Shown: positions 1 to 54,345 of the stretch, piece after piece
Layout: every line of letters begins with the position of its first letter
How positions within the stretch are numbered: position 1 is the stretch's first letter
NCBI GenBank assembly: GCA_051888935.1
Contig: JBJFCL010000023.1
Coordinates: 1 to 54,345 of the forward strand
Origin: Candidatus Caccovivens sp.
GTDB lineage: Bacteria > Bacillota > Clostridia > Christensenellales > UBA1242
Reading direction: 5' to 3'
DNA length: 54,345 bases
Notes under the pieces: generated by a model
Seen by the model: only the letters and a program-made list of their open reading frames with translations
What the model was told of the DNA's origin: nothing
The model's database searches: none
Program-made: the position numbers and the translations under genes

Positions 1-1
1 T

Positions 2-3000
2 GGCAACAAGACAGCCACAATTGTAGTTAAACAAGGTTACATAAATGCTCCAATCGCAATCACAGTAAGTGGGGTTGCAAATTCATATGTAATCACACTC
101 AATGGCAATGGTGCTACAACAGAAGGCACAACTAGTGTTACTGCTGTTTATGATAGTGCCACCCTTGAAACCATTACAAATCCACTTCGCACAGGATACA
201 CATTCGCTGGCTGGACTGCAACAAAAGACGGCAACGATGTTGTTATTACCACAGCAGGCGTGTTTGCCAACGTTGACGGCTACACAGCAGATGGCGTTTG
301 GAAGAGAGCACAAGACACAACTCTTTACGCAAAGTGGAACGCAAACACATACACAGTTACATTTGAAGCAAATGGCGGAACTCCAAGCGTTGCAAGCAAG
401 GTTGTGACATATGATTCTGCATATGGCACTCTTGCAACAGCAACAAAAGAGGGATATATCTTTGGTGGTTGGTATCTTGATAGTGGATTGACAAATCAAA
501 TTGCAGAAGACACAATCGTAAAGACGGCTGAGAATCACACACTATATGCAAAATGGAATTCCAAGAGTGTTTCTGTTCATATTCAAAACTTGTCTGGAAC
601 GGCAAATGAAGGTACTGTTATGGGCATAGACTCATACACATACACTGGAACGTTCAACACAGGCGACACAATCATTTTCACTCACACAGCAAAGACTGAT
701 GCAAGTGGAAACGCATTGTATGTCTTCAATAAATATGTTAAAGGTACAAATTGGAACGACACAAGCGTGACTTCTTACACAATCACTGCAAGCGACACTG
801 ATGCAGGACAAGTGATTGAATTTAGAGTTTGCTATGTTGTTCAACTTAGTGTCACAGCGGTGACAGATGGAGAAATTAGTGGTGTTGGTGGACTTGTAAG
901 CATTTACTCTCAAACACCTGCAACAACAAACAATTACGATTCGGCTTATTATGGAGAATCAAGCACTTTCCCTGTTTCAGCGACAGCTAAAAATGGCTAT
1001 CGCTTTGACGGTTGGTTTGACAATTCTGCATGCACAGGAGATGCCCTTTCAACAAATGTTGAATATAGTCATAGATTTGGCTCAAATGGTGCTGTAAAAT
1101 TGTACGCTAAGTTTACAGCAATTGATTACACAATCGATTATGTTCTTGGCACAGGCGCAACTTGGGCAGATGGTTACACTGCTCCAACATCTTACAAGAT
1201 TACTGAGAGCGTGACACTTCCAATAGCGACAAATGTAACAAAGATGGGCTATACATTTGCTGGCTGGTACGATAATGCAGAACTTTCTGGAACGCCAATC
1301 ATAATCATTGAAATTGGAACAACTGGAAATAAGACTTTCTATGCAAGTTACACAGCAAATGATTACACAATCACATATACAGCAAACGGCGGAGCAGGTG
1401 CTGATGTCGTTCAAGATGTGACATTTGATCAAACATTTACAACCAAGGCAAGTGACACATTCTCACGCACTGGTTACACTTTTGCAGGTTGGAGCACTTC
1501 TGCAACTGCTTTGGCAGGAACATTTACAGAACCTTCAACACAATACACATATAATGTTGCAGGAGACACAACTCTCCATGCAATTTGGACGGCAAACAAA
1601 TATACTGTAACCTTCAATGGAAATGGCAACACAAGTGGAACAATGACTTCAATTGAACTTACTTATGATGTCAAGGCAAACTTGCCAGAAAACAAGTTTG
1701 TTCGTTCAGGTTACACATTCGAAGGCTGGGCAACAACCGAAAATGGAACTGTTGCATATTTGGATAAGGCGGAAGTTGTAAATCTCACAACAAGCGGAAC
1801 TTTCCAACTCTTTGCAGTATGGTCAGCAAACACAAACACACCATACAAAGTTAATGTCTACAAAGCAAACACAAGTGGCACATACACTGATGTGACTGCA
1901 CAAGTGCTTGACAGAACTGGCACAAGTGATGCAAAACTTACTTTTGTCACAACGGACACAGCAATCACTATTGACGGTGTGAAGTATGAATACACTGGTT
2001 TTAGTTATGATGCGACAAAGACAGGAATTACAAGTGCAACAAACATGACAATACTCCCAGATGGAACACTTGAAATTGATATTTACTTTTCTAGAAATGA
2101 ATACACTTTGACAATCAAACCTAATGGTGGTGTTTATAGCGGAAAAGCCACAGACACAACCGTTAAGGGATTGTTTGAAACAACTTACAATGTCGAAGCA
2201 GTGGTTCGTGAAGGTCACGATTTCATTGGTTGGACTTTGACGGGCGCTGGAATATTTGACACAGACACAAATGTTTATACATTCAAAGCAGGAAATGACA
2301 CTTTGACAGCAGAGTGGCAAATCCTCTCTTACACCTTGACTTTAACAAAAGACGAAGGAATCAAAACTTTTGTGGCAACTGGTGCAAATGTAACAGACAA
2401 CAAAGACGACACATACACAGTTGTTTATGGCTCAACAGTTACACTTTCTTACACTTTGAATGATGGATACAACTTCAAAGGATACGAAAGTGCACAAGTG
2501 ACAGTTTCCGACAACCTCTTCACAATGATTGCAGGAAATGTAACTGTGAAAGCAACAACAAATGAAAATGCTTACACAATCAGACTTAACCTAAACGGCG
2601 GAGAAGGTGCAGAAACGAGCAAGGATATTTCTGCTCTCTATGCAACACCTCAAAACTTGCCAAGTATCGCAAGTCTTGGTTGGAGCAAGAGTGGTTATTA
2701 TTTTGCTGGTTGGGGAATTTCAGAAGACAGTACAACAGTCTTCAAGACTGACGGGGCAGAAGTTGTCAAACTTGCAACCTCTGGCGTATTCAACTTGTAT
2801 GCAATTTGGTCAGCAAATTCTTATGAAATTACATTTGATGCAAACAACGGCGAGGGCACAATTGCCAAGATGACAAATGTTGTCTTCAATGAAAATGTTA
2901 CCTTGCCTATGAACAATGGTGCAATCACACGCACAGGTTACACCTTCCTCGGTTGGAGCGAAGATGCAAGTGCAATATCTGCAACTTATGAAGACGGAGC

Positions 3001-6000
3001 AACATTCAAATACACCAAACCTGACGATATGGCTCTTAAAGCTGTTTGGAGTGAAAACTCATACACACTCACTCTTGACGCAAACGATGCAAACTATCAA
3101 GGCACAGCAACTCTTATTGCTGGAAAGAGCAAGACTCAAACTTTGAAATACACTCAAAATGTAAACTTTGAAAGCATCTATGCACGCACAGGTTACACCT
3201 TTGCTGGTTGGGCAAGAAACGCAACTGCAACAACACCAGATTACACAACATCAAGTGTTGCAAGCGGACTTGTTTCAACTGCAAACGGAAGCATAACATT
3301 GTATGCAGTTTGGACAGCAAGTGAAGTTGAATATAAAGTTGTTCATTATGGACAAACAATTGAAGCTGCTTTGTCAAATGCAACAACATTCACAGTGGCA
3401 AACAGAAACAACTATGCTGTTCTTGAAACGGAAACCAAGACAGCATTCACTGACAGCACTGCTGTTTACGCATTCAAGACGCTTACAGGATTTACTGTGA
3501 CAAACAATATGTACACAAACCTTTCTGGCAACGCTCTTGTCGTTCAAGCTGACGGCAGTTTGGAAATTTACTTGCTTTACACAAGAAATTCTTCAACAGT
3601 ATCAGTGGAAATTGCAGAAAAAGGAATTGTAAGTGTTGACATTGCTTACTCAACGAGAGAGTCAAACAAAACATTTACGGCAAACGGAAGCGTGGATGTT
3701 TACTATGGCGAAAATTTGACAGTTAGTGCAATCACGAAAGTTGGTTATGCTCCAAATGCAACAATCACTTTGATTGGTGCAACTTCAACTTCCATCACGG
3801 CGACAATTTTTGATATGCCAGACAATGATGTAACCATCAGCGTTTCGGCAACTCCAAACACTGACACACCATACACAGTTTACCATTACACTGAAAACCT
3901 GGCTGGCGGTTATGACCTCCACACCACAGAAAACTTGAAAGGTACAACCGACACAACAGCAAATGCGGTTGTCAAGACCATCACAAACTACACTCATGAC
4001 GCAGGTGTGACTGGAACAGTGCTCTCTGGAAATATTGCCGGCGATGGCAGTTTGGAATTGTATGTTTACTACACTCTTGACACATACACTCTCACACTGT
4101 CCGCAGACAGCAAGATTTCTGGTGTGAAAGCAACAGGCGTTGGTGCAACACTCACTGATGAAACAAACAATGTCTACACAGTAAAAGTTACAGCATCAAT
4201 CGAACTTTCATACGACGCAATCGCAACAGGATATAGTTTCAAAGAATGGCAAGTTGTTCTTGGAACTGTCACCATCACCGATAATGAATTCACTATGCCG
4301 GCACAAGACCTTTCAATTAAGGCAGTTAGTGAACCTATCGAATATGAAATCATCTATCACGGCAACAACGGACTTATTGACGGTGCAAGCACAAAAACAG
4401 AAAAGATTAGATTTGATGCAAGCACAACAATCATGGCAGGCGACACAGTAACACGCACCGGCTATACTTTCTCCACATGGAACACAATGGCTGACGGAAA
4501 CGGAGACAATATGGCTGTGGGAACACAATACACTCACACCAAGACAGAAAACCTCAACCTTTATGCAATGTGGACGGCAAACAAATATGATGTGACATAC
4601 ACTGCAAACAATGGCACAGCAGACGACAAGACATTTGAAAAGTCTGCAACATTTGACAGCGATTACACAGTTCTTGACAACACTTCCGCAAACGGAATGG
4701 GCTGGACAAAGACTGGATACACATTCATTGGTTGGGCAAGAAGTGCAAGTGCAACGACACCTGACTACACTGCTGGCAATGTGTTTAAATACACAGTTGA
4801 CGGCAACACAACTTTGAATGCAGTTTGGAGCGCAAATTCTTACACAATCAATTACAGCGCAAACACTGTTGACAAGAACGGCGACGCTCTCTATGGCAAA
4901 GCAACAGGCTCGACCGCTGGAACAAATGCAACATATGACCAAGACGTTCAACTTGCAACAAATGGTTACAACCTTGTTGGATACATCTTCAAAGGTTGGA
5001 AAGATAATGCAACTGGAACAATTTACAATGCAGGTCAAACACTCACAAAACCAAACTTTACAAGTGACGCAAATGGCACATACACTCTCTACGCAGTTTG
5101 GGAAGCAGAGACAATTACAATTAAGGTTTATAAAGATGTTGCTGATAGTACTGCAACCACAACCTTCACTCTTGTATATGGAAAATCTTACACAGGTGAC
5201 GATGCAATTCTTGTGGAAAATCTAAATTCTTATGATAAGACTGGCTACAACCTTACAGGGTTTGCGACTGCTGATGGAACAATGTGGATTGACAAAGATG
5301 GCAAGATTATGTCGGGAGTTACAGACACAATAGGAAATGTAATAACTGATGGCAATATCTTTGCTTATACTGATGAAGACAATGAAATGTCCATCTTTGC
5401 ACAATATTCAGCAAAACCATACATTGTGACATTTGACACTGATACGACAAAACCTAGTGACGGAAGCAGTATCACAATTTCTCAGACTTCAAAAACTGTT
5501 TACTTTAATCAAACATTTGGCGAAGATGGATTGTGGCCAACACCTTCACTTGGCGGTTACTTCTTTGATGGTTGGTCAACAAGCAATTTATATCGAGCAC
5601 TCTCACTTGAACAATATCATACACTTGAAGGTGCACAAGAAACTGTTGACTCCAAGTATATCTTCACTCGTGGCGAAGGTGAAAATGTTGTTGAATATGT
5701 TTATGTTCAAAGAAATGCTGACAACACACCTTCCACAACTTTGATTGAAGTTGCAACTGTTCAGGCTTCATTTGTAAAAGCAAGCGACACAGTTTGGGAT
5801 ATTGGAGATGCAGGTCTTACTCTCTACGCAACATGGATTGGAAGAACGGATATATCATATACTGTTTACTATTACTTAGAAGAAATTGAATTTGATAGTT
5901 TGGCTGACAACTTTGCTGACTACACACAAAGTGGAACAAATTATCCAGAAATCCCAACCACAATCAACTATACAGACAAAGACGGAAACACAAAGACTTA

Positions 6001-9000
6001 TCTTCAAATCAAGTCGGAAACTCACAACAACGCACTTATTGCGGACAAAGTTGAAAATTATATCTATAAATATAATTACACTGGCTTCACTTATAAATAT
6101 TATGAATACACTGGTGACACAATTCAAGCAGACAAAGAAGGCGAGCAAGATGTCGGAAAATCCAAGATTTACGCATTCTACACTCGTCAAGAATACACTC
6201 TCACTCTTGACACAAGCAAGGGTGTGGCAAGTGTTACTGCAAGTGGAACTGGCGTGACCGACAATCATGACGGAACTTACAGCATTAAGTATAATGCTTT
6301 GGTGACAATTTCTGCTGGAATGAAAGCGGGTTATGCATTCAATGCTTGGGTAAACAAAGCAGGTTACACAGAAGTTGAACCTACATCAACAGCAAATGAT
6401 GATGACGCAAGCGAAGCAACATTCAATATGCCTTCAACAACAAATGGGGTTTATTTGACTGCAACGGCAACACCACAAACAGTAAACTACTATGTTGAAG
6501 TTTATGAACAAAATGTTGCAAACGACAACTACACAATCAGTGGAACGCGAGCAACCTTCACAGGCACAACCGACACAAATGTTGATATTGCAAAACACAA
6601 CACTGCAAGAAATGGTTTCAAATATGACCACTACACAGTTGGAATCACAACAAGCGAAACAGAAACTCTAAATGGCTCACTCAATATCAATGGTGAGGGC
6701 AACCTTGTTGTAAGACTTTACTACACAAGAAACACATACACAATCACTCTCACTGCAAATAAAGGTGTGGCAAGCGTCAGCGCACAAGGTGACAGCTTGA
6801 CTGGTTCAAATGGTGTTTACACCGTTCGTTATGGTGCAGAAATCACACTTGTAGCGACAGCAAAAGCTGGTTATACTCTCACATCAACAGTTTGGACTGT
6901 TGACACTGGTTCAACCCAAGTTACAGTTGCAAATGGCAAATTCAACATGCCTGCTGGAAATGTTATGCTCTCAGCAAATGCAACACCAAACACAGACACT
7001 GCTTACAGAGTGAACTACTATGTTCAAAATGCAGACGGAACATTTGTGCTTGATAGTGCATTTACTGAATACGACATTTATGGGGAAAGTGGACATTCAA
7101 AAACAAATCCATATTCCACCAATATTCAAGGAACAACAGACACTGTTGCACCTATTGCAACTTACAACTCAATCTCAATTTTGGGAATGAAATATTCTTA
7201 CTATGTTGTAACTTCAACAACAAATGGCAAGACAGATGATGTGTTCAATGAAGTTACAAACGGCAACCTCAACATTGACGGAGATGGAAGTCTTGTAATC
7301 AATCTCTATTATTCAAGAGAGACTTACACTCTCACACTCAACACAAGTGTCGGAGTGGCAACAGTTAGCGTTGCACCTGCAACAGGAATTTCTGCTGGCA
7401 CAGCGGCAAATACATACAACATTATGTATAATATCACGGTGACATTGAACCACACATTGACAAGTCAAGGATACACTTTCAACAAGTGGACAATCAACAG
7501 CGGTCTTACAGGTGAGGCTCTTTCTGGAAACACATTCACAATGCCAACAAATGCAGTTGTTTTGACTGCAACAGCAGATGCAAACGTTTATAACATCGTT
7601 TATCACTACAACGATGGAACAATTCCAGAAACAACAAAGTCACAACCTGTGACTTATGCATCAAATGTGACCTTGCTCGACAAGTTTGCAAGAGATGGAT
7701 ATGTGTTTGCAGGCTGGGCAGAGACTTCAACAGGAACAATTGTTTACAATGACAAAGCAACATTTAAGTATGAAAAGATTGGAGACCTTGACCTCTATGC
7801 AATTTGGTCAAATATCAAGTACACAATTTCTTTCAATGCAAACAACGGAACCGGCGTGATGGCAAGTATGGAAGTGACCTTTGACGAACCAGTAACTCTC
7901 ACAAAGAACACAACAATCACACGCACAGGTTACACTTTCCTTGGTTGGAGCGAAGATGCTGACGCAGAGGTGGCAACATTCTTAGATGAAGCAACATTCA
8001 CATACAACAAGGTTGGGGATATGATACTCTATGCAATTTGGAGTGAAAATTCCTACACTCTTACTCTTGACGGAAACAACGATGACGGACACCAAGGCAC
8101 AGCAACATTCAAGAGTGGTGTGACAACAAACACACAAAATTTGAAATACACACAAAATGCTGACCTTAGAGAAATTTATGACCGCACAGGTTACACATTC
8201 GTTGAATGGAACACGCAGTCCAATGGAAGCGGAACAAGATATCTTACAACTGACACAGTTAGCGGACTTAAAGATGGAACAACAGGAAACGATTCCATCA
8301 CATTGTATGCAATTTGGACAGCAACAACAGTAAATTACAAAGTGATTGTTTACGAACAAAATCTTGCAACCTCAAATGATTACACGACAGACAACTATAC
8401 AAGAGTTTCAACATCTGAAAATGAAACACAAAGTGCTCTTACAGATGCAACAATCAGCGTAAACACATTTATAACACCACGCACAGGATTTACTTTTGAT
8501 GGATTTACCACAAACAAGACTGTTGAAGATGCTTACAGCACAGTTGTTCAAGCAGACGGCAGTTTGGAAATTTATCTTTGGTACACAAGAAACACATACA
8601 CAGTCACAACATCAGTCAAGAGCGGTGACAACGGCATTGGAACAATCATTGGTGCAGGTGACTATCAATATGGAGCAAGCGTAACTCTTACAGCAACAAT
8701 CAATGCTGGTTACACATTTGAGAAGTTTGCTTCATCAAACGGCACTCTTCAAGCCGACATCACAACAAATGGTGCAACATTCACAATGCCTGCGGGAGAC
8801 TTGCACTTTGTTGCAAGCACAACAAAGAATCCAAACACAAATTACTATATCAAGTATCTCTTTGAAACCGACCAAAAAGGTGTATATGAAGAAGACACTA
8901 CTCTTTCTGCAACCTTTGCTGGCAGTGGCACAGGTGAAACAGAAAGCACAATCACGCTCGACATGATTAAGACTGCAAACGACACAACCAACATTTTGAA

Positions 9001-12000
9001 CGTGAAAGGTTTTGAATATGCAAACTTTGGTCTTTTGGACAACACCACAGACCCAGTTTCATACAAATCAGTTACAATCACTGGTGACGGCAACGCAACA
9101 GTCAATGTTTACTACACAAGAATGTCATACACACTCACAATCAATTATTACTATGCGTCAGAGACCGAGCCATACACATCAATCGCTCCAAGCGTTGTGG
9201 AAGATTATTTGCATGGCGCAAGCGGAACAGTTGTATCCCCAATTATCACAGGATACACTGCTGACAAACTTAGTGTGGATTGGGAAATTGATGGACAGGA
9301 TTTGACAATCGACGTGTTCTACACACCAAATACTTACACAATCACTTTTGATGCAAATCAAGGAAATGTGACACCAATTTCAAAATCATTTACTATTGAA
9401 GATATTGTCACTCTTCCTCAACCAACTCGCGATGGTTACACATTCGTGGTTTGGGAAGTGACGGAGATTGCAACAGAAACAAACTTTGTAATGGGCACAA
9501 GATACACAACCTCAATTGATAAAGGTATGTATGGAAATGTGACATTGATGGCTGTTTGGGAACCAATCACAAACAATGTGACTTACACACTGACAAACAC
9601 AATCAAAGTTAGTGGACAAGACAAACTTGCAAGTGGAACAGCTTACAACGGCACATTCCGAGCAGAAGAAGGCTATTCACTTCCAGCAACATCTGACATT
9701 GTGGTCAAGATGACAATAAATGGCGTCACAAAGACAATGACTGCTGGAACAGACTACAACATTTCAATCACAGACGGAATTTGTGCAATTTTAATAGATG
9801 GAGAAAAAGTTGTTGGTGACATTGAAATCATCATTACATCAACAGCAAATGAATATTTGGCAAATATCACAGGCGAAAACACCACAGTTTCTGTTGATGG
9901 AACAACATACACAACAACAGCAAGCAAGACAGTTGCAACAGCAACAAGCATAACATTCTACGCAAAAGCAAACGAAGGATATGGCAGAAGCGGAATCACA
10001 TTTGTTGTAACCTCCGGAAATGCAACACTTAGCGAAGTTACTGAAAACGACGGAGTTTACAGCGTTACAGCAAGTGGATACACATCAACCTTCACAGTGA
10101 CAGCAACAGCGACAATCAATAGTTACACACTCACAGTTGACCCAGCAAACGGAACATTCAATGGAAGCACAGATGTTGTGACCTTCACACAAAACTTCCA
10201 GACAACACTTGCAATATCAAATCCAACCCGCACAGGATACACCTTCACTGGTTGGGATATAACAGAGATAGGCAAAGGAAGTTTGGACAAAGCAACTTTC
10301 ACATTTGGAGCATCTGATAGCAAGTTAACTGCAACATGGAGTGTAAATAGATACAAAGTTACACTCAACCTCAATGATTCCAACTTTGCAAACGGAACAA
10401 CAGCGGTTGAAAGTGTAAATATTGAAAATGTAACAATTTCAAATGGAACAATCACACTTTACGCACAATATGACAGCACATATGCCACACTTTATACAGA
10501 AGATGGCAAGAGTGTATCATTTGCAGATTTCACATCAGCAAATGTCACAAGAAAAGGTTATGACTTTGCAGGGTTCTACACGGACAGAGTTCTGTTGGGC
10601 GAAAGTGCAACAAATTCAACACCAGTGTCATCTTTGACAGAATTTAAGACTGCAAACAATGACACAGTTATCTATGCATACTGGACACGCAAGAGTGATG
10701 TTAAATACACAGTAAATCACTATCTTGAAAAACTTGACATCGACAATCCGGACACAAGCGTTTCAGCTCACTGGGAACTTGCTGAAAATGGAACCGAAGT
10801 CTTCACGGACGGAACATCTGACGGCGAAGTAACACCAGATGTAAGAACAATCACAGGATTCACAGCACCTGCGACAAAGACAGCGACAGTCAACGCAGAC
10901 GGCAGCACAGTCGTAAATTATTACTACACAAGAAATCAATATACATTGGAAATCAAGAGCAATTTCAAAGCTTATGACACCGAAACAACAATCATTGGAA
11001 CAGGTTTGAATGAAGTTGTCATAACAGTCAATGGAACAACCTTGACACAAAACAGCACTTTGGTTGATTTTGGTTCAAACATTGTTGTTACATCTCTTGA
11101 CTTGTATGCAGGCTATTCATACACAGGCTGGACAATTAACAAAAAGATTGGTGAAGAAGACGTTAAACATGACGGCGCATTGGAGAACATTTTTGCAGAA
11201 TTTAATTACACCATGACACAATACAATTCAACAATTTTGTTTGGATTCCAAGGTAATATATATTCTGTTGAATACATTCTTGATAATGGCACAAATGGTG
11301 CAGGAAACACAGAAGAATATCAAACTTCAATCAACAACAAAGCTTTTGATATTGTTGACCCAACAAAGACGGGTTACACATTCAACGGTTGGACAATTGC
11401 ATGGGCAGATGGTGACAATTCAGATACAGGAATTGCAGAAGATGAAACAAGCACACTTCCAACGATTGACAACAAAGTGTTGACAATTCTTGCAAACACT
11501 TATGGAAAACTTAAACTTACAGCAAATTGGACAGCAAATTCATACACAATCACTCTCAATCAAAATGGTGCAGATGTTGAATCTTCTCCTCTCAGTGTGA
11601 CAGCAGTATATGACCAAACAACCGAATTTATAATCACAAATCCACAAAAGACTGGTCACACATTCCTTGGTTGGACAACAACAATGAATGGTGATGTGAT
11701 TGTGATTAATGTTGATGGCTCTTTGGCACATGGTGTTGATGGCTACACAGACGAAAATGGTGTTTGGACAAGACCAAATCCAACAGAAGTATTTGCAAAA
11801 TGGAAAGCAAACACCTACACAATCATCTTCAATGGAAATGGTTCAACCGATGGCAATATGGACAATCTCACAATGACTTATGGCGTTCCAGCAAACTTGA
11901 CAACAAATTCCTACTCAAAAGATGGATACTCATTTGACAGTTGGAACACAAATGCCAACGGCACAGGAACAAAATATCTCAACGGACAAGAAGTTGTTAG

Positions 12001-15000
12001 TTTGAAAGAAAATGAAGGCGACACATTGACCTTGTTTGCACAATGGACAGCAAAAGCAAATGATGTTACCTATACTCTTTCACACACAATTCGCTTGACA
12101 GGAGTTGACTCAATCAACAGTGGAACGGAATTCACAAGCACATTCCGAGCAGAAGAAGGCTATTCACTTCCAGCAACATCTGACATTGTGGTCAAGATGA
12201 CAATAAATGGCGTCACAAAGACAATGACTGCTGGAACAGACTACAACATTTCAATCACAGACGGAATTTGTGCAATTTTAATAGATGGAGAAAAAGTTGT
12301 TGGTGACATTGAAATCATCATTACATCAACAGCAAATGAATATTTGGCAAATATCACAGGCGAAAACACCACAGTTTCTGTTGATGGAACAACATACACA
12401 ACAACAGCAAGCAAGACAGTTGCAACAGCAACAAGCATAACATTCTACGCAAAAGCAAACGAAGGATATGGCAGAAGCGGAATCACATTTGTTGTAACCT
12501 CCGGAAATGCAACACTTAGCGAAGTTACTGAAAACGACGGAGTTTACAGCGTTACAGCAAGTGGATACACATCAACCTTCACAGTGACAGCAACAGCGAC
12601 AATCAATAGTTACACACTCACAGTTGACCCAGCAAACGGAACATTCAATGGAAGCACAGATGTTGTGACCTTCACACAAAACTTCCAGACAACACTTGCA
12701 ATATCAAATCCAACCCGCACAGGATACACCTTCACTGGTTGGGATATAACAGAGATAGGCAAAGGAAGTTTGGACAAAGCAACTTTCACATTTGGAGCAT
12801 CTGATAGCAAGTTAACTGCAACATGGAGTGTAAATAGATACAAAGTTACACTCAACCTCAATGATTCCAACTTTGCAAACGGAACAACAAGTGCTACAAG
12901 CACAATTGGAACAGCCAATGCTGGAATAATTGAAATGTACATAACTTATGGTACAAACTTTGGCAGTATGTATTTGAACTTGGCAGAGACCGAAGATGAG
13001 ACAGCATACAGCATAGCAGAGTTCACAAGCAGTGTAATCAAACGCAGTGGCTACACTTTCACAGGATTCTACACAGAGAAAAACCTTCTCACTGCAAAAG
13101 ATTTGGCAGGAGAACTTGTAACAGCAACAAGAGACTTTACAACGGCAAATGACAACACAGTAATTTATGCAAACTGGACTTACAACACCAATATGTCCTA
13201 CACAGTAAGACACATAAGAGTTGCAGTTGGACAGACTGGTGAAACCGCAGAATCAGTTGTTGAGACAGAGACCTTCACAAACGGAGTAACAGACCATACA
13301 GTTACACCAGCAGTTAAGACATATGAAGGCTTTGTATCTCCAAGTGAACAGACGGTGACAATAACAGCGGAAGGTGATATAACAATCAACTACATTTACA
13401 CAAGACAGACATACACTTTTGCACTTGAAGCAGGAGTGGGAGTTGCAAGTGTAAGTGCAACAGGCACAGGAGTGACACCAAACGCATATGAGACAGGAGT
13501 AATAGCAAGAACATACACAGTTGAATATGGTGCAGTAATTTCACTTACAGCAACAGCAAAGACAGGATACTCAATGTCTTCCTTCACAGCAGGAGAGAAC
13601 TTCACTGGTGCTGGAACAGACACAATCACAGCAACATACACAATGCCAAGCAGATCTGTGACAATCACAGCAAATGCGACAGCAAACAGATATGCAGTCA
13701 TCTTGAATGTGAATGCAGGCAGTGACACAGTAACAGGCACAGGCATAACAGTAACAGATGGCAAAGTGACGTTGTATGCAGAATATGACGCAAAACTTGG
13801 AAAGCTCTACACTGGTGAGACAGGAGAAAAAAGCGTACAACTTGACTCTCTCAACCTTAGAAGAGAAGGTCACACATTTGCAGGCTGGTACTCAAAGGCA
13901 ATAAGTGCAGACGGACTTAGCGACGCAACAGATTACACAGAGTACACAGCACTTACTGACGTAAACTTCACAGATCCACTCAATATCTACGCATACTGGA
14001 CAATAAACACATACACACTTACAGTTAAGTATAAATATGACAGTGGAGCAGAAGCATACGCAGACGCAGTAAGAACAGTTAAGTTTAGAAGTGAAGAAAC
14101 TGTAACAAGCCCAACAATTTACGGCTACACACCAGACAAGGCAGAAGTTAAAGTGACAATGCCAGCAGAAGATGTGACAGTTACAGTAATTTACACAGCA
14201 AACACATATACAATAACCTACAATGTGGACGGAGAAACATCTACAGAGACTTACACAATAAAGGCACCAATAACCTTTAAGATGGTAACAAAGACAGGTT
14301 ACACATTTGCAGGCTGGCTTGTGACAAGCGAGACACAGACGGGCGTAACAGGAAACTGGACAAAGGATAGCTTGTACACAGAAACAACAGCTCCAGAAGG
14401 AATGTATGGAGATGTAACACTCACAGCTACATGGAAAGCAAACACCAACACCAAGTACTACGTTGACATTTACCAGATGAACAACGACGGAAGTTGGAAC
14501 GCAGAAGCAACAACAACAGAAGAAAGAACAGACGGAACAACGGCACAAGCATTGAACATTACAGTTGCAGATACAACAGTGACAATCAATGACGTGACAT
14601 ACTCTTTCACCGGCTTTAGTGTAGATAAGATAAAGACAGGTGACATTTCAAACGTAGTTGTTGCAGCAGATGGAAGCACAAGAGTTGCAATATACTTTAG
14701 TAGAAACACCTACGCATTTACATTTAGTGCAACCGAGGGAGCAAACATTTTGGTCAAAGTAAACGGAGCAGAAGCAACAAGCGGAAGCGAAGTTTACTAC
14801 GGAGCAGAGATAAAAGTAAGTGCAAGCGTAAGCGAAGGATACACATGGGCAGGTTATGCAAGTGCAGGAACAATGCCAACAGGCTTTGTACTTGACAACA
14901 TGGCAGAGCAGACAGTATATATGTCAAACGGCACATGGACTCTGACAGCACAAGCAAGCATAAATAGTTACACACTGACAATAGATGCAGGCGAAGGTTA

Positions 15001-18000
15001 TTACGGCGACGAGCATAGTGTGACAGTTACACAAAACTACAACACCACACTTGACCTTGAAACCCCAATCCGCACAGGATACACCTTCACTGGTTGGACA
15101 CTCAAAAAGACAATAATGCCAGAAGATGAAACAGATACTCACTTCGGAACACTTTCAAAGAGTGCAGAAGGCGTATGGACATACAAGTTTGGCGCAGGAG
15201 ATGACACAATCACTGCAAACTGGAAAGCAAACCGCTATGAAGTTGTTGTCAACTTGAATGACGCGACTTTTGCAAATGGTTCAACTTATGCTGACGCAAC
15301 AGTGGTTGAGACAAACGAAGGGAACAATCTTGTTCAAGCAAATGGCCTTGTGACATTGTTTGCAGAATATGATGCAAACTATTCTATCCTCTACACATCA
15401 CTTGATGGCACAGATTACATTACATTTGCTTCTATTGCAAACATCACACGCACAGGTTACAATTTTGTCAAACTTGCATCAAACAGAAATGGAACAGATG
15501 AAATCTTGGTAAATACAATTTGCAATATCACAACAGGAAGAACTGTTTATGCAATTTGGACTGGAAAGACATACAATTTGACCATTGCAAAGAACTTGAA
15601 TAAAGTTTCTGTTGTAGTTGAAAATGTTGACACCACAGAAATTGCAGACAAGTACAAGGTTGTGTTTGACAGCACAATCACACTTACTGTCACTGCTTCA
15701 ACTGGATATCACTTTGTAAATTGGACAATTGGTGAAAACGAACTTGCAACAAGTGAAACAACACAGTATTTATTTGCAACTGATGGAGATTTGACAATCA
15801 CTGCAAATGTTGCACCAAATGCTTACACAATCGTTTACGATGCAAATGGTGGCGATGGATTTATCTCTTCACAAGATGCTGAATACGATAGTGATGTTGT
15901 TTTGAGCGATGGCAAAGGTTTCACAAAGACTGGCTACACACTCACAGGTTGGAGTTATGGTGAAAAGACATATGAACTTTCAAAAACAGTTCAAAACTTG
16001 ACAACTGAAAACAATGGAGAAATTACTCTTCTTGCAATTTGGACAGCAAACACATACAAAGTAAAACTTGAAACAAATGACGCAAAAGAAACACTTTCAG
16101 ACTTGACGGCGACCTATGACGAAGCAGTTGAAATTGTTGGAACACTCACAAAAGCGGGATATGACTTTGAAGGCTGGTCAGTTTCAAATGGCAGAGAAAG
16201 TGATGCCACTTTGGTTGAAGACATAACAGGTTATGCTACGCTGACTGAATATCTTGTTGAAACTTCTGCACTTTCCGGTATTTATAAGTTTGAAGATAAG
16301 TATTATGTATTCAACCTCAAAGAAGACCAAGACGCCGAAATCACAATCTATGCAATTTGGAAAGAAGGTTTTGCATATTATACGCTTGAATATCGTCTTG
16401 AAACTCTCGACGGACAATTTGAACTTGACAACAATGAGATATTTGCAGAAGAAGGTTTGACATTTACTGCAAATTCAAAACCAGTGAACAGCATCACTGG
16501 AACAAGTGTTTCAATTGAAGAAAAATCTTATACAGGATTTACATTGGATTTGAGCCATGCTGGAACGCTCACAAGTGGTATTGTTGATGGAAACAACACA
16601 TTGGTTCTCACACTTTACTACACAAGAAACACATACAGCATCAACTTTGTTAAATCAATTGAAAAAGGTGTGACAAATGTCAGTGCCTCATCTGCATACA
16701 TGGTTGGCGAGAAGTTCAAATTCAACAGCAATGTGACAGTTGAAGCGCAAATTGCGAAAGGTTATACTTTCAACAATCTCACAATGGGTGAAACTGTGAT
16801 TGACACAACATCATTCTCATTCAAGATTGATTCTGACAAGACAATCACAGTCAATGTCACAGCAAATTCTTATGACTATTATGTAAGATTTAGTTTTGAA
16901 GAACTTAATGGAACTTACACTGAGGACTCTTCAAAAGATTTGACCTTCAATGCACTTGTTGACACTCCTATCACATATGATATGGTTCAAACAAGAGTTG
17001 AAGAAGCAATTGCAAACTTTGCAGGTTACAAGTTCTTCTCATTTGAAGAAGGCAAGAGTGTTGCCCCAGTTGTTGAAGAAACAGATGAAGCAACAGTCGT
17101 TGTTGTTAAACTTGCAAGAGATAGTTTTGATTTGACATTGCAACTTACAACTGGTGTTGAAAGATTGGAAGCAGTTGAGAGCCAGTATGTGAGAGAAATC
17201 ACAGAAGGCGTTGCAGAAAACACCAAACGATATAGCGTTGTTTATGGCGCAGAAGTTGTGCTTGAATATGCAATCAAAGTTGGATATGACTTTGAAAGTT
17301 TCTCATCAACCCTCGTAACAGGCGATGAAACAAATGGATTCAAGATTGGTGCATTCCCAAGCGAAGACCTTACAATTTACATCACGGCAACACCAAAGAA
17401 AGTAAACTTTACAATCAAATATTATTTGGAGAAGTTTGCAAGTTCAGGAGAACTTGACCTTGTTAATGACTTCGAATACAAAGCAAGTTATGACCAAGTC
17501 GAACAAGGTTACACCGACAGTGAAATTGAAGATGTTGAAGGATTGAGCCTGAAAACAATCACTGGATTTGAGTACTCAACATTTGAAAGTGGTGTAAAGA
17601 TTTCTGGTGACGGAACCACAACATTGAATGTTTACTATTTGAGAAAATCAACAGAAATATCAGTTGAACTTCAAGAAGGAATTGCAAGTGTGACACTTAC
17701 AGCAAGTGAAGAAGAAGGTGCTTACACAGTCAACGAAACATTGACAGAAAATGGCAAAGTTTTGGTTAAATTTGACGCAACAGTGACATTCACTTACACA
17801 CTCAAAAACAATGATGGATATAAATTTGTTGGATTTACTGGTGGCGTGGTTGAAACAGACGGAATTTATACTCTCAAAGTTGGAGAAGAGGCGGTTACAA
17901 TTGTTGCTCAAACGGAAAATAACACATTCACAATCACTTACTATGGCAACACTTCAACGAGTGGAGAAATGGAAACTCAACAAGCAACATACAATCGAGC

Positions 18001-21000
18001 AGTGACACTTAATAACAATGCTTTTGAAAAGATTGGTTATGTATTTGCTGGTTGGAACACACTTGCAAATGGCGAAGGTGAAGATTATGAACAAGGTGCA
18101 ACATTCACATATTTGCTTACAAACGACCTTGATCTTTACGCACAATGGACACCGATAACATACAATATCGCTTACGATGCAAACGGTGGACAAGGCGAGG
18201 AAATGGAAGGACACTTTGGCGTCAAGTATGACGAAAGAGTCACACTCCGCACGATGATCTTCACAAAGACTGGTTACACCTTTGGTGGTTGGTCTTATGT
18301 TGACGACAACGATTTGACAGTTGTTATTCCAACAACTGACCTCACAGCAATCAATCTCACAGCGACACCAAACAAGACGGTTACTTTGAGAGCTATTTGG
18401 AATGTAAACAGTTATATATTGAAATACAATTCAAATTACTCTTCAATAACTGAACTTGCCGATGTTGAAATTACTGATGGAACTTACACTTACATTGAAG
18501 AAGTGACAATCAAAGCAAACACAGATGCTACTCTTGGATTTACAGTTGTTGGCTACACATTTGCAGGTTGGAAAGACACTGAAACTGGCACAATATATAG
18601 TGCTGGCACAAAAGTAAGTATGCTTAGAAGTGAAAACGACGACATTGTTGTTCTCAGTGCAATTTGGACACCAATAACATACACGATTGCGTTTAACAAC
18701 AACACTGGTGTTGGCGAAATGACACCAATGACAAACATTGAATACGACACCTCTGTGACTCTGACAAAGAACACTTTCACAAAGACAGGATATGACTTTG
18801 CAGGTTGGTCAACAACACAAACAGGTGGAGTTGAATATGAAGATGAAAAGGTTGTGAAGAACCTTGCAAATGAAGAAGGCGCAGTTGTCACACTTTATGC
18901 AGTTTGGACAGCACACACCTACACCATCACATACAAGGCAAATGGTGGAACATTTGACAACACTCTTGATTTGACAGATGGCAATTACGTTGTTTCTTAC
19001 ACAATTGAAGATGACATCACTTTGCTTTCTGACAAACTCACAATGAGAGGATATACTCTTGCAGGATACTCGTTTGAAGGTGAAAATATTGAAGGCAACT
19101 GGAAGAGCGTATTTAGTGGGGACATCAATTTCAACACTCTTGATTCACTCACTTTGGACGCAGGGTTCTATGGAAACATCACACTTGTTGCTAAGTGGGA
19201 AATCAATAGTTACACACTTCGAATTGATTATGTATATGCAAATGGTGACCAAGCTGCGGACACAGTTATTCAACAAATTGTTTACAACACAGCTTACAGT
19301 GTGACATCACCTATTATTGTTGGATACACAGCATCTCATTCAGAAATTAGTGGTGTGATGGATATCACTGGTGCAAACTATTTGGTAACTTACACGGCAA
19401 ACACTTACACTTTGACTTTCAACTTGAATGACAGCATCTCATCTCCTGCAAACGCTTTGACAAACAATGAAATCAAAGTGACATATGACGACACTTACGC
19501 AAACGCATATGTTGGAGAAGTGACAAATGTTGTTGGGCTTGAAACTCCAAACAGAGCTGGTTACACATTTGAAGGCTGGTTTACAACATCTGCACTTGAC
19601 AGCAAAGTGACAAATGCAGACACAGTAAAACTTACCGAAGACACAATGCTTTATGCAAAGTGGAAAGCAAATGACGATACAAAATATTATGTTGACTTCA
19701 AGTTTGAAACATTGGACGGAAGTGACTATGTTGTGACTGAGTTACAAGAAACATTGATTGGACAGGGCACAACTGACACAGAAGTAACCGAAACCATGAT
19801 TAGAGGTCTTTTGACGAATGGCATGTTCCCAACATTTAATGGATATTCACTTGGCGAAATTATTCTTACAAACATTGGTGCAAAAGGCGACTCACGAGTA
19901 ACTGTAAGATACACAAGAGATTACTTTGAACTTCACATAATCATCAAAACAGGCGTTGATGCTGTGAGTGTTTCAACTGATGAAACACCAACAGAATCAC
20001 AAGAAACTTCATTCTACATCGAAGACCTTACAAATGACAATTATCGTGTAAGATATGGTGCTCATGTTGTTCTTACAAAGACTATTTTGGATAACGGCTA
20101 TCAATTTGATGGCTACACTTCAAATGAAGTCACAGTCACAGACAACAAGTTTGAAATGATTGCAAGCGAAGTGACCGTAACTGCAAATGCATCTGCAAGA
20201 TCATACAAGATTGTCTTTGTTGGAAATGGTGGAAAGACATCGGAAGAAGAATTGACTTACGAGCAAACCGAAGGCACGATATACAAAAAGACAGTCACTC
20301 TTATGGCTAACAAGTTTGAAAAAGAAGGTTATTACTTCTATGGTTGGTCAATTGTTCAAACTGATATTGCAACAAAAGATTTTGGAGATGAAGCGGAGTA
20401 TACTCTTAACACATATCAAGAAGTTGTCACATTGTACGCAACATACAGACCACAAGGATTCGACCTGATGCTTTCTGGTGGAGATGCTGGAATTGACGCA
20501 AGCAAGGCTTACATCACTGCCGATGGCGAAGAAGTTACACTTGAAGAAAAGATGACAATCAACTATGACCAAACTGTTAGAGTTTACGCAAAATATGGCG
20601 ATAATACTGTTGCAAAAGGTGGTTATGACTTTGACTGGTTGACAGTAAATGGTGTTGAAGTCGAATGTGTTGTTGATGATGTGACTGGCGATATTTACTA
20701 TGAATTTGTATTCAAAGGAAACACGACAGTCAAGTTCTATTCAAAAGCAAGAACAGACACAAACTTCAAAGTTGAATACTATATTCAAAATGTTGACCGA
20801 ACAGATTATTTATTAAAAGAAGAATTGATATGCAACGAAGGAACAACAGGAAAACTTGTTGACCTTGATTACTTGACAAATCTCGGACTTATCAAAGATT
20901 ATGAAGGTTTTGCATATTCAACATTCAGTCAAGTTGCGATTGAATATGGCAATGACACTGAAAACGGATATTTGACAACTGTGACAATAAGTTACATGAG

Positions 21001-24000
21001 ACTTCACTTCGGTTTGGTTCTGAACAAGACGGAAGGGATTTTGACATTGCAACCAAATGAAACAGTTCCAAATACAATCACTTCTCTTGAAGGACAATAT
21101 CGTGTAAACTTTGAAACTCCATTCAACCTTATCCTTATAGTGAAAGATGGATACAGATTTACAGGTTTTACGGTTGTTGTAAAGAAATCAGAGGGCTCTG
21201 TTGCACTTGTTGATAGTGAAACAGAATGGACATTGACAGAAGGTGAAGATGGATATTATCATGACGGAACAAAGATATTCGGATTTGTTTATGACGAAGA
21301 AAATGGATACTATGTAATTGACAAGATGCCGGCATATGATGTTACAATCACTGCAAATTCGACTCCTGAGATTTATACGATTGCATATAACAGAAACATA
21401 AATGACGAAGACAGCACACAAATGGAAGAAAATGTTGTTTACAACAATGCTTATTCAATTAAACACATCAACAATCTTACATGGAGCAAAGCGGGTTATG
21501 ATTTCTTGGGTTGGGCAACAAGCAAGCAAAATGCTGACAACCAAATTGTAAACTACACATTCTCTGACACCAACGACCTTACATTTGACGCATACACAAC
21601 AGTTGGCAACATTGAACTTTGGGCAGTATGGACTCCAAGCGACAATACTTACACAATTGAATATTACTTTGAAGAATTGGACGGAACATTTACAAAGAAT
21701 GCAGAATTGACCGCAAACAAGAATGGCAAGACTGACCAATTTGTGACATATGAATTGCTTGATGCAAGCAAGACAGTTGGATACACATTCGACAGTGAAA
21801 ACGCATTGAATATTCTTGAAGGAACAATCAGTGCTGATGGCGGATTGACTCTCAAAGTATATTACACACGCAATTACTATCTTGTTTCAATTGCTTACGA
21901 TATTGGATTTGAAAATCTTTATGCAAGCACAAGTTCAAATGAACATATTAAAGATGCAAACAACGACGGAATGAATTTCACAGCAAGAGTAAAATTTGGT
22001 GCAGAAGTTACTATCTCATACACAATTAAATCTGGATATAAAGATGCTTTGATTAAAGAAACTTCAACCACAAGCACTTCAATTACAAATGGCGTGTTCA
22101 CAATGCCTGTTGCAGATATTGCAATAAGTGCAACAACAAGTCCAGAAACATACACCTTGACATTTGATGGAAATGGCGGAAGCTATGTTGATGGTGAAGA
22201 AGTTGTCACAACTCCTTACACACAAGACTTTGTATATTTGGCACCTGCAACAAAACTTATGAAAAACAAGTTCACCCTTGCAGGTTACACCTTCCAAGGC
22301 TGGTTGATTGATGGTGCAATGTATGAAGATGAAGAACTTTACACATACACTGCAACAACAAACCTCACCGCCGTTGCTCAATGGAAAGCAAATCCAAACA
22401 CAAAATATACTGTTGCATTTGAATTGCAAAACATTGATGGAACATATACCGAAGTTGGCAGAGTGACACTAACTGGTGAAACTGGCGCAACCATCACTGA
22501 CGAGATGGCACAAGCAGGATTTAGTGAAATTGATTTTGTTGAACTTGGACTGGATAGAGCTGGATTTACATTTGGCAAAGTTGATGAAAACAAGACAATT
22601 GCAGGTGATGAAAGCACGGTTGTCACAGCAAAATATGATTTGGTTAAATTTGCTCTCTCAATCAATCTTGACAAAGATGATACAGAGATTCCAGAAATAA
22701 TTGATGGCTTTGATAGTCTTGAAATTAGTTACTCGTCCACAACAGGAAATTTGCAAGATGAAATCACGGAAAATAAAACATTACAAATTGAATATTTGTC
22801 AGCGATCAAAGTGAAAGTTACAACAATTTATGGCTACAAGTTTACAAGGCTCACTGCAACTGGCACAAAATTTACAGCAGTGTTTACAGCAGATGATGTT
22901 GACGAAAATGGCTATATCTCATTTGCTATGCCAGCAGAAGCGTTGACAATAAAGGTTGAAATTGAGACCGAAACTTACACCATAACATATCACAAGAACC
23001 TTAAAGGTGACACGGAAACAACAATTCAATATGTAAGATATCTTGACGAAAATGTTGTCCTTAATGGTTCCTATTATGAGACAGGTTACACATTGAAGAA
23101 ATGGAACACAAAAGCCAATGGAGAAGGCACAGACTATGAACTCAATGCAGTAATTTCAAGTTACACTCTTGACAACCTTGATTTGTATGCAATTTGGGAG
23201 CCAAACACATACAAAGTTGTGTACAATAACAACTATGGAAGTGGAAGCATTAACGATTTTGTTGCAACATATGACGAAATCACAGAAATTTCAGATGGAA
23301 GAGAATTTAACAAAATAGGTTATGCTTTTGCAGGTTGGTCCACAAATGGAATAATCAACATGGTTAGCGAAGTGGACAGCAAAGACGCAATTACATCAAT
23401 CGGAATTTACTTTAATAGAGGAGACTCCAAGTATTATATCTTCAATTTGTCAACTGGCGAAGTTGAAAATGCAACAGTTACACTTTATGCAATTTGGACG
23501 CCGATTAAATACACAGTAACATTTGTGTATGACAATGTGGAAGGCAGCAAAACAGCGTCTGCTGGCGAGTTTGAATACGATAAAGTGGGAACTTTACCTG
23601 CATACAGCACTCTTGGTTGGAGCAAAGCAGGATATGAATTTGCTGGTTGGAGTTACACAGACACAAACGGCGAAGAGAAAAAGATTGTTTGTGGCATAGA
23701 TGATACCCCAGAAATCAAAAATCTTGCAAACACACCAACTGATGTCAAGTTGTATGTAATTTGGGGCAAAGGAACATCAACATTCAAGATTGTCATTTTG
23801 CTTGAAACTTTGAATGGTGCTTACGGACAAACAGAGGGCAACTATGTTGAGATTTTGAACAATTCTGCTGAAACTGAATCAACAATAACCAGCGAAATGG
23901 CATATTATAACTATATTTCAAATACGACGTATTGGAATATTACTGGTTTTGAATATAATCCTGAACGCCAAGACACGATAACCGTTTCTGGAAACGGCAC

Positions 24001-26836
24001 AAGTGCAATCAAAGTTTACTATGCTCGACGCTCTTACACACTTTCAATCAATATTGGTGCAAACATTTCGGAAGTTGGAATTGAATCTTCTGGAACTGGC
24101 TCACATCAAAAAATTACTGGAAATAATTTTGTTGTTAAATATTCTGTTAAATTCCAAGACAAAGTAACAATGTTCTTGACGGAAGCAGCGGGTTATGATA
24201 ATGGTTACTTTGTAGTTGACACCATAAATAGTGTCCAAGGAGCAAAACTTGAAAGTGACGGAAAGTCAATCTATATGGTTGGTGCAGATGATAAAGCGAA
24301 TGTTCTTGCGGGAGATATAACCATAAATACTTTCGCAGTTGCAAATACAGACACAAGATACACTGTCAATGTTTATAAGCAAAATCTTGAACTCGAATAT
24401 GAACAATCCCCAACATACACAATGTACTTGACTGGCGAAACTGACAGCGAAATTGACAAAGAATATGTCAAAGAACAAGTGGCATTAAACGCAGAATTTG
24501 ATTTTGCAGGATTCACGTTTGCGACTGTTGAATTTACAAATGGAAGCACAATTTCTGGAAGTGGAAACACAGTTGTTAATGTAAAATACACCAGAAATAA
24601 AGTTGATATAGCAATTGATGCGACAAATCCAAATGCGTTTGACAAGATTGCAGAAAGCGGAAGTTATTTATATGAAAAACAAACGAACTTCCAATTTACT
24701 CTCGCAAAAGGATATTCTCTTGATAAAGACACTGAGATTTTCATTACAGATGCGGAAGGAAACAAACTCACAGATGTTGAATTTACCGTTTTGAGTGCAA
24801 ATAATGCTTTGGGAACTGTGGATTATACAGTTGTTATCAAAGTTCCAGCACTTCCAATCATTTTGAAACTTACTCCACAAGCAAAACAAGACACAGAATA
24901 CAAAGTTATTTATATGTTCCAAACTGTGGAAATGGGCTTGAATTTTGAAGAAATTTCAACAATGCCAAGCGAGACAAAACAAGGTACAACAGACACAATC
25001 ATCACTCGTGAAATGCTAGGTTTTGACGATTTGAATGTGACAGGCTTTACTGCTGATCACACTTCAATTGATGATGGCACAACATACATCAAAGGAGATG
25101 GTTCGACAGAAGTGAAGATTTACTTCACAAGAAACACTCATGTTGTATATCTTGAAATTGTGGACGAAATGAATGGACTTGTTCCTGATTCAATTATTGT
25201 GCTTGTTGAAGACAAACCTGCATCAGTTCTTCAAAACAACGCATGGAATGTGGCTTATGGTCAAAAAATTTCAATTACATTTGGAATGGCAGAAGGCTTT
25301 ACATTCATTGGTTATGAAATAGATAACATTTTGCAGATAAACAATGTAAATGGCACAACTCTCACATACACAATGGTGGATTCTGATATCAAAGTGAAAG
25401 CAACCATTTCGCCAAAACTTGACACGCCATACACCATTGAATATTACAAGCAAATAATTGTTGACGGAGCATTGGCAGGATTTGATAAGGTCCTCACTGA
25501 TACCAAGACAGGCAAGACTCACTTGTATCTTGCTCCTGAGACAATCAAAGATTTGTATGTTGACAATATTGCTGACAATGTTGCAGGATACACAGAAGAC
25601 CTCTTTAAAGGGTTCGATTACAATCACTACACATCAATGGCAAAAGGCGAAGACACGACAGAATTCACAAGAATTGTTGGAGATGGAAGTCTTGTGATTA
25701 AGTTCTACTACACCAGAAAACTCATCAATGTTTCTGTTGTCGATTACAACCCTGAACATATTGAGAGAATTACAGGTGAAGGTAACTATGCATTTGGAAG
25801 TGAGGTTACTCTTACAGTCACTCCAAAACCTGGATATGAATTCAAATATTGGATTATAAATGGTGAGAAAGTAACAGAATCAGAATATACTTTTGTCTTA
25901 AACGAGGAAGTTGATGTTCAAGTTGTGATTGAGTCTTCGGTCGGTTTGGCAAACTACACCGTTGAACATTATTTTGAAAAGATTGGAGTTTCCCAGTTTG
26001 AACTCAAATACACAGAAACTTTTGAAGGTGAAACAGAGTCAACAATTCAAATTGAAGATTTGATAAAGAATGAAGTTGGTTACACATTCATGTATAGCGG
26101 ACAAACAACTTATGTTGTGATGGGTGACGGTTCCACAGTAGTAAAACTATACTATGGACTGAATCTCATAACATTTAGAATTTCATACTCAACAGGAATT
26201 GATGATATTACCATCGAAGGCTATGGCGGTGGAGAAGAGATTGTGTTTGTTGACTATGATATAGCAAACAAAGTTTACACTTATAGTGCAAAATACACTA
26301 AACAAATAAGTTTGAGTGTTGATGTTTCAAAAGGTTATGAATTTATAGGTTGGAGACTAAACGGAGATAGATTGTTAGATACAGATGTCGTTCGTGGATA
26401 TTTGTTCACTGTCGAACCATTAGACTTTACTTTGCAAGCTATGGCGGTTGTAAAACAATTGACCATTATGTTCAATCCAAACAATGGAACAACAGGTCAA
26501 ACTATTCCTATGGTTGTTGAGTACAATTCCACAGTTACACTTCGTGAAAACAACTTTAAAAATGGCAACAAGAATTTTGTAGGCTGGGCACTTGCCGAAG
26601 ATGGTGAAGTTGTGTATCTCGATAAAGCTGAAATTACAATTGATGAAACAACAGAACTTTTGTTTGATGAAAATGGAATGTTAACTTTGTACGCTGTATG
26701 GGAAGAAAAGGAAACAAGTATGTTCTGGCTATGGATTCTCATAATAATTCTCATTCTTTTGATTTTGATTTTAATAATCATGATGATTATCAGAAGGAAA
26801 AAGAGAAATAAGGCCAAACTTATGAGCAAGCAATAA
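2..26836 (+). CDS. Giant repetitive cell-surface protein (>=8,944 aa, 5'-truncated by the window); InlB B-repeat/Flg_new (Listeria-Bacteroides repeat), divergent InlB-B and MucBP-like modules; C-terminal transmembrane anchor
   Basis: Frame is open from position 2 (GNKTATIVVKQGY...), so the GTG at 260 is not the true start. Dozens of YTITFDANGG...RTGYTFxGW...LYAxW repeats. Ends MFWLWILIIILILLILILIIMMII-RRKKRNKAKLMSKQ (TM helix plus basic tail, no LPxTG). Confidence 0.93.
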   Translation, partial: GNKTATIVVKQGYINAPIAITVSGVANSYVITLNGNGATTEGTTSVTAVYDSATLETITNPLRTGYTFAGWTATKDGNDVVITTAGVFANVDGYTADGVWKRAQDTTLYAKWNANTYTVTFEANGGTPSVASKVVTYDSAYGTLATATKEGYIFGGWYLDSGLTNQIAEDTIVKTAENHTLYAKWNSKSVSVHIQNLSGTANEGTVMGIDSYTYTGTFNTGDTIIFTHTAKTDASGNALYVFNKYVKGTNWNDTSVTSYTITASDTDAGQVIEFRVCYVVQLSVTAVTDGEISGVGGLVSIYSQTPATTNNYDSAYYGESSTFPVSATAKNGYRFDGWFDNSACTGDALSTNVEYSHRFGSNGAVKLYAKFTAIDYTIDYVLGTGATWADGYTAPTSYKITESVTLPIATNVTKMGYTFAGWYDNAELSGTPIIIIEIGTTGNKTFYASYTANDYTITYTANGGAGADVVQDVTFDQTFTTKASDTFSRTGYTFAGWSTSATALAGTFTEPSTQYTYNVAGDTTLHAIWTANKYTVTFNGNGNTSGTMTSIELTYDVKANLPENKFVRSGYTFEGWATTENGTVAYLDKAEVVNLTTSGTFQLFAVWSANTNTPYKVNVYKANTSGTYTDVTAQVLDRTGTSDAKLTFVTTDTAITIDGVKYEYTGFSYDATKTGITSATNMTILPDGTLEIDIYFSRNEYTLTIKPNGGVYSGKATDTTVKGLFETTYNVEAVVREGHDFIGWTLTGAGIFDTDTNVYTFKAGNDTLTAEWQILSYTLTLTKDEGIKTFVATGANVTDNKDDTYTVVYGSTVTLSYTLNDGYNFKGYESAQVTVSDNLFTMIAGNVTVKATTNENAYTIRLNLNGGEGAETSKDISALYATPQNLPSIASLGWSKSGYYFAGWGISEDSTTVFKTDGAEVVKLATSGVFNLYAIWSANSYEITFDANNGEGTIAKMTNVVFNENVTLPMNNGAITRTGYTFLGWSEDASAISATYEDGATFKYTKPDDMALKAVWSENSYTLTLDANDANYQGTATLIAGKSKTQTLKYTQNVNFESIYARTGYTFAGWARNATATTPDYTTSSVASGLVSTANGSITLYAVWTASEVEYKVVHYGQTIEAALSNATTFTVANRNNYAVLETETKTAFTDSTAVYAFKTLTGFTVTNNMYTNLSGNALVVQADGSLEIYLLYTRNSSTVSVEIAEKGIVSVDIAYSTRESNKTFTANGSVDVYYGENLTVSAITKVGYAPNATITLIGATSTSITATIFDMPDNDVTISVSATPNTDTPYTVYHYTENLAGGYDLHTTENLKGTTDTTANAVVKTITNYTHDAGVTGTVLSGNIAGDGSLELYVYYTLDTYTLTLSADSKISGVKATGVGATLTDETNNVYTVKVTASIELSYDAIATGYSFKEWQVVLGTVTITDNEFTMPAQDLSIKAVSEPIEYEIIYHGNNGLIDGASTKTEKIRFDASTTIMAGDTVTRTGYTFSTWNTMADGNGDNMAVGTQYTHTKTENLNLYAMWTANKYDVTYTANNGTADDKTFEKSATFDSDYTVLDNTSANGMGWTKTGYTFIGWARSASATTPDYTAGNVFKYTVDGNTTLNAVWSANSYTINYSANTVDKNGDALYGKATGSTAGTNATYDQDVQLATNGYNLVGYIFKGWKDNATGTIYNAGQTLTKPNFTSDANGTYTLYAVWEAETITIKVYKDVADSTATTTFTLVYGKSYTGDDAILVENLNSYDKTGYNLTGFATADGTMWIDKDGKIMSGVTDTIGNVITDGNIFAYTDEDNEMSIFAQYSAKPYIVTFDTDTTKPSDGSSITISQTSKTVYFNQTFGEDGLWPTPSLGGYFFDGWSTSNLYRALSLEQYHTLEGAQETVDSKYIFTRGEGENVVEYVYVQRNADNTPSTTLIEVATVQASFVKASDTVWDIGDAGLTLYATWIGRTDISYTVYYYLEEIEFDSLADNFADYTQSGTNYPEIPTTINYTDKDGNTKTYLQIKSETHNNALIADKVENYIYKYNYTGFTYKYYEYTGDTIQADKEGEQDVGKSKIYAFYTRQEYTLTLDTSKGVASVTASGTGVTDNHDGTYSIKYNALVTISAGMKAGYAFNAWVNKAGYTEVEPTSTANDDDASEATFNMPSTTNGVYLTATATPQTVNYYVEVYEQNVANDNYTISGTRATFTGTTDTNVDIAKHNTARNGFKYDHYTVGITTSETETLNGSLNINGEGNLVVRLYYTRNTYTITLTANKGVASVSAQGDSLTGSNGVYTVRYGAEITLVATAKAGYTLTSTVWTVDTGSTQVTVANGKFNMPAGNVMLSANATPNTDTAYRVNYYVQNADGTFVLDSAFTEYDIYGESGHSKTNPYSTNIQGTTDTVAPIATYNSISILGMKYSYYVVTSTTNGKTDDVFNEVTNGNLNIDGDGSLVINLYYSRETYTLTLNTSVGVATVSVAPATGISAGTAANTYNIMYNITVTLNHTLTSQGYTFNKWTINSGLTGEALSGNTFTMPTNAVVLTATADANVYNIVYHYNDGTIPETTKSQPVTYASNVTLLDKFARDGYVFAGWAETSTGTIVYNDKATFKYEKIGDLDLYAIWSNIKYTISFNANNGTGVMASMEVTFDEPVTLTKNTTITRTGYTFLGWSEDADAEVATFLDEATFTYNKVGDMILYAIWSENSYTLTLDGNNDDGHQGTATFKSGVTTNTQNLKYTQNADLREIYDRTGYTFVEWNTQSNGSGTRYLTTDTVSGLKDGTTGNDSITLYAIWTATTVNYKVIVYEQNLATSNDYTTDNYTRVSTSENETQSALTDATISVNTFITPRTGFTFDGFTTNKTVEDAYSTVVQADGSLEIYLWYTRNTYTVTTSVKSGDNGIGTIIGAGDYQYGASVTLTATINAGYTFEKFASSNGTLQADITTNGATFTMPAGDLHFVASTTKNPNTNYYIKYLFETDQKGVYEEDTTLSATFAGSGTGETESTITLDMIKTANDTTNILNVKGFEYANFGLLDNTTDPVSYKSVTITGDGNATVNVYYTRMSYTLTINYYYASETEPYTSIAPSVVEDYLHGASGTVVSPIITGYTADKLSVDWEIDGQDLTIDVFYTPNTYTITFDANQGNVTPISKSFTIEDIVTLPQPTRDGYTFVVWEVTEIATETNFVMGTRYTTSIDKGMYGNVTLMAVWEPITNNVTYTLTNTIKVSGQDKLASGTAYNGTFRAEEGYSLPATSDIVVKMTINGVTKTMTAGTDYNISITDGICAILIDGEKVVGDIEIIITSTANEYLANITGENTTVSVDGTTYTTTASKTVATATSITFYAKANEGYGRSGITFVVTSGNATLSEVTENDGVYSVTASGYTSTFTVTATATINSYTLTVDPANGTFNGSTDVVTFTQNFQTTLAISNPTRTGYTFTGWDITEIGKGSLDKATFTFGASDSKLTATWSVNRYKVTLNLNDSNFANGTTAVESVNIENVTISNGTITLYAQYDSTYATLYTEDGKSVSFADFTSANVTRKGYDFAGFYTDRVLLGESATNSTPVSSLTEFKTANNDTVIYAYWTRKSDVKYTVNHYLEKLDIDNPDTSVSAHWELAENGTEVFTDGTSDGEVTPDVRTITGFTAPATKTATVNADGSTVVNYYYTRNQYTLEIKSNFKAYDTETTIIGTGLNEVVITVNGTTLTQNSTLVDFGSNIVVTSLDLYAGYSYTGWTINKKIGEEDVKHDGALENIFAEFNYTMTQYNSTILFGFQGNIYSVEYILDNGTNGAGNTEEYQTSINNKAFDIVDPTKTGYTFNGWTIAWADGDNSDTGIAEDETSTLPTIDNKVLTILANTYGKLKLTANWTANSYTITLNQNGADVESSPLSVTAVYDQTTEFIITNPQKTGHTFLGWTTTMNGDVIVINVDGSLAHGVDGYTDENGVWTRPNPTEVFAKWKANTYTIIFNGNGSTDGNMDNLTMTYGVPANLTTNSYSKDGYSFDSWNTNANGTGTKYLNGQEVVSLKENEGDTLTLFAQWTAKANDVTYTLSHTIRLTGVDSINSGTEFTSTFRAEEGYSLPATSDIVVKMTINGVTKTMTAGTDYNISITDGICAILIDGEKVVGDIEIIITSTANEYLANITGENTTVSVDGTTYTTTASKTVATATSITFYAKANEGYGRSGITFVVTSGNATLSEVTENDGVYSVTASGYTSTFTVTATATINSYTLTVDPANGTFNGSTDVVTFTQNFQTTLAISNPTRTGYTFTGWDITEIGKGSLDKATFTFGASDSKLTATWSVNRYKVTLNLNDSNFANGTTSATSTIGTANAGIIEMYITYGTNFGSMYLNLAETEDETAYSIAEFTSSVIKRSGYTFTGFYTEKNLLTAKDLAGELVTATRDFTTANDNTVIYANWTYNTNMSYTVRHIRVAVGQTGETAESVVETETFTNGVTDHTVTPAVKTYEGFVSPSEQTVTITAEGDITINYIYTRQTYTFALEAGVGVASVSATGTGVTPNAYETGVIARTYTVEYGAVISLTATAKTGYSMSSFTAGENFTGAGTDTITATYTMPSRSVTITANATANRYAVILNVNAGSDTVTGTGITVTDGKVTLYAEYDAKLGKLYTGETGEKSVQLDSLNLRREGHTFAGWYSKAISADGLSDATDYTEYTALTDVNFTDPLNIYAYWTINTYTLTVKYKYDSGAEAYADAVRTVKFRSEETVTSPTIYGYTPDKAEVKVTMPAEDVTVTVIYTANTYTITYNVDGETSTETYTIKAPITFKMVTKTGYTFAGWLVTSETQTGVTGNWTKDSLYTETTAPEGMYGDVTLTATWKANTNTKYYVDIYQMNNDGSWNAEATTTEERTDGTTAQALNITVADTTVTINDVTYSFTGFSVDKIKTGDISNVVVAADGSTRVAIYFSRNTYAFTFSATEGANILVKVNGAEATSGSEVYYGAEIKVSASVSEGYTWAGYASAGTMPTGFVLDNMAEQTVYMSNGTWTLTAQASINSYTLTIDAGEGYYGDEHSVTVTQNYNTTLDLETPIRTGYTFTGWTLKKTIMPEDETDTHFGTLSKSAEGVWTYKFGAGDDTITANWKANRYEVVVNLNDATFANGSTYADATVVETNEGNNLVQANGLVTLFAEYDANYSILYTSLDGTDYITFASIANITRTGYNFVKLASNRNGTDEILVNTICNITTGRTVYAIWTGKTYNLTIAKNLNKVSVVVENVDTTEIADKYKVVFDSTITLTVTASTGYHFVNWTIGENELATSETTQYLFATDGDLTITANVAPNAYTIVYDANGGDGFISSQDAEYDSDVVLSDGKGFTKTGYTLTGWSYGEKTYELSKTVQNLTTENNGEITLLAIWTANTYKVKLETNDAKETLSDLTATYDEAVEIVGTLTKAGYDFEGWSVSNGRESDATLVEDITGYATLTEYLVETSALSGIYKFEDKYYVFNLKEDQDAEITIYAIWKEGFAYYTLEYRLETLDGQFELDNNEIFAEEGLTFTANSKPVNSITGTSVSIEEKSYTGFTLDLSHAGTLTSGIVDGNNTLVLTLYYTRNTYSINFVKSIEKGVTNVSASSAYMVGEKFKFNSNVTVEAQIAKGYTFNNLTMGETVIDTTSFSFKIDSDKTITVNVTANSYDYYVRFSFEELNGTYTEDSSKDLTFNALVDTPITYDMVQTRVEEAIANFAGYKFFSFEEGKSVAPVVEETDEATVVVVKLARDSFDLTLQLTTGVERLEAVESQYVREITEGVAENTKRYSVVYGAEVVLEYAIKVGYDFESFSSTLVTGDETNGFKIGAFPSEDLTIYITATPKKVNFTIKYYLEKFASSGELDLVNDFEYKASYDQVEQGYTDSEIEDVEGLSLKTITGFEYSTFESGVKISGDGTTTLNVYYLRKSTEISVELQEGIASVTLTASEEEGAYTVNETLTENGKVLVKFDATVTFTYTLKNNDGYKFVGFTGGVVETDGIYTLKVGEEAVTIVAQTENNTFTITYYGNTSTSGEMETQQATYNRAVTLNNNAFEKIGYVFAGWNTLANGEGEDYEQGATFTYLLTNDLDLYAQWTPITYNIAYDANGGQGEEMEGHFGVKYDERVTLRTMIFTKTGYTFGGWSYVDDNDLTVVIPTTDLTAINLTATPNKTVTLRAIWNVNSYILKYNSNYSSITELADVEITDGTYTYIEEVTIKANTDATLGFTVVGYTFAGWKDTETGTIYSAGTKVSMLRSENDDIVVLSAIWTPITYTIAFNNNTGVGEMTPMTNIEYDTSVTLTKNTFTKTGYDFAGWSTTQTGGVEYEDEKVVKNLANEEGAVVTLYAVWTAHTYTITYKANGGTFDNTLDLTDGNYVVSYTIEDDITLLSDKLTMRGYTLAGYSFEGENIEGNWKSVFSGDINFNTLDSLTLDAGFYGNITLVAKWEINSYTLRIDYVYANGDQAADTVIQQIVYNTAYSVTSPIIVGYTASHSEISGVMDITGANYLVTYTANTYTLTFNLNDSISSPANALTNNEIKVTYDDTYANAYVGEVTNVVGLETPNRAGYTFEGWFTTSALDSKVTNADTVKLTEDTMLYAKWKANDDTKYYVDFKFETLDGSDYVVTELQETLIGQGTTDTEVTETMIRGLLTNGMFPTFNGYSLGEIILTNIGAKGDSRVTVRYTRDYFELHIIIKTGVDAVSVSTDETPTESQETSFYIEDLTNDNYRVRYGAHVVLTKTILDNGYQFDGYTSNEVTVTDNKFEMIASEVTVTANASARSYKIVFVGNGGKTSEEELTYEQTEGTIYKKTVTLMANKFEKEGYYFYGWSIVQTDIATKDFGDEAEYTLNTYQEVVTLYATYRPQGFDLMLSGGDAGIDASKAYITADGEEVTLEEKMTINYDQTVRVYAKYGDNTVAKGGYDFDWLTVNGVEVECVVDDVTGDIYYEFVFKGNTTVKFYSKARTDTNFKVEYYIQNVDRTDYLLKEELICNEGTTGKLVDLDYLTNLGLIKDYEGFAYSTFSQVAIEYGNDTENGYLTTVTISYMRLHFGLVLNKTEGILTLQPNETVPNTITSLEGQYRVNFETPFNLILIVKDGYRFTGFTVVVKKSEGSVALVDSETEWTLTEGEDGYYHDGTKIFGFVYDEENGYYVIDKMPAYDVTITANSTPEIYTIAYNRNINDEDSTQMEENVVYNNAYSIKHINNLTWSKAGYDFLGWATSKQNADNQIVNYTFSDTNDLTFDAYTTVGNIELWAVWTPSDNTYTIEYYFEELDGTFTKNAELTANKNGKTDQFVTYELLDASKTVGYTFDSENALNILEGTISADGGLTLKVYYTRNYYLVSIAYDIGFENLYASTSSNEHIKDANNDGMNFTARVKFGAEVTISYTIKSGYKDALIKETSTTSTSITNGVFTMPVADIAISATTSPETYTLTFDGNGGSYVDGEEVVTTPYTQDFVYLAPATKLMKNKFTLAGYTFQGWLIDGAMYEDEELYTYTATTNLTAVAQWKANPNTKYTVAFELQNIDGTYTEVGRVTLTGETGATITDEMAQAGFSEIDFVELGLDRAGFTFGKVDENKTIAGDESTVVTAKYDLVKFALSINLDKDDTEIPEIIDGFDSLEISYSSTTGNLQDEITENKTLQIEYLSAIKVKVTTIYGYKFTRLTATGTKFTAVFTADDVDENGYISFAMPAEALTIKVEIETETYTITYHKNLKGDTETTIQYVRYLDENVVLNGSYYETGYTLKKWNTKANGEGTDYELNAVISSYTLDNLDLYAIWEPNTYKVVYNNNYGSGSINDFVATYDEITEISDGREFNKIGYAFAGWSTNGIINMVSEVDSKDAITSIGIYFNRGDSKYYIFNLSTGEVENATVTLYAIWTPIKYTVTFVYDNVEGSKTASAGEFEYDKVGTLPAYSTLGWSKAGYEFAGWSYTDTNGEEKKIVCGIDDTPEIKNLANTPTDVKLYVIWGKGTSTFKIVILLETLNGAYGQTEGNYVEILNNSAETESTITSEMAYYNYISNTTYWNITGFEYNPERQDTITVSGNGTSAIKVYYARRSYTLSINIGANISEVGIESSGTGSHQKITGNNFVVKYSVKFQDKVTMFLTEAAGYDNGYFVVDTINSVQGAKLESDGKSIYMVGADDKANVLAGDITINTFAVANTDTRYTVNVYKQNLELEYEQSPTYTMYLTGETDSEIDKEYVKEQVALNAEFDFAGFTFATVEFTNGSTISGSGNTVVNVKYTRNKVDIAIDATNPNAFDKIAESGSYLYEKQTNFQFTLAKGYSLDKDTEIFITDAEGNKLTDVEFTVLSANNALGTVDYTVVIKVPALPIILKLTPQAKQDTEYKVIYMFQTVEMGLNFEEISTMPSETKQGTTDTIITREMLGFDDLNVTGFTADHTSIDDGTTYIKGDGSTEVKIYFTRNTHVVYLEIVDEMNGLVPDSIIVLVEDKPASVLQNNAWNVAYGQKISITFGMAEGFTFIGYEIDNILQINNVNGTTLTYTMVDSDIKVKATISPKLDTPYTIEYYKQIIVDGALAGFDKVLTDTKTGKTHLYLAPETIKDLYVDNIADNVAGYTEDLFKGFDYNHYTSMAKGEDTTEFTRIVGDGSLVIKFYYTRKLINVSVVDYNPEHIERITGEGNYAFGSEVTLTVTPKPGYEFKYWIINGEKVTESEYTFVLNEEVDVQVVIESSVGLANYTVEHYFEKIGVSQFELKYTETFEGETESTIQIEDLIKNEVGYTFMYSGQTTYVVMGDGSTVVKLYYGLNLITFRISYSTGIDDITIEGYGGGEEIVFVDYDIANKVYTYSAKYTKQISLSVDVSKGYEFIGWRLNGDRLLDTDVVRGYLFTVEPLDFTLQAMAVVKQLTIMFNPNNGTTGQTIPMVVEYNSTVTLRENNFKNGNKNFVGWALAEDGEVVYLDKAEITIDETTELLFDENGMLTLYAVWEEKETSMFWLWILIIILILLILILIIMMIIRRKKRNKAKLMSKQ
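9651..10402 (+). repeat. Direct repeat copy 1 (752 bp, in frame, inside the giant gene)
   Basis: gcacattccgagcagaagaagg...aacggaacaaca recurs at 12138-12889 (offset 2,487 bp = 829 codons). Identical by eye; the antisense ORFs at 9754 and 12241 are also identical. Confidence 0.93.
12138..12889 (+). repeat. Direct repeat copy 2 (752 bp)
   Basis: Matches 9651-10402. Confidence 0.93.
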
Positions 26837-26842
26837 CATTCA

Positions 26843-26874
26843 AAGAAAAAAGACCGTAATTGGTCTTTTTTCTT
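26843..26874 (+). terminator. Rho-independent terminator of the giant gene
   Basis: aagaaaaaagacc-gtaatt-ggtcttttttctt inverted repeat just after the stop codon. Confidence 0.85.
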
Positions 26875-27015
26875 ATGTATAACATTTTATCATTCAGTAT
26901 CATAGTTCCAAATTCATAAAAAAACGGAAAATCTTAGAACTAATGCCAAATATTTTTGATTTTTATTTTGTATTTTGGACAAAATATTATAAACTATAAA
27001 CGGAGGGTAAAATTT

Positions 27016-28149
27016 ATGAATAAAATCAAAGTAGTACAATATGGTTGCGGAAAGATGAGCGTTTATACAATGCGCTATGTCTTTGAAAAAGGTGCAAAAA
27101 TTGTTGGGGCGTTTGACATTGCAGAAAATGTCATTGGCAAAGACATTGGAGAAATTATTGGTGACAAAAAGAACTACAAAGTAAAAGTTCAAGACGCCAA
27201 AAATTTCGAAAAGTTTTTGATGTCACATGAAGTGGACATTGTAATTGTCACAACAATGAGTTTGCTTTCAGATGTTGGAGAAGCACTTCTCACTTGCGCA
27301 AGATGTGGAGTAAATGCTATCACAACTTGTGAAGAAGCATTCTTCCCACAAAACAGCAATCCAAAATTGTTTGAAAAAATCAATGAACTTGCCATTGAAA
27401 ATGGCTGTACAATCTGTGGAAGCGGTTATCAAGATGTTTTCTGGGGCAATCTTATCAGTGTGCTCGCAGGCGCAACACACAAAATCACAAAAATCAAAGG
27501 AAAGAGCAGTTACAATGTTGAAGATTATGGCATTGCACTTGCTCGTGCACATGGTGCTGGACTTTCTGAGAAAGAATTTGACGAACAAGTTGCTTCTGCT
27601 GACAGAATTTCTGATGCTGAACGCAAAAAAGTCATTAGAGCAGGCAAATATTCTCCAAGTTATATGTGGAATGTCAACGGCTGGTTGGCAAGCAAACTTG
27701 GACTTACTGTAAAGAGTCAAACACAAAAATGTGTGCCTCAACTTGCCAAAAAAGCAATCAAGAGTTCCACACTTGGAATGACCATTCCAAAGGGACATTG
27801 CACAGGTATGAGTGCAGTTGTAACAACAACCACAAAAGAGGGGATTGTGATTGAGTCCGAGTGTATTGGCAAAGTTTATGACAGCACAGAATTTGACTGC
27901 AATGACTGGACAATCGAAGGAGAACCAAACACCAGAGTTGTTATTGAAAGACCTGCAACAGTTGAACTTACTTGTGCAACAATTGTCAACAGAATCCCAG
28001 AAGTTCTGATGGCGCCAGCAGGATATTTCACAACAGAATATATGCCAGAAAACTTCTATAAACAAGAGAGCCTTGACAAATATGTCCTGGACGAAGGTTG
28101 CTGTTGTGATGATGATTGCGATTGTCACGATGAACATTGCCATTGCTAA
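27016..28149 (+). CDS. NAD(P)-dependent dehydrogenase, DapB-like N-terminus / 2,4-diaminopentanoate dehydrogenase (Ord)-amine dehydrogenase family, with a Cys/His/Asp-rich tail
   Basis: GGAGG RBS then MNKIKVVQYGCGKMS (Rossmann fold); GVNAITTCEE; IEGEP...TCATIVNRIP. Confidence 0.7.
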   Translation: MNKIKVVQYGCGKMSVYTMRYVFEKGAKIVGAFDIAENVIGKDIGEIIGDKKNYKVKVQDAKNFEKFLMSHEVDIVIVTTMSLLSDVGEALLTCARCGVNAITTCEEAFFPQNSNPKLFEKINELAIENGCTICGSGYQDVFWGNLISVLAGATHKITKIKGKSSYNVEDYGIALARAHGAGLSEKEFDEQVASADRISDAERKKVIRAGKYSPSYMWNVNGWLASKLGLTVKSQTQKCVPQLAKKAIKSSTLGMTIPKGHCTGMSAVVTTTTKEGIVIESECIGKVYDSTEFDCNDWTIEGEPNTRVVIERPATVELTCATIVNRIPEVLMAPAGYFTTEYMPENFYKQESLDKYVLDEGCCCDDDCDCHDEHCHC

Positions 28150-28160
28150 TAAAAAACAAA

Positions 28161-28189
28161 AAAATTGTCTGACTTGTTCAGGCAATTTT
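28161..28189 (+). terminator. Intergenic hairpin (terminator or processing site)
   Basis: aaaattgtctga-cttgt-tcaggcaatttt. Confidence 0.55.
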
Positions 28190-28207
28190 CTTAAAAGGAA
28201 GAAATGA

Positions 28208-28828
28208 ATGTTAGTTACTTTTGAAGGTGGAGAAGGGTGTGGAAAAAGCACTCAAATTAAGAAATTTAAAGAGTATCTTGAAAAAGAAAAAATTGATTAT
28301 TTAATAACTCGTGAACCGGGTGGAACGGAAGTTGGCGAGCAAATAAGAGAGATTCTTTTGCATGGCAAGTCCAACTTATCTTCCGAAACAGAATTTTTGC
28401 TTTTTTCAGCAAGCCGTAGCAAACTTGTTGAAGAAGTTGTCAAACCTGCACTCGCAGAAGGGAAAGTTGTTGTTCTTGACAGATATTACGACTCGTCATA
28501 CACTTATCAAGGTTATGCAGGAAATTTAAACCTGCAAGATTTGAAATCCATCACACAATTTGCCATAAAAGGAGCCGTCCCTGACCTTACGATTTTGCTT
28601 GATTTGCCATACGAAGTGGGAATGAGCAGAAAATCAAAAGACGAAAACCTCAAAAATCTTGACCGAATTGAACAGAAAGGCAAGACTTATCACGATAGTG
28701 TGAGAGCGGGATATTTGAAACTTGCCAAAGAAGAGCCAAAACGAATTTTTGTTGTTGATGCATCAAAGTCTGCAAATGATGTTCACAAAGCAATCATCGA
28801 AGAATTTGAAAGAAGATTCAGAAGGTAA
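28208..28828 (+). CDS. tmk: Thymidylate kinase
   Basis: FEGGEGCGKSTQ P-loop, TREPGGT, DRYYDSSYTYQG. Confidence 0.97.
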   Translation: MLVTFEGGEGCGKSTQIKKFKEYLEKEKIDYLITREPGGTEVGEQIREILLHGKSNLSSETEFLLFSASRSKLVEEVVKPALAEGKVVVLDRYYDSSYTYQGYAGNLNLQDLKSITQFAIKGAVPDLTILLDLPYEVGMSRKSKDENLKNLDRIEQKGKTYHDSVRAGYLKLAKEEPKRIFVVDASKSANDVHKAIIEEFERRFRR

Positions 28829-28830
28829 AT

Positions 28831-28858
28831 AAAAAACACCGAATATTCGGTGTTTTTT
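28831..28858. terminator. Bidirectional terminator
   Basis: Perfect palindrome aaaaaacaccgaatattcggtgtttttt between convergent genes. Confidence 0.85.
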
Positions 28859-28875
28859 TGACATTCAAATTTGAA

Positions 28876-29574
28876 TTAAATCAAATAAAGAATTGAAACA
28901 GCAAGCATTATTTGTGCCATATAGTAGAGAATGTGGTTTACCCAAACCCAAACTTTTGCACTCTTTCCGCCGAAGTATTGAAGAGAAAGCACAAGGTCAG
29001 AAGCAAAGAACAAAATCATTCCAACTGCAAAAATCCAGAAAGTTGGATTGAAGATGGCAACTGCCACGCTTATTGACATCATGAAAGTCAAAACAAAACT
29101 ATACATAACGACCATATAGATGTTTTTGCCAAAATTAAGTCCCAATTTGCCTGATGGCAAGATTATTGCAAGAGTCAACAAAATTGCCACTCCAACAGAA
29201 GCCAAGATGTTCCAACCAAGGTTTGCAGGAAGCACTGCGTTGGTGTAGAGGCACACAGCCATGAAATAAAACAAGTGACCTATTGCAAAAGATGTCGTGC
29301 CTGCAACAAAATATTGTCTATCATCTTGTGGATACATAATTTTAAGGTCGAGCAAAATATCGCCAATCAGCCCCATGACAAGTCCGGTAACAATCAAGAG
29401 GTTAACGCTTGAAGAACCAACAGTTTTGACTGCGAATACGGCACAGAGGATAAAGCAAATTGATGACATCGTTTTAAGCACAAGCGAGTAAACATTTGCT
29501 GTTTTGGTTCTAAACCAGCAAAACAACAAACAAAAGATTAAACTAAAAATTCCAAAAAATACACAAACCAACAT
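28876..29574 (-). CDS. YhhN/TMEM86 family lysoplasmalogenase-like membrane protein
   Basis: Multi-TM; LK(T), GLIGDILL, F.IGHLFY, GMILFFASDLVL, YYMAQ motifs. Confidence 0.8.
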   Translation of the reverse strand: MLVCVFFGIFSLIFCLLFCWFRTKTANVYSLVLKTMSSICFILCAVFAVKTVGSSSVNLLIVTGLVMGLIGDILLDLKIMYPQDDRQYFVAGTTSFAIGHLFYFMAVCLYTNAVLPANLGWNILASVGVAILLTLAIILPSGKLGLNFGKNIYMVVMYSFVLTFMMSISVAVAIFNPTFWIFAVGMILFFASDLVLSLQYFGGKSAKVWVWVNHILYYMAQIMLAVSILYLI

Positions 29575-29586
29575 AATTTTTTCCTC

Positions 29587-30624
29587 CTATTCTTCATAAA
29601 AAGCAAGCACATCTTGCATGACTTGGTCGCGGTCTGTTTCGTTTAATAGTTCGTGACGGTCATTGTGATAAATTTTGAGATTGGCGTTTATATTGTTTTT
29701 CAAATAGAGTTTGTAAAGTTTTGTTACTTGTTTTCCGCCATTTGAGACAGGGTCTTGGTCGCCGACGATAAACAAAACTTTTTTGCTTCCAATTTTGTCA
29801 ATTCCTTTGTTTGTTTTGGTCATGTTTTTAATCATGCTCTTGTAAAAACTGAATGGAAAAGAACCGCCACAATATTCATCTGCAAGATACGCGTCAAAAA
29901 CTTTTTCGTCTTTGGTCAGCCAGTTGCCACGCTCAAAATGTTTGCCATAACTTTTGATACACATCTTTTCAATCATGCCACCTTTTGAATTTTTGTTTTT
30001 GAAAGGTGAAAGAATGGAGATGACAAAACTTCCAAGTTTCATGATTGTGCTACTTCCATTTGCCGTTCCGCACATCACTGCTTTTTCAATCAACGGGCAA
30101 CGCTGAATAAGATTTTGTGTGAGCATTGAGCCATAAGAGTGTCCAAAAACATAAATCGGGAGGTTGTATTTTTCATTTACATAATCAATTATGTTTTGAA
30201 GGTCTTGCAGAGTCTCATTAAAAATATCTTTTTCGCCGAATCCCAATTGCTGTTTTGATAATGCCGTTTTGCCATGCCCACGCAGGTCACACAACACTGC
30301 AATATATCCGTTTTTATTTAAAAATTCAGCAAAATGATTGTATCTAAGGCAATGTTCTTGCATTCCATGAACAATCAAAACCACTGCTTTGGCATTTTGC
30401 ACATTGTCATGGACATATGTGTTGAGTTCCAAATCGTGATAGCCCAAAATTTTGATATTTTCTGGTTTATACGATTGAGTTTGCTTTGCAACATTTGTCT
30501 TTTTCGACTTTGTTGATGTTGTTGCAACATTTTTGGATTTTACTTTCGCTTTTTCATTTTTTTTGTCTGGTTGCTTCGCAGTTGCTTTTATGTTTGTCTT
30601 TTTTTTCTCGACTTTTTCTTCCAT
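29587..30624 (-). CDS. Alpha/beta hydrolase (lysophospholipase/monoacylglycerol lipase-like) with a Lys-rich N-terminal extension
   Basis: HGMQEHCLRY, DLRGHG, GHSYG nucleophile motif, GDQDPV, RHELLNE. Confidence 0.88.
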   Translation of the reverse strand: MEEKVEKKKTNIKATAKQPDKKNEKAKVKSKNVATTSTKSKKTNVAKQTQSYKPENIKILGYHDLELNTYVHDNVQNAKAVVLIVHGMQEHCLRYNHFAEFLNKNGYIAVLCDLRGHGKTALSKQQLGFGEKDIFNETLQDLQNIIDYVNEKYNLPIYVFGHSYGSMLTQNLIQRCPLIEKAVMCGTANGSSTIMKLGSFVISILSPFKNKNSKGGMIEKMCIKSYGKHFERGNWLTKDEKVFDAYLADEYCGGSFPFSFYKSMIKNMTKTNKGIDKIGSKKVLFIVGDQDPVSNGGKQVTKLYKLYLKNNINANLKIYHNDRHELLNETDRDQVMQDVLAFYEE

Positions 30625-30636
30625 AAATCCTCCTTT

Positions 30637-32088
30637 TTACAATTTCCTTATAACTCTTTCCCAGCCTTCATAATTTCTTTTTCTTTCACTCTCTGTCATT
30701 TTGGGCAAGAATCTTTTGTTGCTTTCGGTCAGTTTTTTGATGTCGTCAAGTTTTATAAGTTTAAGCGACAGCATGGCAACATAAATAGTGCCCAAAACTG
30801 TGGATTCAGAAAATTTGCTTTTGACAATTTCGTGGTTTAACATATCCGACAAAAATTGCAATACAAATTCATTTTTGCTTGCTCCACCATCAACGCTTAT
30901 GGTTTTGAAACGAAGTCCAGTCTTTTTCATCTCGTCAACAATGGCTTTGGTGTTGTATGCCATGCTTTCCAAACACGCTCGCACGATATGTTCTTTTTTG
31001 CTTGAAAAACTCATTCCAACAATGCAAGCGCGTGCCTCGTTGTTCCAATATGGTGCACCAAGACCAGTGAATGCAGGCACAAAATAAACTCCTTCGTTGT
31101 TTTTGAGTGACATTGCCATTTTTGCGGTTTCGTTTACATCGTCATATGCTTGAATATTTTTCAACCATTCAATTGCACTGCAAGCACTGTAAATGCTGCC
31201 TTCCACAGCATAAGTCGTTTTTTTGCCAAGACTTGAAGCCACTGTGGTCAAGAGATTGGGAAAATTTTTGTGAGAATCATTGCCAATATTGGTCAAAATA
31301 AAACCACCTGTTCCAAATGTGACTTTCGTGTTTCCGCAATAAATTGTGCCTTGTCCAATCATGCTTGACTGTTGGTCGCCAATAATTGAACAAATAGGAG
31401 CACCAAAGAGTTTTTTTACATTTCCAAAATTGGAATCACAAGGCAAAATTTTTGGCAACGAATCTTTTGGGATTTTGAAAATTGACAAAAGTTCGTCGTC
31501 CCATTCAAGAGTATGAATGTTCATGAGCATTGTTCTTGATGCATTTGTGGTGTCGGTCACAAAATTCCCAGTCAATCTAAATGCAAGATAACTGTCTATT
31601 GTGCCAAAGCATAGGTTATGTTCTTTTGCAAGCGTTCGTGCTTCTTTGACATTGTCCAAAATCCACTTCATTTTGGACGCACTAAAATATGGATTAGCAA
31701 TGAGTCCAGTCTTTTCTTTTATTGTTTGTTTTGCTTTTTGTGAAAGATTTTTAATGGCGTTGGTTGTGCGTCTGCACTGCCAAACAATTGCGTTGTAAAC
31801 AGGTTTTCCAGTGCGTCTATCCCATGCCACAACTGTTTCGCGCTGATTTGTTATGCCAATCCCAAGCAACTCTTCTTTTGAGACATTGTTGCGTTTTAGC
31901 ACTGCCTTTGAAACCTGCAAAATTTTGTTGTAAATTTCGTTGGCGTCTTGTTCTACCCATGCAGGTCTTGGATAAAACTGCTTGAAATTTTTTGCTTCAA
32001 TATCCACAATGTTGTGTTTATCAACATCGTACAGTACACTTCTTAAATTTGTTGTGCCCTCATCGAGCCCTAAGATAAACTTTCGCAT
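30637..32088 (-). CDS. glpK: Glycerol kinase
   Basis: LGLDEGTT, GITNQRET, WQCRRT, YFSASK, TNASRT, GDQQ, VPAFTGLGAPYW; ATG preceded by GGAG. Confidence 0.96.
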   Translation of the reverse strand: MRKFILGLDEGTTNLRSVLYDVDKHNIVDIEAKNFKQFYPRPAWVEQDANEIYNKILQVSKAVLKRNNVSKEELLGIGITNQRETVVAWDRRTGKPVYNAIVWQCRRTTNAIKNLSQKAKQTIKEKTGLIANPYFSASKMKWILDNVKEARTLAKEHNLCFGTIDSYLAFRLTGNFVTDTTNASRTMLMNIHTLEWDDELLSIFKIPKDSLPKILPCDSNFGNVKKLFGAPICSIIGDQQSSMIGQGTIYCGNTKVTFGTGGFILTNIGNDSHKNFPNLLTTVASSLGKKTTYAVEGSIYSACSAIEWLKNIQAYDDVNETAKMAMSLKNNEGVYFVPAFTGLGAPYWNNEARACIVGMSFSSKKEHIVRACLESMAYNTKAIVDEMKKTGLRFKTISVDGGASKNEFVLQFLSDMLNHEIVKSKFSESTVLGTIYVAMLSLKLIKLDDIKKLTESNKRFLPKMTESERKRNYEGWERVIRKL

Positions 32089-32232
32089 AGTTCTCTCCAA
32101 ATTCACAGCGTCAAACTTTCTGTATAAGTTTATTTTAACACAAAAAATTGCTTTTCTAAAACGAATTGCAAAAGTTTTTTATTTATTTGACTTTTTTTAG
32201 ATGCAAAGGGTAAGATTATTGTAGGAGAGGAT

Positions 32233-33645
32233 ATGGAAAAAATTTTTGATTGCTGTGTGATAGGTGCTGGCGTTGTTGGTGCATCTATTTTTAACAAAAT
32301 GACAAGAATTGGAAAGAGTTGTCTTATGCTTGACAAGGCGAGTGATGTTGCAACTGGTGCAAGCAAGGCAAACAGTGGACTGGTGCATGCAGGTTATGAC
32401 CCAGAGCCAAACAGTTTGAAAGCAAAACTTAATGTTAGAGGGAATCATCTTTATCCAGAGATTTGCAAGAGACTTGGTGTTAAACTGAAAAAGTGTGGGG
32501 CGCTTGTGGTTGGCGACGACCGAGAAAAAATTGAAGCTCTATATGAAAGAGGACTTCAAAATGGCGTCAAAGTGGAAATTTTAAACGCTGAGCAAATCAA
32601 AGAAAAAGTGCCTGTTTTAAATGATTCAATGACTGTTGCACTTTTTGCAGAAGACGCTTATATTGTCAGTCCATATCTATTTACAATTGCACTCACAGAC
32701 GAGGGCATTTTAAACGGCGGGACTGTCTCTCTTGAAGAAGATATAACTTCTGTTGTAAAAGAAGCGGGATTTTTTGTTCTAAAGACAAAGAAAAACACCT
32801 ATCGTGCAAAGATTTTGATAAATAGTGCTGGTGCTGGCTACAACGATGTGGCAGAAATTTTGGGTAGCGAAAAATATGACCTTGAATTTAGACGAGGGGA
32901 ATATTTTGTGTTTGACAAAGGTGTGGACCTAAAAGTGCCTTGCACAATTTTTCCACTTCCAACAAAACTTGGAAAAGGCGTGCTTGTGACGCCGACAGTT
33001 GATGGAAATTATCTTGTTGGTCCGACGAGTGAAGAGAGTGACACTTTGACAAAGACGACACTTTCTGGACTCGAAAGCGTCAAAGAAAAATCGACTACTT
33101 TAATGAACCTCAATTTCAAAAATGCCATAAGAGAATTTGCAGGTATTAGAGTGATTTGTGGTGACGATTTTGTCATTGAAAAATCGAAAAAAGTGGACGG
33201 GGTCATAAATCTTGCAGGAATTTGCTCGCCTGGTCTTTCAAGCGCTCCGGCAATTGCTGAAATGGTTTTGGAACTTTGTGGATATGCAAATATTGAATTG
33301 AAAAATCTAAAAAAAATTGAACCTTATGTGATGTTTAAAAATATGTCAAAGCAAAAACAGAGACAACTTTTGAGTGAGGACAAAAACTATTGCCAGGTTG
33401 TTTGTAAATGCGAACAAATCACAAAGGGAGATATTGTTTTTGCACTCAACAGACCTTTAAAAGTTCATTCTGTGGACGCTGTAAAAAGGCGCACCAATGC
33501 TGGCATGGGCAGGTGCCAAGGAGGATTCTGTTTTGCAAAAGTTGTGCAAAACATTGCAAACGAGAGGAATATCAAATATGAAGATGTTTTAAAAGAAAAT
33601 CGCGGAAGTGAAGTTGCTGTCGGCGACATCAGGGAGGTGAAATAG
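32233..33645 (+). CDS. FAD-dependent glycerol-3-phosphate dehydrogenase (GlpA-like) with a C-terminal BFD-like [2Fe-2S] domain
   Basis: IGAGVVG, SKANSGLVHAG, CKCEQ...KRRTNAGMGRCQGGFC; divergent from glpK. Confidence 0.88.
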   Translation: MEKIFDCCVIGAGVVGASIFNKMTRIGKSCLMLDKASDVATGASKANSGLVHAGYDPEPNSLKAKLNVRGNHLYPEICKRLGVKLKKCGALVVGDDREKIEALYERGLQNGVKVEILNAEQIKEKVPVLNDSMTVALFAEDAYIVSPYLFTIALTDEGILNGGTVSLEEDITSVVKEAGFFVLKTKKNTYRAKILINSAGAGYNDVAEILGSEKYDLEFRRGEYFVFDKGVDLKVPCTIFPLPTKLGKGVLVTPTVDGNYLVGPTSEESDTLTKTTLSGLESVKEKSTTLMNLNFKNAIREFAGIRVICGDDFVIEKSKKVDGVINLAGICSPGLSSAPAIAEMVLELCGYANIELKNLKKIEPYVMFKNMSKQKQRQLLSEDKNYCQVVCKCEQITKGDIVFALNRPLKVHSVDAVKRRTNAGMGRCQGGFCFAKVVQNIANERNIKYEDVLKENRGSEVAVGDIREVK

Positions 33646-34865
33646 TGAAAACAGATGTCCTTGTTTTAGGTGGAGGCCCAGCAGGAATGTCCTGTGCACT
33701 TTCAGCCTCTGAAAATGGCTCAAAAGTCACACTGATTGAGCGTGAAGCTGTTTTGGGCGGAATTTTAAATCAATGTATTCACAATGGTTTTGGTCTTCAT
33801 TATTTCAAAGAAGAACTGACAGGTCCGGAATTTGCCCATCGTTTTAGAGAAATGGTGGAAGCGGACAAAAACATCACTGTTTACACAAGCACATTGGTCA
33901 CAAAGATAGGAAAAGGCTTTGTTGAAGTCATGGGCGAGATTGGCGTGGAAAAAATTGAAGCAAAATCAATTGTGCTTGCAATGGGTTGTCGAGAGAGAAC
34001 AGCAGGAAACATCTCTTTGTGTGGAACTCGTCCAAGCGGTGTTTTGACTGCTGGCACGGCACAAAAGATGGTCAATATTGATGGAAAAATGGTGGGCAAA
34101 GATGTTGTCATTTTGGGAAGCGGAGATATTGGACTTATCATGGCAAGACGATTGACGCTGGAAGGCGCAAAAGTACATGCTGTGTTGGAAATTAATTCCA
34201 CTTCAAGTGGATTGAGACGAAATATCATGCAATGTCTTGAAGATTTTAACATCCCACTTCTTTACAACACCACAATTTTTGAAGTTGTGGGGAAAGACCG
34301 AGTTGAAGGAGTTTATTATGGTCAAGTCGACGAACATTTCAAACCTATCGAAAGTACAAAGAAGTTTTTGAAATGTGACACAGTGATTTTGTCTGTGGGA
34401 CTGATTCCTGAAATGCAACTTGCAAATTTTGTGCCAATTTCACGCGTTACAAATGGTGCAATTGTCAACGAATTTTATCAAACGAGTGAGCCTTGGTTGT
34501 TCTCATGCGGAAACATTTTGCAGGTACATGACCTTGTGGATAATGTGGCGTTGGAGGCAAAGCAAGCAGGACGCTTTGCAAGTTTGTATGCTCAAAACAA
34601 GTTGCCAAAACATCAAAAGAAAATTGAAATGACGGCAACAGCTGATTTCTCATATGTTTTGCCAACCACTTTTTATGAAGGAAGCGGAAATTGTGAAGTT
34701 AAATTTAGACTTAAACAAAAAGTTGTCAAAAAGACGATTGTGGCAAAGTGTAATGATGTCATCTTAGGCAAAAAGTTTGTGCTTGCAGGCACGCCAGGTG
34801 AGATGTTGTCATTAAATTTTGATAAGAGTGGAGCGACGGGCAAAATTGTTCTGTCACTTGAATAG
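33645..34865 (+). CDS. NAD(P)/FAD-dependent oxidoreductase, partner of the GlpA-like protein
   Basis: GGGPAG, GGILNQCIHNGFG, AMGCRER, GSGDIGLIMARR; GTG start overlaps the upstream stop. Confidence 0.88.
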   Translation: MKTDVLVLGGGPAGMSCALSASENGSKVTLIEREAVLGGILNQCIHNGFGLHYFKEELTGPEFAHRFREMVEADKNITVYTSTLVTKIGKGFVEVMGEIGVEKIEAKSIVLAMGCRERTAGNISLCGTRPSGVLTAGTAQKMVNIDGKMVGKDVVILGSGDIGLIMARRLTLEGAKVHAVLEINSTSSGLRRNIMQCLEDFNIPLLYNTTIFEVVGKDRVEGVYYGQVDEHFKPIESTKKFLKCDTVILSVGLIPEMQLANFVPISRVTNGAIVNEFYQTSEPWLFSCGNILQVHDLVDNVALEAKQAGRFASLYAQNKLPKHQKKIEMTATADFSYVLPTTFYEGSGNCEVKFRLKQKVVKKTIVAKCNDVILGKKFVLAGTPGEMLSLNFDKSGATGKIVLSLE

Positions 34866-34874
34866 AGGTGCAAA

Positions 34875-35222
34875 ATGGAAGAGAAAAAGAGAGAAATGAT
34901 TTGTATTATGTGTCCGATGGGCTGTCATTTGTCTGTCACACAAAGAGGTGATGAAATCACAGTTTCTGGGAATGGTTGCAATCGCGGAGTTGTGTTTGCA
35001 AAAGAAGAAATCACGTGTCCAAAACGCATTGTGACAACTTCTGTCAAGACCAAAGACGGCGTCAAAGCGTGCAAAACAACCAATCCAATTCCAAAGAGTC
35101 AAATTTTTGAATGTATGAAAGAGATTGAAAAATTACGCCTTGACCATGTGGAGTTTGGGCAGGTGGTTATAAAAAATGTTCTTGGCACAGACGCTGATGT
35201 TGTGATAACCGCAAATGATTAA
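34875..35222 (+). CDS. DUF1667 domain protein (CxxCPxGC)
   Basis: CIMCPMGC, GNGCNRG, PKRIVTTSV; usual third gene of this glp operon. Confidence 0.88.
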   Translation: MEEKKREMICIMCPMGCHLSVTQRGDEITVSGNGCNRGVVFAKEEITCPKRIVTTSVKTKDGVKACKTTNPIPKSQIFECMKEIEKLRLDHVEFGQVVIKNVLGTDADVVITAND

Positions 35223-35226
35223 ACAT

Positions 35227-35252
35227 AAAAAACAGTCTAATTTGGCTGTTTT
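35227..35252. terminator. Bidirectional terminator
   Basis: aaaacagtc-taattt-ggctgtttt between convergent genes. Confidence 0.65.
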
Positions 35253-35263
35253 ATTTTATATTT

Positions 35264-36064
35264 TTAATTATTACTTTTGATGACACGCATGATGATTTCA
35301 AAGGATTTGTCCTCATGTTTCTTTTTGTGTCGTTCATAGATGTAAAATGGAGTGATGGAAATAAATGCAATTACTGTGACCAAAATCAAATATGTGAGAA
35401 GATAAGAATATTCCCAATTTAAAAAACCAAACAAATCAAAAGGCAGTCCATTTTCCATGAGATAAAGGTAGTTTGCACCATCAATTACGCTGTTTCCAAT
35501 CATTGACCAACCAGCCAGCATAATGATTCCAACAAACGCCTGCCAAAAATCTTTGACGCGAGGTTTGAAATATCCAGTTGCAAGGCAAGCAATCACGACT
35601 GTTGGCATGGAAAAATGAAGGAACAAACTTTCATAATGCAAAAAGGACAGCGTTGAGAGATAATAATAATCGCCAAAAATGAATGTCAACACTCCGCCAA
35701 AGAAGGTCACCACCAAAACTGGCAGGAAAAATTTCTTGGTTTTGGTTAGATAGAAAGCGGGGAAGACAAAACTCATCACATGACATAAGTGCCAAGGTAA
35801 AATTTCCACAAATGTTTGAGAACCAGAAAAATATAACAATCCCATACGGAAAAGTCGGAAGAAAAGCATAAGCCAGCAAAGGACGCTTGTCATTATGTGG
35901 GCAAACTTTTTGTGTTTTTTGCAGATAAACCAACAAGCCACAAGCCAAACTGCCAAGAGGCACATAAGAGTGATATGAAGAGGACACCAAAGTCCAGGGC
36001 CATCGCCCATAACTTCATCATTTTCAATTAACCAATCATAAAAAGAAAAAATCGCGTTTAACAT
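35264..36064 (-). CDS. YwaF/TMEM164-like integral membrane protein
   Basis: About 7 TM segments, LPWHLCH motif, FLH, ANYLYL. Confidence 0.7.
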   Translation of the reverse strand: MLNAIFSFYDWLIENDEVMGDGPGLWCPLHITLMCLLAVWLVACWFICKKHKKFAHIMTSVLCWLMLFFRLFRMGLLYFSGSQTFVEILPWHLCHVMSFVFPAFYLTKTKKFFLPVLVVTFFGGVLTFIFGDYYYLSTLSFLHYESLFLHFSMPTVVIACLATGYFKPRVKDFWQAFVGIIMLAGWSMIGNSVIDGANYLYLMENGLPFDLFGFLNWEYSYLLTYLILVTVIAFISITPFYIYERHKKKHEDKSFEIIMRVIKSNN

Positions 36065-36173
36065 ACTTACCTACAATTTTATTGTAATATAAAAATATGT
36101 CAAAGACCAAAGAAAAAGCAAAAATATTTTGTTAAAAATTTTTAATGTGTTAAAATATAAAAAGAGGAGCATT

Positions 36174-36731
36174 ATGTTTTTAAGGAAAAAGTATAGAGAG
36201 ATTGACAATGAAATTTCCAAGAATGAATCTCACAACACACATGACGAATTGGAAATAAATATCAAAGTTGACACAAATAAAGAAATATTTTCGGAATATG
36301 ACTATGACAATAATGAAAAATTGAAACCAGAACTTGGCGAATTTATCTATGACAAAGCAAAATTTGTTACAAATCAAGATATCAAATTGAAGATTTATTC
36401 TCAGACAAATCTCAATCAAAAAGATGTTGAAAGTGCTATAAAAAACCACTATAAAAAAGAGTATCTTGAAAGCAAACAAATGATGAGAAAGAATTTGGTG
36501 TTCTCATTTGCCATGCTTATATTGGGTTTGATTGCGTTGACATTTTTATTGATTATGCATGCATTTTTTTACAATGAATATTTGTATATCATAACTGAAA
36601 TAGCCACTTGGGTGTTCATTTGGGAAGCGGTGGATTCATTTTTCTTGGAGCGTGTAAGCATAAAGCGTAAAAGAATTACTTTTCTAAAACTATATAGTGC
36701 AAAAATTGAATTTATTCAGTCTACAAAATAA
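36174..36731 (+). CDS. Hypothetical membrane protein with two C-terminal TM helices
   Basis: GAGGAG RBS before ATG 36174; WVFIWEAVDSFF motif. Confidence 0.7.
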   Translation: MFLRKKYREIDNEISKNESHNTHDELEINIKVDTNKEIFSEYDYDNNEKLKPELGEFIYDKAKFVTNQDIKLKIYSQTNLNQKDVESAIKNHYKKEYLESKQMMRKNLVFSFAMLILGLIALTFLLIMHAFFYNEYLYIITEIATWVFIWEAVDSFFLERVSIKRKRITFLKLYSAKIEFIQSTK

Positions 36732-36736
36732 ACTAT

Positions 36737-36764
36737 AAAAAAGACCATAAAATTGGTCTTTTTT
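36737..36764. terminator. Bidirectional terminator
   Basis: aaaaaagacca-taaaat-tggtctttttt. Confidence 0.8.
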
Positions 36765-36786
36765 GATTTGATAATGTAAAGAATTT

Positions 36787-37317
36787 TTATTTCTTTTGAA
36801 ATTTTCCATCTTTCTTGTGAACAACAAAATTTAATTCTTTGTTTGAAGAAAGTTCTTTAACTCTTGCCAACGCTTCTTCTTTTGTCGCAAAAGAAGCAAT
36901 TGTGCGCTTTGCACCATCTTTTTTTATTCTCCAAAGGCGTGCTTCCTTGTCATACAAAACTCTATAAACTGGTTTTTTTGCAGTTGATGTAGCATTTGTG
37001 GTTTCTTTTTCATCTTCGGTTTTGGAGGAAGTTTTCTTTTCTTCTTCCTTTTTTGAAGTTTTTTGTTTTGTTGCTTTTGTGGATTCTTTTTGAGATTGTT
37101 TTGCACTATTTGATTTTTGAGAATTTTGTTTGCTCGAATTTTTTGTTGTGCTTCTTTTTGTTGTTTTTTCTTTATTAGAGGAAGTGCTTTCTGCTTTCTT
37201 TACTTCCACCTTTTCTTCTTTTTCTTCTGTTACAGCAATTTGCTCTGTTTTTTCTTCATTTTTTGTTTCAACTTCTTTTTGTTTTTCTGTTTTCTTTTTT
37301 CTTCTGAACCAACACAT
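36787..37317 (-). CDS. DUF2188 domain protein with a long Lys/Glu/Ser/Thr-rich disordered N-terminus
   Basis: C-terminal WRIKKDGAKRTIASFATKEEALARVKEL...VVHKKDGKFQ; AAGGAG RBS. Confidence 0.8.
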   Translation of the reverse strand: MCWFRRKKKTEKQKEVETKNEEKTEQIAVTEEKEEKVEVKKAESTSSNKEKTTKRSTTKNSSKQNSQKSNSAKQSQKESTKATKQKTSKKEEEKKTSSKTEDEKETTNATSTAKKPVYRVLYDKEARLWRIKKDGAKRTIASFATKEEALARVKELSSNKELNFVVHKKDGKFQKK

Positions 37318-37350
37318 AATTTATCTCCTTTAAATTTGTTTCTTGATATA

Positions 37351-37379
37351 ATTTTACAGCAATTTGTCGAAATTTGCAA
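37351..37379 (-). promoter_or_regulatory. SigA-type promoter with a 0A box (TGTCGAA, 37365-37371) in the spacer
   Basis: Minus strand TTGCAA-N17-TAAAAT; perfect TGNCGAA between the elements. Confidence 0.5.
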
Positions 37380-37475
37380 GTTGTTTTTAAGTTTATTTGA
37401 AAAAATAAAAAAATAGTTTCACAATCAGTCTTATATTATGGTATACTCTATTTAATTATTTAATAAAGGTAGAAA

Positions 37476-38399
37476 ATGAAAAACATTATTGAAATTAAAG
37501 ATTTGCATAAGTCATATGGCACAGTCAAAGCAGTTGATGGAATTTCTTTTGAAGTCGAAGAAGGAAGTCTTTTTGCTTTTTTGGGTGTTAATGGTGCAGG
37601 AAAATCTACAACAATAAACATAATTTGTTCTATTTTAAACAAAGATAGTGGGCAAGTTTTTATTGATGGACTTGACCTTGACAAAGAAACGGAGAAAATA
37701 AAATCTCTTATTGGAGTGGTCTTTCAAAATTCCACTCTTGATGGAATATTGTCAGTCAAAGAGAATTTGACGATTAGAGCAGGATACTATGGTTTGACGG
37801 GTAAAGCATGGAAAGAGAGATTGGAAGAACTGTCAAATTTATTGGATTTAAATGGAATTTTAAAACGACCTGTAAAAAATTTAAGCGGTGGACAAAGAAG
37901 AAGAGTGGATATTGCACGCGGACTCATCAACCAGCCGAAGATTTTGATTTTAGATGAACCGACCACAGGACTTGACCCTCAAACTCGTAAAAAAATTTGG
38001 GAGTTAATTGACAAATTGCGAACGGAAAACAAAATGACCGTATTTTTGACAACTCATTATATGGAGGAGGCCAACAAGGCGGACAAAGTGGTCATGATTG
38101 ATGCGGGACACATCGTTGCAAATGACACTCCACACAACTTAAAAACTCAATATTCCAGTGACTACATCAAAGCATATATGCCAAGAAACGAGGACTTTGA
38201 GCAAAATGTTAGTAATACAACATATGAAGGCGACCACTATAAAATAAAAATTAAAAATAGCGATGACGCAAAAAAAATCATAAATCAATTTGGAGATTAT
38301 CTTACGGATTTTGAAGTTTTGAAAGGAGATATGGATGATGTTTTTCTAAACATCACTGGCAAGAGTTTGTTAAGTGGAGATGGTGATGAAGAAAAATAA
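37476..38399 (+). CDS. ABC transporter ATP-binding protein (ABC-2 exporter)
   Basis: GVNGAGKST, LSGGQRRR, ILDEPTTGLDP, TTHYMEEA. Confidence 0.95.
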   Translation: MKNIIEIKDLHKSYGTVKAVDGISFEVEEGSLFAFLGVNGAGKSTTINIICSILNKDSGQVFIDGLDLDKETEKIKSLIGVVFQNSTLDGILSVKENLTIRAGYYGLTGKAWKERLEELSNLLDLNGILKRPVKNLSGGQRRRVDIARGLINQPKILILDEPTTGLDPQTRKKIWELIDKLRTENKMTVFLTTHYMEEANKADKVVMIDAGHIVANDTPHNLKTQYSSDYIKAYMPRNEDFEQNVSNTTYEGDHYKIKIKNSDDAKKIINQFGDYLTDFEVLKGDMDDVFLNITGKSLLSGDGDEEK

Positions 38400-39336
38400 T
38401 GTGTTAAGTTTATGCGTTTTGGTTAAAAGAAATATATTGTTGTTTTTGAAAGACAAAATGACAGTGTTTTTCTCATTACTCGCACCTATTATTGTTTTGA
38501 TGCTTTATATTTTGTTTCTTGGGGATATTCAGTCAGACACAATAAACAGCATTATTGATAGTTACAATTTGGAGATAGAACAAAAATTTGTGTTAGCGTT
38601 CATAAACAACTGGATGGTCTCTGGTGTGATGGGAGTGTCTTGTATTACTGTGGCTTTCAGTGCTTGCACTGTTATGGTTAGAGACAGAGAAAGAGGGACA
38701 GTTAATGATGTTCTTTCTTCACCAGTAAAGAGATGGGTTGTTTTTGCAAGTTATGTGCTTTCATGTTTTCTCATCACTTTGATTATTTGCCTTTTGGTGT
38801 TTGTGGTCTCAATAATTTATCTTGTTTGCACTGGCGGATTTTTTATGAGTTTCGTTGAATTATTGGCAATAATCGGAATAACCATATTGTCAATTGTGTC
38901 TTCATCGGTTATTGCTGTGTTTGTTTCAAGTTTCATTAGAACGGAAGCAGCACTGGGTGCTTGCTCTGGGATTTTGAGTGCTATAATTGGATTTATAACA
39001 GGTGCGTATATGCCATTGAGTATGTTTCCAGAGTCCATACAATTTTTTGTTTGCTTCATTCCTGGCAGTTATTCAGCGGGATTATTTAGAAATTATTTCT
39101 TGAAAGGACCAACGAAAATTTTACTTGAAAAATTGCCTGCTGATTTAGTGCAACAACTTGTGGAATCTTATTCGGTGGAAATGAAATTCTTTGGAGGAAG
39201 CACCATAACTGCTGGTTGGATGACTTTGGCGTTGGTTTTGTCAGTCATTATTTTTGTTGGAGCGCTTGCAATATTCTATTCAAAGAAAAAATCTAATATT
39301 TTTTTGCAAAGACACAAAAAGAAGAAAACAGCGTAA
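38386..39336 (+). CDS. ABC-2 transporter permease
   Basis: Six TM segments, VFFSLLAP, DRERG, GFITGAYMP; overlaps the ATPase gene. Confidence 0.9.
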   Translation: MKKNNVLSLCVLVKRNILLFLKDKMTVFFSLLAPIIVLMLYILFLGDIQSDTINSIIDSYNLEIEQKFVLAFINNWMVSGVMGVSCITVAFSACTVMVRDRERGTVNDVLSSPVKRWVVFASYVLSCFLITLIICLLVFVVSIIYLVCTGGFFMSFVELLAIIGITILSIVSSSVIAVFVSSFIRTEAALGACSGILSAIIGFITGAYMPLSMFPESIQFFVCFIPGSYSAGLFRNYFLKGPTKILLEKLPADLVQQLVESYSVEMKFFGGSTITAGWMTLALVLSVIIFVGALAIFYSKKKSNIFLQRHKKKKTA

Positions 39337-39345
39337 ATTTATATG

Positions 39346-39372
39346 AAAACTCCGAAAAAATGGAGTTTTTTT
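39346..39372 (+). terminator. Rho-independent terminator
   Basis: aaaactcc-gaaaaaat-ggagttttttt. Confidence 0.75.
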
Positions 39373-39391
39373 ATTTTATTGATAAAAAATC

Positions 39392-39420
39392 TTTACTTTT
39401 TTAAAAATATTTGCTATAAT
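39392..39420 (+). promoter_or_regulatory. SigA-type promoter for the tRNA-Arg locus
   Basis: TTTACT-N17-TATAAT with extended TG. Confidence 0.6.
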
Positions 39421-39479
39421 TTGAGGGCAAGAAAAATGAATCTTGTTATTGCAAAAACAGAAAATTAAATATATCATAT

Positions 39480-39591
39480 GCACCCATAGCTCAACTGGAT
39501 AACAAATTTTTGCAAATTTGTTGCGACCGCGTCGAACCATCGCAAACTCTTGCAAGCAAAGTTTGCTCCTCTTCTCCTAGTCTTAGAGCGT
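39480..39591 (+). pseudogene. Partial tRNA-Arg (5' 22 nt plus TAGAGCGT) interrupted in the D-loop by an 82-bp insert
   Basis: GCACCCATAGCTCAACTGGATA-[39502-39583]-TAGAGCGT, then the sequence diverges. Confidence 0.8.
39502..39583. mobile_element. Short palindromic REP/MITE-like insert, copy 1
   Basis: Flanked by TA...TA; nearly identical to 39756-39841 apart from the first hairpin; several hairpins. Confidence 0.5.
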
Positions 39592-39643
39592 AAACGCGAT
39601 AAACTTCACTGCTTGCAAGAACTAAAAAATAAATATATCTTAT

Positions 39644-39720
39644 GCACCCATAGCTCAACTGGATAGAGCGTTCGTCTACGGAACGAAAGGTTGGGGATTC
39701 GAGCTCCTCTGGGTGCACCA
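39644..39720 (+). tRNA. tRNA-Arg(ACG)
   Basis: 77-nt cloverleaf GCACCCA...TGGGTGC-A-CCA; anticodon arm TTCGT-CTACGGA-ACGAA. Confidence 0.97.
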
Positions 39721-39743
39721 AAAAAGATTTTGCCAGTTTCGCT

Positions 39744-39898
39744 CTCAACTGGATAACAAAAAATGAGAGCATTTTTTGTTGCGACTGCGTCGAACCATCG
39801 CAAACACTTGCAAGCAAAGTTTGCTCCTCTTCTCCTTGTCTTAGAGCGTTCGTCTACGGAACGAAAGGTTGGGGATTCGAGCTCCTCTGGGTGCACCA
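39744..39898 (+). pseudogene. Partial tRNA-Arg (lacks the 5' acceptor strand) interrupted in the D-loop by an 86-bp insert; 3' part identical to the intact gene including CCA
   Basis: CTCAACTGGATA-[39756-39841]-TAGAGCGTTCGTCTACGG...GGGTGCACCA. Confidence 0.82.
39756..39841. mobile_element. Short palindromic REP/MITE-like insert, copy 2
   Basis: Same insertion point and TA flanks as copy 1. Confidence 0.5.
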
Positions 39899-39904
39899 AA
39901 AACA

Positions 39905-39930
39905 TCGGACTAAATTTTGTCCGATTTTTT
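39905..39930 (+). terminator. Terminator after the tRNA-Arg array
   Basis: atcggac-taaatttt-gtccgat followed by a T-run. Confidence 0.8.
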
Positions 39931-39946
39931 ATTTTATTCAAAAAAA

Positions 39947-39978
39947 TTGTTGACATATCAACAAAAATATGATATTGT
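39947..39978 (+). promoter_or_regulatory. Promoter with a palindromic putative MarR operator
   Basis: TTGTTGA-cata-TCAACAA overlaps TTGACA (39950-39955); TG-n-TATTGT -10 at 17-bp spacing. Confidence 0.65.
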
Positions 39979-39995
39979 TGCAAAGGAGGCTTAAA

Positions 39996-40460
39996 TTGGA
40001 AAATAGATTTGGAGTGTTTACTCAATTGATAAACAACATAAGTAGAAATATTTATAAACTCAAATTCTCCAACATGGAAGAAATAGGGCTAAGAAGCACT
40101 CATGTTTCTTGTTTATATTATCTTTTAAAAAAAAGAGAATTGACACTGAAAGAACTTTGTGAAAAATGCGATGAAAACAAAGCGGCAATATCAAGAACAG
40201 TTGATGATTTGACACAATTGGGATATGTTGAAAAGAAAAATGTCTCTTGCAAATATAAAGTACCACTTGTTCTAACAGAAAAAGGAGAACAGGTCGGAGA
40301 CTATATTGAACAGAGAATAGACGAACTTGTGGAGAGAGCAAGTTTCGGACTTTGTGAAACTGACAGAGTAAAGTTGTATGATAGTTTGAGACTGATTAAC
40401 AATAATTTACAAAAAATAGTTGATAAGGAGAAAGAAAATGGCTGTAAAAATAATCATTGA
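39996..40460 (+). CDS. MarR family transcriptional regulator
   Basis: AAGGAGG RBS then TTG start; LTLKELCEKCDENKAAISRTVDDLTQLGYVEK...LVLTEKG winged HTH. Confidence 0.9.
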   Translation: MENRFGVFTQLINNISRNIYKLKFSNMEEIGLRSTHVSCLYYLLKKRELTLKELCEKCDENKAAISRTVDDLTQLGYVEKKNVSCKYKVPLVLTEKGEQVGDYIEQRIDELVERASFGLCETDRVKLYDSLRLINNNLQKIVDKEKENGCKNNH

Positions 40461-41289
40461 TTCGGCAAGTGACTTAGAGAAAAACGACGCGGAGCAATTG
40501 GGAATTATTGTGATTCCAATGGAAATAAGATTTGATGACGAAGTTTTTTTGGACGGATTTGATATAACAAAACGCCAATTTTTTGAAAAATTGATTGAGA
40601 ATACAAATCTTCCAAAAACAAGTCAAATAAACCCTGCGAGATTTGAGGAAGAATTTGAGAAAGTGGTAAAGAATGGCGATGAGGCGGTGGTCATTACAAT
40701 CTCTTCCAAACTTTCTGGGACTTATAACTGCGCATTGAAAGCAAGTGAAAATTTTAAAGAAAAAATTTTTGTTGTGGACAGTTTGAGTGCCAGTCTTGGT
40801 GAGCATGTTTTGTTTGATTATGCTTACAAATTATTGCAAAGCGGATTAAGTGCACAGGAAATTGCAAACAGATTGAATGAAGCAAAAGAAAAACTTAATG
40901 TAATTGCTATGCTTGACACTTTAAAATATTTACGCAAAGGCGGAAGAATTTCCGCTGTCGTCGCGTTTGCAGGAGAAATGCTTTCAATTAAGCCTGTCAT
41001 CTGTATTCAAAAAGGAGAGATAAAACTTTTAGGAAAAGCTGTGGGTTCAAAGAAAGCGGGAAACTTGTTAAATAAATTCGTTCAAGAAAAGGGCATCAAT
41101 TTTGATATGCCATACTGTGTTGCTTATTCTGGGCTTGACAGCAATCTTTTGGATAAATATGTGCAGGATAGTGAAAATATTTGGAAAAGCGAAACGGATT
41201 TTATTCCAAAGTATCCAATTGGTAGCACCATTGGGACGCATATTGGTCCAAATGCTATTGGTTGTGCTTTTTTTGAGAAAGAAAAATAA
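40438..41289 (+). CDS. DegV family fatty-acid-binding protein (FakB-like)
   Basis: IIIDSASDL, PKTSQ, ISSKLSGT, LKYLRKGGRIS, IGTHIGP. Confidence 0.93.
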   Translation: MAVKIIIDSASDLEKNDAEQLGIIVIPMEIRFDDEVFLDGFDITKRQFFEKLIENTNLPKTSQINPARFEEEFEKVVKNGDEAVVITISSKLSGTYNCALKASENFKEKIFVVDSLSASLGEHVLFDYAYKLLQSGLSAQEIANRLNEAKEKLNVIAMLDTLKYLRKGGRISAVVAFAGEMLSIKPVICIQKGEIKLLGKAVGSKKAGNLLNKFVQEKGINFDMPYCVAYSGLDSNLLDKYVQDSENIWKSETDFIPKYPIGSTIGTHIGPNAIGCAFFEKEK

Positions 41290-41318
41290 AAAAATCTATG
41301 GACTTCCATAGATTTTTT
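41289..41318. terminator. Bidirectional terminator
   Basis: aaaaaatctatgga-ct-tccatagatttttt. Confidence 0.8.
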
Positions 41319-41329
41319 ATCTATATATT

Positions 41330-41833
41330 TTATCCGATTATACTTATTGGCAAAACAAACAACATAACGAGCACTCCAACTGTCAAGACAATTCCAAGTA
41401 TACCGACAAACAAGTCAATCCATTTGTGTGCTTTTTGAGCCTTTGATTCCTTTTCTTCTTCAATAACCATGACGCCAGTTTCGTCCGCAACAACCGTTTT
41501 TTCAATTCTTTTGGCGTCAATTTTATTTGCAATGCTTGAAACCGTTCCCCAAAAGAACATTTTAAATCCGAGATAACTGTATAATCCGCAAAATTCCATC
41601 GTTGTGTAAGCAAGAGGAATGAGCAGAAATATCAAAACCAAAATTCCAGAAAGAAAAGTGTCGTTGTTGTTAAAAAGATTTATGCACCAATATTCCACGC
41701 CCAAAGTTCCCCCGGCAATTGCAAGCAAAAGCAAAATCACAAAAATTCTTGTTCCAATTTTGCCTTTTTCATAGCGTCTAATGTCGCCACTATGTCTGAC
41801 ATTGATTTTGAATATCCATCTTAAAAAATTCAT
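41330..41833 (-). CDS. Hypothetical membrane protein (about 3 TM)
   Basis: AAGGAGG RBS before MNFLRW; hydrophobic segments. Confidence 0.7.
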   Translation of the reverse strand: MNFLRWIFKINVRHSGDIRRYEKGKIGTRIFVILLLLAIAGGTLGVEYWCINLFNNNDTFLSGILVLIFLLIPLAYTTMEFCGLYSYLGFKMFFWGTVSSIANKIDAKRIEKTVVADETGVMVIEEEKESKAQKAHKWIDLFVGILGIVLTVGVLVMLFVLPISIIG

Positions 41834-41953
41834 AGATCCTCCTTTTTTAAAGTATAGCATATAAAAATTAAAAAAAATAACAAATTTGCAAAAATATTTT
41901 AATTTTTTCACGAAATAAAATATAAAGGAATAAACATTCATAGGGAGGAAATT

Positions 41954-42229
41954 ATGTACAACGCATATAATCAAGATAATTTCAACAGTTTTCAAACATT
42001 GCAAGATGCAAGAAAAGATTTAATTGGAGAGATTGAAGCCGTCATGCAATATGATGACCATGTTCAAACATCCACAAACAATGCAGCCCGACAAACCTGG
42101 ATTAACATCAGAGATGAGGAGCTTATGCATGTTGGGGAGTTATTGGCACTTTTAAACTATCTAAATCCAGAGCAGAAAAAGTTTGTGGAACAAGGTGTCA
42201 ACGAATTTAATGAAAGGTTGAGAAGATAA
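41954..42229 (+). CDS. Small ferritin-like (di-iron carboxylate) protein, resembling encapsulated-ferritin half-bundle proteins
   Basis: GGGAGG RBS; EIEAVMQY...RDEELMHVGELL (ExxH) motif. Confidence 0.75.
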   Translation: MYNAYNQDNFNSFQTLQDARKDLIGEIEAVMQYDDHVQTSTNNAARQTWINIRDEELMHVGELLALLNYLNPEQKKFVEQGVNEFNERLRR

Positions 42230-42305
42230 ATCTCAACTTTTTTTCTTACAAAAATTATTATCACATACAAAAAACCATGCATAAACAATAAATAAGGTGG
42301 TTTTT

Positions 42306-43754
42306 ATGAGAATTTTAAAAAAGTACGGATTTTCAATTTGTATGCTTTTGGCTCTTGTGATTGGAACAATTATTGGATTGTTTGCTTCAAATGACTTTGT
42401 TGCCAACATCTCTCCACTTGGGGATATTTTTGTCAATTTGATGTTTACACTTGTTGTTCCGCTTGTGTTTTTTACCATCACGAGCAGTATTGCCAACATG
42501 GATAAAAAAGCAAAATTGTCCAAAATTTTGACCAAAACTGTGATAATTTTCATCATAACAAGCATAATTAGCACAATTGTTGCAATTGTCGGCGTGCTGA
42601 TTGTAAATCCAACTGGAAATGTGACGCCAGTTGAAAGTGACCCAGTCACACCTGTTGGTTTTTTGCAAGCGATAAGTGAAGCTATCACTGTGACTGACTT
42701 TTTCAACTTGCTTTCCAAATCACATATGTTGGCTCTCATTATTTTCTCAATTATTCTTGGAATTTGTATAAGAAAAGTGGATAAAGAAGGAAAAATCAGC
42801 AGAGGACTTGAAGTTCTTTCAAACGCTTTCTTAAAATTTGTTAAAATTGTCATGTACTATGCTCCAATTGGAGTTTGTGCATTCTTTGCAACTCTTGTCA
42901 AAAGTTACGGCGGAGAAATTTTGACAAGTTATTTGAGAACTCTACTTATTTATATTGGAATTTGTATTGTCTATTTCTTTGTTTTCTACACACTTTACGC
43001 GTTTATTGCGGGCGGGAAAAATGGGATAAAAAATTTTTACAGAAATATCTTTCGCTCGGTTGTTACTTCTCTTGCCACACAGTCATCTTTGGCTTCCCTT
43101 CCTTCAAATATGGAAGTGGCAGACGATATGAAAATTGACAAAACAATCAGCAAAGTTTCTCTTCCTCTTGCAAGCACAATTCACATGGAAGGTTCATCAG
43201 TTGCTTCCATCTTGAAAATCTTCTTTTTGTTTAGCATTTTCAATATGCCAATCAACGGAATTTCCACTTATTTGATTGCACTTTTGATTGCTGTTGCAAG
43301 TGGAGTTGTAATGTCAGGGATTCCGGGAGGCGGACTAATTGGAGAGATGCTGATTGTGTCACTTTATGGTTTTCCAGCGAGTGCTTTTACAATGATTGCG
43401 ACAATTGGCTGGCTTGTTGATGCTCCTGCAACAATGCTGAATGTTTGTGGAGACATTCCAAGCACAATGCTTATTGAAAAATTTGTCAACAGACGCAAAA
43501 AAACAAAACTTGAAAAAGAATCAGTGATTGAGGTCTCATCAAATGAAGAAATACAAGACATAATTTCGCAAGAAAGAATAATTGAAATTGAAGAACCAAT
43601 TGTGCAAGGAGAAGATATTTCAAACGACGATATTAAAGTTGTTGAAAGCGAAGAAAGAGAAAATAAAAACATTTTAAAAAATAAAAAAACAGAAAAAAGT
43701 ACAAAAAAACGCAAAAAAAACGCAAAAATAATCAAAAAAAGAGGAAAAATCTAG
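42306..43754 (+). CDS. Dicarboxylate/amino acid:cation symporter (DAACS) with a charged C-terminal tail
   Basis: LVVPLVF, YYAPIG, TQSSLASLP, TIHMEGS, SGIPGGG, TMLNVCGD. Confidence 0.92.
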   Translation: MRILKKYGFSICMLLALVIGTIIGLFASNDFVANISPLGDIFVNLMFTLVVPLVFFTITSSIANMDKKAKLSKILTKTVIIFIITSIISTIVAIVGVLIVNPTGNVTPVESDPVTPVGFLQAISEAITVTDFFNLLSKSHMLALIIFSIILGICIRKVDKEGKISRGLEVLSNAFLKFVKIVMYYAPIGVCAFFATLVKSYGGEILTSYLRTLLIYIGICIVYFFVFYTLYAFIAGGKNGIKNFYRNIFRSVVTSLATQSSLASLPSNMEVADDMKIDKTISKVSLPLASTIHMEGSSVASILKIFFLFSIFNMPINGISTYLIALLIAVASGVVMSGIPGGGLIGEMLIVSLYGFPASAFTMIATIGWLVDAPATMLNVCGDIPSTMLIEKFVNRRKKTKLEKESVIEVSSNEEIQDIISQERIIEIEEPIVQGEDISNDDIKVVESEERENKNILKNKKTEKSTKKRKKNAKIIKKRGKI

Positions 43755-45577
43755 TCCTCTTTTTCTTTTTTTGCAAAATATTGAATGATTGTTTGTGCCA
43801 AACTTTCGTGAATCCCTTTGACAAGACAGAGTTCTTCTGCTGTGGCGTTTTTGATATTTTCTGTTGTGCCAAATGCTTTCAAAAGAGCGTCGATTTTGAT
43901 TTTTCCAAGTCCAGGAATTTCTTCCAATTCGCTGTATGTTTGTGCTTTGGTTCGAATATTGCGGTGGAAAGTTATGGCAAAACGATGTGCTTCGTCTCGA
44001 ATTCTCTGCAAAAGTTTGAGTTCTGCACTTGACCGTTTCAAAATGATAGATGCTTGTTGTTCTGGCACAAAAACTTCTTCCATTTTTTTTGCAAGAGAAA
44101 TTATGTCTATTTTGTCTTGCATTTCCAAATTTTTTAATATTTCAAAGCAAGAAGAGAGTTGTCCCTTTCCACCATCAATAACCAAAAGGTCAGGTTTTTC
44201 TTTAAAACTTTCGCCATTTTGTTCTTTAAGGCGTTTAAGTCTGCGCAAAAGTGTCTCTTTTAAACTGTCGAAATCGTTGTTTCCTTCAACGGTTTTGATT
44301 TTAAACTTGCGATAGTCTTTTTTAGATGCTTTGCCATCAATAAAAACAACCATTGATGCAACTTTGTTTGTTCCACTTATGTGAGAGATGTCGTAACACT
44401 CCATTCTGTGAGGTAGATTTTTCAAATTTAATTTTTCTTGCAGTGCTTTGAGTGCGCCGATGCCTTGACTATATTCCAATTTTTCTTTTTCTAAGTGTTT
44501 TTCAAGATGTTCTTTGGCATTCTCTTTTGCCATATTTAAAAGTGTAAAGTTGATTCCATGTGGGTTGGAAATAATTTTCGCGTTTTTGCCAAGAAATTGG
44601 CAAAGCAAAGTGTCGTCAATCTCATGACTGACAATAATTTCGTTTGGCACAAGCATATTATTGTAATACTGACAAACAAAATTGAACAAAGTTTCATTTT
44701 CTTCCAATTCTGCGTCGCTAAGTGGAAAGTTTGCCACACCCAAAATCTTGCCAGAGCGAACCACCATAACGGTAATAACCCCACCAATACCATCTGTTGC
44801 ATAAGCAAAAATATCTTTATTGACATCTTTTGGCAAGTTTGCCACAACTCTTTGTTTGAGTTTTGCGACCATTTTAAGAGACTCACGCAGTTCAATGGCG
44901 CGTTCAAAATTTTGTAAATTTGAAGCAATTTCCATCTTTTCTTGAAGCACTTTTTCAATATCTTCGTCATTTCCACTTAAAAAACGAATGACTTTTTTTA
45001 GTTCCTCTGCATATTCCTCTTTGCTAACGCGTCCAGTGCATGGTGCAAGACACAGCCCAAGCGAATAGTTTAAGCATTCACGCTTTTCCTTTGGGGAAGT
45101 TGTGATTTTTTTTGAGCAGGTGCGCACTTTATATGCAAAATTTATTGTTTTCAAGAGTTCTTGGGGAGAAATACCGGCAATGTATGGTCCGAAATATTTT
45201 GCACCATCATTTTTCTTGACTTTACGCACAATTTCCAATCGCGGAAAATCTTCACGCATATCAATTCTGATATATGGAAACGCTTTGCCATCTTTCAGCA
45301 ATATGTTGTAGAAAGGTTGATGCTTGTGTATGAGATTGCTTTCCAGTCCAAGTGCGTCAAGTTCGCTTGTTGCAATAAAGTAATCAAAGTCGTCAACATG
45401 GTCGACCATTGCTTGCACCTTGTTCGGTTTTGGAGAGGAACGAAAGTATTGACTGACACGATTTTTGAGATTTTTTGCTTTTCCAATATATATAATTTCA
45501 CCTGTTTTGTCACGCATGATATAGACACCAGGTTTTGTGGTGAGAGTTTTGAGTTTTTGTTGAATTTTTTCGTTCAT
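43751..45577 (-). CDS. uvrC: Excinuclease ABC subunit C
   Basis: PGVY...IYIGKAKNLKNRV (GIY-YIG), ECYDISH, DGGKGQL, RIRDEAHRFA, HhH. Confidence 0.98.
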   Translation of the reverse strand: MNEKIQQKLKTLTTKPGVYIMRDKTGEIIYIGKAKNLKNRVSQYFRSSPKPNKVQAMVDHVDDFDYFIATSELDALGLESNLIHKHQPFYNILLKDGKAFPYIRIDMREDFPRLEIVRKVKKNDGAKYFGPYIAGISPQELLKTINFAYKVRTCSKKITTSPKEKRECLNYSLGLCLAPCTGRVSKEEYAEELKKVIRFLSGNDEDIEKVLQEKMEIASNLQNFERAIELRESLKMVAKLKQRVVANLPKDVNKDIFAYATDGIGGVITVMVVRSGKILGVANFPLSDAELEENETLFNFVCQYYNNMLVPNEIIVSHEIDDTLLCQFLGKNAKIISNPHGINFTLLNMAKENAKEHLEKHLEKEKLEYSQGIGALKALQEKLNLKNLPHRMECYDISHISGTNKVASMVVFIDGKASKKDYRKFKIKTVEGNNDFDSLKETLLRRLKRLKEQNGESFKEKPDLLVIDGGKGQLSSCFEILKNLEMQDKIDIISLAKKMEEVFVPEQQASIILKRSSAELKLLQRIRDEAHRFAITFHRNIRTKAQTYSELEEIPGLGKIKIDALLKAFGTTENIKNATAEELCLVKGIHESLAQTIIQYFAKKEKED

Positions 45578-45583
45578 GAAAAT

Positions 45584-45612
45584 ATTATACACAACTTTAT
45601 ATCAAAAATCAA
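45584..45612 (-). promoter_or_regulatory. SigA promoter giving a probably leaderless uvrC mRNA
   Basis: Minus strand TTGATT-N17-TATAAT-ATTTTC-ATG; no SD sequence. Confidence 0.6.
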
Positions 45613-45730
45613 AGAAAAACATTCGTTGATGAGAATTTAAAATGGCAAAAAATCATTCTATTTTCAAAACAAAAACTTAACACGAAAACAATTTTTTTAA
45701 GTGTTTTATGGTTTATTTTGAAGAAAATTG

Positions 45731-45759
45731 TTGCAAGATGTAATTTTATTTGTTATAAT
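45731..45759 (+). promoter_or_regulatory. SigA promoter of the VirB6-like gene
   Basis: TTGCAA-N17-TATAAT with extended TG. Confidence 0.65.
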
Positions 45760-45827
45760 TGTAAAAAATAAAGACAATGACAGGATTGTGCCAAGCGTTT
45801 AGTAGAAAGTCTTGAAGAGGAGGATAT

Positions 45828-48290
45828 ATGCAAACTTCAATGTTATTAGGAATGTTTGATTGGGTTGCCGATTTCTTTAAGGCACTCTTTGACTTGATTC
45901 CAAAAATTATGTATCTTTTGTATGCGTCTGTGGCATGTGTGCTTGATGTTTTGCAATTGTTTTTCAGAAAACTTGCTGGCCTTGATGTTTATTATGTTGA
46001 CGGCAAACCTGTCACTGGCGATTTGGTAACGAATTTTATTACAGGAATTTTAGGGATAAATTCAGATGGTTTCACTTATTCCGCTCTTTCCACTGTTTTT
46101 TGGTCAATGGTAATTTTTGGTGTGATTATGTGTTTTGCTTGCACCATCGTTGCAATCATCAAAAGTCATTATTCCTATGACGAGAAATCGGCGAAAGGTC
46201 CAATGCAATATGTTTACGCCGCAGGCAAAGCAATCATCAACATGGTTGCAGTGCCAATCATTGTTGTGCTTGGACTTTATGTTTCCGAGGCAATTTTGAC
46301 CGCACTTGACACCATTACTTCCGTTTCAAGTTCATCAGTTGTGGAAATATATGGAGATAAAGTTAGTTTATTGGAATCAGTCGCGACTGCAAAAGATATA
46401 AAAACGGACGAAGACGGGAATTTAATTACTGTTAATGAAAAACAAAAAACCTATGTTTATTACGATATTTTTGGCTTTGCTGGTGGGGTTCAATATGGAA
46501 AGGTAAAAGAAGATCTATTTATTGACCATAAAGATAGTGCCCTTGTTGGTGCAAAAAATCAAACTTTCTCTGGTTCTTTGTTCAAAGTTGCTGCTTACAA
46601 CGCCAATCGTGCGAGAATTGGAGACTGGTATCATAGTGACATAATGTACACAGGTAAGGCTGGAAGTAAATTGGAATTGTTTGCAAATGCCAAGAGTAAT
46701 GAACAATTGGCAGACATGATTGACACTGCATTCGCTTGCAATTTACACTTAAAGGGCGGGAACAGCGTAGATTTTGATTATAGCGATTTGGATATATTAT
46801 CGTTTACATATTTTACAAATTTTTTAAGTACCAAAATGGCTGCATTTTCAAAATTTAATGTCGGTGCTGTCTGGTATTATTATGATTTGTGGCAGTTTAA
46901 CTTTATAGTTGGATTTGCAGGCATAATTGTTTGTGTTTCAATTTTTATAAATATCATTCTTGGATTGATTACTCGTTTGTTCATGTGCATTGGATTGTTT
47001 TTGGTTTCTCCTCCACTTTGGGGTATTGCTCCACTTGATGGAGGGAAAGCTGGAAAGAGTTGGAGAGAAAACTTCATGAAACAAGTCCTCATGGCATATG
47101 GTGCAGTGCTAGGCATGAACATAATGTTTTTGATATTGCCATATATGAATGAGATTGCGTTCTTTAATATTGCCATAGCAGACTATTTGGCTCAAACTCT
47201 AATTATAATTGTTGGGCTTATCACAATCAAGGCATTTATTTCCACATTCTCAGGACTCATTGGTGGTGCAGATGCAAACGACACTGGCGGGAAAATATCC
47301 GAAGAAGTCGGCTCAGTTGTCGGAAAAGCAACTTTGGCAACGGTTGGTGCTGCAAAGATGGGCAAAGCAGTGTTTGACAGAACTCCTATTGGAGCAGCAA
47401 CAAATGCGGCTGGCATGGCTATTGGACATGGAGCAAAACAACTTGCATCAAAGATGAGCTCAAATAAAGTTGGAAAGGCATTAGGCACGGCTGGAAAGGC
47501 TGTTGGCAATTGGTTTAAAGACCCGAAATCTGTTATGGGGGCAGCAGGGAATGCAATTCTTAAAGCAGATAGCAAACATACTTCAAATAAATATGAACAT
47601 AAATCAGAAGAAGAAACGAATAAAGCACTTGACGCACAAAATAAATTGGATAACTTTGATGGCTATTTATATGAACAGGCTCGGTCTAAAGCATTAGATC
47701 AAGTTTATGCTACTGCATCATGGACAGGCTCCACGAAAAGTTCTCGAAGAAATGCAGCAATTAAGACGTTGACTGATGTTGGATATAGTAAAGAACAGGC
47801 AAAGCAGATGGTTAAAGAAATGCAACGAATGCAAGAATGGAAAGTGCCAGGGGTTAGGTCAATACATGATGCTACTGATGCTCTTGATAATAGCATGCGT
47901 AATATACTAAGTAATAACATTGACGAGCATCGCAAAAAGGCTCAAGAACATAAAGATGTTGCCGACCGTTATAGTTTGGCATCTATACAACATGGACAAG
48001 ACAGAGACGCTGCTTGGAAAAAGGCGAGCGATGCTTCTCTAAATCTTGGTGCACCACTTTCATTCGCATATGACCAAGTCAAAGGAGATAAGTTCATTGG
48101 TTCGTTTATGGATAAATCCAAGATTAAAGAAAAACCTGACTTTGAAAAAGAGACATCAAAGAATACAGCAGCAACCAGCAAACAACAAAAGATTGCCACA
48201 GATATTCAAACTTGGCAAGCAATGCATCCAGGAGAAACAATGTCATCAGATGTTTTGGAACAAATCAAAGAGGGGAAATGGAAACCTTAG
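45828..48290 (+). CDS. Polytopic membrane protein, VirB6/TrbL-like (resembles Mbov_0396-family ICE proteins)
   Basis: GAGGAGG RBS; N-terminal LDVLQLFFRKLAGL; TM cluster ending RLF...LFLVSPP...PLDGGK...W...F.KQVLMAYG; Gly/Ala-rich then coiled C-terminal tail. Family assigned from remembered motifs, not a search. Confidence 0.55.
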   Translation: MQTSMLLGMFDWVADFFKALFDLIPKIMYLLYASVACVLDVLQLFFRKLAGLDVYYVDGKPVTGDLVTNFITGILGINSDGFTYSALSTVFWSMVIFGVIMCFACTIVAIIKSHYSYDEKSAKGPMQYVYAAGKAIINMVAVPIIVVLGLYVSEAILTALDTITSVSSSSVVEIYGDKVSLLESVATAKDIKTDEDGNLITVNEKQKTYVYYDIFGFAGGVQYGKVKEDLFIDHKDSALVGAKNQTFSGSLFKVAAYNANRARIGDWYHSDIMYTGKAGSKLELFANAKSNEQLADMIDTAFACNLHLKGGNSVDFDYSDLDILSFTYFTNFLSTKMAAFSKFNVGAVWYYYDLWQFNFIVGFAGIIVCVSIFINIILGLITRLFMCIGLFLVSPPLWGIAPLDGGKAGKSWRENFMKQVLMAYGAVLGMNIMFLILPYMNEIAFFNIAIADYLAQTLIIIVGLITIKAFISTFSGLIGGADANDTGGKISEEVGSVVGKATLATVGAAKMGKAVFDRTPIGAATNAAGMAIGHGAKQLASKMSSNKVGKALGTAGKAVGNWFKDPKSVMGAAGNAILKADSKHTSNKYEHKSEEETNKALDAQNKLDNFDGYLYEQARSKALDQVYATASWTGSTKSSRRNAAIKTLTDVGYSKEQAKQMVKEMQRMQEWKVPGVRSIHDATDALDNSMRNILSNNIDEHRKKAQEHKDVADRYSLASIQHGQDRDAAWKKASDASLNLGAPLSFAYDQVKGDKFIGSFMDKSKIKEKPDFEKETSKNTAATSKQQKIATDIQTWQAMHPGETMSSDVLEQIKEGKWKP

Positions 48291-48298
48291 GAGGTCAT

Positions 48299-48460
48299 AT
48301 GCTTAAAGAAGTTAATGATGTTTACAAACTTGTGTTTATGAGTGACAAGTGCCTCAAATCTTTTATGGATATCTTATTTCCAAAAAATTATCAAAAAGAA
48401 ATTGCGGAAAACACCGCAAAAATGACAAAACTTTTGGAAGAGAAAAATCAAAGTTTATAA
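48299..48460 (+). CDS. 53-aa protein resembling the C-terminal tip of the upstream VirB6-like protein
   Basis: AGGAGG RBS overlapping the upstream stop; DKCLKSFMD...PKNYQKEIAENTAKMTK vs DKFIGSFMD...PDFEKETSKNTAATSK. Confidence 0.6.
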   Translation: MLKEVNDVYKLVFMSDKCLKSFMDILFPKNYQKEIAENTAKMTKLLEEKNQSL

Positions 48461-48464
48461 AAAT

Positions 48465-48492
48465 GGCTAGGAAATTTTCCTAGTCTTTTTTT
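48465..48492 (+). terminator. Rho-independent terminator
   Basis: ggctagga-aattt-tcctagtc followed by a T-run. Confidence 0.8.
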
Positions 48493-48508
48493 ATATTTTC
48501 ATTCATAT

Positions 48509-48655
48509 AAAACAAAAAAAACAGGAACTTTCGTTCTGTAATTTTTAATAATTATTGTAAGCATGGGTTCAAACTTTTAAAGACTTATATTTCGCATTCG
48601 CCTCCATATAAGGTCGGTAAAACAAAAAAAACAGAACTTTCGTTCTGTAATTTTT
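48509..48655. repeat. Direct repeat (~37 bp, 48509-48546 and 48619-48655) of the tRNA-Met terminator, with a degenerate tRNA 3' fragment between the copies
   Basis: aaaacaaaaaaaacag(g)aactttcgttctgtaattttt occurs twice, 110 bp apart. Confidence 0.8.
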
Positions 48656-48659
48656 CTTT

Positions 48660-48736
48660 TGGTGGTGATAGGTGGGCTCGAACCACCGACCTTATGGGTA
48701 TGAACCATACGCTCTAGCCAGCTGAGCTACATCACC
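48660..48736 (-). tRNA. tRNA-Met(CAT), elongator type
   Basis: GGTGATGTAGCTCAGCTGGCTAGAGCGTATGGTTCATACCCATAAGGTCGGTGGTTCGAGCCCACCTATCACCACCA; G1-C72 paired, no run of three G-C pairs in the anticodon stem. Confidence 0.93.
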
Positions 48737-48758
48737 ATATTGTCGTTAAAACACGATA

Positions 48759-48787
48759 ATTATACACAATGCGTTTTTATTTGTCAA
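48759..48787 (-). promoter_or_regulatory. Consensus SigA promoter of tRNA-Met
   Basis: Minus strand TTGACA-N17-TATAAT. Confidence 0.8.
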
Positions 48788-48884
48788 TTATTTTCACACA
48801 AAAAATTGCGACAAAGCAGAATTGCTTGATTTTTTTGCTTGTCTTGCGTTAAAATATTCTTATTGAAGAAAAAGGAGATTTTTT

Positions 48885-49310
48885 ATGATTGAAGAACAAA
48901 TAAAAAAAGCAAATATTGAAGCAATGAAAAACAAGGATACTGTTGCACGCTCATTTTATAGTGTGCTTTTAAATAAAATCTTGCTCGAAAAAATTGCAAA
49001 AGGGGACAGAAACAGCCCTCTTGATGATGCTAGTCTTTCAAATATAATTCAAAAAGTAATAAAAGAACTTAATGAAGAAAAAGAAAACTATGCAAAAGTT
49101 GGCAACGCAGAAGAAGTTGCAACTCTTGATAAACAAATTGAAATTGCCTCACAATATTTGCCAAAAATGTTGACTCGTGAGGAGATTAAAAACATCATTT
49201 TGTCACTTCCAGACAAGAGCGTGCCAGTTGTTATGAAACATTTTAAAGCAAACTTCAACGGTCAAGTGGATATGAGACTTGTTCAGGAAGTTTTAAAGGA
49301 ACTTGCATGA
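48885..49310 (+). CDS. GatB/YqeY domain protein
   Basis: EAMKNKD, E...Y.K.G, QYLPKMLTREEI, MKHFKANFNGQVDM. Confidence 0.9.
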   Translation: MIEEQIKKANIEAMKNKDTVARSFYSVLLNKILLEKIAKGDRNSPLDDASLSNIIQKVIKELNEEKENYAKVGNAEEVATLDKQIEIASQYLPKMLTREEIKNIILSLPDKSVPVVMKHFKANFNGQVDMRLVQEVLKELA

Positions 49311-50002
49311 GAATTTTTGCGATAAGCGATTTACACCTATCGGTCAACAATCCAAAACCGATGGATATTTTTGGCCCGACTTGGGAAGGCTATCTTGACA
49401 AAATTTTTGCCGACTGGAAAGAAAAAGTTGCAGACGAAGATGTTGTGCTTATGGCAGGAGACTTTTCTTGGGCAATGAAATTGGAAGAAACAGCACCAGA
49501 TTTTGCTCTTCTTGAAAATTTACCCGGCAAAAAAATCATAATCCGTGGAAATCATGACTATTGGTGGAAGAGTATCAGTGCGGTGCGAAATGTTTTGCCA
49601 CCAAATTTTTATGCCATTCAAAATGATGCTATGAAATTTGGAGAGTTTGTCATCTGTGGAACAAGACTTTGGAATTTGCCTGACAAAAACAAACCTCTTT
49701 CAGAAGATGACGAAAAGATATACAACCGTGAACTTATTCGTTTGGAACTGACTTTGCAAGAGGCAAAGAAATTGCAAACAAATGGTGAACAAATTGTTTG
49801 TATGCTTCACTATCCACCTTACACTTTCAAAGAAGAGGGCAATGAAGTTACAGCGCTTTTGGAAAAGTATGGCGTTTCCAAAGTTGTGTATGGGCATATT
49901 CACGCTTATTGTAAACAAAATCTAATCTTAAACAAGAATGGGATTGAATACTTTTTGACTTCTTGTGACATAGTCGGCAATCGCTTAATTCCGATTGCAT
50001 AA
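49307..50002 (+). CDS. Calcineurin-like metallophosphoesterase
   Basis: DLH, GDFSWA, GNHDYWW, HYPP, GHIH. Confidence 0.92.
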   Translation: MRIFAISDLHLSVNNPKPMDIFGPTWEGYLDKIFADWKEKVADEDVVLMAGDFSWAMKLEETAPDFALLENLPGKKIIIRGNHDYWWKSISAVRNVLPPNFYAIQNDAMKFGEFVICGTRLWNLPDKNKPLSEDDEKIYNRELIRLELTLQEAKKLQTNGEQIVCMLHYPPYTFKEEGNEVTALLEKYGVSKVVYGHIHAYCKQNLILNKNGIEYFLTSCDIVGNRLIPIA

Positions 50003-50067
50003 GGTTTTTGAAATTTTATTGACAATCATGGCAATAATATGATATATTTAAAGCACTTGGAGATTTT

Positions 50068-51504
50068 ATGAAAAAATTTGGAAAAATGCTTTGCGCAATT
50101 CTTTCAGTTGCCTTTTTGGTGACAGGTTGTGCAACAGTAGGCTCAATTAAAAATGATTATAGTGAAGTGATTTACAATGGAAATTCCGCTTGTTTGGTGT
50201 CTGACCACCTTTATTTTGGAAATTCTTTTGCTGATTACACCACTTTTGGCGATGATAATGGTTATAAATCAGCAACTTCTGTGTCATACCTATCTAGAAT
50301 AGACATAAACAACATCAATGCAAAGACAGAAGACTATTCACCAAAGACAGTGGAAAAAGTTACTGACGAAGTTGTGGCACAAGCAAAATCCTTTACTTTC
50401 GTTTTGGGCGACTATATTTACTACGCAACGCCAAACCGTCAAAAGTTTGCAGATAGCGATGGAAAATCAGATTTTTATTTCAATTATTCCACAATTTATA
50501 GAAGTAAACTCAATGGTGACAATAAAGAAAAATTGTACACTACCAATGGTGAAGTTACAAATATTGAAGTCTTAAAATTTGATGGGAAATATTATGTTGT
50601 TATGCTCGCTGGCGAAAATCTTGTAAAGATGGAAGTTGGCTCAAAAGTAAAAACAACAGTTGTTGCAAGCGGAGTTGCAAGTTTGGCAATACCAAAGACT
50701 TATCAAAAAGACAAAGTCGGCAGCACTCTTGATTGGAACGGACAAATCTATTACACCACTACAAAAAGTGATGAAAGCAATCCTGACCTTAAAGGTTCTT
50801 ATGTGAACAAAGTTTCTGTTTCGGGTGGAGATGTAAAATCTTACTTTGTTGGACAAAACAAAACATTGACTTTTATTGGACGCGAAAGAGATGTGATGTT
50901 CTATACACTTTCTGGGACTACAACCGAAGTTTTTAAGTTTGATTCCAACGCTGTGACAGGACAGCCAAGTTTTGGAAATGATGAAGATAGGTTTTATTCT
51001 GCTTCAACATTGTCAAACATCACTTTGATTACTGCGCCTGAGGGAACAGTTAGAGGTTATGCTTTCTTGAATTCTTCAAACACAATAGGTTATGTCACAA
51101 ATGCCGGCAAACAAGGAAGCATCACTCTTAAAAATGGAACAGAAACTCTTTCTTCTTACAAATTGCTTCTCATTTCTGGACAGACTGCAATTCTTTCCAC
51201 AACATCAGGAATTTATAAAGCAGACCTTTCAACTGCGTTCAACGGAAATGGTGGAGCAGTTGAAGTTGCTTGCATAGAAATTGTGACAATGACAGCGATC
51301 TATGACGGCACTCTTTATGCTTTTGACGGAACATATATCTATTATTATGCGAAACTTGAAACTGTTGACACTGATGAAGATGACGACACGACAGATGAAG
51401 ATTCTGATGACACTTATTATCTTTACAGAGCAAGAGTAGGAATTCCAAACGGCTATCAACTTTTGAGTTTGACGAAATACGATTCTAGACACACAAAAGG
51501 TTAA
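50068..51504 (+). CDS. Lipoprotein, probable beta-propeller (DUF5050-like), with an acidic C-terminal insert
   Basis: MKK...FLVTG-C lipobox; GDYIYY, IYRSKLNGDNKEKL repeats; DTDEDDDTTDEDSDD. Confidence 0.7.
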   Translation: MKKFGKMLCAILSVAFLVTGCATVGSIKNDYSEVIYNGNSACLVSDHLYFGNSFADYTTFGDDNGYKSATSVSYLSRIDINNINAKTEDYSPKTVEKVTDEVVAQAKSFTFVLGDYIYYATPNRQKFADSDGKSDFYFNYSTIYRSKLNGDNKEKLYTTNGEVTNIEVLKFDGKYYVVMLAGENLVKMEVGSKVKTTVVASGVASLAIPKTYQKDKVGSTLDWNGQIYYTTTKSDESNPDLKGSYVNKVSVSGGDVKSYFVGQNKTLTFIGRERDVMFYTLSGTTTEVFKFDSNAVTGQPSFGNDEDRFYSASTLSNITLITAPEGTVRGYAFLNSSNTIGYVTNAGKQGSITLKNGTETLSSYKLLLISGQTAILSTTSGIYKADLSTAFNGNGGAVEVACIEIVTMTAIYDGTLYAFDGTYIYYYAKLETVDTDEDDDTTDEDSDDTYYLYRARVGIPNGYQLLSLTKYDSRHTKG

Positions 51505-51701
51505 AAATTTTTTAACCTTTTTTTGTTACAGAATTCGTGAAGAAAATTCTTGTTTCTATAAAATTTTAAAACAATACAAAAAAATTTGAATTTCATACTT
51601 TTTCATTTTTTGATTGGATTTTTTTATTTTCTTTTCCAATTTCCTTTTTAAAGACAGCAATTTCTTGCAATTTCAAGCACAAATTTGGCGTTTTTGCAAC
51701 A

Positions 51702-51737
51702 TTCGACATCTTTTGATTTTAGGCGACAAAATCGTCA
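51702..51737. promoter_or_regulatory. Spo0A (0A) boxes upstream of spo0A
   Basis: TTCGACA (perfect, 51702-51708), GGCGACA (51722-51728) and ATCGTCA (51731-51737) near-matches to the reverse complement of TGNCGAA. Confidence 0.6.
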
Positions 51738-51823
51738 TTTTTTTTATTTTTCAAATTTGATTTATATATGTTATGGTTATTTTAGTTTGCTGATAGATGG
51801 CAAAAAATGAAAGGAGAAAAATT

Positions 51824-52570
51824 ATGGAAAACAAAGAAAAGAAAGTTCCAAAAATTTACTTTGCGGACATTACAAAGGATAATCCTGTTTATGATTATTT
51901 CAAAAATAGCGAAAATTTTGCACTTGTTGGAGCAAGCGCAGATGGTAGGCAAGTTGCAGAAGATGTATGCAATCTTATGCCAGATGTTTTGATTATGGAG
52001 GTGATGCTGTCAGGTCTTGACGGATTTGCCGTTCTTGACAAAATCAAAACTCTTAAAACAAATATGCCAAAAGTGTTTTTTGTTTCAAACCTCTCTCATA
52101 GTGGTTTCGTAACGAAAGCAATTCAGTCAGGGGCAAGTTACTTCATGGTTAAGCCAGTTTCACCAGAAAATTTAGAGAGCAGAATAAATGAGGTGTTGGA
52201 TAATGGCCGTAGCAAAGGCGAAAATAAACAGTTGGACGAAAAAATATCCAATATTTTTATCAGTATTGGCATTCCTGCACATATAAAAGGTTATCAATTC
52301 CTTCGTGAAGCAGTAAAACTTGCTGTTGAAGAACCTGAAATTATTGGTTCAATCACAAAAAAATTGTATCCAACTATTGCTGAACGCTTTGAAACAAGTT
52401 CAAGTAAAGTTGAAAGAGGTATGCGTCATGCAATTGAAGTTGCGTGGAATAGGGGAAAAATTGAAAATATTAACAATATTTTTGGATTAAAGATATATAA
52501 TAGAAATGAGAAACCGACCAATGGAGAACTCATTGCTCTTATCGCCGATAAAATGATTATGGATGGCTGA
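51824..52570 (+). CDS. spo0A: Sporulation master regulator Spo0A with an atypical receiver (Glu at the phospho-acceptor position)
   Basis: AAGGAG RBS; GIPAHIKGY.FLREA, ITKKLYP, VERGMRHAIEVAWNRG, KPTNGELIALIAD. Confidence 0.93.
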   Translation: MENKEKKVPKIYFADITKDNPVYDYFKNSENFALVGASADGRQVAEDVCNLMPDVLIMEVMLSGLDGFAVLDKIKTLKTNMPKVFFVSNLSHSGFVTKAIQSGASYFMVKPVSPENLESRINEVLDNGRSKGENKQLDEKISNIFISIGIPAHIKGYQFLREAVKLAVEEPEIIGSITKKLYPTIAERFETSSSKVERGMRHAIEVAWNRGKIENINNIFGLKIYNRNEKPTNGELIALIADKMIMDG

Positions 52571-52677
52571 AATTTTAATTTATTCCCATATTTATTAAAT
52601 TTATAAATTTTTTTTGCATTTGGTATTGAATTAAGATTTTTGATGTGTTATAATGTTGCCATCATAGGAGGTATTTT

Positions 52678-54219
52678 ATGTCTAAAACACTTTCAAAAAT
52701 CTTGGTTGTTTGTGCTATGATAGCGATTATTCCACTGATGATTGTTGGAACAGCTTTTGCTGCTTACTATTCTATTAGCGCACAAGTAAATGTTTATGTT
52801 TATGTAAATGGAGATTCAGTAGCAGAAGATGCTTTTGCTCAGGTGTCTTACAACGACAAAATTTACAATGCAAAAGAAAATTTTGAAATTCAAGAAGGAC
52901 ATTTGAACAAAGTTGAACTTACTGCCAACGCAAAAGGTTATGATTTCAAAGGTTGGTATGTTGGCAATTTGGAAAGTTATGCAAACGCTCTCAAAACTGA
53001 TGAAGTTAAATTTGATGCAGGAAGTGACAAGAAGATAAGTTTCAATATGACTGATTATCAAAATCTCGTAGCCGTTTTTGAGATTAGAACTATTGATGTA
53101 ACATGGAAATATGTTGCAAATCCAAACGATTTAAACACATTAACCTTGACATCCCCAGAAGGTTCAACATCTACTTTTGGTTATGGCGATGCATTGCCTA
53201 AACTTACTTATTCTGGTGATGAATGGACTTTCTTGGGTTGGAATGTAAACAATGGCGAAACAATTTACACATCTGCTAACGCTGAAATTTTTGAAAACGA
53301 AAGCGTGGAACTTTCTGCTGTATGGAAAGAAACTGAAAAAATTGATATCAAATATTATGATGGAAACACTGTTCTTAAAGAAGAAAAAGTTTACGAAAAT
53401 ACAGTTAATGTTTTGACAGATGCTCTTTCACTTGCTCCAACAATTGAAAATGGTTATAGATATTATTGGGCAGATGCACAAGGATTTGAAGTTTCTCAAA
53501 TCAATTCAAACAAATCGGTTGATGTATATCTTAAAAAAGAGCTTATAACATACACAGTATCTCTTTCAACGATAGACTCAGATGTAACATTTGTTTCGAC
53601 CGATACTTTGACATTTAATGTAAATGACAATGCTAAACTTGAAAACATCTTCAATGTAGATAACTATAAAGCAAAATACTCTTTCTGGGATGTTGAAGTT
53701 GCAATTAAGTATAATGATACAACTTATTCAAATATGGACGACCTTGCAGATGCAATTATTACAGTAAGTCCAAATGCTTATGTTCAAGCAAATATAGTCG
53801 CAGATACAACTGTATCAAAGAACTTTACAAATATTTCAGTGACAAACGGAATTACTTTTACAGCTGGTGAAGGAATTATATCAAACAAAGAAGTTTATGA
53901 TAGCACAACTGGAAACATTGCACATGAGATAACAATTATTGAAACACAAGACACAACATCGTCAGTTTACTCCTTGTTGGCAATGGAACAGGACGGACAA
54001 ATAATTCCTCTCTATTCTGATGTAAATGATGATGGAACAAGAGAAGAAGTTGTCTTAAAATATTTGACAGTAAAAATTGGAGCAAACGCATATACTGTTG
54101 AAGTTGATGGAGAACTTAGCATCAATGATATGATTGAAAGCTTAGTTAAAAAAGCAAGTTTGACAGAAACTGCGACTTTGACAATTGACTCTATAATTGC
54201 AAGATATGTTGTTGCTTAA
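52678..54219 (+). CDS. Secreted or membrane-tethered protein with InlB-B/Flg_new-like repeats
   Basis: TAGGAGG RBS; N-terminal hydrophobic signal ending GTAFA; KGYDFKGWY and TFLGW...LSAVW repeats. Confidence 0.7.
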   Translation: MSKTLSKILVVCAMIAIIPLMIVGTAFAAYYSISAQVNVYVYVNGDSVAEDAFAQVSYNDKIYNAKENFEIQEGHLNKVELTANAKGYDFKGWYVGNLESYANALKTDEVKFDAGSDKKISFNMTDYQNLVAVFEIRTIDVTWKYVANPNDLNTLTLTSPEGSTSTFGYGDALPKLTYSGDEWTFLGWNVNNGETIYTSANAEIFENESVELSAVWKETEKIDIKYYDGNTVLKEEKVYENTVNVLTDALSLAPTIENGYRYYWADAQGFEVSQINSNKSVDVYLKKELITYTVSLSTIDSDVTFVSTDTLTFNVNDNAKLENIFNVDNYKAKYSFWDVEVAIKYNDTTYSNMDDLADAIITVSPNAYVQANIVADTTVSKNFTNISVTNGITFTAGEGIISNKEVYDSTTGNIAHEITIIETQDTTSSVYSLLAMEQDGQIIPLYSDVNDDGTREEVVLKYLTVKIGANAYTVEVDGELSINDMIESLVKKASLTETATLTIDSIIARYVVA

Positions 54220-54247
54220 AATTTTCAAAAAAACTTTTGAAATTTTG

Positions 54248-54285
54248 TTGACATACGCTCTCTAATTGTGATAAACTTAGAGAGC
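54248..54285 (+). promoter_or_regulatory. tRNA-Val promoter with a 9-bp inverted repeat
   Basis: TTGACA (54248-54253), -10-like TAAACT; GCTCTCTAA-N11-TTAGAGAGC. Confidence 0.55.
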
Positions 54286-54290
54286 ATTGA

Positions 54291-54345
54291 GGAAGTTTAG
54301 CTCAGCTGGGAGAGCATCTGCCTTACAAGCAGAGGGTCATAGGTT
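54291..54345 (+). tRNA. tRNA-Val(TAC), truncated by the window end
   Basis: GGAAGTTTAGCTCAGCTGGGAGAGCATCTGCCTTACAAGCAGAGGGTCATAGGTT... Confidence 0.93.

Follow-up and report, generated by a model that had tools for sequence, protein, structure and literature searches.

MITE-like repeats of bacteria, among them Correia, RUP, ERIC and RPE, are short, structured, non-coding and dispersed sequences that are co-transcribed with their neighbours and, in the case of RPE, can lie inside genes. In archaea, D-loop introns and split tRNA genes place an intervening sequence at a non-canonical position and encode the 5' and 3' pieces of a tRNA apart. Elements that integrate into tRNA genes reportedly do so at the anticodon loop, the T-loop or the 3' end, not at the D-loop. 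The repeats of the E. coli tyrT operon carry a tRNA 3' end, lie within the tRNA operon and are released from the same precursor. Passages on these distal repeats and on rtT RNA are found in bioRxiv 10.1101/2024.07.17.603846, on small non-autonomous bacterial repeats in two reviews (PMC2229807, PMC3184786), and on the partial tRNA genes that integrating elements leave at attL and attR in PMC9897764. A further class is that of the CGTC-tagged REPs (Di Nocera, De Gregorio and Rocco 2013, PMC3733652), which the portions of that survey drawn on here describe as units of 20-40 bp with a continuous stem, 8-9 bp long and starting with A-T pairs, that has an unpaired CGTC (or TGTC or CCTC) at its 5' end, a loop of 4-5 nt and a tail of approximately CCA. 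They occur in tens to hundreds of copies, mostly as head-to-head dimers, with no dedicated transposase known; the same portions of the survey (PMC3733652) mention neither Firmicutes nor Clostridia, nor any nesting in tRNA D-loops with partial gene copies.

Here we describe an array in a window of 54,345 nt, the whole analysed stretch of a contig of Candidatus Caccovivens sp., in which an intact tRNA-Arg gene stands between two partial copies of itself, each broken in the D-loop by an insert of ~85 bp. The insert represents, in its long form, a family of small structured repeats that has not been described before and is found in a genus of uncultured gut Clostridia with genomes of ~1 Mb. We put at about even the chance that it is a non-autonomous, REP-like structured repeat that persists in spare, partial copies of genes. 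No description of structured inserts in the D-loop of truncated bacterial tRNA copies was found in the main texts of the open-access literature.

Layout of the tRNA-Arg array

The array occupies a single transcription unit predicted by sequence scan (39392-39925; all features of the array lie on the forward strand), which runs from a promoter-like site upstream of all its parts (39392-39420; TTTACT-17-TATAAT with a TG extension, 10 of 12 consensus matches, putative function) to a terminator-like hairpin with a T run (39904-39925). Within it lie three tRNA-derived parts, namely a 5' partial copy with an insert (type 1), the full tRNA-Arg(ACG) and a 3' partial copy with an insert (type 3). In relatives a strong promoter likewise stands ~50-60 nt before the first tRNA-like piece. 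The initial annotation had placed an intact tRNA-Arg and two D-loop-split partial copies at 39449-39898, and its coordinates and letters hold; the polycistronic precursor that it proposed is plausible, given that the array lies within one predicted promoter-to-terminator unit.

Copy 1 begins with a leader (39449-39479; ttgcaa..taaatatatcatat) that repeats the one preceding the intact gene and doubles, by consensus scan, as a weak promoter match (TTGCAA-17-TATCAT). The type-1 piece that follows, GCACCCATAGCTCAACTGGATA (39480-39501), is 100% identical to tRNA-Arg positions 1-22 and spans the acceptor 5' strand, the D-stem 5' strand and the D-loop as far as GGATA. Insert 1 (39502-39583, 82 nt) lies between this piece and the motif TAGAGCG; it opens with a hairpin, P1 (39502-39521; ACAAATTT-TTGC-AAATTTGT, by sequence reading), and continues into a rod (39522-39585) that is supported by covariation and matches R2, our covariance model of the rod only, at 75.4 bits. 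The parts of this rod are helix A (GAC/GTC), the loop CGCGTC/TCCTA, helix B (GAA/TTC) and P3 with its GCAAGC tip. TAGAGCG (39584-39590), a remnant of tRNA positions 21-26 from the D-stem 3' strand, leads into a small hairpin read as GCG-TAAA-CGC that ends the partial copy (39584-39597) and for which relatives have GAGCG-nnn-CGCTC.

A second copy of the leader (39612-39643) precedes the intact tRNA-Arg(ACG) (39644-39720; ARAGORN; Rfam tRNA model, 60.6 bits), which is the sole full copy in the assembly and starts 164 nt past the start of copy 1, so that both this spacing and the ~30-nt leader on the 5' end in copy 1 are as first noted. The leader repeat is ~30 nt long, and an exact 25-nt repeat, tatgcacccatagctcaactggata, abuts the insert of copy 1. 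The left end of type 3 (39733-39755) reads as a hairpin, CCAGTT-TCGCTCTC-AACTGG, followed by ATA, with the D-arm 5' half present and the acceptor 5' strand absent. This hairpin is a perfect palindrome in two relatives (G142 and G022), and its CCAGYT/ARCTGG arms co-vary with a D-loop letter in nine genomes. The D-arm piece CTCAACTGGATA (39744-39755) directly precedes insert 2 (39756-39841, 86 nt), which is made up of a P1 hairpin (39756-39779; ACAAAAAAT-GAGAGC-ATTTTTTGT, by sequence reading and covariation) and a rod (39780-39843; R2 match of 80 bits), and leads into the tRNA 3' part. That part (39842-39898) is 100% identical to tRNA-Arg positions 21-77 and carries the D-stem 3' strand, the anticodon arm, the T arm, the acceptor 3' strand and CCA, in line with the earlier reading of copy 3. 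By alignment the two inserts share the core quoted in the initial annotation and differ in their first hairpin. An apparent TA duplication is present at both junctions in the window but is no feature of the family, many relatives joining ...GGATA to TCACC... at one junction and ...GTCTAAT to GAGCG at the other. The bracketed DNA, 82-250 nt long, has no ORF, the neighbouring genes are those of an ABC transporter, MarR and DegV, and the break is in the D-loop.

With a 5' part in copy 1, a 3' part in copy 3 and one split point, such that removal of what separates the two inserts would leave a complete tRNA interrupted once, in the D-loop, the array resembles archaeal D-loop introns and split tRNAs in its non-canonical interruption and in encoding the two pieces apart. 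We nevertheless consider it very improbable that the insert is removed from RNA and the fragments joined into a second tRNA-Arg. tRNA-linked copies come from 32 sources, 31 of them genomes and the other a metagenome contig, and in only two (G000 and G123) do both kinds of partial copy surround one tRNA gene; in G141 they are divided between two genes, type 1 being at tRNA-Arg(ACG) and type 3 at tRNA-Arg(UCG). The inserts are alike and therefore cannot pair as the leaders of archaeal split tRNAs do. Unlike the archaeal systems, the array is bacterial, has no bulge-helix-bulge motif and no complementary leaders, consists of incomplete pieces and always retains a normal gene, and the same element occurs at non-tRNA sites. 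It also differs from group I and group II tRNA introns and from small self-cleaving ribozymes, having truncated exons and no match to their cores in Rfam. The spliced or trans-joined halves suggested at first are thus unlikely, since other genomes have only one kind of partial copy and the inserts are not complementary. By description, the tyrT/rtT repeats are likewise tRNA pieces within a tRNA operon; the present array is framed by a predicted promoter and terminator and might be released from a precursor, and it differs in that a D-loop insert is involved here and a tRNA 3' end there.

Three other candidates were set aside. On the reverse strand a purine-rich tract resembles a ribosome-binding site, but by eye the small frames behind it differ in frame and length between copies and species. 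A guide RNA, with the tRNA flank as guide and the insert as scaffold, would place the flank on either side of the same scaffold, and, in contrast to guide RNAs of the IS200/IS605 type, the genome yields no match to TnpB (PF07282). The motifs of hammerhead and hairpin ribozymes and of integron attC, compared by eye, do not fit and lack Rfam support.

A covarying hairpin and rod

Covariation strongly supports a fold in which the insert consists of the variable hairpin P1 followed by the rod, an imperfect palindrome in which conserved CGUC/UCCU loops lie between two short helices and GCAAGC forms the tip. The rod measures 50-64 nt, or 82-86 nt together with P1. P1 is 97% paired, with compensatory changes in 6 of its 7 pairs across 46 distinct sequences. 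In the insert alignment, built with a model from which helices A and B were absent, 92.0% of cells are paired, as against 70.8% in shuffles and 39-48% in slid controls, and compensatory changes occur at 23 of 25 pairs. Among 55 distinct rods the corresponding values are 95.1% and 77.8% in shuffles. The CGUC/UCCU internal loops and the GCAAGC tip are conserved. Some P1 loops are C(UUCG)G tetraloops. A local hairpin formed by CGAC/GTCG, 91% paired and nearly invariant, is a possible alternative conformer to helix A. In Rfam 15 only tRNA exceeded the gathering scores, and a search of 39300-40000 at E<=10 returned chance-level matches only (MicC, CRISPR-DR63, leaders).

The rod stem consists of the 3-bp helix B, an internal loop and a further 3-9 bp, closed by a 4-nt loop (CAAG), and its tail is UCCUY followed by the pairing of helix A. 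Of 46 distinct rows, 30 have an unpaired CGTC and 3 a TGTC at the end of the 5' loop, just 5' of this stem-loop; in A6, CGTC, TGTC or CGGC directly precedes helix B. Such an unpaired CGTC or TGTC before the stem, together with the 4-nt loop and the short pyrimidine-rich tail, echoes the CGTC-tagged REPs, likewise without a dedicated transposase. As far as the relevant portions of the survey go (PMC3733652), both kinds of element also lie mostly downstream of genes and sometimes inside genes of DNA metabolism. On the same footing, ours is longer (50-64 nt, or 82-86 nt with P1, versus 20-40 nt), has a stem broken by two conserved internal loops and enclosed by the additional helix A, is present in 1-6 copies per genome, and forms head-to-tail arrays, with no head-to-head dimers seen.

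The strength of this covariation, the conserved internal loops and tip, and the UUCG-type loops of some P1 hairpins all favour a functional structured ncRNA family (a protein-binding RNA, an sRNA or an unknown ribozyme) riding in tRNA and rRNA operons, which we regard as possible, if somewhat unlikely. In that case the partial tRNA pieces would bring along a promoter with its leader, close the fold through the D-stem and offer processing sites. RNase P cleavage at the tRNA that follows type 1 would set the 3' end of type 1, and type 3 would be released when the tRNA that precedes it is processed at its 3' end. If a closing helix is needed, this would also explain why exactly the D-stem halves are retained beside the insert. 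Against an RNA role, the family has no match in Rfam, and G-U cells are not in excess over A-C cells in the helices (29 versus 28 in one count, 13 versus 17 in another), so that there is no sign of selection on an RNA strand, as expected of a palindrome acting at the DNA level.

Distribution across the genus

The initial annotation had proposed a search for further copies of the insert. BLAST gave no further match in the 1.1-Mb genome of origin, but covariance models recovered many relatives. Of 151 genus genomes, 45 have a match to R1, the model of the whole unit (E<=0.1), and 51 to R2 (E<=0.01) with 1-6 copies per genome, leaving about two thirds of the genus without a detectable copy. The rod core occurs in 2 of 146 other genomes of the order, and family members with helix covariation are present in two other families of the order. 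The genome of origin itself has further rods on contig C1, after tRNA-Glu and after 5S rRNA.

Among the 42 R1 matches that were placed, 27 lie upstream and 7 downstream of tRNA-Arg(ACG), 1 downstream of tRNA-Arg(UCG), 1 after tRNA-Val and 2 in the gyrB-gyrA spacer. The last 4 are a type-1 copy in G019, whose tRNA runs off the contig, a decayed upstream copy in G123, which overlaps the tRNA start and had been placed among the downstream ones by automated sorting, and decayed type-3 copies in G140 and G129. Most long copies follow ...GGATA in the D-loop of a partial tRNA-Arg that adjoins the intact gene, and the type-1 layout recurs at tRNA-Arg(UCG) in G007. The original description of the element as tRNA-targeting is too narrow, since the core is also found at the gyrB 3' end, after 5S rRNA, tRNA-Glu and tRNA-Val and in tandem arrays, as well as after an ORF end read by eye as rpsU. 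An intact gene, in keeping with the first reading, always stands beside the element.

Orientation bears on the two main readings in different ways. All 37 of 37 tRNA-linked copies are co-oriented with the tRNA within a predicted transcription unit, between promoter and terminator, and some stand-alone copies have covarying closing stems or a terminator of their own; both observations, like the members in other families, favour a functional RNA. Copies at the gyrB 3' end, however, are antisense to the operon, the only obvious transcription there, in three species (G140, G143 and G077), indicating that orientation is independent of host transcription. An RNA role is also at odds with the absence of the element from about two thirds of the genus and with its decay at orthologous loci (G036, the second type-3 copy t3b of G140, and t3 of G129), and it would leave the tandem arrays, flank duplications and palindromic junctions unaccounted for. 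At the orthologous ABC-2/tRNA-Arg locus, a decayed stub in G036 has as its counterpart a clean site in G139. Head-to-tail arrays are present in five genomes (G096, G107, G020, G007 and G154), and G007 and G119 have multi-copy units with near-identical cores of ~150 nt at different loci. Taken with the decayed and clean orthologous sites, these amount to repeat-like dynamics.

Given the same breadth, the chance that faulty assembly or a single local duplication produced the array is practically negligible. Short-read assemblies are often broken or confused by tRNA repeats, and two contigs (in G019 and G004) end inside the locus, with no overlapping contig found to extend the variant insert of G004 beyond its contig end; yet dozens of genomes and one metagenome contig, each assembled independently, show this architecture. 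In addition, a 151-nt contig from a public run (X1, maybe the source sample) bridges 39507-39651, from insert 1 to the tRNA start, which lends weak support. Four public runs compared with the locus gave mostly tRNA-only pieces of other organisms, with no cover of the copy 3 insert. Among the public sequencing runs listed as sharing words with the locus, none was an RNA run, and the highest share was 0.13. A loose scan of genomes by junction pattern, uninformative on other taxa, gave three genus members, already known, with both hairpin and tRNA context among at least 119 stretches listed. The pattern had no match in viral contigs and one in metagenome contigs (L148, a relative of G102). When type 3 was compared by BLAST with collections of phages and plasmids, 8 and 2 records matched, in the tRNA part only (query positions 109-159).

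Like Correia, RUP, ERIC and RPE, the element is short, structured, non-coding, dispersed and able to sit in genes. It differs from them in its strong preference for one tRNA loop and in always being accompanied by a partial duplicate of its target. The ends of the insert (ACAA... and ...GTCTTA) are not inverted repeats, and, in contrast to MITEs, the element has neither terminal inverted repeats nor a target-site duplication of constant form. Of the initial interpretation, what is supported is a structured, non-coding element of a repeat family without its own transposase.

Flanking repeats and possible routes of movement

Comparing 220 nt on either side of each element, we found exact direct repeats of at least 12 nt at 33 of 47 element sites, as against 3 of 115 shifted control windows. 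The direct repeat abuts the element at the tRNA-Arg and gyrB sites, with gaps of 42 nt and 183 nt at the 5S rRNA site. At most of the tRNA-Arg sites the repeats measure 25-96 nt and at several 13-24 nt, and at three of these sites none was found.

Direct repeats of a tRNA segment that bracket an element recall attL and attR, and relatives have classical anticodon-loop fragments at the same tRNA-Arg. The units could accordingly be relics of site-specific integration or miniature, CIME-like cassettes with the rod as a candidate recombinase-binding palindrome, which we judge improbable. Tyrosine or large serine recombinases with genes elsewhere, or Campbell-type homologous recombination acting on excised circles, would have integrated or amplified units with their own copy of the target end, and the displaced gene end would remain as a dead shell. 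The tRNA-Arg locus is a classical integration hot spot in relatives, with fragments cut at the anticodon loop in G030, G016 and L148 and a 1.7-kb segment separating the tRNA from a 3' half in G129. G140 has a 109-aa ORF between two type-3 copies, and G003 an outermost shell that differs in acceptor sequence from the resident tRNA. The genome of origin (1.1 Mb) encodes six serine recombinases (~500-560 aa) and three tyrosine recombinases, and a 51-nt imperfect palindrome free of wobble bias resembles a recombinase site in size and symmetry. Yet none of these genes lies on a rod-bearing contig, and no recombinase gene was found in or adjoining any element examined. An att site is specific to its target, yet one conserved rod occurs at many different ones; the break falls in the D-loop, which published tRNA integration sites are said to avoid in favour of the anticodon loop, T-loop and 3' end; and the 'island' is only 82-86 nt and without an integrase. 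Further, 5' and 3' parts are duplicated equally often, and the element lies inside the D-loop of a partial copy, not between fragment and gene or between complete att halves.

That the window holds no integrase or transposase, as stated in the initial annotation, is borne out for the families searched, matches to tyrosine and serine recombinases falling on other contigs only and not on C23. The genome of origin, 97% complete, has no match to Y1_Tnp (PF01797), TnpB (PF07282), RVT_1, IS110 or rve. The suggested link to RAYT/Y1 genes does not hold either: Y1_Tnp (PF01797) is present in 17 of 154 genus genomes, of which 5 carry the element, about the background rate, and R1 and R2 gave nothing significant at 10 Y1 loci. 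In contrast to REP/REPIN-RAYT systems, the Y1 genes at these loci are not flanked by the repeats.

For the REP-like repeat that we prefer, these observations suggest the following course. The element would land after ...GGATA in the tRNA-Arg D-loop and, at a few further sites, at the ends of genes that are essential or highly expressed, and would persist only where the target is a spare truncated duplicate beside an intact gene, the partial duplicates allowing it to survive. The D-stem halves that adjoin the insert are retained and close the element, gene conversion or recent duplication could keep the tRNA-derived flanks identical to the working gene, and the whole array would be carried passively in the tRNA-Arg transcript. 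The element probably moves, or moved, as DNA, and its mover may act in trans or be a host recombination or replication process. Since no filled-versus-empty polymorphism was seen within one species, mobility is something that we infer. Several points weigh against a DNA repeat: no mobilising enzyme was found, Y1_Tnp does not track the element, and the low copy number (1-6 per genome) is unlike that of classical REPs. The absence of within-species polymorphism, the fold conserved with many compensatory changes over deep divergence, the co-orientation with tRNA and the terminators of some copies would fit a selected RNA at least as well. As a measure of that divergence, the gene next to the element is only ~65-71% identical between species.

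A bolder alternative, which we hold to be unlikely, is that the element belongs to a class not recognised so far, which homes to a loop in an essential gene for a stable RNA (between ...GGATA and G) and brings or provokes a gene-regenerating partial duplication without a transposase of its own, the rod serving as recognition module for a trans-acting host or phage enzyme. Its possible forms would be a 'gene-end-replacing' mini-cassette or a hairpin-driven template-switch insertion. The sites raise the mechanistic question of how a tiny element without a transposase comes to lie repeatedly at one nucleotide of a tRNA-Arg D-loop and in the last codons of gyrB, accompanied in every case by a duplication that regenerates the target.

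The family adds an uncatalogued, well-supported structured element to the inventory of repeats and ncRNAs in small-genome uncultured gut Clostridia, and its covariance model can annotate the element in about one third of the genus. If the element acts as RNA, it has a new conserved fold whose sharply conserved internal loop probably has a specific partner; if as DNA, the REP concept would be widened to Firmicutes and to targets inside stable-RNA genes. The recurring architecture is that of an essential single-copy gene left intact beside truncated, element-bearing copies of itself, and in the case of tRNA such copies mislead gene annotation and break assemblies.

Anatomy of the tRNA-Arg array

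The initial annotation had described a tRNA-Arg gene with two partial copies split by inserts (39449-39898), and this description agrees letter for letter with the sequence of 39200-40200. The array is held in a unit of about 500 nt, bracketed by a strong promoter-like site, TTTACT-17-TATAAT with a TG extension (39392-39420), and a terminator-like hairpin (39904-39925); the ABC-transporter operon upstream has its terminator at 39345-39370. The upstream copy (type 1, a 5' fragment plus insert) comprises tRNA-Arg positions 1-22 (39480-39501), an 82-nt insert (39502-39583) and the end TAGAGCG (39584-39590), which leads into a small hairpin. About 30 nt of the leader recur ahead of the intact tRNA-Arg(ACG) gene (39644-39720). 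Starting 12 nt past this gene, the downstream copy (type 3, insert plus 3' fragment) opens with the hairpin CCAGTT-TCGCTCTC-AACTGG followed by ATA (39733-39755) continues with its insert of 86 nt (39756-39841) and closes with tRNA positions 21-77 including CCA (39842-39898). In both partial copies the tRNA parts match the intact gene with 100% identity; this gene is the sole full tRNA-Arg(ACG) of this 97%-complete, 1.1-Mb assembly. One 151-nt contig of a public sequencing run spans insert 1 into the start of the tRNA. We give little weight to the element being an intron, a split tRNA or an artefact.

The genes around the array are unremarkable (ABC transporter, MarR, DegV, symporter), and BLAST found no further insert copies in the same genome. 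Upstream of the type 3 D-loop, GCTCTCA (39741-39747) is complementary to TGAGAGC (39766-39772) in the loop of P1, the variable hairpin of the insert; in a related genome, G036, a hairpin GCTCTCA..TGAGAGC after the tRNA is the only remnant of a type 3 copy. Elsewhere, the window carries a tRNA-Met on the minus strand (48660-48736) and a third tRNA gene, of which the window end leaves only the 5' part (54291-54345; Rfam, 39 bits).

A covarying rod and its distribution

The insert has no match in Rfam 15. Comparison of subfamilies identified its conserved core as a rod, in the order helix A (GAC/GTC; variants AAC/GTT, GCC/GGC, GTC/GAC and GAT/ATC), an internal loop (5' YNCGUC versus 3' UCCUY), helix B (GAA/TTC; variants GAG/CTC, AAG/CTT, AAA/TTT, AGA/TCT, TGG/CCA, GCG/CGC and GTA/TAC), a second loop, and P3 with the tip ..UGCAAGCA.. 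In the long form, P1 lies 5' of the rod and the D-stem closes both, while in stand-alone copies another covarying stem takes the place of the D-stem. Among 46 distinct sequences, aligned with a model that did not include helices A and B, 92.0% of paired cells were complementary, versus 70.8% in shuffled alignments and 39-48% with slid partners; none of 500 shuffles reached the observed values, and 23 of the 25 pairs showed compensatory changes. For the rod alone (55 distinct rods), pairing was 95.1%, compared with 77.8% after shuffling, and 13 of 14 pairs had compensatory changes. A competing local hairpin, CGAC/GTCG, was 91% paired yet almost without variation.

In a junction-pattern search, 7 of the 154 genus genomes showed this arrangement (reversed control, 0 matches), the P1 hairpin differing in sequence in each and being self-complementary in all. 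A covariance model built on the entire unit (R1) recognized the element in 45 of the 151 genus genomes searched (E<=0.1) and gave just two weak matches among 146 other genomes of the order. In a census of 42 R1 matches, 27, from 24 sources, preceded an intact, co-oriented tRNA-Arg(ACG) by at most 400 nt, some as two tandem copies, and 7 lay directly downstream of this gene. One followed tRNA-Arg(UCG), its 3' part copying the UCG rather than the ACG tRNA (G141), one followed tRNA-Val, two occupied the gyrB-gyrA spacer, and the last four were decayed or interrupted by a contig end. Only this genome and G123 carried type 1 and type 3 copies around one tRNA gene.

With the rod-only model (R2), 51 of the 151 genus genomes gave matches (E<=0.01), many of them holding a 51-nt short form in 2-6 copies. 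Outside the genus, R2 matched 2 of 146 genomes, which belong to two further families of the order and preserve the helix covariation. A tRNA gene was present at 7 of 19 dispersed rod loci. Two further rods were found in the same genome, both on contig C1: one after 5S rRNA (655-705), with a decayed third copy beside it at about 861, and one after tRNA-Glu(CUC) (63550-63600). Ahead of the latter rod, the T-arm of this tRNA is present again in inverted orientation, and about 130 nt beyond the rod the last 12 nt of the tRNA recur together with a terminator; G147 repeats this layout at tRNA-Glu(UUC), where the inverted piece matches that tRNA's own T-arm. In other genomes rods follow tRNA-Glu, tRNA-Val, tRNA-Arg(UCG) and an ORF end read by eye as rpsU, and in a third species (G077) they lie at the gyrB end. 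Tandem rod arrays have periods of 60-113 nt, and G007 and G119 carry a unit of about 150 nt (extra hairpin, P1, rod) in near-identical sequence at several loci. The larger composite repeat of these two genomes (L283 and L284; L286 and L287) consists of an inverted repeat TTTTCATGA..TCATGAAAA, a P1-like hairpin, the rod and a tail, with an additional 200 nt or so in common between the G007 loci.

Flank duplications and the nature of the element

Exact direct repeats of at least 12 nt between the flanks (220 nt compared on each side) occurred at 33 of 47 element sites versus 3 of 115 shifted control windows; many dispersed short rods are without them. At the gyrB sites (gene identity confirmed by Pfam) the last ~50 nt of gyrB are present twice, the first copy completing the gene and the element interrupting the second one after its first 5-10 nt. 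At the 5S rRNA site, a 37-nt stretch covering the 5S 3' end and the first half of the terminator is repeated beyond the insertion. Where the tRNA fragments are truncated, they end in a palindrome in type 1 and type 3 alike: GAGCG-nnn-CGCTC in type 1, which in some species is lengthened until it forms the reverse complement of the entire D-arm, and CCAGYTGAG-CG-CTCARCTGG in type 3, perfect in G142 and G022.

These flank duplications and palindromic junctions, together with the tandem arrays, argue that the element is a REP-like, non-autonomous DNA repeat surviving in spare, incomplete duplicates of its targets, a reading to which we give an even chance. The same reading is supported by the element's antisense orientation to gyrB-gyrA, by its patchy distribution and decay at orthologous loci (at the ABC-2/tRNA-Arg locus G036 retains only a type 3 stub and the G139 site is clean), and by the equal rarity of G-U and A-C mismatches in the helices (29 versus 28, and 13 versus 17). 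All of these points count against a selected structured non-coding RNA carried in stable-RNA operons. The deep covariation, the UUCG-type loops of some P1 hairpins, the constant co-orientation with the tRNA inside the operon and the terminators behind some stand-alone copies nevertheless speak for such an RNA, which we regard as possible but rather unlikely.

Candidate partner enzymes and known systems

A link to RAYT/Y1 transposases, raised in the initial annotation, was not borne out: among 154 genomes of the genus, 17 have Y1_Tnp and 5 of those 17 carry the element, showing no association, and no rods were found at the 10 Y1_Tnp loci scanned. The genome studied here gave no match to Y1_Tnp, TnpB, RVT_1, IS110 or rve. 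It does contain eight Resolvase-domain matches, six of them large serine recombinases of ~500-560 aa, and three genes for tyrosine recombinases, of which one is broken; all lie outside the window contig, on C33, C20, C30, C19, C6 and C26. This number is high for a genome of 1.1 Mb, suggestive of several integrated elements; that the inserts are relics of recombinase sites or mini-cassettes we consider improbable. At 1501-2183 of L152 (G140, contig C6), a 109-aa ORF with a weak, below-cut-off DUF4406 match lies between a type 3 copy and a decayed second one, resembling a small cassette.

Searches of open-access full texts found no account of structured D-loop inserts in truncated bacterial tRNA copies. 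Among published elements, the CGTC-tagged REP superfamily (PMC3733652) comes closest: it shares with the element an unpaired CGTC/TGTC tag, a 4-nt loop and a gene-distal location, and it too lacks a dedicated transposase, but it differs in the defining size, stem, copy number and dimers; that paper mentions neither Firmicutes nor Clostridia. Partial tRNA genes are well-known scars of integrating elements (PMC9897764); here, the break falls in the D-loop, the 'island' measures 82-86 nt, and duplication affects 5' and 3' parts equally often. At the tRNA-Arg(ACG) locus of relatives (G030 L018; G016 L017/L021; L148; G129 L156/L184) there are 5' fragments that carry no insert and break off at the anticodon loop; in G129 a 1.7-kb segment separates the tRNA from a 3' half, and in G030 a possible integrase ORF, recognized by eye, lies downstream. 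Such features point to classical integration into this tRNA-Arg gene as well.

Follow-up and report, generated by a model that had tools for sequence, protein, structure and literature searches.

A conserved aspartate-less Spo0A in a kinase-poor lineage of tiny-genome gut Clostridia that retains the sporulation cascade

The DNA analysed here, called the window throughout, is a stretch of 54,345 nucleotides that corresponds to contig C23 of a metagenome bin (genome G000; 1.11 Mb, 40 contigs, 97% complete). The genome belongs to Candidatus Caccovivens, which is GTDB genus UBA11517 in the family UBA1242 and the order Christensenellales (PMC8035907). An intact frame on the forward strand encodes a true Spo0A, the lineage's own orthologue, which carries glutamate at the position of the phospho-acceptor aspartate. 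Table 1 lists this gene together with its domains, its pocket residues and its upstream signals.

Every Spo0A studied so far is activated by phosphorylation at a conserved aspartate according to the available portions of two sources, in which the D56A variant of Clostridioides difficile Spo0A is associated with a >1000-fold drop (10.1101/2022.02.07.479450; PMC11210211). A minimum genome of 2.3 Mb is quoted for spore formers in the accessible text of PMC11536998. UBA1242 genomes are below 1 Mb and lack most biosynthesis, and the 2025 paper that reported this proposed a partner-dependent life for the family and called the sporulation genes found there 'quite unexpected' (PMC12306168). The main text of that paper is silent on the Spo0A acceptor and on kinases.

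Table 1. Features of the spo0A locus, in positions of the window
Feature	Position	Strand	Basis
spo0A orthologue, aspartate-less receiver, 248 aa (P0001)	51824..52570	+	TIGR02875, Pfam, orthologues
Ribosome-binding site AAAGGAG	51810..51816	+	Sequence reading; 7 nt 5' of ATG
Exact 0A-box consensus TGTCGAA	51702..51708	-	122 nt upstream of ATG; position conserved in orthologous loci
Receiver (REC) domain, residues 10-127	51851..52204	+	AlphaFold2 (beta/alpha)5; Foldseek; dN/dS ~0.19
Acidic pair position: D15 kept, second is I16	51866..51871	+	Genus alignment columns
GAG codon, Glu59 at phospho-acceptor position	51998..52000	+	1dz3 alignment; position after beta3; orthologue codons
S88, conserved Ser/Thr position	52085..52087	+	Genus columns; end of beta4
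K110, conserved pocket lysine	52151..52153	+	Genus columns; directly after beta5
Spo0A_C DNA-binding and transactivation domain, residues 134-246	52223..52561	+	1lq1/1fc3 match; Foldseek; dN/dS ~0.02

Identity of the gene and its acceptor site

The frame scores 224.6 bits against TIGR02875, the NCBI equivalog model for Spo0A, whose cut-off is 200 (221 bits in a profile search of the whole genome). Pfam finds Response_reg (PF00072, 3.9e-15) and Spo0A_C (PF08769, 1.4e-38) in the 248-aa product, giving the receiver plus Spo0A_C architecture. In a search of solved structures, residues 134-246 matched the DNA-binding domains of Bacillus subtilis and Geobacillus stearothermophilus Spo0A (1lq1, 2.3e-36; 1fc3, 1.1e-35), and the domain is 51-53% identical to its B. 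subtilis counterpart. AlphaFold2, run on an alignment of 70 orthologues, gives a model with a mean pLDDT of 91.1 and a receiver of (beta/alpha)5 topology. Foldseek aligns the receiver half with 1qmp (1qmp_B; TMt 0.86, rmsd 1.5 A) and the DNA-binding half with 1lq1 (TMt 0.92, rmsd 1.3 A). The protein thus shares its domain architecture and its DNA-binding fold with the canonical Spo0A of B. subtilis, G. stearothermophilus and C. difficile (1qmp/1dz3, 1lq1/1fc3). The original prediction, made from the letters of the DNA, had described an intact DNA-binding domain with a variant recognition helix. The Pfam match, the structural alignment and a dN/dS of ~0.02 for this domain all agree, and the helix (SKVERGMR) is largely kept. 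The other motifs quoted there, FAD-I-T, FVSNL and YFMVKP, also read as described.

At the acceptor position, two lines of evidence place glutamate, as had been predicted. HMMER aligns residues 23-125 with the solved Spo0A receiver 1dz3 and sets 'pdvlimEvmlsgldg' opposite 'pdilllDiimphldg', so that Glu59 falls on the equivalent of B. subtilis Asp56, the phosphorylatable aspartate. In the AlphaFold2 model, Glu59 stands directly after beta3 (55-58), while D15 follows beta1, S88 ends beta4 and K110 follows beta5. A structural alignment might have moved an aspartate into the acceptor site, which would have undone the prediction; both the alignment and the model put Glu59 there instead. The nearby D54 and D66 were considered as alternative acceptors and rejected, as they are the aspartates of the PD and LDG motifs, both of which canonical Spo0A has besides its acceptor.

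The change is not confined to one residue. Among 90 distinct orthologues from the genus, D15 and K110 are invariant (90/90 each) and position 88 is Ser in 78 and Thr in 12, as in canonical Spo0A, where the Ser/Thr and Lys are likewise present. The second Mg-binding acid, however, is acidic in just 2/90, compared with an aspartate there in 104/106 diverse canonical Spo0A, all 106 of which have Asp at the acceptor. The canonical set of response-regulator residues is therefore broken at two places (Asp to Glu at the acceptor, and an acidic pair reduced to Asp plus a non-acidic residue), and the loss of both the acceptor and the second Mg-binding acid rules out His-Asp phosphotransfer to the Glu-type Spo0A.

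A receiver fold with a residue other than Asp at the acceptor position is an aspartate-less receiver, and such receivers are already known. As summarized in the part of PMC4395418 available to us, glutamate is their commonest replacement (26%), and the first acidic residue and the Lys are usually kept while the second acidic residue is usually lost. The protein described here follows this pattern, and like ChxR of Chlamydia (Glu) and RitR (Asn), two aspartate-less regulators treated in the same text, it would by analogy be expected to function independently of phosphorylation (PMC4395418). It differs from the regulators surveyed in that text in its output domain, Spo0A_C, and in its setting of endospore development. 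In the literature searched, whose coverage lay outside subscription journals, we found no natural aspartate-less Spo0A in print, and against that literature the natural Spo0A variant without the acceptor Asp is new.

Conservation within the genus and around the gene

Full-length orthologues with 65-92% identity are present in 21/24 other genomes of the genus. Together with the sequence in the window they make 22, of which 21 have Glu at the acceptor and one has Asp, and all eight outgroup Spo0A from the same order have Asp. We then added 80 loci from a species-representative genome collection and 77 loci from the family, which made a wider set of 184 sequences that collapsed to 171 distinct ones. 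The relatives in the collection are metagenome-assembled genomes of uncultured gut Clostridia, and the hosts are ~1 Mb in size. Loci L009-L030 and L049-L129 were drawn, with some overlap, from one species collection, and four rows with no alignable receiver (L201, L202, L203 and L205) were excluded from the tree and from the counts. The acceptor is Glu in 94 of the distinct sequences, Asp in 74 and Asn in three.

In the FastTree phylogeny, all orthologues from the genus fall into one clade of 90 rows (support 100) with 88 Glu and two Asp. The two Asp rows (L028 and L128) are nested inside different Glu subclades, which indicates that Glu is ancestral in the genus and that Asp was regained twice. 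The codons at the site are GAA (61), GAG (27), GAC (1) and GAT (1), so that the position is Glu, rarely Asp and nothing else. GAT or GAC codons in close relatives had been named as grounds for abandoning the prediction; they do occur, once each, as nested reversions in a clade whose other 88 members have Glu. These two reversions show that Glu is not strictly required, and we count this against a phosphorylation-independent reading. Outside the genus clade the acceptor has been lost further within the family, to Glu in four lineages and to Asn in two.

The expectation that the substitution would prove fixed and under purifying selection across the clade is borne out. By the pairwise Nei-Gojobori method, the receiver gives a dN/dS of ~0.19 over 267 pairs and the DNA-binding domain one of ~0.02 over 264 pairs, both rough values given that dS is near saturation (median ~1.3). 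Within the receiver, conservation is unevenly spread. Judged by column entropy within the genus, the beta4-alpha4 loop and beta5 (0.26 each) and alpha4 (0.60) vary least, and alpha1 (1.92) and the beta1-alpha1 loop (1.74) vary most. Receivers generally dock their kinase mainly through alpha1, and usually use the alpha4-beta5-alpha5 face for output or dimerisation. A variable alpha1 beside a conserved beta4-alpha4 loop, alpha4 and beta5 is therefore consistent with a receiver whose phosphodonor is gone and whose output function has been kept.

The gene also keeps an upstream 0A box, as canonical spo0A does. The original prediction spoke of boxes in the plural; we find a single exact one, and the window as a whole contains TGTCGAA seven times against 7.3 expected by chance. 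What stands is the position of that one box. The relaxed form TGNCGAA lies within -300 to +30 of the gene in 66/89 orthologous loci, mostly at -115 to -130, and the density of exact boxes is 2.1 per kb upstream of spo0A against 0.12 per kb in the rest of the loci (18x). A box conserved in position fits autoregulation by Spo0A. A sigma-70 scan gives a weak match that uses the 0A box as its -35 element (TCGACA, 18 nt, CAAAAT), and the region holds seven matches against 5.3 expected, which is chance level.

The flanking genes encode a 478-aa lipoprotein-like protein and a 513-aa membrane protein, neither with a family match; they are syntenic in 55/72 and 51/77 loci, yet only ~32% identical. We considered them as regulators of Spo0A and set the idea aside for want of supporting evidence. 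Unlike in canonical spo0A loci, spoIVB does not adjoin the gene and is found on contig C5.

Kinases, sporulation genes and a second spo0A

Kinase and sporulation genes were counted in 31 genomes of the genus, including G000, and these counts rest on named models only. The HisKA domain occurs in 6/31. Exactly one receiver-domain match is found in 22/31 and none in 2/31; of the genomes with one match, 21 have it at the place of Spo0A, an assignment made for G041-G044 and G046 by open reading frame length alone. No more than four HATPase_c matches are present in 22/31 genomes. G000 itself has four such matches that are not kinases, namely GyrB, a second GyrB/ParE-type protein, MutL and SpoIIAB. 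Its two kinases are paired with regulators other than the Glu-type Spo0A, and no Hanks-type kinase was found in it. The survey for orphan kinases that the original prediction had called for thus finds most relatives without HisKA, an Hpt protein or a second receiver, and a cognate kinase or phosphorelay, which canonical Spo0A has, is missing from most of them. Besides the contig C39 module described below, G000 encodes a NarL-type regulator (contig C24) and, on contig C21, a membrane kinase of 454 aa that matches HATPase_c weakly.

The scarcity of kinases extends to the family. Across 81 genomes from 58 genera, 77 have a Spo0A match and 20 have HisKA. In a cross-tabulation done by hand, HisKA is present in 13 and absent from 48 of the 61 genomes with an Asp-type Spo0A, and present in one of the ten with a Glu- or Asn-type Spo0A. 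Kinase loss is therefore family-wide and seems to have preceded acceptor loss, which came several times. Since the loss of kinases also affects genomes in which Spo0A keeps its Asp, the change from Asp to Glu seems to have followed from it rather than to have brought it about.

The sporulation genes, on the other hand, are retained. Two SigF/SigG-like factors are found in 31/31 genus genomes, SpoIVA in 30/31 (above the cut-off) and full-length SpoIIE in 30/31 (with scores below the curated cut-off). G000 carries spoIIAA-spoIIAB-sigF, ftsZ-x-spoIIGA-sigE-sigG and sigK, so that all four sigma factors of the proposed sigF/E/G/K survey are present and Spo0A co-occurs with the sporulation sigma cascade. 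SpoIIID, SpoIVB, SpoVAD, SpoIIR and SpoIIIAA are present as well. Neither an alpha/beta SASP (PF00269) nor SpoIID (TIGR02870) was found in G000, so sporulation itself remains putative there. In G000, the 350 nt upstream of each of spoIIAA, spoIIGA, sigG, sigK, spoIIE and spoIVA contain no TGNCGAA, which argues against a regulon like that of B. subtilis.

Three of the 24 other genomes (G008, G016 and G018) have only genes for Spo0A_C alone and no full-length spo0A, and keep SigF/G-like factors. G008 also keeps SpoIIE and SpoIVA, G016 has no SpoIIE match and G018 no SpoIVA match. Full-length Spo0A may be dispensable in these three. Genes that encode Spo0A_C alone are found in every genus genome searched (one to three each), and in G000 one of them is preceded by an exact 0A box at a distance of 173 nt.

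G000 differs from its relatives in one respect that bears directly on the argument. Its contig C39 carries a second spo0A, which we call spo0A2, whose product scores higher against TIGR02875 (253.8 bits) than the Glu copy and has both the acceptor Asp and a canonical acidic pair (ED). It lies in a module (C39:18678-21977) with a hybrid HisKA-HATPase_c-REC kinase upstream and a convergent gene for an Hpt protein downstream, and the module has the parts of a complete His-Asp-His-Asp relay. Phosphorelay input to sporulation is thus possible in this one genome. None of the 24 other genus genomes searched has a second full-length spo0A. A canonical paralogue alongside a decaying Glu copy would have spoken against the original prediction: the paralogue exists, but the Glu copy is conserved and is not decaying.

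We rejected contamination of the bin as the source of spo0A2, as C39 is 95 kb long, has the mean G+C of the genome and carries housekeeping genes. A different genus, in which the main Spo0A is just ~56% identical, has the three-gene cassette at ~80% identity on a contig of 6.5 kb, which points to lateral spread. Its G+C is ~0.29 against 0.35 for the genome, and in a collection of 5.8 billion proteins the close relatives of Spo0A2 amount to six clusters at 73-81% identity, with the next at no more than 51%. We read the cassette as a laterally moving accessory module, as these data suggest.

Proposed control of sporulation in the absence of the acceptor aspartate

What is observed is a Spo0A whose aspartate-less form is conserved in a lineage with tiny genomes, few kinases and a retained sporulation cascade. 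That this Spo0A is kinase-independent is well supported, and the phosphorylation independence put forward in the original prediction gains support from the fixation of Glu, the lost Mg-binding acid, the scarcity of kinases and the sporulation genes that have been kept. We consider it probable that the protein is a phosphorylation-independent Spo0A orthologue that binds 0A boxes, has its activity set by dosage or by a partner and most likely still gates sporulation.

In such a scheme, the Glu-type Spo0A would use its canonical C-terminal domain to bind 0A boxes. How active it is could be set by the amount of Spo0A, for which the conserved box at -122 suggests autoregulation, and/or by a partner or ligand that acts on the receiver at its strongly conserved beta4-alpha4-beta5 face. 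Together with D15 and K110, an acidic residue at position 59 would probably hold the pocket in an active-like state, and the protein most likely still gates entry to the sigmaF/E/G/K programme. There is precedent for such an effect of glutamate in the phosphomimetic NtrC D54E, where a Glu in the acceptor's place can stand in for the acyl phosphate and turn the protein on without a kinase. The exchange alone is not enough for constitutive activity in B. subtilis Spo0A, nor in CheY or PhoB, as stated in the available text of PMC4395418, which also cites the NtrC work. Unlike that laboratory mutant, the natural Glu59 is accompanied by further fixed changes in the pocket and in alpha4, and given that Glu by itself does not activate B. 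subtilis Spo0A, these further changes probably matter.

The strongest of the rival explanations, unlikely as we judge it, is that the regulator has been repurposed: the Glu-type Spo0A would control other genes, and the sigma cascade would be started otherwise, e.g. by proteins consisting of Spo0A_C alone. This would account for the missing canonical 0A box before spoIIAA, spoIIGA and spoIIE in G000 and for the SigF/G-like factors of the three genomes that have no full-length spo0A. Candidates for the alternative starter exist in the one to three Spo0A_C-only genes per genus genome searched, including the one in G000 with its own upstream box. Repurposing is harder to reconcile with a DNA-binding domain that is almost invariant and as close to that of B. 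subtilis as described above, recognition helix included, or with the co-occurrence of full-length Spo0A and sporulation genes in 21/24 genus genomes; moreover, 0A boxes may be degenerate or placed differently. The alternative that Spo0A2, its hybrid kinase and Hpt are the real trigger in G000, with the Glu copy assisting, competing or repressing at the same boxes, has in its favour the complete module on C39, the higher model score and a similar recognition helix. We think it quite unlikely, since it leaves the genus-wide pattern unexplained when 24 other genomes do without a second full-length gene, and since the ~80% identical cassette in another genus, the few close relatives and the low G+C suggest lateral spread.

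Two further readings concern the residue itself. Glu59 could be methylated or phosphorylated by some enzyme and so remain a regulated switch, and Glu methylation has been raised as a possibility for aspartate-less receivers generally (PMC4395418, in the part available). We regard this as very improbable here: no enzyme came to light as a candidate, the Mg site on which acyl-phosphate chemistry depends is gone, and two lineages tolerate Asp at the position. An error of sequencing or assembly, or a decaying pseudogene, is a natural concern with a metagenome bin. A search of public sequencing runs gave one DNA run with a small share and no RNA run; contigs from that DNA run cover 51683-51965 and two short pieces, with codon 59 outside them. 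This reading is refuted by the comparative data, and its probability is negligible, given Glu in 88/90 independent orthologues through two synonymous codons, an intact frame, a model with a pLDDT of 91 and purifying selection on both domains.

Returning to a Spo0A that works without phosphorylation, in metabolically dependent hosts of ~1 Mb sporulation may belong to the transmission cycle as a fixed step rather than answering to starvation. A wider reading, which we offer tentatively as an open possibility that stops just short of being probable, extends this to the whole of UBA1242. Its members would form endospores without any His-Asp signalling; the kinases would have been lost first, and Spo0A would have become a kinase-free switch whose acceptor drifted repeatedly to Glu or Asn, with Glu fixed in this genus. 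Sporulation would then be a hard-wired transmission stage, started by the dosage of Spo0A or by a partner on the alpha4-beta5 face.

Contrary to the textbook picture, Spo0A and the sporulation cascade persist in a large natural clade without the acceptor Asp and mostly without a kinase. This amounts to a natural experiment in taking the sporulation decision without a phosphorelay, and reveals what in the receiver still counts in the absence of phosphorylation. It also bears on development in the smallest known candidate spore formers (~1 Mb), and the Glu-type protein could serve genetic work as a kinase-independent Spo0A.

An attempt to define a regulon in G000 from intergenic TGTCGAA sites (29 against 14.6 expected, for a rough intergenic set) was dropped as it yielded no clear sporulation theme. 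Four of these 29 sites belong to a CCCCTTGTCGAAAGACAAA motif that is repeated ~40 nt before four paralogous genes for serine recombinases.

Replacement of the acceptor Asp elsewhere in UBA1242

The acceptor Asp of Spo0A has also been replaced, independently, in other genera of family UBA1242, either by Glu (loci L130/L131, L138/L157, L171 and L192) or by Asn (loci L185 and L200/L204). For several genera (e.g. genomes G064, G047 and G116), alignment to the query was limited to the DNA-binding half of Spo0A. The two genes flanking spo0A in the window, for whose products we found no family match, retain synteny with spo0A in most relatives yet are only ~32% identical, and they are therefore evolving rapidly.

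Coordinates of features in the window and on other contigs (C numbers) of its genome
Feature	Location	Strand	Length (aa)	Remarks
Giant ORF	window 2-26836	+	at least 8944	open at contig start
820-aa protein	window 45828-48290	+	820	NCBIfam matches to mycoplasma-type ICE conjugal-transfer/transmembrane proteins
spo0A-flanking gene	window 50068-51504		478	signal or membrane start
spo0A-flanking gene	window 52678-54219		513	signal or membrane start
Spo0A_C-only gene	C32:13612-14004			
Spo0A_C-only gene	C32:16877-17254			
Spo0A_C-only gene	C32:20406-20798	-		
Spo0A_C-only gene	C20:43243-43608	-		
Three-gene cassette	C39:18678-21977			locus L001
Hybrid HisKA-HATPase_c-REC kinase	C39, L001		675	cassette gene
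Canonical Asp-type Spo0A	C39, L001		261	cassette gene
Hpt protein	C39, L001		116	cassette gene, convergent
CCCCTTGTCGAAAGACAAA sites	C19:26891, C20:31438, C30:272, C33:2877			

Additional Spo0A-related genes

As read from its genes, the C39 cassette would constitute an Hpt-based relay feeding a Spo0A, an arrangement that differs from the Spo0F/Spo0B relay. The cassette recurs at ~80% identity in a different genus, on a contig of 6.5 kb (locus L210). The window's genome also encodes four Spo0A_C proteins of 121-130 aa that have no receiver; a 706-bp inverted repeat (98.3%) holds two of these genes, which are identical, and flanks a third. Such genes number one to three per genome in every genus genome searched.

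Sporulation genes in the genus

Full-length spo0A was not found in genus genomes G008, G016 and G018, which yielded only Spo0A_C-only pieces (loci L211-L216); despite this, all three contain SigF/G-like factors. In G008, an assembly of 9 contigs with 95% completeness, SpoIIE and SpoIVA are both present, and no receiver domains were found. The window's genome contains numerous other sporulation genes, yet searches of the whole genome found no alpha/beta-type SASP (PF00269), SpoIID (TIGR02870) or Hanks-type kinases (PF00069).

Serine-recombinase motif and genes of the window

A repeated motif, CCCCTTGTCGAAAGACAAA, occurs ~40 nt upstream of four serine-recombinase genes, paralogues of ~500 aa with mutual identities of 42-62%, and its short palindrome encloses the 0A-box heptamer. 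The 820-aa protein of the window matches the NCBIfam families MMCAP2_0566 (108.5 bits) and Mbov_0396 (71.3 bits). The giant ORF consists of Listeria-Bacteroides (Flg_new) repeats, with 27 matched stretches, and InlB B-type repeats, with 9. Contig C39 carries more giant ORFs, with lengths of 5853, 3685 and 2836 aa.
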